The position numbers and the translations under genes were made by a program. The notes below the pieces were generated by a model. It did not search any database and was not told the DNA's origin. It saw only the letters and a program-made list of their open reading frames with translations. DNA of 52,058 bases, from the sequence record SRR20825010_3505; one strand, written 5' to 3'. Of this stretch, positions 1 to 52,058 are shown in pieces. Numbering within the stretch: the stretch's first letter is position 1; the number at the start of each line of letters is the position of its first letter.

Positions 1-190
1 ATCACCCATGCCAGCGTCAGCAGTCCGACGCGAGTTGGGAAGCCCTTTCCAAAGCAGAAATCCATGCTCGTCACGATCGAAGGGGAATTGAAGTGGCAGT
101 GATCCGTGACAGAAGAGTCTACCACCCGAGCCGGGTGGAAACGAATCAGCGTGTTCCCTTTCTGCTTTGAAGATCGGCGGTCGTTCACTC

Positions 191-1606
191 CTATTGCGAG
201 TCGGGGGACTTTGAGGTGTGGTCGTGGACGATCTTCCAACCTTCGGGGAAGCGTCGGAAAACGAGCGTGAACTTGCCCTCCATCGGCTCCATTCGATCAA
301 GTTTCCAAACGCCAAGGACTTGCATGGCGGAGTTACCCAGCGGAAGGAATTCCAGGTCTGTGAAAGTGAGCTCTCCCATCTTTTCCGAAGTGGGATAGCG
401 TTCTTTGTATCGCTGCAATGTCGCGTCGAATCCGCGTGTCACTTCACCGCCGGAGGAGAACGTGAGTTGATCGCTCTTCCAATAGACCTTCATGAAAGCG
501 TCAATGTTGCCGGCGTTCCAATCGCTGGCCTGTTGCTGAATCAGTTCCTTGATCTTTGATTCGTCGGATGCGGATGGGTTTGATTTGGTTGTCGCTTCCG
601 CCGGTGCTCCACCGTTGTCGAGAATCAAGTGCGTTTCGAAACGTCCGGTGCTGTCGGCTGCTGCGCAGCTCATGCCAGGGGTGTTGTGCTGCATCACGAT
701 CTCGCCTTGCTGAGAGACAGCAATCAATCCGCCAACGCCCGGATCGAGTCGATTCAGCATGATGTCGGTGACTGCTGACTCAAGCGACTGATTCGCGTAC
801 CGAATTTGCGCGGCGATGTCATACGCGACGCTGTTGCGGATGTACTCTTCGCCAACGCCGGTTCCTGAAACGGCGCACAATCCATTGGCCGCGTAGGTGC
901 CCGCTCCAACGATGGGTGAATCACCGACTCGACCTGGCAGTTTGTTTGCTGTGCCTCCGGTGCTGGTTCCTGCCGCGAGGTTGCCGTGGGAATCCAGCAC
1001 GACGCAGCCGACGGTTCCAAGATGCGATTCGTCTTCATCCTGAGTTGCCGAAGCAATGCTGGATGCGTCATCGCCATCACGTTGGGACAGAAAGTATTTC
1101 GGATCGACGAGAGGCACTTGCTGAGTTTCCGCGAACTCGTCGGCACCGGGGCCAACAAGCAGCACGTGTTTCGTCTCTGTCATCACCCGGCGTGCGAGTG
1201 AGATCGGGTTCTTGACCCGTGTCACCCCGGCAACTGCGCCACACGCGAGTGTCTTGCCATCCATCACCGATGAATCCATCTCGACGCGTCCCTCGTTCGT
1301 CACAACTGAACCTCGTCCAGCGTTGAAGATCGGATTGTCTTCCAAGGTTCGAATCACGGCTTCGACCGTGTCCATGGCCGTCGCGCCGTCCGCCACCATA
1401 TCGCGACCGGTTTGCAACGCGTGTTGCAAACCTTTGGTGCGTTGCTTACTCGATGCGTCGCCAAGTTGAGCCGGTGAGCTGCCGGCTCCACCATGAATCA
1501 CAATGGCCCATTTGGTCTTCATGGCAGGCTCTTCACTTTGGATTGTTCGGGGGGCGACAAACGCAAACGCAACGGCCGCAGCAAGGATCGTCGTCTTGAA
1601 ATTCAT
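191..1606 (-). CDS. iaaA: Isoaspartyl peptidase/L-asparaginase (Ntn hydrolase, asparaginase 2 family) with N-terminal signal peptide and C-terminal NTF2/SnoaL-like (DUF4440-type) domain
   Basis: Motifs IHGGAG, FNAGRGS, G/TVGCV (autocleavage Thr), STGG, GRVGDSP and GTGVGE. The last ~125 aa (W..GNIDAFM..Y ... GWKIVHDHTS) look like an NTF2-like fold. Confidence 0.85.
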   Translation of the reverse strand: MNFKTTILAAAVAFAFVAPRTIQSEEPAMKTKWAIVIHGGAGSSPAQLGDASSKQRTKGLQHALQTGRDMVADGATAMDTVEAVIRTLEDNPIFNAGRGSVVTNEGRVEMDSSVMDGKTLACGAVAGVTRVKNPISLARRVMTETKHVLLVGPGADEFAETQQVPLVDPKYFLSQRDGDDASSIASATQDEDESHLGTVGCVVLDSHGNLAAGTSTGGTANKLPGRVGDSPIVGAGTYAANGLCAVSGTGVGEEYIRNSVAYDIAAQIRYANQSLESAVTDIMLNRLDPGVGGLIAVSQQGEIVMQHNTPGMSCAAADSTGRFETHLILDNGGAPAEATTKSNPSASDESKIKELIQQQASDWNAGNIDAFMKVYWKSDQLTFSSGGEVTRGFDATLQRYKERYPTSEKMGELTFTDLEFLPLGNSAMQVLGVWKLDRMEPMEGKFTLVFRRFPEGWKIVHDHTSKSPDSQ

Positions 1607-1874
1607 GGCACGAGCTCTTCAGCGTCACTGACAAATTAGGAGAGGGACATCGAATCCATTTTCCACCGGTGAGGGAACAGCCGAAAGGGGAGACGTCGCT
1701 CATCCCCGGTTCAATCTCATTCGATTTCCGGCTCGGTTCAATAAGCTCTGCCCGCGTTGGATCGACTTCACGTGACGTTTTTTCGCGAAAGTGTCCTTGG
1801 TTAGGTAGAGGACGAGTCGTCGCGTTGGCGGCGTCGGTTGCCTTTGATTCTTCGACGACGCGATGGAGTACACA

Positions 1875-2300
1875 ATGAATTTCGGTACAAATGATTTTGG
1901 TGCGAAAGATTTCCGACGTGGCGTTTTAGTCGCTACAGCGACTTTGTTATCCGTTGCGTTCTTTGGCGGTGACGCATTTGGCCAGTGTCGTTCTCGAGGT
2001 GGAGGACCGCCATCAGGCAGTCCCACTTCATTCATGAGCGGCTCGCAGTATGCCCAAAATCCATATGGGCAGAACGCATTGGTCAGCAGCTATCCGCAAA
2101 ACAACCTGATCGCGTCGCAGTATCAGCAACAACTGTTGGCGAACCAGCGCCAACTCGCGAGCTTGGCGTATCAAAACACTCAGCAGCAGCGGCTAGCATC
2201 GATGCAAAGTGAGGCGGATGTTCAGGCGTATCGACTCGCACGAGCCGAATCAAAACGCGCGGCTCGGGCAGAACGCATTGCCGCCCGACTTCGTGAATAA
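1875..2300 (+). CDS. Hypothetical secreted low-complexity (Q-rich) protein
   Basis: ORF 1863..2300; ATG 1875 taken as start. RR followed by a hydrophobic signal-like segment, a G/S/Q-rich middle and an Arg/Ala-rich helical C-terminus. Confidence 0.55.
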   Translation: MNFGTNDFGAKDFRRGVLVATATLLSVAFFGGDAFGQCRSRGGGPPSGSPTSFMSGSQYAQNPYGQNALVSSYPQNNLIASQYQQQLLANQRQLASLAYQNTQQQRLASMQSEADVQAYRLARAESKRAARAERIAARLRE

Positions 2301-2423
2301 GGACGTTCAGAGGATGCGTACACTCTCGCGTCAGTCAACGTCGACAAAAGCCCGCCGAGACGCTGAGCATGTGGCATGGGGCACGCCGATTGCCAGATCT
2401 TTCGTTTCTGTTCGGAAGACGTT

Positions 2424-3032
2424 TCAAACAACGCTTGAAGTCAAAGCCGACGCTTTTGCATGGGCGGCGGGGACGAGGCCGGTGACGTGTAGGGCGGCTA
2501 CGCCTGGTGAAGCCGTGTGTGCCTTGCGGGCAGCATCGCGTTTGCTTTGTGAGCGGAACGCCCAACGGACATCGATGTTGTCGAGAGCGACGATTGATGG
2601 ATCCGCGGTGCGGTCGACACGGACTTGGTACCGAATGACAACGGTCGAACCACTTTGGATCGCATTGAAATGCAGATCCAAACTCCGGTGCATGGATTGG
2701 TTGGTCGGTCGAGCGGGCTTTCCATCGATGTGGGTCGATACAATTTGATCGAACATCAAGTTGGGACCGTAGCTTCGCGAAAGTGCTAGTTGCACAACGT
2801 CGCACTCGTCAGTGACCTGTGGCATCTCCAATGTGAGTCGGAACTGAAGGATGTCACCAGCAATCGCGATTTTCTTGTCACAGGATTCACGCCATCGGAG
2901 AGGTCCGGTTTTTCCACGCGAGACTGGAAGCATTTGAGACTTGTGGACGGTTGTCTGAATCGAGTTGCACGATTCGATGATCTGGTTCAGTGCCAAATCA
3001 TTCTTCAAATGGTCCACGTTGGTCGTCTTCAT
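2424..3032 (-). CDS. Hypothetical protein, possible DUF11-like Ig-fold domain
   Basis: 202-aa ORF; DKKIAIAGDILQFRLTL...GSTVVIRYQVRV resembles the DUF11 pattern. No signal peptide seen. Confidence 0.5.
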   Translation of the reverse strand: MKTTNVDHLKNDLALNQIIESCNSIQTTVHKSQMLPVSRGKTGPLRWRESCDKKIAIAGDILQFRLTLEMPQVTDECDVVQLALSRSYGPNLMFDQIVSTHIDGKPARPTNQSMHRSLDLHFNAIQSGSTVVIRYQVRVDRTADPSIVALDNIDVRWAFRSQSKRDAARKAHTASPGVAALHVTGLVPAAHAKASALTSSVV

Positions 3033-3647
3033 GCGTTCCGCTCCTGTGCCACTGCTCGGCGCTGGTTTTCAAAGAAACGGTCCGACGACCGCCATCCATT
3101 CGCTGCCTGAAAAGACTTTTGCACCAACAATCGGACGGAGCACGAGCGTCAATGGGAGAAGCGAAGAAACTCCTTGTGCCGAAGGCCACGCGTTCGACCT
3201 AGAACGGTTATGAGGGACCGCCGGATAGGGAATGCTGAGGAAACTAGAGACACGAAAAGCGACCAATCCGTTGCATGACAAATCGGGCCACGGCTTGAAG
3301 ACTCGCGGGAGTGTTCCGAGCTGAAAGTTTAATCCGCGTCTTGGTCAGACGGTGCACGGTGTCCAACACCCCAATTCAGCGGGCGTCGCAATCAGTGAAC
3401 GTCGCAAAGGGTTCGTTGGCTGTCGCATGTCGACAGGGGATTCGCTTTCGTGAACAGCTTGCGTCGTTCTTTGATGCTGTTGTCTGTTCTGTACGAAGTT
3501 GCAGTACCAGTCCGCGATACCCCAGCGGAAAACGTGTGCACGTTCCTTCACTCCACGTTAGGATGCTTCGTTTGCAGCCAGTTTCGCTGGCCTGCAGACC
3601 AAAAGCTGAAACTGCACTCCAAGATTCGACAACTGAGAAAGCGAACA

Positions 3648-6600
3648 ATGCCGCAAAGGATCACGACTGTCCTCCAATGGAGCCTTTTCTTTCTATGTGC
3701 CGGCGTCATTCCGGGCATCTCGCAACGAGCTGATGCGCAGGACGCTTTTGAGTTCCAATCGAACGATGTCGTCGCCATCTATGGCAACGGCCTTGCCGAT
3801 CGGATGCAGCATGATCCTTGGGTCGAAACCTTTCTTCAGCATCAGTTGAAAGGGCTCGACGTCAGTTTTCGAAACATGAGTTTTTCGGGGGATCGTGTTA
3901 ATCAACGCCCGAGAAACCAGGGGTTCACCAATGACACCGAATATTTGAAACACGTCGCGCCAAATGTTGTTTTCACCTTTTATGGTTTCAACGAGTCGTT
4001 TGCCGGACCGGAAAAAGCCGGCGAGCATCGCGATGAATTGATCAAGCTGGTTCAGCGTTACACGCAGGTGCAAAAAGATGACGGGAAGGATCTGCGTTTC
4101 GTCCTGTTCAGTCCGATCGCCTACGAGAACACAGGCGACGCGAGTCTGCCCGATGGGGCGGAACTGAATGTCAACTTGGCCGCTTACACCGAGGCGACTC
4201 GTGAGGCAGCCGAAATCACGGGCGCGAAGTTTGTTGACTTGTTCTCGCCGACTTACCAGTTGTTTCAGTCGAGTTCCGAGCGACTCACGCTCAACGGAGT
4301 TCACCTCAATGAGGCTGGTTACAAGCAACTCGCTGGTATCATTTCACAGGCATTGCTAGGCGAAAAGCCAGCGTCTGATGCAGAGCTCCAGGATTTGTAC
4401 GAAGCGATTGAGGACAAAAACTGGCACTGGCACAACCGGTATCGGGCGACCGACGGCAATGACATTTGGGGCAGTCGTTCCACGTTGACGTTCGTGGATG
4501 GGCAAAGCAACGCAGATGTGCTGAAGCATGAATTGGTGATGCTCGACGTGATGACCGCCAATCGCGACAAAGTGATTTGGGCAGCCGCAGATGGGCGAAC
4601 CTTGCAGGCGGACGACAGCAATGTTCCACCGCCGGTAAAAGTGACCTCAAATATCGGTGGTGGGAGTGCCAGTTCCAATGCTATGAAAGAGGGCAGCGTC
4701 GCCTACTTAAGTCCAGAGGAATCTCTGGCGAAGATCAACGTCCCGGAAGGTTACGAGCTCAACGTCTTTGCGTCGGAAGTTCAGTTTCCCGATTTAGCCA
4801 ACCCCGTCCAAATGCAAGTCGATGCTCAAGGACGATTGTGGGTGGCCAGTTGGAACACTTACCCAAAGTGGGAACCTGGCAAGGAGATGAATGACTCCTT
4901 GATGATATTGGAGGACACTGACAACGACGGCAAAGCTGATGTCCGCAAGATTTTCGCACACGTTCACAACCCTCTCGGGTTTGAATTTTGGAACGGCGGT
5001 GTGGTTGTCACGTCCGGACCTGACCTGTTGTTCTTGAAGGACACCGATGGCGATGACAAGGCAGACGTGCGATACCCCATTTTGCAAGGGCTTGGTACCT
5101 CCGACACTCACCACGCCGCCAACAATTTGGTTTACGGACCAGACGGTGGGATCTATTGGCAAAGCGGGATTTTCCTCGTTCACAACCACGAGACTCCGTG
5201 GAAGCAGAACCTGAACATTGGGGCGTCGGGGATGTACCGATTTGACCCGCTGACGTTCGCGATCACTCCACATGCGGGTAACTCCCCCAATCCGCACGGC
5301 ACCAGTTTCGACTACTGGGGTTATTGCTATGCCAGCGATGGAACCGGTGGGCGTTGCTATCAAGTTCGGCCCGAAGGCAATGGCTTTAAAATGCACAAAC
5401 TGCTGGAGAAAGAATTTCGACCGGTGGCAGCCAATGCAATTCTATCTTCCGAGCATTTTCCTGAAGAACTTCAAAACGACATCCTGATCTGCAACACGAT
5501 CGGGTTCTTGGGGGTAAAGCAATACAAGCTCGATCGAGAAGGTGACGTTGAAGAGGAGGCTGCCGTGGAGAAGACTCAGAAGGAGGAGACGGGGCCGGTT
5601 AAGATCACTCGAAATGGCGGGCTGATCACTGTTGACCACCCTGCTCTGAAGGACGCCAAAATCACCGGGTTCAAACTCAGTGTGAATGGTCGGCAACAGA
5701 TGAACCTTTCGGAAGTGGAGGTCGTCAGCGGGGGCCGGAACATTGCGAAGACGGCCAAGCTGAAACAATCGAGCGAGTACAACAACGGAGCTTTTCCTGT
5801 CCAACGACTCGTCGATGGCGACAAGGGAAACTTCGCTCACACGTCACAGCAGAACAACCCTTGGATGCGAGGTGACTTCCCGACGCCCGTGCAGATCTCC
5901 GAGTTTAATGTCTGGAATCGCAAAGGCTTCGAAGATCGATTCAACAACGGAAAGATTGAGTTCTTTAACGGCGATGAAGTTGTCGCTGCCGTGGACATCA
6001 AAATCGTTTCCGCTGCTCAGGAAGAACAACACCGCGAGTTCGGTGAGGTTTGGGGAACGCCAGGATTGGAGTTGCTCAACAGTGACGACCGCAATTTCCG
6101 TCCCACCGATGCGGTCGTCGGCGAAGACGGTGCTCTATATGTTTCCGATTGGCACAACGCGATCATCGGCCACATGCAGCACAACATTCGTGACCCCAAT
6201 CGTGACCACGCTCACGGCCGAATTTTCCGATTGACGGTCAAGGATCGTCCTCTGCAAAAACCTGTCAGAATCGCGGGCCAGTCTATCGAAGCGTTGCTTG
6301 AAAATCTCAAACACCCCGTCAACGGCGTTCGGCATCGGACTCGAGTCGAGCTCACCAAGCATGACTCCGACCAAGTCATCGCGGCGACGCAAAAGTGGAT
6401 GGCGAGTTTCGATCCCAACGATGAAAAAGAAGCTCATCATTTGTTGGAAGCTCTTTGGTTGCATCAACGAAATGGCGTCAAGAATGAGGCTTTGCTGAAT
6501 CAGTTGTTGGAGTCAGATGTCCGCCATGCGGTTGTCGCTGCCAAGACAGTTCGCCACTTTTGGGAAAACGTCGATACGAAGGGCGGAAGCGAGTTTGCCG

Positions 6601-7616
6601 CGCCCGCAGAACTTGAGTTCGTCAAGTTTGATCCTCCCAAGCACCTCAGCGGCGCCGATCGGAAGACTTACGAGTTGGGTGCAACGATCTATCAGCGTGA
6701 ATCGCATTGTGCAACCTGCCACATGACTCACGGCAAGGGAACACCAAACGTCTACCCACCGTTGGTCGGTAGTCCCTGGGTCAACGGGAGCGAAGATCGG
6801 CTGATCAAGATGGCTCTGCATGGTGTGTGGGGCAAAATGACCGTGGCAGGGAAGACGTATGACCCCGCCCGAGGTGTGCCGCCCATGACCGCGTTCCGTT
6901 CCTTGTTGAAGGACGACGAAATGGCGGCGGTTCTGACCTTTGTTCGGAATACTTGGGGGAATGAAGCGTCTGTTGTCAGTCCAGAGGCCGTCTCGCGTGT
7001 TCGCGAGGAGACCAAAGGCCGGACGACGTTCTACAAACCGGAAGAGATTCTCAAGCTGCATCCGCTGGAGAAGGATCTGATGGATGAGAACGTCACGCCG
7101 GAGACAGAAGTGTTCTCGAACGAGGCGTTGGAGAAAGAGTTGCTGGCCGCTTCGCCTGCGAAGCTCGCAAAGGTCGCTTTGGCCAAGGGGAATTTCCAGC
7201 GTGGCAAACGATTGTTCCATGAATCGTCCGCAGCCTGCTTCGCGTGTCACTCGCCACCAGCGGGCACCGTTCGAATGGGCCCGGATCTGGAAAAGGCAAC
7301 GACCAAACGCACGAACGAAGAACTGGTCGATGCCCTGCTCCGCCCTTCGAAGTTGATCGACAAGGACTACGCGCAGGTGAGCGTGCTGACGGCGGATGGT
7401 CAGATCTTCACCGGCATTCGTGTGAGCGAGAACGACGACGAGATTGTGCTACGCAATCTCGCTCAACCGGAACCCATCACGATTGCACAGGACGATGTCG
7501 AGGATGTGATCGAGTCGGAGGTGTCGTTGATGCCTGAGAACTTGATGCGGCAGATGAAAAACCGCAAAGAGTTCAACGACTTGTTGAAGTACGTCATCGA
7601 AGTCCGCAAGAAGTGA
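3648..7616 (+). CDS. PVC-type heme-binding membrane-associated dehydrogenase-like protein (SGNH/GDSL domain, beta-propeller, discoidin-like insert, HEAT-like segment, two c-type hemes)
   Basis: Signal peptide after ATG 3648; SGNH-like FYGFNES and [17 protein letters not shown] and [11 protein letters not shown] repeats; [16 protein letters not shown]; heme sites CATCH and CFACH; C-terminal SLMPENL. Confidence 0.85.
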
Positions 7617-7664
7617 GTCGGCTTTAAGGCTCACTGATGATCGATCTTGGTGGTTCCCCACGAG

Positions 7665-7722
7665 GATCCCGGCGGGATCACAGATGGTAGCCGGGGGTTG
7701 CTGCGTAGCAGTGCACCCCCGG
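7665..7722. repeat. REP-like bipartite palindromic element, copy 1 (inverted relative to copies 2 and 3)
   Basis: GATCCC-ggc-GGGATC hairpin, then GTAG directly before the CCGGGGGT...ACCCCCGG hairpin. Confidence 0.75.
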
Positions 7723-7741
7723 AATACGAGCCCCAATAACA

Positions 7742-7787
7742 CACTCTCCATCCCTCCGTGGCCGAGGCCACGGAGGGATGGAGAGTG
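7742..7787. repeat. Perfect 22-bp inverted repeat (long hairpin)
   Basis: CACTCTCCATCCCTCCGTGGCC-GA-GGCCACGGAGGGATGGAGAGTG. Confidence 0.9.
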
Positions 7788-7806
7788 GAGACGTGGGTTT
7801 ACATGT

Positions 7807-7861
7807 CCGTCGGTGGCGCTATCGCTTACCGACGGCTACTGTCTGCCATCCCTACCGGGAT
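7807..7861. repeat. REP-like element, copy 2
   Basis: CCGTCGGT...ACCGACGG-CTAC-...ATCCC..GGGAT; same architecture as the reverse complement of copy 1, with compensatory stem changes. Confidence 0.7.
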
Positions 7862-7927
7862 GAAAAACTACGCGGGCGACCAGTCTGCGACACCCTCCGG
7901 GGTCGAATGGATACTCGCGTTTGAAAT

Positions 7928-7984
7928 CCGGGGGTGTTCGCTGTCGCTCAAACCCCCGGCTACTTTCTTTCATCCCTTTGGGAT
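7928..7984. repeat. REP-like element, copy 3
   Basis: CCGGGGGT...ACCCCCGG-CTAC-...ATCCCTTTGGGAT. Confidence 0.75.
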
Positions 7985-8094
7985 AGGGCTTTCGTGGAGC
8001 GAGCAACGGAAGTGAGTGATAATCTCATGACACGATTGACTTGCTCAGGGCTTCGGTCAGTGCTGATGCCGGAGATCCCACTGGTCGATCCGGT

Positions 8095-8403
8095 CTACTT
8101 ACGGTTCTGAACCAAGAGGAAGGCGACGAAGGTGGCGGACCAGATCGCGACGATCCAGTGACAGATGATTTGGCGACGTCGACAACGGGGGCAGTAGCGA
8201 TGGAAAAACTCCGTCGGGCTGGATCGATCGAAGAAGAAGCCAAGCAAGAAACTCGGGGAGCACAGCCGCGAGAGGATGAAAATCGCGGTGATCGGGAGAG
8301 CCGCGATCTGCAGGAACCAAGGCACACGATGAAGGTCCGTCGTATTGTGCAAGCTGCCGCAGGACGCGCATGCGGTTTCGGCTTTGGTTTTGTGAGCAGG
8401 CAC
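8095..8403 (-). CDS. Small hypothetical membrane protein with two CxxC motifs (zinc-ribbon-like)
   Basis: CASC and CPRC flank a hydrophobic segment; hydrophobic C-terminal helix. Confidence 0.5.
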   Translation of the reverse strand: MPAHKTKAETACASCGSLHNTTDLHRVPWFLQIAALPITAIFILSRLCSPSFLLGFFFDRSSPTEFFHRYCPRCRRRQIICHWIVAIWSATFVAFLLVQNRK

Positions 8404-8432
8404 TGGGGCATCCGTCCATGGAGATACTCAAT

Positions 8433-8978
8433 TCATTCAGATACTATGTAGTTTGTAGTTTCGCGAATGAAAGATTCTATTTTAACTTTGAGCTCAGCCA
8501 CGTGAGATGACTCTAACGTCAGATAACCGTCAGAAAAAGTATCAAGGTTGTCAAAGGCAAGGCTCGCCTTTTTAAATTGGCTTTCGGTTCGGCCGGAATC
8601 GATGCGGGCGCCGTTGTGAGCGATTAAGTTGCGGAGCGAGTTTGCCTGCACAAACCAATTCAGTTCAGAGAAGGGCTTGTTGTTAGAGGCCAGTGAGCGA
8701 CCAATCCAGTTAACGGTGGATTCGCTCTTGAGTTGCCGTTCTTTGTTCGGGAGTTCGCCGCATAGAGACCGGGAGTAATACTCCCAAAGATTCCACATGG
8801 CGATGAAGGCACCCTGGCGAGAATGAAACGCAGCTATTCGAAATGGCCTGATAGGCGATTGTGCGTAATGCTCGAGTTGTTCAGGAGAGCACACGTCAAG
8901 GTCAACTCGTTCACAGACCGTGAGGTAATTTCGCCAAATTATCTCAAGTGATTCAATTGCGGCCGAGTGTGTGTGCAT
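8433..8978 (-). CDS. Putative HEPN-domain protein
   Basis: Likely start ATG 8978 (MHTHSAA); the upstream part of ORF 8433..9398 overlaps trpE. Contains W(N)LWE and RNLIAH (Rx4H). Visibly more AT-rich than the flanks. Confidence 0.6.
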   Translation of the reverse strand: MHTHSAAIESLEIIWRNYLTVCERVDLDVCSPEQLEHYAQSPIRPFRIAAFHSRQGAFIAMWNLWEYYSRSLCGELPNKERQLKSESTVNWIGRSLASNNKPFSELNWFVQANSLRNLIAHNGARIDSGRTESQFKKASLAFDNLDTFSDGYLTLESSHVAELKVKIESFIRETTNYIVSE

Positions 8979-9088
8979 GGAGATTTTGGTTGAAGACAAG
9001 GGCTTCGCGGCATTCTTTGCTGGTGTGCCTTTTGGGCTGCGGTTTCTTCGCAATTGTCCTTCGAACGGAGCCAGAGGGCGACTTTGGT

Positions 9089-10609
9089 TCAGGCGTTGCG
9101 GGATTCTCGGGCGATGGTCCACTCGATGGCGGCGATCAGGGCGCGTGCCTTGTTGAGCGTTTCTTCGTATTCCGAGTCGGGGTTGCTGTCGGCGACGACT
9201 CCGCAACCGGCTTGCACATGATACGCCCCGTTGTGATGCACGATCGTGCGGAGCGCCAAGCATGTGTCCATGTTGCCTCGGTAGTCGATGTAGCCGACCG
9301 CGCCACCGTAGGGGCCACGACGATGCGGTTCGATTTCGTCGATGACCTGCATCGCCCGGACTTTGGGGGCACCTGAAACGGTCCCCGCTGGCAAGCATGA
9401 TTTTAGGGCGTCGAAGGCGTCGAGGCCTTCCCGCAGTTTGCCTCGCACTTCGCTGCTGATGTGCATCACGTGGCTGTAACGCTCGATGACCATGATTTCG
9501 GTCAAGTCCACGGTGCCGAATTCGGCGATCCGGCCGATGTCGTTGCGGCCCAGGTCGACCAGCATCACGTGTTCGGCGCGTTCCTTGGGATCAGCCAGCA
9601 AGTCTTTTTCGAGAGCTTTGTCTTCTTTTTCAGTTGCTCCACGGGGCCGCGTTCCGGCAAGTGGACGCACTGTGACCTCACGGTCTTTGACCCGGCACAT
9701 GATTTCCGGCGAGCAACCGACCAAAACGCATTCCGGGTTGCGGACAAAGAACATGAACGGCGATGGATTGACGACGCGGAGCGAGCGGTAGACCGCGAAC
9801 GGGTCCACGTCGCTTTTGACGGTCAGCCGCTGGCTGGGGACGACTTGGAAGATGTCGCCGGCGCGAATGTATTCGACGCAGTGGCGAACCGCGTCACAGA
9901 ACGACTCGCGGGTGAAGTTGGACTCGACCGGCAGCGGTTGACGCTGGTCTTCTTCGATGATCTCGTCCACTCGGAGGTCGGGTGGGCTGGTCATCAAGCG
10001 TTTAATCGTTTGGTCGACTTCTTCGGCCGCGGCTTGCCGAGCCTCGGAAATGACGGTTGAATCCGTTTCCTCGTCAATGCCGCGGCAATCGGCCAGGGAG
10101 ACCACCGTGATGGTTTTATCGACGTGATCGAACACGCACAGGGTGTGATAAAAAGCGAAGTTCAGATCGGGAAGGTTTCGGTCGTCCTCGGTGGTGTCCG
10201 GCAAATTCTCGACATAACGCACCACATCGTAACCCGCGTACCCGATTGCTCCACCGATGAAGGGAGGCAACCCGTCCAGGGTGGCCGTGCGGTCCTGAAA
10301 GCTCTCGCGAAAAGCGTTCAGTGGATCGTCGCACTGGGATTCAACGACCTCGCCGGTGGACATGTTTGTCCGCCGGACCGTGTTGCCTTTGGCGGTGAAT
10401 CGGGCCAGTGGTCGAGAGCCCAGGAAGCTGAAACGTCCCACCTTTTCGCCTCCGATCACGCTTTCGATCAGGAAAGCGGGGCCTCCATCGTCCAAGTGCA
10501 TGAACGCCGTGACGGGGGTCAACGTATCAGAGAGCAAGCGTCGGTAGACGGGAACGAAGTCGAACCGACGGGCCAGCGATTCGAACGACGAAAGCGGCGG
10601 TTGGTGCAT
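9089..10609 (-). CDS. trpE: Anthranilate synthase component I
   Basis: FLIESV, GGAIGY, GDIFQVV, NPSPFMF, PLAGTRPRG, KERAEHVMLVDLGRND, PAGTVSGAPK, QAGCGVVADS. Start could be 10609 or 10624. Confidence 0.93.
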   Translation of the reverse strand: MHQPPLSSFESLARRFDFVPVYRRLLSDTLTPVTAFMHLDDGGPAFLIESVIGGEKVGRFSFLGSRPLARFTAKGNTVRRTNMSTGEVVESQCDDPLNAFRESFQDRTATLDGLPPFIGGAIGYAGYDVVRYVENLPDTTEDDRNLPDLNFAFYHTLCVFDHVDKTITVVSLADCRGIDEETDSTVISEARQAAAEEVDQTIKRLMTSPPDLRVDEIIEEDQRQPLPVESNFTRESFCDAVRHCVEYIRAGDIFQVVPSQRLTVKSDVDPFAVYRSLRVVNPSPFMFFVRNPECVLVGCSPEIMCRVKDREVTVRPLAGTRPRGATEKEDKALEKDLLADPKERAEHVMLVDLGRNDIGRIAEFGTVDLTEIMVIERYSHVMHISSEVRGKLREGLDAFDALKSCLPAGTVSGAPKVRAMQVIDEIEPHRRGPYGGAVGYIDYRGNMDTCLALRTIVHHNGAYHVQAGCGVVADSNPDSEYEETLNKARALIAAIEWTIARESRNA

Positions 10610-10964
10610 GAGGTTTCCAAGCATGAAGTTTCGGCGCGTTGTGACGTTGCGATAGTGTGAAGTGCGACGGCGGGCTTGGAAACCGGGTTGGCCAGCGATA
10701 GAATTCCAAGGCGTGAACGAGTCCGCCTCCACGGGCGGTCATCACGGAGCCGTGATGCCGACCATGACAGCAATCGTGCCGCGAAGTTCGCTTCGTATCG
10801 CGAATTCCGCATCGTGCCACGGAAGCCAGAGCAAGATTCCTGAGCAGTATCTTTGACCCGAACCAGGGTGAAAGAGCTCGGAAGAGCAGAGAGCCTTGAA
10901 CACGGGACGTTCAAGGACACGGAACCAGTGTCACGAATTTAGCGAGCCATCCTGCGAGACTCTC

Positions 10965-11486
10965 ATGAAATGCCAGTACTGCGATAAACCGGCGACTTTC
11001 CACATCACCGAATTGACCGAACCCGATGGGCCGCAAGTGTTGCACTTGTGCGAGCAGCATGCTCGTAACGTGCTGCAAAAGGGCGAGCCAACTCCGGTTT
11101 CCAGCGTCGCCGGTGCGTTGGCCAAGCAACTGCAATTGGGCCAAACCAAGGAAGAATTGCGGAAGCTGGACCAAAAAGAATGCCCCGTCTGCGGGATCAC
11201 TTTCTTTGAATTTCGCAATTCGGGACGGTTGGGTTGCCCCCTGGACTACGACCACTTCGAAGCGGATCTCAAACCGTTGTTGATCAACATTCACGACTCA
11301 TTGGAACACACCGGAAAGCGGCCCACCCGAGCGGCCGCAACCGCGGATTCTCAGGCGGATCTGATCCGTTTGCGAAAAGAAATGGAAGCCGCGGTGGAAC
11401 GAGAAGAATACGAACGAGCGTCCGAATTGCGAGATCAGATCAACGCGATCCAAGGCGAGCCAAAACGTCGAGGAAACGCGATATGA
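10965..11486 (+). CDS. mcsA: McsA-like protein (Zn-binding CxxC motifs plus UVR domain), activator of protein arginine kinase
   Basis: CQYC, LCEQH, CPVCG, GRLGCPLDY, HTGKRP and a UVR motif (AVEREEYERASELRDQI); directly upstream of mcsB. Confidence 0.9.
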   Translation: MKCQYCDKPATFHITELTEPDGPQVLHLCEQHARNVLQKGEPTPVSSVAGALAKQLQLGQTKEELRKLDQKECPVCGITFFEFRNSGRLGCPLDYDHFEADLKPLLINIHDSLEHTGKRPTRAAATADSQADLIRLRKEMEAAVEREEYERASELRDQINAIQGEPKRRGNAI

Positions 11487-12574
11487 AAGAAGCCACCGAC
11501 TTGTCGGTGTTGGTCAAAAACAGCGGTGAATGGTTGCGTGGCACGGGCCCGGAATCCGATATCGTGATCAGCAGCCGCATTCGTTTGGCCCGCAATTTGG
11601 CGGGATTCCCCTTCATCCGAAAATGCAGCCCCGAGGATCGTGAAAAGATCGAACGTCAGGTTCGTTCGCGGCTGGAAAATTTGCCCGATTGGGACGAAAT
11701 TCCCTACGTCGACATCGCGACGTTGAGCGAAGTGGATCGCCAATTCTTGGTCGAACGCCAGCTCATTAGTCGAGAAATCGCGGACTCCGAAGGCAGCCGC
11801 GCCGTGGCGATCGATCCCAGCGAGCAATACTCGGTGATGATCAACGAAGAGGACCACTTGCGCATTCAGGTGATGCACAGCGGACTGGATCTGGTCAGTG
11901 CGTGGGAACAAATCGACCGAATCGACGATGCGATCGAAGGTGAGGTGCTGTACGCATTTCACAACAAATTCGGCTACCTGACGGCTTGTCCGACCAACGT
12001 CGGCACTGGGCTGCGTGTCAGCGTGATGCTGCATTTGCCCGGTTTAGTGATCACCCAGCAAATCGAAAAAGTGTTCCGCAGCATGCAGCGGATCAACGTG
12101 ACCGTCCGTGGTTTGTACGGCGAAGGTTCGCAGTACACGGGCGATTTCTATCAGGTCAGCAACCAGGTAACGCTCGGGCACACCGAGAAAGAATTACTGG
12201 AAATGGTCGGCCAAGAGGTCGTGCCACGGATCATCGATTACGAACGCAAGGCTCGCGAATTTTTAATTGACAAAGGCCAGCAGGATCTGCATGACGATGT
12301 CAGCCGAGCGCTCGGAATTCTCAGCACCGCCCGAAAGATCAGCAGCGAAGAGACGATGCATTACTTGTCCAAGGTTCGCATGGGCGTGAACCTGGGGCTG
12401 ATCGACGACGTGCAATTGGCAACGATCAATAAATTGTTCATCCACACTCAGCCGGCTCACTTGCAAAAGTTGCATGGCCGAGTGTTGACGACCAGCGATC
12501 GGAACGTCCAGCGAGCCAGCTACTTGCAACGTCATTTGTGTGGGCCAGCCGATCGCGCCGACGAACTGAACTGA
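11483..12574 (+). CDS. mcsB: Protein arginine kinase
   Basis: ISSRIRLARN, NEEDHLRIQ, GYLTACPTNVGTG, VRGLYGEGS, YQVSNQ; ATG 11483 overlaps the mcsA stop (ATGA). Confidence 0.93.
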   Translation: MKEATDLSVLVKNSGEWLRGTGPESDIVISSRIRLARNLAGFPFIRKCSPEDREKIERQVRSRLENLPDWDEIPYVDIATLSEVDRQFLVERQLISREIADSEGSRAVAIDPSEQYSVMINEEDHLRIQVMHSGLDLVSAWEQIDRIDDAIEGEVLYAFHNKFGYLTACPTNVGTGLRVSVMLHLPGLVITQQIEKVFRSMQRINVTVRGLYGEGSQYTGDFYQVSNQVTLGHTEKELLEMVGQEVVPRIIDYERKAREFLIDKGQQDLHDDVSRALGILSTARKISSEETMHYLSKVRMGVNLGLIDDVQLATINKLFIHTQPAHLQKLHGRVLTTSDRNVQRASYLQRHLCGPADRADELN

Positions 12575-12627
12575 CTTTCTCGACGATGCGTCTGACTGAA
12601 TGGATGTATCAAACGCCGACCCAATGA

Positions 12628-15600
12628 GTGGACAAGTTGCAACGGGAAATCATCGTCAAAGGCGCTCGCGAACACAATTTGCGCGACGTCGATTTGACGC
12701 TCACGCGAGGGGAGCTGATTTGTTTCTCGGGTGTATCGGGAAGTGGCAAGAGTTCGCTCGCGTTTGACACGCTGTACGCCGAGGGGCAACGTCGATATGT
12801 CGAAAGCCTGAGCAATTCGGCTCGGCAATTCATGGGGCAAATGCCCAAACCCGATGTCGATCTGGTGACCGGGCTGAGCCCGTCGATCTCAATCAGCCAA
12901 AAGTCGACCGGCAACAATCCTCGCAGTACCGTCGGCACGATCACGGAGATCTACGACTTCTTGCGAGTCCTGTACGCTCGTGTTGGCACGGGACACTGTC
13001 CGGCATGTGACGTCGAAATTGCGGCTCAAACGACGGATGTCATCGTGAACCGTCTGTTGGAATTGGCATCCGATGGTTGGCAAGACGAGCAATCGTCCAA
13101 AGATTCCGATACCGAAGCCGCGATCGAAGACGGCACCTTGTGGGTGATGGCTCCGCTGGTTCGCGGCCAAAAAGGTGAATTCCGTGATTTGTTTGAGGAC
13201 CTTCGCAAACAAGGTTTCAACCGCGCCCGAGTTGATGGGGAAACATTCCGGCTGAGCGACCCTCCTCCGCTGGATCGAACTCGCCGTCACGATGTGGAAG
13301 TCGTGATCGATCGAATCGTCGCGGACCAAATTGAACGACCGCGATTGATCGAGGCGGTTGAGTTGGCACTGAAGTTGGGCGAGTCGTCCTTGATTGCTTC
13401 GGTGGGGCCGCCCAACGGAGAGGATGTGCCTCCGGTTCGCCATGATCAGCTGTTCTCATCGAAGTATTCGTGCGGTAATTGTGGGCGAAGCTTCCGACCA
13501 CCAACTCCCCAGTTGTTCAGCTTCAACAGCCCACAGGGGATGTGTGCTTCGTGCGACGGGATCGGCCGTCTGTACACGTTTGTGCCCGAGTTATTGATCC
13601 CGGATGAGTCGCTGTCGATTCGCAAAGGTGCGATCGCGTTGCTCGGCAAATGGGGAGACCTGGGACGCTATCGGCGTCACATTTATCGCGGTGTCGCTGA
13701 CGCGATGGACGCGGAGTTGGAACTCGAACCCGGCACGATGCTGGAAACCCGCTGGGACAAATTGCCTGAGATCGCTCGTCACATTTGGTTGTGGGGTGCC
13801 GATGATTCGATGCAGTTCACTTGGCGAGGCGGACGCAAAGCGAAGAAGTACGTCGGCAACTTTGAGGGTTTCATTCCCGAGTTGCTCGATCGCTATCGAA
13901 CCAGTCGCAACAAGATGCAGTTGCGTCAGTTCGAAAAGTACATGAACACGATGGATTGCCCGGATTGTCATGGAAAACGACTGAACGATCAGGCCTGCGC
14001 GGTTCGTATCTCGACGGGCTCGAAAGACTTTGCCGAATCGAAAAGCAAATCGCTGCCAGAATTGTGCGAGCTCTCCATTGATTCTTTGATGGAGTTCTTC
14101 GGCGACATTCCGCTTTCAAAAACCGACACACAAATTGCCGGTGAGGCTCTCAAAGAAATTCGCGGGCGAATTGGGTTCCTACTCGGTGTGGGTTTGGAAT
14201 ACTTGACGCTCGGCCGAACTGCTCCAACCTTGTCTGGCGGTGAATCCCAACGGATTCGACTGGCCGGTCAAATCGGATCGGGTTTGTCGGGGGTGCTCTA
14301 TATCTTGGACGAGCCTTCGATCGGTTTGCACCCGCGTGACAACGATCGTTTGATCACGACGTTGACCCGTTTGCGAGATGCGGGCAACACCTTGATTGTG
14401 GTTGAGCACGATGAAGACACGATGCGTGCGGCGGACACGATCGTGGACTTTGGTCCGGGGCCTGGCGTCAAAGGCGGTCACATTGTGGCGGCTGGATCGA
14501 TCGTTGATCTGCATCGATCCAAGGAAAGCGTTACGGGAGCGTTCCTGTCGGGGGCTCGTGCAATCACGCCGAGTGAAAAGCTACGTCCGGTCGACCCCAA
14601 GAAGCAACTCACCATTCGTGGGGCGCGGTTTCATAACTTGAAGGACATCGATGTCTCCATTCCGCTGGGCGTGGTGACTTGCGTGACCGGGGTTTCCGGC
14701 AGCGGCAAAAGTTCATTGATTGGAGGGATTGTTGAACCCGCTCTTCGCAATGCGCTCAACGGGGCCGAAGCGGAAGTCGGCGATCATGATTCCATCGAGG
14801 GGCTGGATCATCTCGACAAAACGATCGCGATCGATCAGTCGCCGATTGGCCGTACGCCTCGCAGCAATCCTGCGACCTATGTGAAGGTGTTCGACGAGGT
14901 TCGCAACCTGTTTGCGAAGTTACCCGAAGCAAAGGCTCGTGGTTACTCGGTTGGTCGATTCAGTTTTAACGTTGACGGCGGGCGATGCGCCGCTTGCGAT
15001 GGAAACGGTGCGACCAAGTTGGAGATGGACTTCCTGGCCGATATTTGGGTGACTTGCCCGGTCTGTCAAGGCCAACGTTACAACCGCGAAACGTTGTCGG
15101 TCCAGTTCAAAGGCAAGTCGATCGCCGATGTTCTCAACATGGATATCTCGGAGGCTTTGGATCTGTTCCAAAACATTCCGAAGATCGCTGAAAAGTTGCA
15201 GACGTTGGTCGATGTGGGGCTGGAGTATTTGAAGCTCGGCCAGCCATCGCCGACCCTGTCCGGTGGTGAAGCTCAACGCATCAAACTTTCGCGAGAATTG
15301 AGCCGACGCGATACCGGAAGCACACTGTACGTGCTGGATGAGCCAACGACCGGTTTGCACTTTGCCGACATTGATTTGTTGCTGGGTGTGATCAACCGTT
15401 TGGCCGATCGTGGCAATACCATTGTGATTGTCGAGCACAATCTTGACGTGATCAAAACCGCGGATTGGGTAATCGACATCGGAATCGAGGGCGGTGCCGG
15501 TGGCGGTCGAGTGGTCGGCGAGGGGCGTCCCGCTGAGGTCGCGAAAGTTGACGACAGCTACACCGGTGCTGCACTTGCCGAAGTGCTCGGTATCAAACGA

Positions 15601-18600
15601 CGCCAGGCCAAGAAGCGTGCCCAAGCGATCCGCGACATTGTGGCTCCTCCGGCTAAGTCACGGACGCACGTCGTGGTCGAAGGTGCTTGCGAACACAACT
15701 TGAAGTCGGTTGATTTGGAAATCCCTCGCGATGCCATGACTGTGTTCTGTGGTCCCAGCGGTAGCGGCAAGAGTTCGCTGGCGATGGACACGATTTACGC
15801 CGAAGGTCAGCGGCGTTATGTCGAGTCGTTGTCCAGTTACGCGAGACAATTCATCGGCCAGGTTCAAAAGCCCAAAGCGGAACGCATCGAAGGCCTGTCT
15901 CCCGCGGTGGCGCTGGAGCAAAAGAACCTCGGTCATTCGCCTCGTAGTACCGTCGGAACGGTCACGGAGGTTTACGACTACTTGCGGATTTTGTACAGCA
16001 AACTCGGCACGATGCACTGCCCCGATTGTGCGGTGCCGGTGGGAACGCAAACGCCCGATCAAATCATCGACAAGGTGATGGGGTTGCCAAAGGGCACGCG
16101 AGCTTTGTTGCTGGCGCCGATCGAGGTTCAATCCGGCGAAGCATCGCTTGCAACGTGGCAAAGCTATCGTGCGATGGGCTATTCCCGCGTTCGTATCGAT
16201 GGTGAAACAGTGGAACTGGACGATGCGAAAGCTCTCGATCCTCGACGGGTTCACTTGGTGCAAATTGTCGTCGACCGAATCAAGATCGCTCCGGAGGAAC
16301 AGTCCCGGATCAGTGATAGCGTCGAGCAAGCGTTGTCGTTGGGTGTCGGCGTGTTGGATGTGGCGATCGCAGATTCGGACCAACCCGAACGGGATTGGCA
16401 TGTGCTTCGACACAGTCAGCATTTGGTTTGTGAGTCCTGTGGTCGTTCGTTCTCGCAATTGACCCCGCACCACTTTTCGTTCAACTCTGGCATTGGTTGG
16501 TGTCCCGGTTGCGAAGGATTGGGGACGCAGACGGGCACGAATCCGGCTGCCTTGATGGGAACGCCTCAGACAACGTTGGCAGACGGTGCCGCATTGCTGT
16601 GGCCGTCGGTCGATCACGCGGTCAGTCGGTGGATGTTGCGGGCGCTCTCTCGCACCACGGGTATCCCGATCCATCAACCAATTGATCGGCTGACGGTGTC
16701 ACAGCGTCGTCTTTTGTTCCACGGTTTGGGGCCGCGTTGGGTCGAAGTTCGGCAAGGCGACACGACCGATGAAAAATCATCTTCTGAAAATGAACACGCC
16801 GAAGAGGTACGCGATCACTTTGGTGAAGGCAACGTGCTGTTTCGGTTCCAGTTCAAAGGGTTCTACCCCGCATTGGAGGAAGCGTCTCGTTTGACGCCGG
16901 GATTGCGAATGCGATTGGAAGCGTTCGTGGCCGAAATTGATTGCTCGGTTTGTGACGGTTCGCGTTTGCGAGATGACTCAGCGGCCGTTCGTTTTCGAGA
17001 TTTGACGATTGGCGACTTGGTGCACATGCCACTGGATCGATTGTCCGAAGAAGTCGATTCTTGGGATCTGGATCGTCGCGAATTGAAGATCGCAGGTGAG
17101 CTCATTCGTGAAGTCCAATCACGTGTTCGATTCTTGCGAGACGTGGGGCTGGACTATCTGACCTTGCATCGCGGTGCACCAACCTTGTCGGGCGGTGAAG
17201 CTCAGCGAATTCGTTTGGCATCGCAACTCGGCAGTGGATTATGCGGCGTGTTGTATGTGCTGGATGAACCGACGATTGGATTGCACCCGCGAGACAACCG
17301 ACGTTTGCTCGCGGCGCTGCACCGACTGCGAGATCAAGGCAACACGTTGTTGGTGGTGGAGCACGATCACGATGTGATTTCGGGGAGCGATTATCTGTGT
17401 GACTTTGGGCCTCGAGCCGGTCGCCACGGTGGTCGCGTCGTCGCACAGGGCAAACCCGACGCGGTGGAACCAGCCGACCAATCTGTCACGGCGCCTTATC
17501 TGTTGGGCGAAAAACAGATTGAGTTGCCCGCGGTTCGCCGTCCGGTGCTCTCTGAATCGGGCAAGCCGATGGTGGAGTTTTTGTCTGTCAAAGGTGCTCG
17601 TGAGAACAATCTTCAAGACGTGGACGTTGACATTCCGTTGGGCGTTTTGACTGCGATCACGGGCCCCAGCGGCAGCGGCAAAAGCTCGTTGATCAACGAC
17701 ATCGTCTACCCGGTTTTGGCCAGGCGTCTGCACCGGGCCAAGGTGAAACCCGGTCAGCACGATGCGATCGATGGTCTGCGGTACGTCAACAAAGTCATTC
17801 AGGTCGATCAATCACCGCTGGGGAATTCACCCAGCAGCAACCCGGCGACTTATACCGGCGTGTTTGATTTGATTCGTGGGCTCTTTGCGGAACTGCCAGC
17901 CGCGCGTGAACGTCGATTCACGCCGCGAACGTTTAGTTTCAATGTGTCTGGTGGTCGTTGTGAATCGTGTGAAGGCAGCGGACAACGCAAAATCGAGATG
18001 CACTTCTTGCCAGATGTTTGGGTGCCTTGCGACGATTGTGGTGCACGACGCTACAACGAGGATGTGCTGGAAGTCAAACTGCATGGCCAATCGATTGCGG
18101 ATGTGTTGGAGATGCCATGCGGCGAAGCGGTCGAGTTGTTTGCATCGCATCCACGCATCGCTCGCGTCATTCAAACGCTTTGTGATGTTGGATTGGATTA
18201 CGTCACGCTCGGTCAATCGGCTCCGACTCTTTCTGGTGGAGAAGCCCAGCGGGTGAAGTTGGCGGCCGAGTTGGCTCGTCCAGCAACCGGGCACACGATT
18301 TACTTGTTGGACGAGCCGACAACTGGTTTGCATTTCGGTGACATCGAAAAGTTGTTGGTTGTGATGCAGCGTTTGGTCGAGCTCGGAAATTCCGTGATCG
18401 TGATTGAGCACAACTTGGACGTCATCAAGTGCTGCGATTGGTTGGTTGACATTGGGCCTGGTGCCGGAGTCCATGGTGGGCAGGTCGTCTTTGCCGGAAC
18501 CCCAGAAGGTTTGGCTGCGAAGGCGGACCCGGTCAATCGCGAAAGCGACGAATGGGTATCCGCGACCGCGCCGTTCTTGGCGGATGCACTGGCGGGAACG

Positions 18601-19263
18601 CGAACGGCTCAGCCGCGTGAGGTGCTAGATTGGCAACCCGCAGTGAACGGCCGAGTGTTGGAGTCCAATTCTGCTGCAGCGACAATGAACGAGATCGCAA
18701 GGGAACCCAGAGCCGTTCTTCGTGTGGATTCGCCCGAGCCAATTTCGTTGCTGGCAGACGATGCGGAGGTCGAAACCGAAAGCGATTCGGCAAACGCCTT
18801 GCTGCAACCTTGGCGAGCCTTGGGACGTCGGTGGCACACGTTGCCGAAAGGTTTTCCCGAGAACGCACCGCCTCAATGGCCGCTCGAGCTGGTCGAGGGT
18901 TTGCTCGATATGTTGTCAAACGTCGCCGGCGAGGGTGCGGTCGAGTACCCTGCCCCGGACCGCGTGTCGGTTCGGCTAGAATCGGGCGAAGAGGACGTTC
19001 CGTTGCCTCACTGGGCGGAAGTCGAAACCAAGGTGAGCAATTGTGTCCGGCTGAAATTGAGCGGGCCGCAATCCGCGATCGATTTGGAGCAATTGTTGGC
19101 TTTGGATGTGCTTCAATCTCGCTCCGACACCGGCACGTTGGACCTCAGCGATGCTGAACGCGTGACGCTGACATTTCATTTGACTGACGTGGATCATGCA
19201 CGCAGTCGAAAGCTGAAGACGTTCTTGAAAACGCACTTGGATCGGACGCGGTCCTCGACCTGA
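12628..19263 (+). CDS. uvrA: Excinuclease ABC subunit A, internally duplicated (two UvrA modules) with C-terminal extension
   Basis: Four Walker A motifs (GVSGSGKSS x2, GPSGSGKSS x2), four LSGGE and LDEP motifs, two YAEGQRRYVESLS starts, zinc fingers. Confidence 0.95.
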   Translation: MDKLQREIIVKGAREHNLRDVDLTLTRGELICFSGVSGSGKSSLAFDTLYAEGQRRYVESLSNSARQFMGQMPKPDVDLVTGLSPSISISQKSTGNNPRSTVGTITEIYDFLRVLYARVGTGHCPACDVEIAAQTTDVIVNRLLELASDGWQDEQSSKDSDTEAAIEDGTLWVMAPLVRGQKGEFRDLFEDLRKQGFNRARVDGETFRLSDPPPLDRTRRHDVEVVIDRIVADQIERPRLIEAVELALKLGESSLIASVGPPNGEDVPPVRHDQLFSSKYSCGNCGRSFRPPTPQLFSFNSPQGMCASCDGIGRLYTFVPELLIPDESLSIRKGAIALLGKWGDLGRYRRHIYRGVADAMDAELELEPGTMLETRWDKLPEIARHIWLWGADDSMQFTWRGGRKAKKYVGNFEGFIPELLDRYRTSRNKMQLRQFEKYMNTMDCPDCHGKRLNDQACAVRISTGSKDFAESKSKSLPELCELSIDSLMEFFGDIPLSKTDTQIAGEALKEIRGRIGFLLGVGLEYLTLGRTAPTLSGGESQRIRLAGQIGSGLSGVLYILDEPSIGLHPRDNDRLITTLTRLRDAGNTLIVVEHDEDTMRAADTIVDFGPGPGVKGGHIVAAGSIVDLHRSKESVTGAFLSGARAITPSEKLRPVDPKKQLTIRGARFHNLKDIDVSIPLGVVTCVTGVSGSGKSSLIGGIVEPALRNALNGAEAEVGDHDSIEGLDHLDKTIAIDQSPIGRTPRSNPATYVKVFDEVRNLFAKLPEAKARGYSVGRFSFNVDGGRCAACDGNGATKLEMDFLADIWVTCPVCQGQRYNRETLSVQFKGKSIADVLNMDISEALDLFQNIPKIAEKLQTLVDVGLEYLKLGQPSPTLSGGEAQRIKLSRELSRRDTGSTLYVLDEPTTGLHFADIDLLLGVINRLADRGNTIVIVEHNLDVIKTADWVIDIGIEGGAGGGRVVGEGRPAEVAKVDDSYTGAALAEVLGIKRRQAKKRAQAIRDIVAPPAKSRTHVVVEGACEHNLKSVDLEIPRDAMTVFCGPSGSGKSSLAMDTIYAEGQRRYVESLSSYARQFIGQVQKPKAERIEGLSPAVALEQKNLGHSPRSTVGTVTEVYDYLRILYSKLGTMHCPDCAVPVGTQTPDQIIDKVMGLPKGTRALLLAPIEVQSGEASLATWQSYRAMGYSRVRIDGETVELDDAKALDPRRVHLVQIVVDRIKIAPEEQSRISDSVEQALSLGVGVLDVAIADSDQPERDWHVLRHSQHLVCESCGRSFSQLTPHHFSFNSGIGWCPGCEGLGTQTGTNPAALMGTPQTTLADGAALLWPSVDHAVSRWMLRALSRTTGIPIHQPIDRLTVSQRRLLFHGLGPRWVEVRQGDTTDEKSSSENEHAEEVRDHFGEGNVLFRFQFKGFYPALEEASRLTPGLRMRLEAFVAEIDCSVCDGSRLRDDSAAVRFRDLTIGDLVHMPLDRLSEEVDSWDLDRRELKIAGELIREVQSRVRFLRDVGLDYLTLHRGAPTLSGGEAQRIRLASQLGSGLCGVLYVLDEPTIGLHPRDNRRLLAALHRLRDQGNTLLVVEHDHDVISGSDYLCDFGPRAGRHGGRVVAQGKPDAVEPADQSVTAPYLLGEKQIELPAVRRPVLSESGKPMVEFLSVKGARENNLQDVDVDIPLGVLTAITGPSGSGKSSLINDIVYPVLARRLHRAKVKPGQHDAIDGLRYVNKVIQVDQSPLGNSPSSNPATYTGVFDLIRGLFAELPAARERRFTPRTFSFNVSGGRCESCEGSGQRKIEMHFLPDVWVPCDDCGARRYNEDVLEVKLHGQSIADVLEMPCGEAVELFASHPRIARVIQTLCDVGLDYVTLGQSAPTLSGGEAQRVKLAAELARPATGHTIYLLDEPTTGLHFGDIEKLLVVMQRLVELGNSVIVIEHNLDVIKCCDWLVDIGPGAGVHGGQVVFAGTPEGLAAKADPVNRESDEWVSATAPFLADALAGTRTAQPREVLDWQPAVNGRVLESNSAAATMNEIAREPRAVLRVDSPEPISLLADDAEVETESDSANALLQPWRALGRRWHTLPKGFPENAPPQWPLELVEGLLDMLSNVAGEGAVEYPAPDRVSVRLESGEEDVPLPHWAEVETKVSNCVRLKLSGPQSAIDLEQLLALDVLQSRSDTGTLDLSDAERVTLTFHLTDVDHARSRKLKTFLKTHLDRTRSST

Positions 19264-19356
19264 CGTGTTGACGAGGCGACAGGTTTGAGCGACAAACCCG
19301 AGTCACGCACTTCTGAAACCCCCATCTTTCCACCTCGAATCGGTTCGTTCTTGCTC

Positions 19357-22095
19357 ATGGCCAAATCGACCAGCAAAAGTTTGGTGATCGTCGAATCGCC
19401 CGCGAAAGCCCGGACGATCTCGAAGTTTTTGGGAAGCGGTTACCAGGTCGAAGCCAGCGTTGGACACGTTCGGGATTTGCCAGGCGGGGCCAAGGATATC
19501 CCCAAAAAGTTCAAGAAAGAACCTTGGGCGTACCTCGGAGTGAACGTCGAAAAAGACTTCGAGCCGGTTTACATCGTGCCGGCGGACAAGAAGAAACAAG
19601 TCGATAAATTGAAGGCCGCGCTCAAGGATGCAGATAGCCTGTATCTCGCGACGGATGAAGACCGCGAGGGAGAAGCGATCAGCTGGCACCTCTTTGAGTT
19701 GCTGAAACCGAAGGTGCCCGTTCACCGTTTGGTTTTCCACGAGATCACAAAGGAAGCGATCCAACACGCGTTGGAAGACCCTCGTGAAATTGACGATGGC
19801 TTGGTTCGTGCACAGGAAACCCGCCGGATCCTGGACCGTTTGTACGGTTACGACGTTTCGCAATTGCTGTGGAAAAAGGTTGGGCGTGGTCTATCGGCCG
19901 GACGCGTTCAGAGCGTCGCGGTTCGATTGATCGTTCAACGTGAACGTGAACGAATCGCCTTCCACGATGCGACCTATTGGGATCTGGAAGCGATCTTTAC
20001 GACCGACAACGGCGACTCGCTGCCCGCAATGTTGGCGACCGTCGATGGTCGAAAAATTCCCACCGGGAAAGATTTTGATTCGACCAACGGTCAGTTGATC
20101 AATTCCGAACTGTTGCAAATGGATGAGCAACAGGCCAAGGAATTGAAGCAGAAGCTCGAAAAGGAAAACTTCCGCGTCGCGAAGGTGGAAGTCAAACCGT
20201 TCACCGAACGCCCCAAAGCTCCCTTCACGACCAGTACGTTGCAGCAGGAAGCCAACCGGAAGCTCGGCTTCACCGCTCGTCGCTGCATGCAAGCGGCCCA
20301 GCGGTTGTACGAAAACGGTTACATCACCTACATGCGTACTGACTCGACCACGTTGTCGAAGGAAGCCATCAACGCAGCTCGGGATTTGGTACGCAGTGAG
20401 TACGGCGAGAAATTCTTGCACGACTCGGTTCGAGTCTACAAAGGCAAGGTCAAGAACGCGCAAGAGGCTCACGAAGCAATTCGACCCGCGGGTACTCCGT
20501 TCCGTGTTCCTGGTGCGGTTCAGAACGAATTGGACCGAGACCAATTCCGTTTGTTCGAACTGATTTGGAAGCGAACCGTTGCGTGCCAGATGGCCGATGC
20601 AAAAAAGCAACGCATCAGCGTCACGATCGAAGGCGGAGGCACCACGTTCACCGCCAGCGGCACGAGCATCTTGTTCGAAGGTTTCTTGCGAGCCTATGTC
20701 GAAGGCAGCGACGATCCCGAAGCCGAACTCGCGGACAAAGAGCGTTTGCTTCCAGCGGTCAATGAAAATGATGGTTTGTCGGTCGCGACTTTGGATCCCA
20801 AAAGCCACACCACTCAGCCACCATCGCGTTTCAGCGAAGCATCGCTAACGCGGACATTGGAAGAGAAAGGAATTGGTCGCCCCAGTACCTACGCATCGAT
20901 CATCGATACGATTCAGCGTCGTGACTACGTGTACAAGAAGGGCAACGCGCTCGTCCCCAGTTGGACGGCATTCAGTGTCATTCGTCTGATGGAGACCCAC
21001 TTTGAGCCATTGGTCGATTACGACTTCACGGCCCAGATGGAAGATTTCCTGGACACGATCAGCCGCCAAGAGGCTGAGTCCTTGCAATATCTCAAACGCT
21101 TCTATTTCGGTGACGAAACAGAACCGACCGGAGACGAGAAGGCTGCGATTGGTTTGAAACCTCGTCTGGAAAGCAAGATCGAAGAAATCGATCCACGCGT
21201 CACGGCGAAGTTCTCGTTGGGGATTCCAACCGAAGGCGAGAACCGAGAAGAGGTTTTTGTACGAGTCGGAAAGTATGGGCCGTTCTTGGAACAAGGCGAA
21301 CGCAAGGCTCCGATCCTCGAGGGGATGGCACCTGACGAGATGACTCTCGCCCGTGCGATGGAATTGTTCGAGGACGCCGCTCGCGAAGATGAGCCTTTGG
21401 GGGTTCACCCGGAAACAGGCAAACCGATTTACATCAAGGCCGGTCGTTTCGGTCCGTACGTCCAAATGGGTGAGAAGGACGACGAAGAAAAGAAGAACGC
21501 GTCGATCCTGAAAACCATTGCGGTCGAAGACGTCGATTTGGAAATGGCTTGCAAGCTGCTTTCGTTGCCGCGGGATCTCGGTGAGCATCCGGAAATGAAG
21601 GAGCCCATTTTGGCTCACGACGGACGCTATGGTCCGTACGTTAAGTGTGGCAAGGAGACTCGTTCCTTGCCGGCTGACAAGTCGCCTTTGGATGTGACGT
21701 TTGATGAGGCGATTGAGTTGCTCAAGCAACCCAAGACTCGTGGACGCGCCGCACCGAAGGAACCAATCAAGAAGTTCGAAAAGCCAAGCCCGGTCACCGA
21801 GAATGAGATCAAGATTTTGGAAGGACGCTTTGGTCCTTACGCGACTGACGGCGAAACCAACGCGTCGATCCCACGCGGCACCGATCCGAAAGAGATGACT
21901 TTCGAAAGCGTTCTCGACTTGTTGGCGGAACGTGCCGCGAAGGGGCCGACGAAGAAGAAAAAGAAGAAGAAGGCGGTCAAGAAAAAGACGGCTAAGAAGG
22001 CAGCCAAAAAGAAAACGGCGAAGAAGAAGGCCGCTAAAAAGAAAACTGCCAAAGCAGCCGCGAAGAAGAAAGGCATCATCAAGAAGTCGTCGTGA
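19357..22095 (+). CDS. topA: DNA topoisomerase I (type IA) with C-terminal GRFGPY repeats and Lys-rich tail
   Basis: LVIVESPAKA, LATDEDREGE, SAGRVQS, GYITYMRTDS, QEAHEAIRP, GIGRPSTY; start ATG 19357. Confidence 0.96.
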   Translation: MAKSTSKSLVIVESPAKARTISKFLGSGYQVEASVGHVRDLPGGAKDIPKKFKKEPWAYLGVNVEKDFEPVYIVPADKKKQVDKLKAALKDADSLYLATDEDREGEAISWHLFELLKPKVPVHRLVFHEITKEAIQHALEDPREIDDGLVRAQETRRILDRLYGYDVSQLLWKKVGRGLSAGRVQSVAVRLIVQRERERIAFHDATYWDLEAIFTTDNGDSLPAMLATVDGRKIPTGKDFDSTNGQLINSELLQMDEQQAKELKQKLEKENFRVAKVEVKPFTERPKAPFTTSTLQQEANRKLGFTARRCMQAAQRLYENGYITYMRTDSTTLSKEAINAARDLVRSEYGEKFLHDSVRVYKGKVKNAQEAHEAIRPAGTPFRVPGAVQNELDRDQFRLFELIWKRTVACQMADAKKQRISVTIEGGGTTFTASGTSILFEGFLRAYVEGSDDPEAELADKERLLPAVNENDGLSVATLDPKSHTTQPPSRFSEASLTRTLEEKGIGRPSTYASIIDTIQRRDYVYKKGNALVPSWTAFSVIRLMETHFEPLVDYDFTAQMEDFLDTISRQEAESLQYLKRFYFGDETEPTGDEKAAIGLKPRLESKIEEIDPRVTAKFSLGIPTEGENREEVFVRVGKYGPFLEQGERKAPILEGMAPDEMTLARAMELFEDAAREDEPLGVHPETGKPIYIKAGRFGPYVQMGEKDDEEKKNASILKTIAVEDVDLEMACKLLSLPRDLGEHPEMKEPILAHDGRYGPYVKCGKETRSLPADKSPLDVTFDEAIELLKQPKTRGRAAPKEPIKKFEKPSPVTENEIKILEGRFGPYATDGETNASIPRGTDPKEMTFESVLDLLAERAAKGPTKKKKKKKAVKKKTAKKAAKKKTAKKKAAKKKTAKAAAKKKGIIKKSS

Positions 22096-22463
22096 GATAC
22101 TCTGCCGAAGAGATCCAGTTGGCCCACGAACTGAAGGCGGCCGGGTTGCCTTGGCAACCCGAGCCGGGGCACTTTGTGTGGGACGGCGAGCCATTGATTG
22201 AGCACGATTCACCGTTTCACGATCGGGTTTTCTTCATCCTTGATCTGAAACACTTCTTGCGTCGCAGCGAATCGATGGATCACTTGATCGCGTCGATGGT
22301 CTGGTTGCCGACCTGGCAACAAGTTCGCGAATTATTGGCCGGGTTGAATGTCTCGGCCGATGTCATTCAGTCGCGATTGATTGAGTCCAAAGCGTTGGCA
22401 AACGGCAACGAACGTTTGGTGTTGTATCAAATGCTGATGGAAGCCTTGCCCGAGCGTTCTTGA
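22092..22463 (+). CDS. Hypothetical protein
   Basis: 123-aa ORF whose GTG start overlaps the topA stop (GTGA); protein-like composition. Confidence 0.65.
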   Translation: MRYSAEEIQLAHELKAAGLPWQPEPGHFVWDGEPLIEHDSPFHDRVFFILDLKHFLRRSESMDHLIASMVWLPTWQQVRELLAGLNVSADVIQSRLIESKALANGNERLVLYQMLMEALPERS

Positions 22464-23032
22464 TTCGCTGTCGAGACGCGGAGACGGAATGATTGAGAGC
22501 AAACCATCAGTCGTTCGGGCCTCAACGCTTTGGCCACCGTCAAATCAGGGAACGCGCGGCGGACTGCTGCTCACTTGCTTCGTCTAGATCGCTCCCGTTC
22601 AAAGATCTGAACTCGCCGAGTGGTTGTCATCGAGGGTCTCTACCGGTCACGCGTCGCGATCGCGAATCGGGTTTCACCGTGTTTCATGGTGGACCGAAGA
22701 ACCTGGCCTTGGGGCCAAATTGGATCGAATCGATGACGAGTTCTGGCCGATAAGAATGCCGCAGTGGCTTCACAATTCGCAACGTTGAGTTGAACCGGTC
22801 GCACAGCAGCGTTCGCCTCGCAACGCTCCCATGTGTCTGAAGAGGTATTTTCAGAAAAATCGTTGTGGACGCTAAAGTCGTTGAAGTTGGTCAAGTGAAT
22901 GGTCGATCATTGCCAATGGAATGATCTGCTGTAATCGGATTTTCCATCGAAATGTCCGTTTCACATACGTTTGAAACGGGCGGAGCCGGTTGCAATGGCC
23001 GGTCACGAATGCTCCTCATCGAAGTGTGAAAC

Positions 23033-24316
23033 ATGGACGCCACACGTCAGCCAAACGCAACTCGCAAGACTCGCCCAGCCAAGCGTGAACTCGTTTTCTC
23101 GTTGGTTGTGGGTGGTTGCCTCACGTTGACTTCAACCGGTTGCGCAACTCGTTCGATGTCCTTGGCATCAATGAATCCGTTCGCAAGCAAAAGCACGGCA
23201 ACAGTTAGCGAACCCAACAAAGGTCCCAGCTTCATCGCTTCGGCAGGTGACTCGGTGGGCAAAGCTGCCGGCGGCGTCGGCACCGCGACCAAGAACGCTT
23301 GGGGCAAGACCACCGGAACGGTCGCTGGTTGGTTCAACCGAGGTTCGTCCGATGTCAACAGCGATCCGCTCTCGTTGGAAAACGAACCCGGTCAGTTGGA
23401 ACCCGATGTCTTGGTTGCCAACGGACAACTTTGGGAATCAACCGGCAACTTGACCAAAGCCATGGAAAGCTATTCCAAGGCATTGGAAGATGCGCCAAAT
23501 CATGCCTCCGCGTTGACCAGTGTGGCTCGTCTTCACTTTCGCGAAGGCAATCACTCCAAAGCGGCTGAATTCTTTCAAAAAGCAATTGCACAAAATCCAA
23601 ACGACGCTGCCCTCTACAACGACTTGGGGCTGACGTTGGGCAAATTGGGGCAGCACCCCATGGCCGTGCAAACCTTGGCACGTGCGTTGGAACTGGCTCC
23701 CGGAACTTCGCGTTACGCCAACAATTTGGCGAGCGTGCACTTCGAATCGGGACAAAGCGAACAGGCCTTCAAGGTTTTGGCGGCCAACAACAAACCCGCT
23801 GTGGCTCACTTCAACATGGCGTTCTTGCACTACAAAAAAGGCCAGAACGCAGACGCCCAAATTCACCTGCAGCAAGCTGTCACGCATGAAGCAGCTGCGG
23901 CAGGCGATCCGGCTACCAAACGTGCCATTGACCGTTCTCGCGAAATGCTGGCTCAGTTGAACCCAGGTCTGGGGACTTCGCCGGCGGCCAACATCGCATC
24001 CGCGGCGACTCCTGGCAAAAACATTGGTGCGGCGGCGGGCCCAGTGGCCACGGTTGCATCGGCACCAGCTCACCTCGCGAACCAGACACCGCCCAGCTAC
24101 GCCGCTCCACCGAGCTACGCAATTCCCGGTGCGACCCAGCCAAGCGGACAGCAACCTGTTGTTCCTGGCAGCAACTCCGCGGTGAGCTACCAAGACTCGA
24201 GTGCCGCTGCACCGGCGGAATCGCCGAAGGCGGATGCACCGAAAGCCGAAGGAACCGCTCCAGCCACGGAATCGAAGGAATCAGCTCCACCGATCAATTT
24301 CAGTCTTCCCGAGTGA
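23033..24316 (+). CDS. TPR-repeat protein, probable lipoprotein
   Basis: Hydrophobic segment ending TSTG-C; several TPRs (e.g. ALYNDLGLTLG, AHFNMAFLHY); P/A-rich tail. Confidence 0.85.
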   Translation: MDATRQPNATRKTRPAKRELVFSLVVGGCLTLTSTGCATRSMSLASMNPFASKSTATVSEPNKGPSFIASAGDSVGKAAGGVGTATKNAWGKTTGTVAGWFNRGSSDVNSDPLSLENEPGQLEPDVLVANGQLWESTGNLTKAMESYSKALEDAPNHASALTSVARLHFREGNHSKAAEFFQKAIAQNPNDAALYNDLGLTLGKLGQHPMAVQTLARALELAPGTSRYANNLASVHFESGQSEQAFKVLAANNKPAVAHFNMAFLHYKKGQNADAQIHLQQAVTHEAAAAGDPATKRAIDRSREMLAQLNPGLGTSPAANIASAATPGKNIGAAAGPVATVASAPAHLANQTPPSYAAPPSYAIPGATQPSGQQPVVPGSNSAVSYQDSSAAAPAESPKADAPKAEGTAPATESKESAPPINFSLPE

Positions 24317-24513
24317 ATCGGCCTGACTGAATCGGAGCGTTCTCGCGAGAGGAAAGAATCAGCCGCCGGATCGCCGCGGCTTGCATTCGCCAACGCCGCC
24401 GGCCCGTTTTCGGCCCTCGAAGTTCGTCACGCGTCCGTTTTTGTCGTCTTTCGGCATTTCTGGGCCACTGTTCCGCTACCCAGCTTCGATCGCCCCTGGT
24501 ATGACCTGCGGGC

Positions 24514-25209
24514 ATGATTGACGCAGAATTCAAAACGGCATTGGAACAATTCGGACTCGAGCTCGATGAGCCCTTGGGCATGTCGCTGCAGCAATACGCG
24601 CAGTCGCTGTGGCGGTACAACGAGCAGATCAACCTCACCCGGCACACGACGTGGGATTTGTTCGTCACGCGTGATCTACGCGATTGCTTGCAATTGGCTC
24701 AGTTGATCCAGCCTGGCGAAGAAGTCCTGGATATGGGCAGCGGAAATGGCGTGCCCGGTATTCCACTGGCCATGTTGCGGCCCGATATCGACGTCGCTTT
24801 GGCGGAATCGGTCGGCAAACGAGCCAAGGTGCTGGACGAATTGGTGACCGAACTGAATCTTCCCGTCCCGGTCTATGCGGCTCGCGGGGAAGATTTGCTG
24901 GAAGATTTTCGCTTCACCACGATCGTCAGCCGAGCCGTTGGCAGCCTTCTAAAGTTCTGTCGCTGGGTCGAGCCTCACTGGAGCCAGTTTGATCGATTGT
25001 TGCTGATCAAAGGTCCCAAGTGGGTCGATGAACGGGGTGAAGCCCGTCATCACGGAGTGCTCAAAGGTCTTGAACTCCGCGTTGTTGCGACCTACCCGTT
25101 GGGGAGTGTCGCCCCCGAATTGGCGGAAGCCGAAGAGGGAGACTCGCCCGAGGCCGCCGACGCCAGCCGAGGCGTGATCTTGGAGCTGACGAAGAAAAAC
25201 AAGGGCTGA
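24514..25209 (+). CDS. rsmG: 16S rRNA m7G527 methyltransferase
   Basis: N..INLT, LDMGSGNGVPGIPLA, ESVGKR, VSRAV, IKG motifs. Confidence 0.92.
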   Translation: MIDAEFKTALEQFGLELDEPLGMSLQQYAQSLWRYNEQINLTRHTTWDLFVTRDLRDCLQLAQLIQPGEEVLDMGSGNGVPGIPLAMLRPDIDVALAESVGKRAKVLDELVTELNLPVPVYAARGEDLLEDFRFTTIVSRAVGSLLKFCRWVEPHWSQFDRLLLIKGPKWVDERGEARHHGVLKGLELRVVATYPLGSVAPELAEAEEGDSPEAADASRGVILELTKKNKG

Positions 25210-25314
25210 GTTCGCTGGATCGAGTTCCGACTGGATCGATTCCGCACCCCGTTTATACTGCTGCGCTCGATGACGCGGCGAACCCGAATCGTTTTCACCT
25301 AATTTCGAATATCT

Positions 25315-26226
25315 ATGTCCGATTACAGCCTCACTCACCTGAAACAGCTCGAGGCCGAGAGCATCCATATTTTCCGAGAAGTGGTCTCGGAATTCCAAAA
25401 ACCGGTGATGCTGTATTCGATCGGCAAAGATTCCGCGGTGCTGCTTCACTTGGCTCTGAAGGCGTTTTACCCCGCTAAGTTGCCCTTCCCGCTGCTGCAC
25501 GTCGACACGACGTACAAGTTCAAGGACATGATCGAGCACCGCGAAAATTATGTTCGTGGGAAGTTGGGGCTGGATGTGTTGGTCCACATCAACGAGGAAG
25601 GCCTGAAAGCTAATATTCCCCCGTGGGAAGACAGCGAGCGACACACCGAGTTGATGAAGACGGACGCTCTAAAAGCGGCTCTGGATAAATACCAGTTCGA
25701 CGCCGCGTTTGGTGGGGCTCGCCGTGACGAAGAGAAGAGTCGAGCGAAGGAACGTGTTTTCAGCTTCCGTGACAAGTCACACCGCTGGGACCCCAAGAAC
25801 CAACGCCCCGAACTTTGGAATCTCTACAACGGACGCGTCAACAAAGGCGAGTCCATTCGCGTCTTCCCGATGAGCAACTGGACCGAGTTGGATGTGTGGC
25901 AGTACATCCATATGGAAAACATTCCGATCGTCCCGTTGTATCTGTCGGCGCCTCGCCAAGTCGTCAATCGTGACGGATTGTTGCTGATGCGAGATGACGA
26001 TCGCATGCCATTGTTGCCAGGCGAAAAGGAAGAAACCCGCATGGTGCGTTTCCGAACGCTGGGTTGCTATCCGCTCTCCGGGGCCGTCGAAAGTGAGGCG
26101 ACAACGTTGCCCGAAGTCATCCAAGAGATGCTGCTGACCCGAACCAGCGAACGCCAAGGTCGAATCATCGACCAAGACGAAGGCGGCGTCGGCATGCAAA
26201 AGAAAAAAGAACGCGGCTACTTCTAG
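25315..26226 (+). CDS. cysD: Sulfate adenylyltransferase subunit 2
   Basis: [48 protein letters not shown]. Confidence 0.97.
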
Positions 26227-26239
26227 GAAGGTTGAAAGG

Positions 26240-26366
26240 GACACAGAGGCACAGAACCACAGGTCTGTGCTGCTGCCACTTGCTCCTGAATCACTTCGAT
26301 TTGCTTTCCGATGCACCCGTCCATTTGCCAACCTGTGGCCCTGCGACACTGAGATACTGAGACACT
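26240..26366. repeat. Degenerate 8-nt tandem repeats in inverted arrangement (cysD-cysNC spacer)
   Basis: GACACAGA GGCACAGA ACCACAGG ... CCTGTGGC CCTGCGAC ACTGAGAT ACTGAGAC. Confidence 0.55.
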
Positions 26367-26369
26367 TCC

Positions 26370-28313
26370 ATGAGCCATCAATCTGATCTGATCGCTACCG
26401 ACATCGATGCTTATCTGAAGCAGCATGAGCAAAAGCAATTGCTGCGTTTCATCACCTGCGGCAGCGTGGACGATGGCAAAAGCACGTTGATTGGCCGTCT
26501 GCTTTATGATTCCAAGTTGGTCTACGAAGACGAACTGGCAAAAGTCCAAAGTGACTCGGTTCGCCAAGGCAGCGTGGCGGGTGGATTCGACCCGTCGTTG
26601 TTCATGGACGGATTGAAAGAAGAACGTGAACAAGGCATCACGATCGATGTTGCGTACCGCTACTTCAGCACCGCGAAACGCAAATTCATCATCGCGGACA
26701 CGCCTGGTCACGAACAATACACTCGCAACATGGCGACCGGTGCCAGTAGCGCTGACCTGGCGATCATCTTGATCGATGCCCGGCATGGTGTTCTGACTCA
26801 AACCCGTCGTCACTCGTTCATCGTGTCTTTGTTGGGTATTCGCCATGTGGTCGTGGCAGTCAACAAAATGGACATCGACGGTGTCGACTATAGCGAAGAT
26901 CGCTTCAACGAAATCTGCGACGATTATCGCAGTTTCGCGACACGTTTGGATTTGCCCGATCTACATTTCATTCCAATCAGTGCGCTCAACGGCGACAACT
27001 TGGTTGACCGTAGCGAGAACATGCCGTGGTACACCGGCAGCACGCTGATGAACTTCCTTGAAACGGTCTACATCGGTTCGGACCGCAACCTGCAAGACTT
27101 CCGATTGCCGGTTCAATTGGTCAATCGTCCCAATCTTAACTTCCGCGGTTTCTGTGGAACGATCGCGTCGGGAATCATTCGCAAAGGCGAAGAGATCACG
27201 GTTCTGCCAAGCCGTCAAAAGTCCAAGGTCAAAGAGATCGTCACCTACGACGGCAACTTGGATGAAGCCTACGCACCGCTGGCAGTCACGCTGACGTTGG
27301 AAGATGAAATCGACGCCAGTCGCGGCGACATGATCGTCCGCAGTGGCAACCTACCGCGAAGTGAGTCCGACGTCGAAGCGATGTTGGTTTGGATGAACGA
27401 AGAAGCGATGGTTCCGGGCAAGACTTACCTGGTCAAACACACCACGCAAACGGTTCCCGGGAATGTCGAGACGTTGGCTTACAAAGTTGACGTGAACGAT
27501 CTGCATCGCATGCCAGCACCGACGTTGGAACTGAATGAAATCGGACGGGTTCGATTGTCGTTGTCCGCACCAATCCACCACGACCCGTATCGTCGCAACC
27601 GAACGACGGGAGCGATCATTTTGGTCGACCGCATCACCAATGCGACGGTCGCTGCGGGCATGATTTTGGATCGCGGGACGACCGGAAGTCACAAATCCGT
27701 TTGGGACGATGAAGCGTCTTCGGATGACTCGTCGGATGCACTTTCAACGGTCACGGAAGAAGAACGTTCAGCTCGCTTCGGACAGAAACCTGCGACGGTG
27801 CTGCTGACCGGTTTGACTGGCAGCGGCAAGACTTCGATCGCTCGGGCGGTTGAACGCAAATTGTTCGACGCGGGGCGATCGGTTGCCGTGGTCGATGGCG
27901 AATTTGTTCGTCGCGGACTAAGCCGAGACTTGGGCTTCAGCGCGGACGATCGCAGCGAGAACTTGCGTCGTAGCGGTCACTTGGCTCACACCCTGAACGA
28001 CGCGGGGCTGATCTGCTTGGCGTCTTTGGTGGCACCGTCTGATGATGTGCGTCAAAAAGTCGGCAAGTTGATCGGTGAAGATCAGTTCTTGGTCGTGCAC
28101 GTGGCAACTCCTTTGGACGTTTGCCGCGAGCGTGACACAAAGGGACAATATGGCAAGGCAGATGCGGGTGAGTTGTCCAACTTCCCTGGCGTGACTGCGA
28201 AATACGACGTTCCGACCAATCCAGATTTGGCCGTCGATGCCTCCACCACTTCCATCGCCGAATGTGCGGATGCGGTGGTGGAACTTCTGAAATCAAAAGG
28301 GTTCATCAAATGA
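26370..28313 (+). CDS. cysNC: Bifunctional sulfate adenylyltransferase subunit 1 / adenylylsulfate kinase
   Basis: [29 protein letters not shown]-terminal APS kinase with GLTGSGKT and RSENLRR. Confidence 0.95.
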
Positions 28314-30502
28314 GATGGTGTGTTGTTCCGGCAAGCTTCCTTGCCGTGATCGTGTTGGTCCAACCTTCCTATTCACAAGAATCTTCCGTGAACAGCTCGC
28401 AATCTCTTCTGTCCTCCTCACCGCTTCTGAAACCCTGGTTGGGACCGCATGGTGGAGTGCCGCCATGGAATGAAGTTCGCGTTGATGAATTTGATGCCGC
28501 CTTCGACGCTGCGATTGAGCAGGCTGAAAAGGAGATCAACCAAATCGCCAATCAGTCCGCACCGCCCACGTTCGAGAACACCATTCTCGCGATGGAAACG
28601 GTCGGCGAAGCCCTGCACCGGGTCGAGGTATTGTTCGATGTTCATGCTAGTAACCTGAACCTCGGGCCGATCCCGGATTTGGAACGCAGCATCACGCCGA
28701 AGTTGGCGGCCTATTCTGACTCAGTCACCCAAAACGCAGCGTTGTTCGCTCGGATCGAAGCGATTCGCGATGATGTTTTCGAGAAGAAGACGGTCACTCT
28801 GGATGACGATGCAAAACGTCTGCTTGATGAGACGTTCAAAAGCTTTGTTCGCCGAGGGGCTCGGTTGAGTCCTGAGGACAAATCAAAACTGTCGCAGATC
28901 AACACCCGATTGGCTCGGTTGTTCACAGACTTCAACCAGAACGTTCTCGAAGAAGAAAAGGGACACGTCACTTGGATTGATGATGAATCGCGATTGTCCG
29001 GCGTGCCCCAATCGACTCGCGACGCAATGGCGGTCGCGGCTGAAGAAAAGGGTGGCAAGGCCAAGTGGGCCGTCACCAACACGCGTTCGTCCATGGACCC
29101 GTTCTTGACCAATGCCGACGATCGTGAGCTTCGGGAAGAGGTTTGGCGAAACTATTACTTCCGCAGTGACAACAACGATCAATACGACAACAAAGGCATC
29201 ATTCGAGAAATCCTGAACCTGCGAGCGGCGAGAGCCAAGTTGCTCGGGTATCCAACCCACGCCCATTGGCGCATGGAATCCACGATGGCGGGCACCCCCG
29301 ACCGTGCAATGGATTTGATGATGAAAGTCTGGCCTCACGCGGTTCAGCGTGTCGCGACGGAAGTGGCGGACATGCAAGCGATTGCTGACGCCGAGATGGA
29401 AGCGGCTGGCAAACCGAAGATCAAAATCGAACCGTGGGATTATCGCTACTACGCCGAGAAAGTCCGGGCGAAAAAATACGACTTGGACATGGCGGAAGTG
29501 CGTCCCTATTTGCAGCTCGATCGTTTGGTCGAAGCGATGATGTGGTGCGCGGAAGAGCTGTTCGGGTTCCAGTTTCGCCCCATCGGCAACTTGCCTGTCT
29601 TCCATCCCGATGTCACCGTTTACGAAGTGGTGCAGAAGTCCGACGGAAGCCACGTGGGACTGTTTTATCTCGACCCGTTCGCTCGCGAAGGCAAACGCAG
29701 CGGCGCATGGATGATGGATTACCGAGGCCAATCGGGATGGGATCTTGATCCCGCCTCCGCGGACGTTCCTGTGCGAACACCCATCGTTTCAAACAACAGC
29801 AACTTTGTTCCCGCTGCGGACGGCAAGCCGGTTTTGATTTCTTGGGACGATGCGACCACACTGTTCCACGAATTTGGGCATGCTCTGCATGGGCTTTCTA
29901 GTCGCGTGCATTACCCATCGCAGTCCGGCACCAACGTGGCTCGTGACTTCGTTGAGTTCCCGTCGCAGGTGCTGGAGCATTGGTTGTCGACTCCTGAAGT
30001 GTTGACTCGCTACGCGACGCACTACGAGACGGGCGAGCCCATGCCGAAGGAATTGCTCGACAAGATCGAAGCCTCTTCAAAGTTCAACAGCGGTTTCGAA
30101 ACCGTCGAGTATCTCGCTTGTGCGATCTTGGACATGAAACTGCATCAGTTGCAGGCTGGCGACATCGATATCAGCGAGTTTGAAAAGTCGGCACTGGCGG
30201 GGATCGGCATGCCCGACGAATTGCCGATGCGTCACCGTCTGCCTCACTTCAGCCATCTGTTCAGTAGCGACGCTTATTCGGCCGGCTACTACAGCTACCT
30301 ATGGAGCGACGCGCTAACGGCGGACGCGGCGGAGATGTTTGTTGACGCCGGAAGCTTCTTTGACGAGGAAACCGCCGCGAAGTTGTTCGATCACATTCTC
30401 AGCGTCGGCGACACGATTGATCCCGTCGAAACCTACCGCAATTTCCGCGGTCGAGATGTCGATACAGAAGCCTTGCTCCGCAAACGCGGTTTCGCGGAAT
30501 GA
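28310..30502 (+). CDS. dcp: M3 family metallopeptidase (peptidyl-dipeptidase Dcp-like), exported
   Basis: [40 protein letters not shown] 28310 overlaps the cysNC stop; signal peptide. Confidence 0.92.
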
Positions 30503-30818
30503 TCCGAATCATGATCGCCGTCGGAATGGCGATTTTCCTTCAGCGTGCAATAGCAATTCTCTTTCGTGCGATCTGAACGAAGCGGCTTGTGTTATATGCC
30601 GTCCTGGCGTGTAAATTGATAAGATGATTTAGGATCGATGCCCTGCCTGATCCAATCGACTGGAATGTGCTTGCAACGGATTGGAAGAACATGTGGACGG
30701 ATAGTCATGACATGCAAGCGAAGGAGGGGATGCGTTGTCTGAAAATGAAATGACGGCCATTCCCGTCGACTGATGCCGGCCAGTTGTCCACGAAGCGAAA
30801 CTCCGTCTCGGGTAGCAC

Positions 30819-31286
30819 ATGAGGTTAAGCATGAGTCTCTCAATCCGTGAACTTTTGATGCTACCCACATTGGTTGGACTTGCCCTTGCCGGTGTGATGT
30901 TTGGTCCACCTATATCATGGGTTGCTTTGATCATGGTGATCATGCTTTTGAACGCAATCGCCATTGATGCGTTTGTTGCGTCGCCTCGGCGACGCTCGTT
31001 TGCAATTGGCTTTTTACTGCCGTCTCTTGTCTACCTCGGAACCACGATCACCGTCGGCAGTACGGAATATGCCGCTCGGGGTGGAATCCTGCCTACCACA
31101 GAGCTTTTGCAGTACATGCTCAGGCCTGCATATGTATTTGGCATCTCTCCGGAGTCGGATTCTGCACTACGGCAAGCGAATGCTCTGTCAGTCATGCCGT
31201 TGGGGCAATTGTTTTTCGCGTGCGTCTTCGGGTACTTGGGTGGGTGGTACGCGAGGTTGGCTTCGCGTTCTAGTGATGCCAAATAG
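30819..31286 (+). CDS. Hypothetical membrane protein
   Basis: Planctomycete-type N-terminus (LSIRELL) and about four hydrophobic segments. Confidence 0.65.
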   Translation: MRLSMSLSIRELLMLPTLVGLALAGVMFGPPISWVALIMVIMLLNAIAIDAFVASPRRRSFAIGFLLPSLVYLGTTITVGSTEYAARGGILPTTELLQYMLRPAYVFGISPESDSALRQANALSVMPLGQLFFACVFGYLGGWYARLASRSSDAK

Positions 31287-31490
31287 CGTGCATGTTCGGA
31301 GCGTTGTTCCCTGGACCGCACATCCCGTCGGTTTGGCACCTTAGAATTATGGGTACGGTGGCCTTCGTCGATTCAATGGGAGCACACCGCAACGCATGTG
31401 CGACGAACGGTGGTTGCGGCGGCTTTCTTTTTCAATCAAGTCGGCTTTCACCTTCAAGGAAAACTGGCCATTGTCTAGTCGGGGTTGTCG

Positions 31491-31865
31491 ATGTCTTCCC
31501 AAAATCGACCGGTCGAATTGAATCCCTACGATTCGCCAATTCATTGCGATGGTGCGAAGCGGCTGACGCCGAGTCGACACCCATTACTCTTGCTGCTGGC
31601 AAGCATCTTCGGGGTAGCAAGCATTGGCCTCGCTCTGCTGGTTTTGATTGAGTCATTCAATATGGCACAGCGACAGGGCTACAATTTAGAAATTACCAAA
31701 GGGCTGACTGTCGCGGTTGGTTTCGCTTTGCTTGGCAGTTGTTGGGCGTGCTCGTGCTGGCTTTACTGGATACGGCGACCGCGGTTGGCCACCGCAATCA
31801 ATCTCGTTGCTTTGGGTTCTGGCGGTTTGTTCTGGACGCTTCTTGAACTCGGCGTTGTCCCTTGA
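31491..31865 (+). CDS. Small hypothetical membrane protein with NPYxSP motif
   Basis: ELNPYDSP near the N-terminus followed by three hydrophobic helices. Confidence 0.65.
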   Translation: MSSQNRPVELNPYDSPIHCDGAKRLTPSRHPLLLLLASIFGVASIGLALLVLIESFNMAQRQGYNLEITKGLTVAVGFALLGSCWACSCWLYWIRRPRLATAINLVALGSGGLFWTLLELGVVP

Positions 31866-32134
31866 ATTCGCATTCCAAACGCGATTTGCTTGTTTCGTTG
31901 GTTGCCAGGATGTGCTCGTAGCAATCAACGCAATCGGCAGTGCTCAAGCGCGAGGCGACGTGAAGCTTGCTGGATGATGTCTGATGGCAAACGAGGACGC
32001 CGTTTTAATTCTGTTGGCGCTGCTCGAGTTTGCAAATCGAAAACCGAAGGCCATTGCTCTGCTGTCTGCGATAGCCGACGGTGGCTGGTCAACTCCGGTT
32101 TGGTTTTTGAAGCATTCAACTTGGTATTTGTGTT

Positions 32135-32575
32135 ATGAGAACCCTGCGTTTGGATCCTGTACGTGGTACGACGCGGTCGCATCGTCAATGGCGATACCGG
32201 ATGCAGGTGCTTGGCACGGTGCTGATCTGGGCTCATCGAGCAAACGCTACCAAAGTTGATTTCTGCTCTGAGCGGAGCGAGCCGTTTCGCTATTTTGACC
32301 GAGCGTCCAATGAGGTTGACAGCGAGTTTGTGCAGCCACCCGAAGAATTGCGATCTGAACTGTCGGATGTGCTTTTTCTGAATGCAATTGATGGTTATCC
32401 GCTCGTCCGCCCGTTACGACGGTCACTACGGTGGAGCTTCGGTTGGTACACCACTGCCCTACTTCGCGTTCCTGACCTAGACAACCGACTCGAGTCTGAA
32501 TGGATGATGGTGGTAGATGGTAAACACGCAAAATTCGAACTGCTGACCACACGGCCATATGTTTCGGCTGGCTGA
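32135..32575 (+). CDS. Hypothetical protein
   Basis: 146-aa ATG ORF filling the gap before the convergent kinase gene. Confidence 0.45.
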   Translation: MRTLRLDPVRGTTRSHRQWRYRMQVLGTVLIWAHRANATKVDFCSERSEPFRYFDRASNEVDSEFVQPPEELRSELSDVLFLNAIDGYPLVRPLRRSLRWSFGWYTTALLRVPDLDNRLESEWMMVVDGKHAKFELLTTRPYVSAG

Positions 32576-32622
32576 ATGATAGGGCTCTTGAGGCCGGGCA
32601 GGTGGTTTGGTGGACATTGCAA

Positions 32623-35600
32623 TTAGCGAGCGACCAAGTAGGTGCCGGCAAAACGGTCGCTGAACAAACGGCGACGGCTTCGGTAAATCACGATCGCGAG
32701 ACAGACCGTGATTACGGTGCCGGCTGCTGAGAATCGTTGTACCGTTTCAATCGGCCAAAGAGCACTGACTTCGCCTCGCCAAGTCCAAAGCAATATCAGC
32801 ACACAGGCGGGAGTGAAACCTGTCGCAAACATGCGAATGAAGACTCGCAACCCGGAGGCGAGTTCGCCTCGTTTGTTGACGACCGCTAAGCCGAACAGTC
32901 GTAGGATCATTCCGCCTCGAAAGAGTAACCCGGTCACCATGCTTGGCACCCAAATCAGTTCCAACCACGTCAGGGTTGCCCAAAAAACACCGCCGCCGAG
33001 TCCGATGAACTCATTTCCTAGGCGAGGCAGTTCGTCATGAGATGATCGGATCTCTGCGACCAAGGCTTCTGCCGATTCGATTTCCGATTCACTAAGTTCG
33101 GGTAAGGCATCAATCTCGTTCAGCGTTGTTCGGTGCGCCGCGAACAAAATTTGACCATAGACCGATAGCATGACCTCGTCATCGTGTATCAGGTGTTCGT
33201 AGTTGGCTTTGGCGTACGTTTTCAAAGCGTTTAGACGCAACGTTTTGTCTGGTTGGCCTGCTCCGCGTTCTTGCGCTGTCAGCGCCAACACCTCCTGCAA
33301 CTCGCGTGCTTCGGGCATCGATGCCTCTTGTTGCTGGACGAGGACTGTCATCATCACGCTCGACAAAATCGTGAACATCGGCAACACAAGGGTTGCCGCG
33401 ATCATGCCAGCGACTCGATTGGAAACGCGGATTGGCCGTTTCGTGAGCAGGGCACTCAAAGTCTTCGTCACCGATGTGAGGGAAGCGGCATGCTGTAGTT
33501 CGCCAATCAATTTTGCTTCGGAAAGCGACATCGCGTGACTGCTGGATTGCGTCGTGCGATAGCGGTCGGCAAATAAGCTTGCGACGTTGGACAGCGTGCT
33601 TAACCAGGCGGAATCATCTGTGCTTTGCAGTTGTGTTGTCAGTTCAGCTGATGATTCCGGCTGCCTCACTTTTTCGCCTTCCGATGGATCGACCATTCCA
33701 AACGGCAGCAGTTTGACGTGGCCGGTTTGTGTCACCCACACTTGATTGATTGACAAAGATCTTGTTTGATCGTCCGCTTGCGAGCTGGCGGAAAACTCAT
33801 CTACAAGTTGTCGAAGCACGTTCTTGGCAGTCGACCACGAAAGTGATTTTGATTCTTCGTCGGCGATCGACCAACCTGAAAGGGCTTCAAAGGCGTCCCA
33901 GGTTTGCGTTGGTTCGGCTTGTCCACCAAGCCATCGCAGAACACAGGGGCGACTCGAGTTTTTTTGCATCAATGTCAGAGGCGACGCACCACTCGGTCGA
34001 ACGTGCAACCAGATTCGGCGAAGTAACGTGGTGTCGTACCCGAGCAACAGTTCCCCCTGGTCGGTCCGGCCAAGCGACTGTAGGACGTGGTAGGGGCCGA
34101 TCTTTTCCGTGCCGGATCCGCGATCGAATGATTCGCCAGCATCTGAACGTGGCTTTTCGATGACAATATTCATCTTTTCCACAACACGCGTTCCCGTAAT
34201 CAGGTCATGGATGGCCGCATTGCCATTGCGTGCTCGAGCGGTCAGGAACATGCCCGCCAAGATCAGGTAGTGAGACCAACCCAGCAGCAGTGCAACAGCA
34301 AACGTGCCGAAGGACGTGACAGGGCTGAATAGCACGTCGCCCAACGCATAACGACCGATGTGCCCTGGAAGAACTGGTGGAATCGTAAACAGCAACGAAC
34401 GCAAGGCTGCGGTTGCGAGCGTGGGACGACCACCTGCTTGGACGACCTGCATTCCCAAGAGTCGCTTGCCAAGCGTTTTCCCGTAGCGCCATTCGCTTAG
34501 TGCGAAATAGAAGAATTGGGTTGATATCCCAAACACAGATGCAATCACCGCACTGAACCCAGGAAACGGCTCGCCCTGGGCTACCGATGCTTGGCTTGAA
34601 AACAGGAACAAGCTGATCGGAGTCAACACGATTGCTAAGACGAGGTAGTCCAACACCGCCGCCAACGTGCGACTGCCCAGCGTTGCTGGTGTTGGTACTC
34701 GTGAACTCAGGGGTAGCAACGCCGTGCGTAGTTCGTCGTAGCTGGCGAAACGATCTCCCGGTGCTTTCTTCAAGCACTTGGCGATGACACGATCCAGTTC
34801 CGTATGGGCTTCCAGTCCAGAATCACGAAGCGATGGCGCCGCGTTGTCGAGCACACGAGCAAGCAGTTGCACCATGTTGTCAGCGGCGAATGGAACTTTT
34901 CCGGTCACCAAGTAGTACATTGTGACACCGATCGCGTAGATATCGCTGCGGTGATCAAGAGGTTCGCCGCGTAATTGTTCTGGCGAGGCATAGGCCGGCG
35001 TGCCTAGGAACGTGCCAACTTGTGTGATCTCAGTTTGCGTTTGGGCCAGTTCCGAGCCAGCCGGTAAATCACGCCCCACCGCGGTGATAGACAATCCAAA
35101 GTCGCCAATCTTGACGTGCCCATCTTCATCGACGAAGCAATTGTTTGGTTTGATATCGCGATGCAGGATGCCTGCATCATAGGCCGCGTCCATCCCGTCG
35201 ATGACCTGCAGGATCACATCAACGGCGGCTTTTGGTTGGAATGGACCGTTGGCTTTGACAAATTGGTGAAGTGTGCCGCCACGAACCAGTTCCATACTGA
35301 TCGTTGGTCGACCTTCGATCTCATCAGTTCCATAAACGTAAACGGTGTTGGGGTGATTGATCGATGCGGCCAGACGTCCTTCGCGAAGAAACCTGGCACG
35401 TGAGTCACGATCTTCGAGTGAGTGTCCCATCACCTTCAAGGCCACTCGTCGAGAGGTCGGTATGTGATCGGCTTCATAGACCACTCCCATGCCACCGTGC
35501 CCGAGTCGGCCCACGATTTGATAGTCACCAAATGCTTGGTCAGGGACTAGGTCGGGAAATTCAATGTCGTCGCTCGATCCGACACCGAGCACGACTGACT

Positions 35601-35757
35601 GGGTGACGTCGAGGGGGGAAGCAGCAACTTCGGACGGCGTTGGCTGCATCGCTAACCGCATCATGCAGGCGGGGCACGCCAATTGCCCTGCCGCCACTGT
35701 CAGTTCCTTGCCACATTGCGGACACCGGCCGCTGTAGTCGTCACGGTTGTTCATCAT
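32623..35757 (-). CDS. Membrane Ser/Thr protein kinase with RDD domain(s) and a degenerate second kinase-like segment
   Basis: N-terminal CPQC/CPAC; GHGGMGVVY, VALK, HRDIKPNN, DFG, GTPAYASPE; RDD motifs RTLAAVLD, GKTLGKRLLG and HDLITGTRVV. Confidence 0.92.
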   Translation of the reverse strand: MMNNRDDYSGRCPQCGKELTVAAGQLACPACMMRLAMQPTPSEVAASPLDVTQSVVLGVGSSDDIEFPDLVPDQAFGDYQIVGRLGHGGMGVVYEADHIPTSRRVALKVMGHSLEDRDSRARFLREGRLAASINHPNTVYVYGTDEIEGRPTISMELVRGGTLHQFVKANGPFQPKAAVDVILQVIDGMDAAYDAGILHRDIKPNNCFVDEDGHVKIGDFGLSITAVGRDLPAGSELAQTQTEITQVGTFLGTPAYASPEQLRGEPLDHRSDIYAIGVTMYYLVTGKVPFAADNMVQLLARVLDNAAPSLRDSGLEAHTELDRVIAKCLKKAPGDRFASYDELRTALLPLSSRVPTPATLGSRTLAAVLDYLVLAIVLTPISLFLFSSQASVAQGEPFPGFSAVIASVFGISTQFFYFALSEWRYGKTLGKRLLGMQVVQAGGRPTLATAALRSLLFTIPPVLPGHIGRYALGDVLFSPVTSFGTFAVALLLGWSHYLILAGMFLTARARNGNAAIHDLITGTRVVEKMNIVIEKPRSDAGESFDRGSGTEKIGPYHVLQSLGRTDQGELLLGYDTTLLRRIWLHVRPSGASPLTLMQKNSSRPCVLRWLGGQAEPTQTWDAFEALSGWSIADEESKSLSWSTAKNVLRQLVDEFSASSQADDQTRSLSINQVWVTQTGHVKLLPFGMVDPSEGEKVRQPESSAELTTQLQSTDDSAWLSTLSNVASLFADRYRTTQSSSHAMSLSEAKLIGELQHAASLTSVTKTLSALLTKRPIRVSNRVAGMIAATLVLPMFTILSSVMMTVLVQQQEASMPEARELQEVLALTAQERGAGQPDKTLRLNALKTYAKANYEHLIHDDEVMLSVYGQILFAAHRTTLNEIDALPELSESEIESAEALVAEIRSSHDELPRLGNEFIGLGGGVFWATLTWLELIWVPSMVTGLLFRGGMILRLFGLAVVNKRGELASGLRVFIRMFATGFTPACVLILLWTWRGEVSALWPIETVQRFSAAGTVITVCLAIVIYRSRRRLFSDRFAGTYLVAR

Positions 35758-35792
35758 CCAAACTCCTGTTGAAAAGGCTGGCTCAGGAGTTG

Positions 35793-35818
35793 GTAACGAA
35801 AAACGGACAGATGGTTAC
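35793..35818 (-). promoter_or_regulatory. Putative ECF-type promoter GTAAC-N15-CGTTAC upstream of the kinase gene
   Basis: Minus strand reads TGTAAC catctgtccgttttt CGTTAC, ending 36 nt upstream of ATG 35757; GGAG SD-like sequence follows. Confidence 0.5.
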
Positions 35819-35881
35819 AGTAAATTGGACGGTTTTCTTTGAGCGAGTCATTGAGGTTCTTCTATCGCTGAGGAACCAAAC

Positions 35882-36610
35882 CTAGGAGATTGCCTTCAAC
35901 AGCGTTTCTAGCTCATCGGTGACATCGTTCTCGTCTTCAACTGTCGCCGCCACGGCATGTCGCAATTGCTCGCGATACTCTCGCCGTAACCGATGGACAG
36001 CCACCTTCACGGCCCCGAGTGTCATGCCCAATTTACTAGCGGTCTCTTCGTATTTGACGTGACCACTTTCTAAACTCAGGTAAGTCGACAAAGCATCAAA
36101 TAACTCGGGTTTTCCACGGTCAGCGTACTTCCTCGAGAGCAAACTCAACGCTTCTTCCAGGACCGTGAGAGCCCAGCGGCGTTCAAACTCCGCTTCAGGT
36201 GATATCGCCGTAGCTGGTTCGGCAATAAGTGCGCCCTCCGCGTCTCGTACATCCAGGCTCAGCAAACGCCGGCCACCGCCTCGCCGTAAGGCATTGTCTC
36301 GCGCATGTTGGTTTCGCATGAAGTTTTGCAAGGAAGACAGCAGGAACGTGCGAAAACGTCCACGTTTCCGATCCGCAATCGAAAGGGCATCGCTCGAAAG
36401 AAGATGGACAAAAAACGCTTGAACGGAGTCCTCCGCGGCTTGCGTTGATTGACCACTTCTGCGAGCAAACCCATAGAGTGGACGCCAGTATCGTTGGCAC
36501 AGATCGCTTAGCAGATCGTTGTGTGACTTCCCAACCTGGTCGCCAGCTGCAAGCACCAAACTCCACTGCGTTGTTTCAAATCCAAAGTTCTTCTCGTTGG
36601 AATCGACCAT
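35882..36610 (-). CDS. ECF RNA polymerase sigma factor (kinase-associated type, FxTTxWSLV N-terminus)
   Basis: Sigma2: YWRPLYGFARR, AEDSVQAFF, RGRFRTFL. Sigma4: YEETASKLGMTLGAVKVAVHRLR. Directly upstream of the kinase. Confidence 0.92.
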   Translation of the reverse strand: MVDSNEKNFGFETTQWSLVLAAGDQVGKSHNDLLSDLCQRYWRPLYGFARRSGQSTQAAEDSVQAFFVHLLSSDALSIADRKRGRFRTFLLSSLQNFMRNQHARDNALRRGGGRRLLSLDVRDAEGALIAEPATAISPEAEFERRWALTVLEEALSLLSRKYADRGKPELFDALSTYLSLESGHVKYEETASKLGMTLGAVKVAVHRLRREYREQLRHAVAATVEDENDVTDELETLLKAIS

Positions 36611-36705
36611 TGATCAGACGTTTAGATCGAGTGATTGGCAGTTTGTGATGTTTCGCTCACTGCTAAGTTGACGTTCAGGCGGCTTCATGATCACCGACCC
36701 TTGGA

Positions 36706-37359
36706 TCAGCGAGTCGGGCGGTTGGCTTCGAGTTGTTTCTCGAGTTGTCGCATGCTGCGTGACAGCAGGACTCGGATGGAGACATCGGTTTTGCCGAGTT
36801 GTTCCGCGATCTGTTTGGTCGGCATGCCATCGACGTAGCGAAGCCGGATGACGTTTTGCTGCTCTTCACTCAGTTGACCGATCGCTTGGGACATCGCGTT
36901 GAGCCGAATGTTTTGGCTGACCACGGCACTGGGTGACGTCATGCTGGCGGCGAGCAGTTGTTCCATTCCCATCGCACCGTCATCGCTGCCTGACGCACCA
37001 CCGCCGTGGATCGATTGTTGCCGACCGGCATCGCGTCGTTTGGCATCGAAGTGAAATCGGTGGGCGTCGACCACGCGTCTGCGGGCGAGTTGTTGCAGCC
37101 ACTGCATCACCGAATACTGGTCCAGCGGTGCGGTCGGCAAACCCGAGATGGCGGCCGTTGCGATTTCTTGGATCAGGTCGTCGACTTCGACCAATGCCAA
37201 CAGGTGTTCGCCGGTGATGGATTTCACAAATCGAAACAGAGAATCGCGATTCTGAGCGATGTATTCGCCCAACGCGTCGACGTCTCGCTGGCGAATTTTC
37301 TGAATGAGCGGATCATCCGCTGGTGAGTTCGATGAGTCGATTGAGCTTTCGTCGTTCAT
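36706..37359 (-). CDS. ECF RNA polymerase sigma factor (planctomycete kinase-associated type)
   Basis: DDLIQE, WLQQLARRRVVDAHRFHF..KRRDAGRQ, TSPS, LSEEQQNVIRLRY..GMPTKQIAEQLGKT; start ATG 37359. Confidence 0.92.
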   Translation of the reverse strand: MNDESSIDSSNSPADDPLIQKIRQRDVDALGEYIAQNRDSLFRFVKSITGEHLLALVEVDDLIQEIATAAISGLPTAPLDQYSVMQWLQQLARRRVVDAHRFHFDAKRRDAGRQQSIHGGGASGSDDGAMGMEQLLAASMTSPSAVVSQNIRLNAMSQAIGQLSEEQQNVIRLRYVDGMPTKQIAEQLGKTDVSIRVLLSRSMRQLEKQLEANRPTR

Positions 37360-37488
37360 CGTGATAGCCGAAGAGGAACAAAGACGGTGCATGCCATCTT
37401 ACCGAGGTGCTCGCTATCATGGGCACGCCGCACCTTTTTCGTGTACCGTTTTCCTGTTCGACGAATCTCGAAACAAACGTCCTGTGTC

Positions 37489-39768
37489 ATGACGTCTCGA
37501 CAGTCAGCCCAACGTCGTGCATCGACCACCGCGGAGGATTCCACACTGGATCTGGACGAGATCTTGCTGGAGTGCCTGGAACGTTTGGCAGAGGACGAGG
37601 AGGGTGGAAATCCTCAGCGAGTTTGGGAGTTGCTTCCTGTTCGATTTCAAAACGATGCGGCAGCGGGCGATCGATCGGGCCGCTTCGTCTTGGTGGAAAT
37701 GGTGAAGATGAGCATGGCGATCGCGGTGCAGAATGAATGCCCGCGATGGTTGGATGATTACTTTGATGCCTTTCCCGAATGGTTTTCCCCTGAGTCGGCT
37801 CCGTTTGATTTGGTGATGGAAGAGATTCAACTTCGTCGCGAATGTGGGCAGACCCCAGAACATGCGCACTATCGAAACCGGTTCCCACATTTGGAACCCG
37901 TTTTGAAGCCACTGTTCGATCCATCGGGCGATCAACACGCGTCCATCGCGAAAACACCTCGTCGTGGGACGCCGACCGAGTTGGCGGTTGGAGCGGTGGT
38001 GGATGATTTTGAGATCATTCAAAAACTGGGTGAGGGTGCGTTCGCTCATGTGTATTTGGCTCGTCAGAATTCCATGTCGCGATTGGTCGCGTTGAAAGTC
38101 GCCAACGACACCGGGGACGAACCGCAAGCACTTGCCCAGTTCGACCATCCGAACATCGTGCGAGTGTTTGATCAGCGTCAGGTGGCGGTTCGTGATGATG
38201 AAGCGGCAGGTCGCTTGTCCGAGTTGTATTTGCTGTACATGCAATTTCATCCCGGTGGCACATTGGCGGACGTTGTCCGTTTGGCTCGTTCGGTTCCGCT
38301 TGTCCAACGCGACGGGGACATCTATTTGCGGGCGGTGGATCAAGCGTTGTTGGAATCGGCGCAGGTCGTGCCGGATCGCTCGACCACTCGAGCATGGTTG
38401 GTTGGATGCGAATGGCCCAAGGTGGTCGCTTGGGTTGGTTTGCAATTGGCAGACTCTTTGCATACCGCACACGAAGCCGGGGTGCTGCACCGCGATGTCA
38501 AACCGGCCAACGTTTTGTTGACCGCCGAAGGCTTGCCGCAGTTGGCGGATTTCAACGTGTCGATGGCGGGGACTGCCGGTCGCGCCGGTGCCGCATCCTC
38601 GTTGGGCGGTTCGGTCGGTTACATGGCTCCCGAGCATCTCGATGCGATGAGTATCACGCGGGACGGGCGTCCAGAAGATGTCGGTGAGGCCGCGGATTTG
38701 TATTCTTTGGCGGTTTTGCTGTGGGAACTATGGCAAGGGAAGCGACCGTTTGACTGTTCGCATGAGACTCATTCTTGGACGGAGTTGTTGGAAGAACAGC
38801 ATGCGGCGCGGAAACGCGAGTTGTTGGTTCCAGATCGGTTGGACACACCGTCGGAACGAGTTCTGGAGAGCGTGCTTCGATCCGCGTTGTCGGTGAATCC
38901 CGGGGATCGTCCGGAGAATGGCGCGGCGATGAGTGGTAGCCTGCGTTTGGCGATGCACCCAGAAGCCGCACGCTTGTTTGATCCAAAACTTGGCTCTTGG
39001 ATGCATATGCTGGGAAAGGTTTCACCATGGTGGCTGTCCGTTGTTTCAATCTTGCTGCCCAACATCGCGGCGGGATTTATCAACTACTTTTACAACCACA
39101 GCGAGATCATGCCGGCAGAGATGCGACCAAGCCTGGATGAATTCGCGATCTGGGTGAATTCAGTTGCGTTTCCGTTGGGAGTTGGATTGATCGTCGGCTA
39201 CACGCGTGCGTCCGCGAGAGCGTTGAAGGCAACTCGGCAGGGTGAATCCGTGGGAGAAGATGAGCTCAATTCCATGTTGCGGCTGGGTTACCGGGCCGCA
39301 TCGATTGGAGGTACGTGCTGGCTGATCGCGGGATTGGTTTATCCGCTGTTGTTGAAGGCGAGGTTTGATGAGTTCACCGATGGTCAGGCGGTTCACTTCT
39401 TCATCTCACTGCTGATTTGTGGTGGGGTGGCGATGGTGTACCCGCTGTTCGCGTTGAACGTGGTTGCGACTTGTGTGCACTATCCCAAGATGATTCGACA
39501 GACGATGCGGGATCCAAACTTCGAACGCCATTCGCAACAAATGATCGGCGATAGCGAATCGTTCTTGCTCATCGCCGCTGTCATCCCGTTGATGGGAGCT
39601 GCCTTGATGGTCTTCAGCGAAGGGCAGACGAAGGAGTATTTGCTGATTGCAATCATCGCTGGCATGATCGGTTTGCTCGGCGCGTTCGCAAGTTATCGCA
39701 TCATCGTTCGAACCTGGGCCGTTCTGTCGGAAGTGCTCTCCAACGAAACAACGGCCACGCCGCGTTGA
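37489..39768 (+). CDS. Membrane Ser/Thr protein kinase (DFN variant) with C-terminal multi-TM region
   Basis: GEGAFAHV, VALK, HRDVKPAN, DFN, GSVGYMAPE; N-terminal Y..RFP region; about six C-terminal hydrophobic helices; divergent from the ECF gene. Confidence 0.92.
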   Translation: MTSRQSAQRRASTTAEDSTLDLDEILLECLERLAEDEEGGNPQRVWELLPVRFQNDAAAGDRSGRFVLVEMVKMSMAIAVQNECPRWLDDYFDAFPEWFSPESAPFDLVMEEIQLRRECGQTPEHAHYRNRFPHLEPVLKPLFDPSGDQHASIAKTPRRGTPTELAVGAVVDDFEIIQKLGEGAFAHVYLARQNSMSRLVALKVANDTGDEPQALAQFDHPNIVRVFDQRQVAVRDDEAAGRLSELYLLYMQFHPGGTLADVVRLARSVPLVQRDGDIYLRAVDQALLESAQVVPDRSTTRAWLVGCEWPKVVAWVGLQLADSLHTAHEAGVLHRDVKPANVLLTAEGLPQLADFNVSMAGTAGRAGAASSLGGSVGYMAPEHLDAMSITRDGRPEDVGEAADLYSLAVLLWELWQGKRPFDCSHETHSWTELLEEQHAARKRELLVPDRLDTPSERVLESVLRSALSVNPGDRPENGAAMSGSLRLAMHPEAARLFDPKLGSWMHMLGKVSPWWLSVVSILLPNIAAGFINYFYNHSEIMPAEMRPSLDEFAIWVNSVAFPLGVGLIVGYTRASARALKATRQGESVGEDELNSMLRLGYRAASIGGTCWLIAGLVYPLLLKARFDEFTDGQAVHFFISLLICGGVAMVYPLFALNVVATCVHYPKMIRQTMRDPNFERHSQQMIGDSESFLLIAAVIPLMGAALMVFSEGQTKEYLLIAIIAGMIGLLGAFASYRIIVRTWAVLSEVLSNETTATPR

Positions 39769-39808
39769 GGCCTGGCCGTTGGTTCGATGAAGATGGTGTC
39801 GAGACGAA

Positions 39809-40522
39809 TCACTGCGAAAGGTTGTTGCCATTCGGTGTGATCTGCTCGATTGCTGAACGCAGCGGATCCTGAGGTGAAACCGCGGAAGCGGCGGGAGCCG
39901 GTTGCGTGATGCCACCGTTCTGTGGGGCGACATTGACGGCAGGTGCCGTGTTGGGTTGCACGGTTGGCTGCAACGTCGCCGATTCGGGAACGACTTCCGT
40001 GGTTGTTTCGACCGTGACCGACTCGACCGTTTCGATCGGCAAGGAATCCATCGAGAAGCATTTGCGATTGTTGAACTCGTTGCATTCGAAGAACTCATCC
40101 CAACTGTCGATGATCACGGTCAAGTGTTGCAGGCCGATGATCAGCCCGCCGCGATTGCCCATGGCGAGCGTCTCAATTGGCAGGGAGACTTCGACTTGGA
40201 GGGCTCCATTGGCGGGGATTTGTCCAGCGACCACGGTGGTGCGAGGTGAATGCGGCAACGCTTGGCCGAGTGAACCGATCGCGGTGACATGGAAGTCTTC
40301 GACGCAGCGATTGCTTTTGTTGGCGATCACGATCCCGAAGCGAGGGCCACAGGATTGATCCACGACAGGAAGTTGTTTGACCTCGACGATTTCCAAATCG
40401 CCGATGTCGTCGGGAGGAACGATGAAGCCTTGGCCTTGGCATGCGACGATGCCGATGGTCACAAAGGCGATGAACAGGATGGCCGTGTTGAGTGCCTTCA
40501 CGGAAAAGGATGTGCGATACAT
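39809..40522 (-). CDS. Secreted protein with CARDB-like Ig-fold domain and P/T/A-rich tail
   Basis: Start probably ATG 40522 (MYRTSF) with signal-like segment; GDLEIVEV...V.N...IIDSWDEFFECNEFNN matches the CARDB D...ExNExNN pattern. Confidence 0.7.
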   Translation of the reverse strand: MYRTSFSVKALNTAILFIAFVTIGIVACQGQGFIVPPDDIGDLEIVEVKQLPVVDQSCGPRFGIVIANKSNRCVEDFHVTAIGSLGQALPHSPRTTVVAGQIPANGALQVEVSLPIETLAMGNRGGLIIGLQHLTVIIDSWDEFFECNEFNNRKCFSMDSLPIETVESVTVETTTEVVPESATLQPTVQPNTAPAVNVAPQNGGITQPAPAASAVSPQDPLRSAIEQITPNGNNLSQ

Positions 40523-40680
40523 GAGATTGTGCCTCGTAGAGAATTTTGCAGATTCATGAAAAAGCCCGGCAATCCACTGTTGGGATGTACCGGGCATGCC
40601 GTGCGATGAGCGTGATGCGTTGTTTGGGTTCGATCACTCGGTGAAATGGATCACCCTGCTGCGAATCGCAGTGAAGTGGC

Positions 40681-41112
40681 TCACCAGCAACCCCAGTAGC
40701 TTGTGTAGACGGGGGTGTAGTAGTGGTGCACGACAGGCTTGTAGTGCACGACGGGTGTGTAGTGATAAGACGAGTAGCTGTAGGGGCTGTAGTACGAGTT
40801 GTAGTGGGTGTAGCCGTAGCTGCGATGGCCATAGCTGCGATACCCGTAGCTGCCGCGGAAGCGACGGTAGCAGGCTGCGACTGCTTCTTCGGAATCCACT
40901 TCGTCTTCACCGTCGTTGAGCAGCGATTCGACATCAGCCAGCCCGAGTTCCATGTCGTCAGCCGAAGCTTCGGCGATGTTCTCGATGTCGGCGGTGTTGT
41001 TGCTTTCGGCGGCGGCTAAGCGAGCGAGCAAGTTGTCGTCAGCTTTCACAGCGGTGCCGACCAAGCAGAAGGTCATGGCCATTGCAGCGGTGATCAGAGT
41101 TCGTTTGGACAT
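40681..41112 (-). CDS. Secreted prepropeptide-like protein (signal peptide, acidic region, Tyr/His/Arg-rich C-terminal peptide)
   Basis: 143 aa; signal ending VKA; 18 D/E in the next 56 aa; C-terminal 63 aa contain 18 Tyr, no acidic residue and a Cys at each end; GGAG SD upstream. Confidence 0.8.
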   Translation of the reverse strand: MSKRTLITAAMAMTFCLVGTAVKADDNLLARLAAAESNNTADIENIAEASADDMELGLADVESLLNDGEDEVDSEEAVAACYRRFRGSYGYRSYGHRSYGYTHYNSYYSPYSYSSYHYTPVVHYKPVVHHYYTPVYTSYWGCW

Positions 41113-41208
41113 CGTTCAGTCTCCAGGAAGTTTGTTTTGCGGCGTTGTAAGAAAGTCGCCAGCGAGTTTGCCGCGTCGTTCGCTGTCGTTCGTCTTGTGA
41201 CTGAACGG

Positions 41209-41236
41209 CTAAGCGGAGGAGGTCCAAAGTTGTTAC
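41209..41236 (-). promoter_or_regulatory. Putative ECF promoter, copy A (GTAAC-N16-CGCTTAG)
   Basis: Minus strand: GTAAC aactttggacctcctc CGCTTAG, upstream of the 41112 gene. Confidence 0.7.
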
Positions 41237-41272
41237 TGGAAAAAACGAATTTGTTTTTGAAACATCGAATCT

Positions 41273-41300
41273 GTAACAACTTGACTGCGGATTCGCTTGG
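41273..41300 (+). promoter_or_regulatory. Putative ECF promoter, copy B (GTAAC-N16-CGCTTGG)
   Basis: GTAAC aacttgactgcggatt CGCTTGG, upstream of the 41359 gene. Confidence 0.75.
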
Positions 41301-41358
41301 AAAGCATCGCCCACACGCGTGCGTGATCGTTTCTTCCTTCTGACCAACGAGTGAACCG

Positions 41359-42288
41359 ATGCGACTCTCTCACCGCAGTCTCTGCTTCTCACTGTTGTTT
41401 GTTGTTTTGCCCACTCTTCAAGTTCGGGCGGATGACGATCTGTTTTCGAAAGTTGCCATCGACTCCGTTTTCACGACGGCATCGTCGAAACAGGCCAGCG
41501 AGTCATCGAGCCCTTCGATCTCGATCGAGGCTGGATCGCCGAAGGTGGAAACGATCGATGATTTGGACGAACTCTTTCCACTCGCTAAAGAGATTGATGA
41601 AGAAGCCGTCCGCGAATTTGGTGCGATTCGGTTGGTCAGTCGATCTGACAAATGGAGTTTCTCGACTCGGATGACCATTCAGGGAGATTCGCCAAAGGTG
41701 GTCTTTGAAATGGCGCTCGTGACGCTGGACGAGGCTCCGATTGAAAACGAACGAGCGATCTGGCTGTCGCTAATGGAGGCCGGGCAAGCGAGCCGGGCAA
41801 CGTTCTTCGGGATCAACCGCGAGACGGCGGAGGATGGCAAGCAAGGACAATTGGTGCTGCGTTCAACGATGTCGGCTGTGGGGCTGACCACGGAATCGTT
41901 GCGTTCAAAGCTGCAATCGCTCAGCCAATTCGCCGTGGAAAACTCATCGGCTTGGTCGCAATTTCGAGCCAAACCAACGAAAAACACGACGAAACCGGCT
42001 GTCAAAGAGTTCTCGCTGGTCGGGCAATGGCTGGCGACTCCGGTGTCCGGCGAAGCTTACGCGATCGATTTGAAAGCCGTTTCGAATGGCTCGCGGGCGT
42101 TTCAATTGGTGCACGTCAAGGATTCCAAATCGACGGTGTCATCCGGCAAATACTCGCTGAAAGACGGCCAATTCTCGTTGGCCGCGGAGTCGGGAGATCC
42201 GTTGGTTTTTCCGCTGACGTGGAACGATGCTGACCAGTTCGAGCTGGAAATCGGGACGGTGAAGGTGAATTTCAAACGTCAGAAATGA
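41359..42288 (+). CDS. Secreted hypothetical protein (YbjN/type III chaperone-like domain plus C-terminal lipocalin-like beta domain)
   Basis: Signal ending VRA; central LMEAGQASRATFFGI...LVLRSTM...LTTESLRSKLQSL; C-terminal LVGQW...F...GKYSL...NFKR. Confidence 0.7.
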   Translation: MRLSHRSLCFSLLFVVLPTLQVRADDDLFSKVAIDSVFTTASSKQASESSSPSISIEAGSPKVETIDDLDELFPLAKEIDEEAVREFGAIRLVSRSDKWSFSTRMTIQGDSPKVVFEMALVTLDEAPIENERAIWLSLMEAGQASRATFFGINRETAEDGKQGQLVLRSTMSAVGLTTESLRSKLQSLSQFAVENSSAWSQFRAKPTKNTTKPAVKEFSLVGQWLATPVSGEAYAIDLKAVSNGSRAFQLVHVKDSKSTVSSGKYSLKDGQFSLAAESGDPLVFPLTWNDADQFELEIGTVKVNFKRQK

Positions 42289-42294
42289 TTTTCG

Positions 42295-42322
42295 GTAACA
42301 CCGGGCGGGAATTCTCGCTTGG
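42295..42322 (+). promoter_or_regulatory. Putative ECF promoter, copy C (GTAAC-N16-CGCTTGG)
   Basis: GTAAC accgggcgggaattct CGCTTGG, upstream of the protease gene. Confidence 0.75.
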
Positions 42323-42370
42323 TCGTTTGTTCCCAACTTCACACCACACCTGATTTGATGAGGTGATCCA

Positions 42371-43597
42371 ATGTTTCGCTGCCGCCTGACTCGAATGCTT
42401 CGAATTGCTTTTCACCGTTGGATGTCGTTGCTCTGCCCAGCCATCATGCTGGTCATCTCGCTCCAAACGACCAACGCCATGGCGGGCGGGGAAACCTACA
42501 AAAAAGTCCTTCCTTCGACCGTGTGGATCATCACAGCAAACGGGGAAGACCAAACGTCCACCGGAACGGGCGTCTTCGTCGACGCGGACAAAAAGCTGGT
42601 TCTGACCAACGCTCATGTGGTCGGTGACAGTCGGACTGCCGTGGTGTTCTTTCCCGAGAAAAAGGACGGTGAAACGTTGGTCAAACGCAAGCAGTACTTG
42701 GATTCGGTGCTGAAGTTGGCTCAGCCGGGCCGGATCGTCGCGGTGGATCGCAAACGTGATTTGGCTTTGATCGAGTTGTCCGAAGTGCCCGAGCGAGCTG
42801 AAGCGATCGCGTTGGCCGAATCGAGTGTAACGGTTGGCGAATCAGTCGATTTGATCGGAAATCCTGGTGGATCTGACGTCTTGTGGGTCTACACCAGCGG
42901 CACGGTCCGCTCGGTCTATCAAAAGAAATTCAAATCGGATCACGGCGAGCACGATTTTCGCGTCGTCGAGACTCAAACGCCGATCAAACCCGGCGACAGC
43001 GGTGGTCCCGTGGTCAACCAAGCCGGCGAGCTGATCGCGATCGCCCAGTCGTTCTCGCCGTCGCAGAACCTGGTCAGCTACTGCGTGGACGTCCAGGAAA
43101 TCAAGGCGTTCATCCAAAGTCCTTGGAAAGCGGCTCCGTTGGGCACCAAGGTGGTTTTGAAAAACGCGGAGGTGGAATTCGAATTGCATTCGACTGGTCA
43201 CTACGAGGTCAAACAAAAGCTTTCCTCAGGGGCGACGCAGTTGGTCTTCGTCGCGAAAGACACTGAGTATTTCCAGCGAGCTGACGTGCGAAAGGTTTGG
43301 TCGTTGGTTTCGGTCAGCAGCGAGCAGCCCACGGCCGAGCTGATGATGCGACTGATGCGGCAAAACTCGGCGACCAAGATTGGTGGCTGGGTGGTGGAAA
43401 AGAACGGGGCGGGCGAGTTTCTGATCCTGTACGTCGCGAAATTGGATGCGACTGCACCCGATGAAGCCGTTGCCGCCTCGATCGACTATGTCGCCCGAAT
43501 CGCGGGAGCGATGAGCAAGCAACTGGAATCCAAGACGAAGGAGGAGGCCACACCCGAGTCGTCGACCCAGACGCTGGCATCGTGGTTGGCCAAGTGA
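42371..43597 (+). CDS. Secreted trypsin-like (S1C-like) serine protease with C-terminal YbjN-like domain
   Basis: Catalytic triad motifs TNAHVV, DLALI and PGDSGGP; signal peptide; GAGGTGA SD; C-terminal domain RLMRQNSATKIGGW, with no PDZ domain evident. Confidence 0.88.
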   Translation: MFRCRLTRMLRIAFHRWMSLLCPAIMLVISLQTTNAMAGGETYKKVLPSTVWIITANGEDQTSTGTGVFVDADKKLVLTNAHVVGDSRTAVVFFPEKKDGETLVKRKQYLDSVLKLAQPGRIVAVDRKRDLALIELSEVPERAEAIALAESSVTVGESVDLIGNPGGSDVLWVYTSGTVRSVYQKKFKSDHGEHDFRVVETQTPIKPGDSGGPVVNQAGELIAIAQSFSPSQNLVSYCVDVQEIKAFIQSPWKAAPLGTKVVLKNAEVEFELHSTGHYEVKQKLSSGATQLVFVAKDTEYFQRADVRKVWSLVSVSSEQPTAELMMRLMRQNSATKIGGWVVEKNGAGEFLILYVAKLDATAPDEAVAASIDYVARIAGAMSKQLESKTKEEATPESSTQTLASWLAK

Positions 43598-43631
43598 ATT
43601 CCCGGACGTTTGAAAAACTCGAAGTTTCTCT

Positions 43632-43659
43632 GTAACGCATTCAGAAGTCTACCGCTTGG
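43632..43659 (+). promoter_or_regulatory. Putative ECF promoter, copy D (GTAAC-N16-CGCTTGG)
   Basis: GTAAC gcattcagaagtctac CGCTTGG, upstream of the 43726 gene. Confidence 0.75.
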
Positions 43660-43725
43660 CAGGTTGTAAGGCGAAGACATCGCCGCGACACAAATCCAAA
43701 CTTTCCAATGACCGGAGACTGAACG

Positions 43726-44718
43726 ATGAAAATTCAAGCTAAAAAATGGATCTTGGCCGCTTCCGTGATCAGCACCGTGGCTGGACCAACCCTCGAGGCC
43801 CAGGCGTGTGGCGGGGCACGTCGCAGTGGAGTTTCGCGAATCGTGTCGCAGATCCACTCGTCTCGCACGACCAATCGCTACCCATCGTCGACTCCTCACT
43901 ACTCGTCGATCCAGCCCACTTATCGTCAGGCTCCCGTTTATCACAACGCTCCTGTCAGCGTTCAGCCTTCGCCGATCGCTTCGCAGTCGTTTTCCGGTCA
44001 GGCTGTTTCTGCCCAACCTGCTTCCGGTCAATCGTTCGCTCCACAGCAACCCGTTCAGCAACAGTTTGCTCCTCAGCAACCTGCTCAGAACAATTTCGCT
44101 GGCCAGCAGGTCCAAGGCTCGCAAGCTGCACCAACGCGGCAGGCTCCCGTTCAGCAACAGGCTCCTGTCCAGCAGCAAGTCGCTGTTCAGCAACAATCGC
44201 AAACGCAGCCAGCGACTCAGGCTGCTCCGGCAACTCAGCCCGCTGCATCGGCGGAAGCATCGGCACTCGCCATGTTGGCCTCGATCAATCAGCGAACCAC
44301 CACGCCAACCCAGGCGACTGCACCAACTCAAACTACGACCCCAGCACAATCCTCCGCACCCGCAACTCAACCTGCAACCACTCCATCGCAGATCCCAACG
44401 TTTGGATCGGCCACGTCGGCTTCCAGTGTCAGCACGCCGGCACAACCTCACGTGGGATCGTGGAACGTTTCCTTGCCTGGTGAGCAATCCGTGTCGCTGA
44501 AGTTGAACTCCGACGGTTCATTCGTTTGGGTCGCTTCCAAGTCGGGACAAACCAGTCAGTTCTCTGGCCAGTACCGTCTGGATGGTGGCAGCCTGACATT
44601 GGTCCGCTCGCAAGATCTTCAAAAGATGGAAGGCACTTGGACGGCCAGCCAGAACGGTGGCTTCGTCTTTCGGGTTGGCGGCGGCACCAATGGTGGACTC
44701 AGCTTCATACGTTCGTGA
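43726..44718 (+). CDS. Secreted Q/P/A/T-rich protein with C-terminal lipocalin-like beta domain
   Basis: Signal ending AQA; FAPQQP and QAPVQQ repeats; C-terminal HVGSW...DGSF.W...GQYRL...SFIRS; GGAG SD. Confidence 0.78.
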   Translation: MKIQAKKWILAASVISTVAGPTLEAQACGGARRSGVSRIVSQIHSSRTTNRYPSSTPHYSSIQPTYRQAPVYHNAPVSVQPSPIASQSFSGQAVSAQPASGQSFAPQQPVQQQFAPQQPAQNNFAGQQVQGSQAAPTRQAPVQQQAPVQQQVAVQQQSQTQPATQAAPATQPAASAEASALAMLASINQRTTTPTQATAPTQTTTPAQSSAPATQPATTPSQIPTFGSATSASSVSTPAQPHVGSWNVSLPGEQSVSLKLNSDGSFVWVASKSGQTSQFSGQYRLDGGSLTLVRSQDLQKMEGTWTASQNGGFVFRVGGGTNGGLSFIRS

Positions 44719-44774
44719 ACCATCGATCGACTATCATGCAGCGGTTCCAATGTCCCGCTGCATGAGGTTTTGAA

Positions 44775-45617
44775 GTGCAAAGAATTGTCGACTCGCGAAT
44801 CGCACTCGTTGCGATTCTTTTTGTTTGCGCCGGTTCGGTCACCGCCCAAGAATCGACCGCCCCCAAACGATCCACTCAAACCCACAAAGACGTGCCTTAT
44901 CGGTCCGGGGGCGATCTGACGGATTACCAGAAAGAACGTTGCCGTCTCGATCTGATTCATCCAACCGATGAAGACGGATTCTCGACCGTGGTTTGGTTCC
45001 ACGGTGGCGGATTGACCGGTGGAAGCAAATCCTTTCCCGAAGGTCTGCTCGATCAAGGGATCGCCATCGCGGCGGTGAACTATCGCTTGCATCCGAAGGT
45101 CAAATCACCGGCTTATGTGGAAGACGCGGCTGCTGCGGTCGCTTGGGTTTTCAAGAACATCGAGCAATACGGTGGTGACCCGAAACGCATTTATGTCAGT
45201 GGGCATTCGGCCGGCGGCTATTTGACCAGCATGGTCGGACTGGATCAGCGTTGGCTCGCGGAACACCACATTGACGCCAATCAGATCGCAGGTTTGATCC
45301 CTTACAGCGGTCACACAATCACGCACTTCACGGTTCGCAAAGAGAACGGCATTGATGGTCGCCAACCGGTCATCGATGACATGGCACCGCTGTTCCATGT
45401 TCGCAAGGATGCTCCGCCATTGCTATTGATCACGGGCGATCGCGAACTCGAAATGCTTGGTCGTTATGAGGAGAACGCTTACCTTTGGCGGATGATGCAA
45501 GTCGTCGGGCACCCTCACACCAAGTTGATGGAACTCGACGGATACAACCACGGTCAGATGGACGAGCCATCACATCCGTTGCTGCTGCGGTTCATTCAGG
45601 AACTGGAAAAGGAGTGA
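44775..45617 (+). CDS. Alpha/beta hydrolase (esterase/lipase), exported
   Basis: HGGG oxyanion motif, GHSAGG nucleophile, C-terminal His; signal peptide. Confidence 0.88.
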   Translation: MQRIVDSRIALVAILFVCAGSVTAQESTAPKRSTQTHKDVPYRSGGDLTDYQKERCRLDLIHPTDEDGFSTVVWFHGGGLTGGSKSFPEGLLDQGIAIAAVNYRLHPKVKSPAYVEDAAAAVAWVFKNIEQYGGDPKRIYVSGHSAGGYLTSMVGLDQRWLAEHHIDANQIAGLIPYSGHTITHFTVRKENGIDGRQPVIDDMAPLFHVRKDAPPLLLITGDRELEMLGRYEENAYLWRMMQVVGHPHTKLMELDGYNHGQMDEPSHPLLLRFIQELEKE

Positions 45618-46290
45618 CCAAGCCGCAGACATTGCCGGGCTCTAGAAACGCCAGGTGAGTGATGCCATAGGTTCGGATGTCCCAGTCGCCCGGCGGCAGT
45701 TGTTCCAAGTCGAACGTGTTGTCAGTCTCCACGACCAAAACACTGCCGGGAGGGGCGTATTGCTGGACTCGGATGATGATCGATTTCAACTTGGGATAGA
45801 ACTCAGGGTCGGTCCACATGCGATAGGGCGGACTGAGGAAAACGATCCAGGCGGTGTCGTCTTCCGGGCTGGATGGCTTCAGCAATTGATCCGCCAACGC
45901 GAAGGCGTCGCCCATTACCAAGCGGACTTTGTCTTCAATCCCCAGACGCTCGGTCGTGTCGCGAATTTGTGCGATCGCCTTTCGCATCGGTTCGACGAGG
46001 ACGGCGCTGGTGGAACCACGGCTGATCGATTCCAGTCCCAACACACCGGTCCCGGCGAACAGGTCAAACGCGATCGTGCCCCGACAGGCTCGGCCCAAAA
46101 TGTTGAACAGATTTTCGCGGACGCTGTCCCGCATCGGGCGAGTGAATTCCTCGCCGTGATAGGTCACGGGACGGCCACGCATGTCACCGCCGATGATTCT
46201 CAGCTTGGTGGGCTTGCCGTCGTCGGTTCCGCCCTTGAGGTTTCGTTGCTTGGGCTTGCCGCGTCGATTGTTGGTGCGTTTCGATTTCAT
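45592..46290 (-). CDS. rsmD: RsmD-family (16S rRNA m2G966) methyltransferase
   Basis: LRIIGG, TRPM..VRENLFNIL, DLFAGTGVLGLESISRG, SPPY; start ATG 46290. Confidence 0.85.
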   Translation of the reverse strand: MKSKRTNNRRGKPKQRNLKGGTDDGKPTKLRIIGGDMRGRPVTYHGEEFTRPMRDSVRENLFNILGRACRGTIAFDLFAGTGVLGLESISRGSTSAVLVEPMRKAIAQIRDTTERLGIEDKVRLVMGDAFALADQLLKPSSPEDDTAWIVFLSPPYRMWTDPEFYPKLKSIIIRVQQYAPPGSVLVVETDNTFDLEQLPPGDWDIRTYGITHLAFLEPGNVCGLVTPFPVPE

Positions 46291-46304
46291 CGAGACATCG
46301 TAAC

Positions 46305-47465
46305 CTACGATTCCGTCCTGCCACAGGTCGTTGAAGTGCCAAGGGCGGAGTGTTGGAGCGACTCGGCGACCACACGAAGCTGGGCGACCGGGATTTGGCA
46401 GGACCACCGAGTCCCGGTTTCTGATGGAATCGAGTTTTGAAAAGTGGTTGCTGAGAGGAGCGGTGAGTCCTCGAGGCCGATGCGTTGCAACTGGAGGAGA
46501 TGGCGACCGCCCAAATCGCGTTGTTCCAAGAGTGTCACCGGAAACCGCCACATGCCCGTTTCGGTGACGGTGGGCACTGTTTGTCCATTGAGATCTGGCT
46601 CTACCAATTCGATCGCTTCCGGGCGGATCATCAAAGCGAGTTCATTGTTCGAGTAGCCCGGTGGTGATTGCAGTGCCTCGCCAAGTTTTGGGGAAGACCG
46701 AAGCACTTCGTCCATCGGCAATAGATTGCACGAGGGTGAACCGAGAGCCAGTGCGACGGCCGTGCAATTCGGCGATTGATAGATCTCCCGCGGCGTCCCG
46801 GTTTGGAGAATGCATCCGTTCGACATGACGACAATTTTGTCAGCCAATCGCATCGCTTCGTCGCCGTCATGGGTCACATGAACGAACGTCGTCGAGTCAG
46901 TTTGCCTCGAAACGTCTGCTAGGTGCTGCATCAAATTTTCGGCTGCCAGACGGTCGATCGCCGCCATGGGTTCGTCAAGTAAGCAAACCGACGGTTCTCG
47001 GATCAGAGTCTTCGCGAGGGCAACCCGCCGTCGCTGTCCACCGCTGAGAGTTTCTGGCCGTCGCGGCAGCCATGCGGGATCCAGGTTGAGTGTCCGCAAC
47101 ATCGATTGAATCTTTTGATTCGTCTCCGTCGCCGATGGGCGACCATTCAGATTGGCTCGACATCCGATTTGGAGCGTTTGTTCGACCGTCAGGTGCGGGT
47201 ACATCGTGTCATGTTGGAACAGCAGCCCAACATCTCGCTTTCTTGCCGTCACGTGGGTCACGTCTCGTCCGTCAATCGAGATTGATCCGCAAGCGGCATC
47301 GAGTAGGCCCGCGATGCAGTGCAGCAACGTGCTTTTCCCACACCCACTCGGTCCGAGCACAACGCAGTACTCGCCTGGGGCAAGTGCCAGGTCAAAGTCG
47401 TCCACGATCCGGGTGGACCCTCGATCGATAGCCAGCCCGTTGATCTCAAGTGAATGCGTGGACAT
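46305..47465 (-). CDS. ABC transporter ATP-binding protein (PotA/MalK-like)
   Basis: GPSGCGKST, LSGGQRRR, LLDEP, VTHD; start ATG 47465. Confidence 0.9.
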   Translation of the reverse strand: MSTHSLEINGLAIDRGSTRIVDDFDLALAPGEYCVVLGPSGCGKSTLLHCIAGLLDAACGSISIDGRDVTHVTARKRDVGLLFQHDTMYPHLTVEQTLQIGCRANLNGRPSATETNQKIQSMLRTLNLDPAWLPRRPETLSGGQRRRVALAKTLIREPSVCLLDEPMAAIDRLAAENLMQHLADVSRQTDSTTFVHVTHDGDEAMRLADKIVVMSNGCILQTGTPREIYQSPNCTAVALALGSPSCNLLPMDEVLRSSPKLGEALQSPPGYSNNELALMIRPEAIELVEPDLNGQTVPTVTETGMWRFPVTLLEQRDLGGRHLLQLQRIGLEDSPLLSATTFQNSIPSETGTRWSCQIPVAQLRVVAESLQHSALGTSTTCGRTES

Positions 47466-47944
47466 CAGTTGGCGTCGAGATGTGGCGTGAAGTTTGTGAG
47501 GCACGCATTGTAGAGGCTGATTGCCGAGCGCGGCGAAACGATGGGGTTCGGTTGCCTTGCACCGTCACTGCCTGACTCAAAATGAACGTCAAAATCGTCG
47601 ATTTCGGTGTGTTTGATCGCGAATTCGACTCGCCGGTGGTTGGCCTTGGATCGGCAAATTGTCCACTAACCGACTTTCGAAGCTCCGCTATCTGCCGGCC
47701 GCCGGAGGATCAATTAGCGGAAAAAACGCTCTGCCAATCGCATTGGAGCGAGGCTGGCCAGGATTTTGGCGGCCAACAGAGGTGACAGCCCATTACAATG
47801 GAGGGCGTTTGACGCGACGGGCGACCCGCTGGGTTTCTTCGCTGCAGCAGGATAGGACGGACGGAAGGACCCATGTTTCGCGTCAATTTGACGGTCTCGA
47901 CACGGTGAACTTTTGGTACACGGACTGATCTTGGAGACGACGCG

Positions 47945-48529
47945 ATGCAAATTCATTCACGACACTCTCGTTCGTTTCGGACAATCTCGTTGAGCTTGCT
48001 CAGTGCAAGTGGTCTCCTACTAGGTGGACTGGCTTTACGAGCCGATGAGTCTCGCTCCCGTGGAAGTGCATCGCCGCTTGAGGTCACCCAGGAAAAGCGT
48101 GCGGATGAATCTTCGGATGAGGACTACGTTCCGGCGACAAAGTCCGAGTTACGTCGTCGCCTGAACCGGATTCAATACGACGTGACTCAGAATGCAGCGA
48201 CCGAACCTGCGTTCCGCAATGCGTACTGGAACAACAAGAAGACGGGCGAGTATCACTGCATCGTCTGTGACAAGCCACTGTTTGATAGCAAGACCAAGTT
48301 CAAGTCAGGAACAGGGTGGCCGAGCTTCTACTTGCCGATTGAGAAAGATGCCGTCGGGTATCAGACGGACTACAAGATGATCTATCCGCGAACGGAAGTT
48401 CATTGCAAACGCTGCAAGGCTCACCTGGGGCATCTATTCGATGATGGCCCCGCGCCAAGTGGCAAACGATTTTGCATGAACAGTGCCTCGATGAAATTCG
48501 TCGAGGCAAAGTCCGAAAGCAAGAAATAG
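47945..48529 (+). CDS. msrB: Peptide methionine-(R)-sulfoxide reductase with N-terminal signal peptide
   Basis: ATEPAF, CIVC, SGTGWPSF, CKRC..HLGH, RFCMNS. Confidence 0.95.
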   Translation: MQIHSRHSRSFRTISLSLLSASGLLLGGLALRADESRSRGSASPLEVTQEKRADESSDEDYVPATKSELRRRLNRIQYDVTQNAATEPAFRNAYWNNKKTGEYHCIVCDKPLFDSKTKFKSGTGWPSFYLPIEKDAVGYQTDYKMIYPRTEVHCKRCKAHLGHLFDDGPAPSGKRFCMNSASMKFVEAKSESKK

Positions 48530-48533
48530 TCGA

Positions 48534-48554
48534 GTCCCGAAGAAAAGACGGGAC
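48534..48554. terminator. Small hairpin between convergent msrB and rplK
   Basis: GTCCCG-N9-CGGGAC; no clear U-tract. Confidence 0.3.
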
Positions 48555-48569
48555 GATCGAGGTCGTCGA

Positions 48570-48995
48570 TCAGCCGTCGACGATGATGCCCATGCTGCGA
48601 GCGGTGCCTTCGATCATGCGAGTCGCTTGATCGATGTCGCGAGCATTGAGATCTTCCATCTTCTTTTGAGCGATCTCTTCGCATTGTGCTCGGGTGACCG
48701 TTGCAACTTTGTCCTTGTTGGGGACTCCGCTGCCTTTGGCGATGCCGGCTGATTGCATCAACATCGAGGCCGCTGGTGGGCTCTTGGTGATGAAATCAAA
48801 GCTGCGGTCGTTGTAAACCGTCACGATCACAGGAATCGGCGTGCCGTTGTATTCCTTGGTGCGATCGTTGAACTGTTGGACGAATTGTCCCAAGTTCACG
48901 CCGTATTTACCCAGCGATGTACCAACAGGAGGTGCAGGAGTGGCTTGACCGCCGGGGACTTGGAACTTGGCTTGGCCGGTGACTTGTTTTGCCAT
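48570..48995 (-). CDS. rplK: 50S ribosomal protein L11
   Basis: ATPAPPVG, FNDRT, KSPPA, GTARSMG. Confidence 0.98.
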   Translation of the reverse strand: MAKQVTGQAKFQVPGGQATPAPPVGTSLGKYGVNLGQFVQQFNDRTKEYNGTPIPVIVTVYNDRSFDFITKSPPAASMLMQSAGIAKGSGVPNKDKVATVTRAQCEEIAQKKMEDLNARDIDQATRMIEGTARSMGIIVDG

Positions 48996-49008
48996 GGGTA
49001 AACAGCTT

Positions 49009-49138
49009 TTAGCGATTAACGATTAGCGGTTAGCTCTTGAGGTGCAGCGTTCTGCTGGAAGGCCAACGCAATCTGAGGTGTTTGAAGTTGGGATGGGTGA
49101 AGATAATAACGCGAGCGGCTAATAGCTAGCAGCTAGCG
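49009..49138. repeat. 7-nt tandem repeats in inverted arrangement (nusG-rplK spacer)
   Basis: TTAGCGA TTAACGA TTAGCGG TTAGCTC (49009-49036) and GCTAATA GCTAGCA GCTAGCG (49118-49138). Confidence 0.6.
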
Positions 49139-49143
49139 GTTTT

Positions 49144-49821
49144 TTACAAAGGCTCTACTTGCCAGTGATCCAATTCCATCGGAACGCTGCGTCCGAAGAT
49201 GTTGATGATCACCGTCACGCGGCCGTTGGCTTCGTCGACCACATCGACTTCGCCTTCTTGGTTTTCGAAGTTGCCTTCTTTGACACGAACGCGGTCGCCG
49301 ACTTTGAAAGGAATCGCCGTTTTGATCGGAGTTTCGTCTTCGTCGTCGACGGCGGGACGATTGATGAATCGCTCCACGTCTTCCGGTTCCATCGGCTGGG
49401 GCTTTCCAGCCGAACCGGTGAAATCGCTGATCCCGCCGACTTCACGAACGAGGAACCAGGTGTCGTCGTTGATCGACATGTACACCATGATGTAACCGGG
49501 CAGCAGTTTTCGTTTGCTGACGCGGCGTTTTCCATCGCGGGTGAATGTGGCGACGTCCTCGGAAGGCACCACAATGTCGCCGAAGTACTCACCCATGTCT
49601 TCCATGCGAACCTTCTTGCGAAGGGCTTCTGCGATGGAATCTTCGCGGTTGAACGCGACTTTCAGGATGTACCAATCCATGGGGGACTCATCGTCCACTT
49701 CTGGTTTGGGCGGCGCGTTGGGATCAACGGGAGCCGGAGGCGGGGGCGCGGGAGCTTCCGAAGCGGCGGGAGAGGCTTCGGTTTCTGGCGAGTCGACGTC
49801 TTTCACGTCTTCATCACTCAC
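49144..49821 (-). CDS. nusG: Transcription termination/antitermination factor NusG
   Basis: WYILKV, LPGYIMV, KOW motif FKVGDRVRVKEGNF, IFGRSVP; GTG start overlaps the secE stop. Confidence 0.97.
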   Translation of the reverse strand: MSDEDVKDVDSPETEASPAASEAPAPPPPAPVDPNAPPKPEVDDESPMDWYILKVAFNREDSIAEALRKKVRMEDMGEYFGDIVVPSEDVATFTRDGKRRVSKRKLLPGYIMVYMSINDDTWFLVREVGGISDFTGSAGKPQPMEPEDVERFINRPAVDDEDETPIKTAIPFKVGDRVRVKEGNFENQEGEVDVVDEANGRVTVIINIFGRSVPMELDHWQVEPL

Positions 49822-50276
49822 GATGTTACCCCGATGAAGTTAAAGATGAATTGCCAGAGAACATCGAACAGGAACAATGTGATGGCAAGGAAGAAGATAG
49901 TGAAAATCACGACCACGGAAGCCCGGATCAATTCATCCTTGCTTGGCCAAGTCACCTTGTTCATTTCCGCTTCGACGGCGATTAGGAAATCGGCGAATCG
50001 AGGCCAGTTGACGACACGGAATCCGAACCACAGACCAGCAGCCAGCAAGGCGGCCGGGATGGCACGTGCGGCGAGGGAGGATTCTCCCATGGCCGAAGGC
50101 AGGAACGAATACAAACGCCAGCAACCCAACGCAACGATCACCCAAACGGCGAGGGCCGTCAGTTGGCGAACGATCCGGCCTTGGTTGGCTTTGTACACAC
50201 CAGCATGGAACAGTTCGCTGCTCAGCGAACTGCCTCCGGCGCCGGCCGTGCCGGATTGGGTTAGATCTTTGGACAC
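49818..50276 (-). CDS. secE: Preprotein translocase subunit SecE (three TM segments)
   Basis: FLIAVEAEMNKVTWPS motif; lies between tRNA-Trp and nusG. Confidence 0.95.
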   Translation of the reverse strand: MSKDLTQSGTAGAGGSSLSSELFHAGVYKANQGRIVRQLTALAVWVIVALGCWRLYSFLPSAMGESSLAARAIPAALLAAGLWFGFRVVNWPRFADFLIAVEAEMNKVTWPSKDELIRASVVVIFTIFFLAITLFLFDVLWQFIFNFIGVTS

Positions 50277-50397
50277 CCGTGGACTCCTTCGTGAATTGAT
50301 TCTGGTGTTGAGCCAAATTGGTCATGGGCCAGTTTGCTCAGACCTCTACCGCGGTCACATCCTATTGATCGCGGGGGCAAACCAGAATTCTGGACAG

Positions 50398-50470
50398 CAG
50401 GGGCGGCGAGAGTCGAACTCACAACCGCTGGTTTTGGAAACCAGTGCTCTGCCAATTGAGCTACGCCCCT
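50398..50470 (-). tRNA. tRNA-Trp (CCA)
   Basis: Minus strand AGGGGCGTAGCTCAATTGGCAGAGCACTGGTTTCCAAAACCAGCGGTTGTGAGTTCGACTCTCGCCGCCCCTG; 3' CCA not encoded. Confidence 0.97.
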
Positions 50471-50477
50471 GAAACAA

Positions 50478-50512
50478 CGATAAGCTACTAGCTATCAGCT
50501 ACCAGCTTATCG
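50478..50512. repeat. 7-nt AGCT-containing tandem repeat bounded by a 9-bp inverted repeat (tuf-tRNA-Trp spacer)
   Basis: CGATAAGCT ACTAGCT ATCAGCT ACC AGCTTATCG. Confidence 0.6.
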
Positions 50513-50540
50513 CTTACAAGCAACTTTCTGCAAACGCAGA

Positions 50541-51737
50541 TTATTCGAGAATCTTGGTCACAACACCTGAACCAACGGTACGGCCGCCTTCGCGAATAGC
50601 GAAGCGAACACCGTCATCCATTGCGATTGGCTTGTGCAATTCAACTTCAACCTTGACGTTATCGCCAGGCATGCACATGTCGGCACCGACCAAGTTGGCC
50701 GTTCCGGTGACGTCAGTCGTGCGGAAGTAGAACTGAGGACGGTAACCGCTGAAGAATGGCGTGTGACGGCCACCTTCGTCTTTGCTCAAGCAGTAAACTT
50801 CTGCTTCGAACTTGGTGTGAGGCGTGATGCTGCCTGGCTTTGCCAGAACTTGACCACGTTGGATGTCTTCGCGTTTAACACCACGAAGCAAGCAACCAAC
50901 GTTGTCGCCCGAACGACCTTCGTTCATTTCCTTGCGGAACATTTCAACGCCGGTGCAGGTGGTCTTGGTCGAGTTTGGACCAAGGCCGATGATTTCGACT
51001 TCTTCGCCGACCTTCACGACACCACGCTCGATACGTCCGGTAGCAACCGTACCACGACCTTCGATCGAGAAGACGTCTTCGATCGCCATCAGGAATGGCT
51101 TGTCGTCTTCACGGGTAGGCTCAGGAATGTGCGAGTCAAGTGCTTCCATCAACTCAGTGATGCACTTGCTGGCTTCTGGATCGCTTGGGTTGTTGTAAGC
51201 AGGCAGCGAGCTACCACGAACGACAGGAACGTCGTCGCCTGGGTAGTCGTACTTGCTGAGCAATTCGCGAACTTCGAGTTCGACGAGTTCGAGCAATTCT
51301 TCGTCGTCGACCAAGTCGCACTTGTTCAAGTATACAACGATGTAAGGAACGCCAACCTGGCGACCGAGCAACACGTGTTCCTTGGTTTGTGGCATTGGGC
51401 CGTCTGCTGCCGACACAACCAAAATCGCACCGTCCATTTGGGCGGCACCGGTGATCATGTTCTTGACAAAGTCAGCGTGGCCGGGGCAATCGATGTGAGC
51501 GTAGTGACGATTTTCACTTTCGTACTCAACGTGAGCGACCGCAATGGTCACAGTCTTCGTTGCATCACGGACAGTACCGCCCTTGGCGATATCAGAGTAA
51601 CCCTTCGCTTGTGCCAAGCCCTTAGCGGCTTGAACAGCGAGGATAGCACCCGTCGTCGTCGTTTTTCCGTGGTCAATGTGACCAATCGTACCTACGTTGA
51701 CGTGGGGCTTGGTACGTTCAAATTTGTCCTTAGCCAT
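50541..51737 (-). CDS. tuf: Elongation factor Tu
   Basis: [47 protein letters not shown]. Confidence 0.99.
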
Positions 51738-51954
51738 TCTGGTTCACCTGCATTCGCGATCCGCACCACTGTTCTCGGGGAGATACGCTCCTCGAAAACC
51801 CTTGCTGCCGTCGACCGCGTTCACACCCACGGTTACTCGCCGGCAATTCGGCCGTGTTGATCGCATTCGATCTACTTGAAAATCGAAACGAAACAAAAAC
51901 GATGTTGCACTCAAAATCAGCTCCCCAGTGGGAACTCAACTTTGAGCGACTTGA

Positions 51955-52026
51955 AGCTGCTGATGGGATTTGAACCCATGACCTCATCCTTACCAAGGAG
52001 GCGCTCTACCCCTGAGCTACAGCAGC
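51955..52026 (-). tRNA. tRNA-Thr (GGT)
   Basis: Minus strand GCTGCTGTAGCTCAGGGGTAGAGCGCCTCCTTGGTAAGGATGAGGTCATGGGTTCAAATCCCATCAGCAGCT. Confidence 0.96.
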
Positions 52027-52028
52027 GA

Positions 52029-52058
52029 AGCGGGTGAAGGGAATCGAACCCTCGTATT
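52029..52058 (-). tRNA. 3' part of a tRNA, probably tRNA-Gly (truncated by window edge)
   Basis: T-arm and acceptor strand GAGGGTTCGATTCCCTTCACCCGCT; the anticodon is outside the window, and Gly is inferred from sequence and the usual Gly-Thr-tuf order. Confidence 0.8.

Follow-up and report, generated by a model that had tools for sequence, protein, structure and literature searches.

We infer that four repeats in the window (the whole stretch of 52,058 nt of record SRR20825010_3505 that was analysed) are copies of one specialised promoter conserved in many planctomycete genomes, which would be read by the kinase-linked sigma factor ECF2 and would switch on genes for exported proteins. We put the probability of this reading at about 80%. 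In our literature searches neither the motif nor the regulon turned up. The features are listed in Table 1.

Table 1. Promoter copies, genes and other features of the window.
Feature	Coordinates	Strand	Remarks
ECF1 sigma factor	35882..36610		ECF62-like
ECF2 sigma factor, 217 aa from probable ATG	36706..37359	-	open frame to 37392; ECF61-like
STK2 Ser/Thr kinase	37489..39768	+	divergent from ECF2; open frame starts 37387
gA	39809..40531	-	exported Ig-fold, CARDB-like, disordered tail; start codon uncertain, at about 40531
hairpin + five T	40559..40595	-	-19.7 kcal/mol; between gB and gA; probable partial terminator
gB, 143 aa	40681..41112	-	hydrophobic N-terminus, acidic pro-region, A-x-A-C junction, Tyr-rich core
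promoter copy 1	41209..41236	-	for gB and probably gA behind it; predicted +1 41202, C-A-G step
promoter copy 2	41273..41300	+	before gC; predicted +1 ~41306, offset of the pyrimidine-purine step one base shorter than usual
gC, 309 aa	41359..42288	+	two-domain protein, no known family
promoter copy 3	42295..42322	+	for gD; predicted +1 42329; able to fold into modest hairpin
gD, 408 aa S1 serine protease	42371..43597	+	HtrA-like protease fold, Trypsin_2
promoter copy 4	43632..43659	+	before gE; predicted +1 43666
gE, 330 aa	43726..44718	+	N-terminal leader then Cys, Q/P/S/T-rich low-complexity region, C-terminal beta domain

Four copies of a bipartite motif

A pattern search recovered GTAAC-N16-CGCTTRG exactly at the four places where an earlier note on this DNA had seen it and, in line with the by-eye check reported there, nowhere else in the window. 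Each copy lies between genes, in sense orientation and upstream of an ATG; the distance from the end of the copy to the ATG is 97 nt for the gene at 41112, 59 nt for that at 41359, 49 nt for that at 42371 and 67 nt for that at 43726. Copies 1 and 2 lie back to back, with an AT-rich gap of 36 nt between them. The window contains 39 GTAAC sites, and relaxing the pattern to GTAAC-N16-CG adds three matches, none with CGCT. No match was present in any of 100 dinucleotide shuffles of the window. The pattern was chosen after the fact, and the cross-genome tests therefore weigh more than the shuffles. A scan for sigma-70 promoters gave one site, compared to 3.1 expected.

The motif is conserved and has the layout of an ECF promoter

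The earlier note had asked for conservation at orthologous loci, and the motif is indeed conserved across a set of 80 orthologous planctomycete loci. When spacers from 13 to 19 nt are compared in these loci, the numbers of sites are 3, 4, 4, 204, 16, 4 and 7. Orthologues of gC have adjoining sites in 23 of 25 loci (22 genomes), and a protease gene with a site at most 450 nt upstream is found in 64 of the 80 loci. The site is absent at seven protease loci (L068, L093, L094, L102, L104, L106 and L111), all with ECF2 in the locus or the genome. The median distance from GTAAC to the ATG is 95 nt (198 sites).

Counted from the first C of CGCT, a pyrimidine-purine (YR) step follows at a distance of 13 nt in 153 of 202 sites, compared to 27% for any CGCT, and 97 of these 153 sites have a G at +2. 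Moreover, the A+T content upstream of the sites is 55% versus 43%. A pyrimidine-purine start step and an AT-rich upstream flank are both named as properties of ECF promoters in PMC7776599. The consensus consists of (Y)GTAAC(A) at -35, 16 nt, CGCTT(G)G at -10 and a Y-R(-G) step 13 nt past the first C of CGCT. The start-step offset seen across orthologous sites yields the +1 positions predicted in Table 1, about 6-7 nt behind the CGCTTRG box, where the earlier note had expected starts after 5-8 nt. As in ECF promoters, where the free spacer has a fixed length of 16-17 nt, there are two conserved boxes with such a spacer, an intergenic position in sense orientation and a short 5' UTR. Thus, orthologous conservation, fixed 16-nt spacing, start-site signature and AT-rich upstream flank support the ECF-type promoter proposed from the window.

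It is very unlikely that the boxes are instead a transcription-factor site or an RNA or recombination signal. The hairpin at copy 3 would be in line with such a signal. However, the site is asymmetric and always in sense orientation, it has a free 16-nt spacer and YR(G) at a fixed distance, and no transcription-factor gene is conserved nearby. Moreover, its layout is that of two known ECF promoters, the ones of Streptomyces sigma-BldN (CGTAAC-N16-CGTTGA) and sigma-ShbA (CGTAAC-N16-CGATGA). These have the same -35 box and spacer, whereas the third base of the -10 box is C here, T for BldN and A for ShbA.

Site excess follows ECF2 across genomes

It had been suggested that one of the two nearby ECF sigma factors reads the promoter. 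The comparative data point to ECF2 and argue against ECF1. A search that covered the class Planctomycetia and scored 12 candidates per genome found ECF2 in 62 of 251 genomes. In these 62 genomes 255 sites have the right and 78.5 the wrong spacing (3.25-fold), compared to 158 versus 154 (1.02-fold) in the genomes in which ECF2 was not found, the genomes in this comparison being related rather than independent. The wrong-spacer control replaced a reversed-pattern control, whose density was itself raised where ECF2 is present, to 0.56 per Mb compared to 0.31. In the 50 ECF2 genomes in which no protease was found, 183 sites have the right and 66 the wrong spacing, and ECF2 is present in each of the 12 genomes that encode a full-length protease orthologue. 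Of the 80 loci, 25 contain ECF2 themselves, also after rearrangement, and for 46 of 50 loci tested among the 55 that have no local ECF2, an orthologue is encoded elsewhere in the genome, compared to the class-wide rate of 62 in 251. Four site-bearing genomes gave no ECF2 match, and in 17 of the 62 genomes with ECF2 the number of strict sites is one or zero.

In the nearest genome, G001, GTAAC-N16-CGCTT occurs 13 times: four times in the cluster, twice in intergenic positions elsewhere and seven times inside long open frames. When the second box is shortened to CGCT, the seven spacers together yield 126 matches, and thus no strong genome-wide excess in G001. In another genome, G272, five sites are a single repeated sequence.

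The promoter might also be read by a different sigma factor, encoded elsewhere and inherited alongside ECF2, which would then be only a neighbour or an upstream regulator. Genome G228, whose best ECF2-like match (E = 1e-33) is not an orthologue, has nine sites compared to 1.75 expected, several of them before exported-looking proteins, and six ECF2-positive genomes of family f5 have no excess (7 vs 6.2). Furthermore, there are tens of ECF-like candidates per genome, and two sigma families were profiled. We nevertheless consider a different sigma factor unlikely, since ECF2 keeps its physical link with the cluster in different families and after rearrangements, no regulators other than ECF2 and kinases are conserved in the 80 loci, and the excess is gone when genomes of the same families are ECF2-negative (f1 0.92, f4 0.98, f11 0.97).

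ECF1, which lies beside ECF2 and 4.6 kb away, is a most improbable reader. From its Lys-Val and Asn, C-31, T-34 and CG (0.40) are likewise expected, and the residue code does not separate it from ECF2. Since the ECF1 contact residues also fit GTAAC...CG, cross-talk in this strain is possible. However, ECF1 relatives are present in only two of the 80 loci, at other positions, and a close Rhodopirellula locus (L042), in which the 4.3 kb past ECF2 are free of ECF1, keeps all four sites. There is no excess in genomes that have ECF1 relatives without ECF2 (41 vs 38, 1.07-fold), whereas those with ECF2 and without ECF1 have one (181 vs 55). Finally, in 7 of 12 loci ECF1 relatives have a GTAAC box of their own before the kinase gene, with a different downstream sequence. 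ECF1 as the conserved reader is thus largely refuted.

The DNA-contact residues of ECF2 fit GTAAC...CG. An Asp at the position of RpoE-84 is found in 60 of 60 orthologues and Arg-Val at 171/172 in 59 of 60, for which dataset S3 of PMC7776599 gives CG (0.62), C-31 (0.88) and T-34 (0.39, the top base). Moreover, the RRxxD of ECF2 matches the HRxxD with which ShbA reads the CG.

ECF2 and its kinase compared to known systems

ECF2 belongs to a single-copy planctomycete ECF family, usually encoded divergently from a membrane Ser/Thr kinase with six predicted helices. A divergent upstream STK2 is found at 39 of 60 ECF2 loci (including L121, with a 6-nt overlap), and there is none within 1.5 kb in 21. 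STK2 has the catalytic motifs, with DFN replacing DFG, and hydropathy of the window protein reveals six hydrophobic 19-mers at aa 550-769, the predicted C-terminal membrane helices. The probable STK2 orthologue of R. baltica, the 793-aa kinase RB7919, appears in the supplements of PMC2754498 among the genes that go down in heat. Among the rows listed there for heat, cold and salt with tags RB790x-RB793x, no target gene was recognised.

As judged from the group description, ECF2 fits ECF61. According to the account of ECF61 in Supplementary Text S2 of Casas-Pastor et al. (2021, PMC7826278), both have no conserved anti-sigma gene nearby and an upstream-side kinase with at least five membrane helices, and both form a small single-subgroup family. 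ECF61 is described there as restricted to Planctomycetes; the ECF2 genome search was in Planctomycetia, and of 1477 proteins, the best 120 include named ones from planctomycetes only. ECF2 differs from ECF61 as described there in that a conserved target is proposed and that the kinase gene is its immediate, divergent neighbour instead of lying at the usual position -2. The same text describes the ECF61 promoter as not conserved, which would be explained if the motif is rarely upstream of the sigma gene itself: a site precedes ECF2 in only 3 of 60 loci.

Other groups fit less well. For ECF59/TIGR02984, the kinase would be at +1 and a TC is predicted in the -35 box, whereas ECF2 has the kinase upstream and GTAAC; ECF2 scores 99.6 bits and two distant orthologues 120.5 and 128.9, with a cut-off of 183.75. 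The ECF59s1 kinases also have six helices, making ECF59 a close family. The best PDB match of the ECF2 profile is 6dxo_A (E = 3e-12), which we take to be the BldN structure. Against the BldN family TIGR02952 ECF2 reaches 61.6 bits (cut-off 206.45), a likeness at the general ECF level only, and BldN is held by the anti-sigma factor RsbN, whereas ECF2 is linked to a kinase. One member of an ECF2 cluster is named 'AdsA' in one source.

EcfP/PknT and EcfK/PknS of ECF43 resemble ECF2 in that the sigma factor lies beside a membrane Ser/Thr kinase and there is no anti-sigma factor. In ECF43 the acidic DAED is replaced by STTA and phosphorylated there. This mechanism does not apply to ECF2, which keeps the acidic residues E58, D61 and E65 with no Ser/Thr replacement (E58, D61 and Q64 are invariant in 18 aligned orthologues, E65 nearly so). 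Any phosphorylation must therefore act elsewhere. Planctomycete kinase-linked ECF groups are predicted to be switched by phosphorylation, yet they keep the acidic motif, the loss of which explains the one solved case.

The proposed target genes

As judged from their sequences, the proposed targets encode a protease of the S1 type, a conserved pro-peptide rich in Tyr and two exported proteins, and the CARDB-like gene gA is probably a fifth. The earlier note had spoken of four genes for unknown secreted proteins. The four genes stand, whereas the product of the one at 42371 is a trypsin-like S1 protease (Pfam Trypsin_2, E = 1.3e-26) and gA probably joins the unit. Lacking a promoter copy of its own and lying directly behind gB in 34 of 37 loci, gA is probably transcribed by read-through from copy 1. 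The hairpin between gB and gA was missed by a simple terminator scanner, whose loop limit is 8 nt. Homologues of gA match CARDB (PF07705) at E<=0.01 in 19 of 80 cases (best 8.1e-7), the window gA itself having no match. Its predicted structure resembles 2l0d (Z 9.6, rmsd 3.0, 105 aligned), and CARDB 3idu (Z 8.2) is tied with many Ig domains.

The pro-region of gB has 18 D/E in 56 aa, and its 63-aa core has 18 Tyr and ends in YWGCW. Searches of Pfam and NCBIfam gave no family match for gB, the Atlas only hypothetical clusters, and the named ones among 31 relatives are all Pirellulaceae. The C-terminal beta domains of gC and gE are related; for that of gE a weak TIGR03066 match (28.8 bits) is below the cut-off of 93.25. 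The leader followed by Cys is present in 38 of 39 gE homologues.

In gD the triad H82, D130 and S210 is invariant (34 sequences) and the protease fold is like that of HtrA/DegP-type S1 proteases (Deg1 3qo6, Z 26.2, rmsd 3.2, 204 aligned). Unlike in these proteases, PDZ, for which there is no match, is replaced by a C-terminal alpha/beta domain that has no family assignment. We take the helix-strand order of this domain to resemble type III chaperone (YbjN/CesT) folds, a likeness for which Pfam, the Atlas, whole-model fold searches and profile comparison with gC gave no support. In a search run without a positive control, this domain had no match in G228 or in four genomes that have ECF2.

Proposed working and possible meaning

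STK2 would sense a membrane or envelope cue and then phosphorylate ECF2, for which T[ST][PA]S, an invariant S/T cluster between sigma2 and sigma4, is a candidate phosphosite; the linker residues of interest in the window protein are S139, T141 and S144, counted from the ATG at 37359. ECF2, which would not be autoregulated, would start four separate transcripts, the first partly passing the terminator into gA.

A further, tentative possibility, which we think rather doubtful, is that ECF2 is a developmental sigma factor, a kinase-switched counterpart of BldN, whose regulon builds extracellular protein material such as an adhesive, fibre or matrix. BldN drives the secreted amyloid chaplins and rodlins, and the two would be functional parallels if the targets here are surface proteins; Pfam and NCBIfam revealed no sequence link of the targets to chaplins. 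The main subunit would be gB, exported and kept soluble by its acidic pro-region until the co-regulated protease gD cuts it at A-x-A/C. The resulting Cys-flanked peptide of ~62 aa, 27% of it Tyr and with C81 as its N-terminus, would cross-link or polymerise. gA would be a minor Ig-fold component, made at a lower level past the terminator, and gE, together with the scattered low-complexity exported targets of other genomes, would supply variable matrix parts.

Promoter and target genes offer a read-out that has been lacking, in the form of a reporter with which mutants of the sigma factor, the kinase and the phosphosite could be compared, and the motif lists the regulon in dozens of genomes. 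Planctomycetes are known for surface attachment, and the motif points to a conserved, unannotated Tyr-rich exported peptide as a candidate structural or adhesive protein.

A conserved, probable promoter element in front of the cluster genes

A pattern search for GTAAC-N16-CGCTTRG gave four matches in the window and none in 100 shuffles. It reproduced, with coordinates and strands, the four copies described in the earlier note, as well as their intergenic, sense placement: the end of each copy lies 49-97 nt before an ATG on the same strand. Copies 1 and 2 stand back to back, with an AT-rich gap of 36 nt between them. Among named relatives, those nearest to the window's proteins belong to Rhodopirellula, and the nearest comparison genome is G001.

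Features of the motif-bearing cluster and of the neighboring sigma factor genes
Feature	Coordinates	Strand	Remark
STK1	32623-35757	-	Ser/Thr kinase beside ECF1: zinc ribbon, kinase domain, RDD membrane domain, further membrane segments
ECF1-type box	35793-35818	-	next gene, kinase
ECF1	35882-36610		downstream neighbor, kinase with N-terminal zinc ribbon
ECF2	36706-37359		divergent from STK2
gA	39809-~40531	-	
Hairpin	40559-40595		
gB	40681-41112	-	
15-nt identity, gB	41110-41124	-	
Motif copy 1	41209-41236	-	predicted start 41202
Motif copy 2	41273-41300	+	predicted start ~41306
gC	41359-42288	+	
Motif copy 3	42295-42322	+	predicted start 42329
gD	42371-43597	+	
Motif copy 4	43632-43659	+	predicted start 43666
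15-nt identity, gE	43714-43728	+	
gE	43726-44718	+	
Inverted repeat	44736-44763		

Conservation at orthologous loci, which the earlier note had proposed as a check, was borne out. Orthologues of gC occur in 22 of the 151 genomes of G001's family, and 23 of 25 gC-orthologue loci carry the motif, with unrelated spacer sequences. For gD relatives, the best 80 of 139 loci were taken (1.32 Mb in all; titles cover Pirellulaceae, Botrimarina and Planctomycetaceae). In these best 80, GTAAC-Nx-CGCT with x from 13 to 19 was counted 3, 4, 4, 204, 16, 4 and 7 times, a fixed 16-nt spacing, and in 64 a site lies upstream of the protease gene, gD, at a distance of at most 450 nt. The downstream box is fixed in its third base as well: CG is followed by CT in 63 of 66 protease promoters with GTAAC-N16-CG. 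The consensus is (Y)GTAAC(A)-N15-CGCTT(G)G.

At 153 of 202 distinct sites a pyrimidine-purine step lies 13 nt past the first C of CGCT (27% for any CGCT); the adjoining offsets give 17 and 13. In 97 of the 153 the step is followed by G. The A+T content of the upstream flank is 55% versus 43%. Pyrimidine-purine steps and upstream AT-rich elements are properties of true ECF promoters (PMC7776599). The step would place CG at -13/-12, which gives the predicted starts in the table. Moreover, the layout equals that of the BldN promoter, CGTAAC-N16-CGTTGA (PMC2375139), and of the ShbA promoter, CGTAAC-N16-CGATGA (PMC12019637). Spacing, start step, flank and known-ECF layout thus support the earlier proposal of an ECF-type promoter, and the motif copies are very probably promoters, as judged from sequence.

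Products of the motif-led genes

The 198 ORFs downstream of sites comprise 63 gD, 40 gC, 39 gE, 10 scored as gB and 46 others, many of which are gB relatives or wrong-frame calls. The targets had been described as unknown secreted proteins. A hydrophobic N-terminus is present in 181 of the 198, by a crude measure with no control set; "unknown" does not hold for gD, which is an S1 protease whose triad is intact and whose C-terminal domain has no assigned family. The leader of gE is directly followed by Cys (38 of 39 homologues), then by a central low-complexity part and a beta domain akin to that of gC. The gB family is conserved: the 80 loci contain 39 copies with a WGC[WYHF] end, of which 36 have an upstream motif and 27 are followed by a hairpin and T-rich tail (no shuffle control). 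Among 37 parsed copies, Asp/Glu make up 36% of the 30 residues preceding the junction, and the core (median length 62 aa; Tyr 27%, Ser 11%, Gly 10%, Arg 9%, Cys 8%) begins C-F/Y-R-R in 34. gA, which encodes an Ig-fold, CARDB-like protein, is the gene behind gB in 34 of 37 loci; none of the 37 has a site for gA itself.

Together, the pro-peptide, the protease and the exported Ig-fold and low-complexity proteins might yield extracellular structural or adhesive material, a doubtful reading and our least certain step. The composition is reminiscent of mussel adhesive peptides and of high glycine-tyrosine keratin-associated proteins.

The 15 nt from the ribosome-binding site through the ATG (GGAGACTGAACGATG) are identical in gB and gE, so their leaders may share an origin. 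A 9-bp inverted repeat, seen by eye just 3' of gE, is the probable end of the last transcript. One Novipirellula chromosome (L051 and L052) has two gA-gE clusters with four sites in each; ECF2-STK2 adjoins only one.

ECF2 is the probable reader

The earlier note had tentatively assigned the motif to one of the two nearby ECFs. The evidence argues for ECF2 as the reader, with a probability of roughly 0.8. The real families that recur across the 80 gD loci are gA-gE, kinases and ECF2. ECF2 lies within 25 of the 80 (21 of 52 with at least 8 kb upstream), and the linkage survives changed gene order in L095, L101, L103, L106, L114 and L118; ECF1 relatives occur in two. Genome searches for 50 of the 55 loci without ECF2 gave an orthologue in 46 and no hit in four site-bearing, possibly incomplete genomes.

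The ECF2 profile, with 12 candidates scored per genome, found one gene each in 62 of 251 Planctomycetia genomes, all at E <1e-60 except one truncated hit. Sites (YGTAACA-N15-CGCTK, expectation from four wrong spacings) number 255 versus 78.5 expected in genomes with ECF2, and 158 versus 154 in those without. Within families the observed/expected ratio is 4.8 versus 0.92 (f1), 2.2 versus 0.98 (f4) and 17 versus 0.97 (f11, five genomes); because the genomes are kin and not independent, such ratios are descriptions, not tests. ECF1 relatives occur in 71 genomes; the ratio is 1.07 for ECF1 relatives without ECF2 and 3.28 for ECF2 without ECF1. The comparison thus favors ECF2 over ECF1. ECF2 is present in each of the 12 genomes that have a full-length protease orthologue, and in the 50 ECF2 genomes where the protease was not found the ratio is still 2.76, so the motif tracks the sigma factor, not the cluster alone.

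Residues were surveyed in 60 ECF2 loci (30 from the 62 genome hits, 30 from the loci-genome search). With the register taken from alignments, the RpoE-84 position is Asp, within a DxxR motif, in all 60, Arg-Val occupies positions 171/172 in 59, and T[ST][PA]S is present in the linker of all 60. By measured preferences (PMC7776599 dataset S3), Arg171 selects C at -31 (0.88), Val172 T at -34 (0.39, the top base; Ser selects G, 0.83) and Asp84 CG (0.62). The contact residues of ECF2 therefore fit GTAAC...CG. The Lys-Val and Asn of ECF1 give C (0.98), T and CG (0.40), so this fit does not exclude ECF1.

Some genomes speak against ECF2. G228 has nine sites versus 1.75 expected, several before exported-looking proteins, and no ECF2 orthologue among all 65 candidates scored; in this genome the motif may have another sigma factor as its reader, or the assembly may lack the ECF2 gene. 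Its sites include L192, L207, L212 and L231. No excess is seen in six ECF2-bearing genomes of family f5, strict sites number one or none in 17 of the 62 genomes with ECF2, and seven protease loci lack a site despite ECF2.

Proposed control and relation to known systems

The element, its conservation, its promoter geometry and its association with ECF2 are established. ECF2 holoenzyme would start four transcripts, and gA would be transcribed by read-through past the hairpin. ECF2 itself would be under the control of STK2, a kinase with six predicted helices and catalytic motifs present. ECF2 retains the acidic sigma2.2 residues, so the ECF43 mechanism is not applicable (PMC8999054). The candidate phosphorylation site is the invariant Ser/Thr cluster of the linker; paralogues bear a similar motif.

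ECF2 matches, by description only, ECF61, a planctomycetal group having an upstream kinase with at least five helices and no conserved promoter (PMC7826278 Supplementary Text S2); CGCT is absent from that text as searched. A site precedes ECF2 itself in three of 60 loci, so autoregulation-based searches would miss the motif. It was undescribed in our literature searches; PMC7776599 included Planctomycetes, so a prior bulk prediction is possible (PMC7671368, PMC6101532 and PMC2754498 gave context only). The motif is real, and the proposed sigma-promoter pair and regulon, a new case of a known kind, are well supported; the pair is useful because it opens a predicted signaling class to experiment.

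ECF1 and its kinase

Like ECF62, which it fits, ECF1 has a kinase with a zinc finger at +1. The close relative L042 has no ECF1-STK1 pair next to ECF2, so its insertion or loss seems recent. Seven of 12 loci have a GTAAC box in the interval from the ECF1-type sigma gene to the next gene (the loci include the window, L071, L216-L220, L226, L227). In the window and L071 the box reads GTAAC-N15-CGTTAC, nearly palindromic. The box is possibly the promoter of this ECF62-like family and would transcribe the family's own kinase gene.

Sites outside the cluster

Thirty of the 68 sites in five site-rich genomes were examined: many stand ahead of proteins with a leader and a high content of G, N, Q, H or Y, and some fall inside genes by chance. 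G001 has intergenic sites ahead of leader-bearing proteins (L001, L002) and further candidates (L228, L230). G342 has 24 strict sites versus 0.75 expected (L186, L191, L201, L206, L233, L234), many ahead of exported proteins of low complexity that contain repeats (for example VRDHR and NPQPLPP); its regulon is much expanded. A motif-led exported protein in a Blastopirellula locus (L092:11432-11899) and in L213 has near-perfect N/H/Q/F/K repeats and an amyloid-like composition. In L193 and L200, from genomes of different families, a site precedes homologous proteins (58% identical) that show no clear leader and may represent a cytoplasmic member of the regulon.
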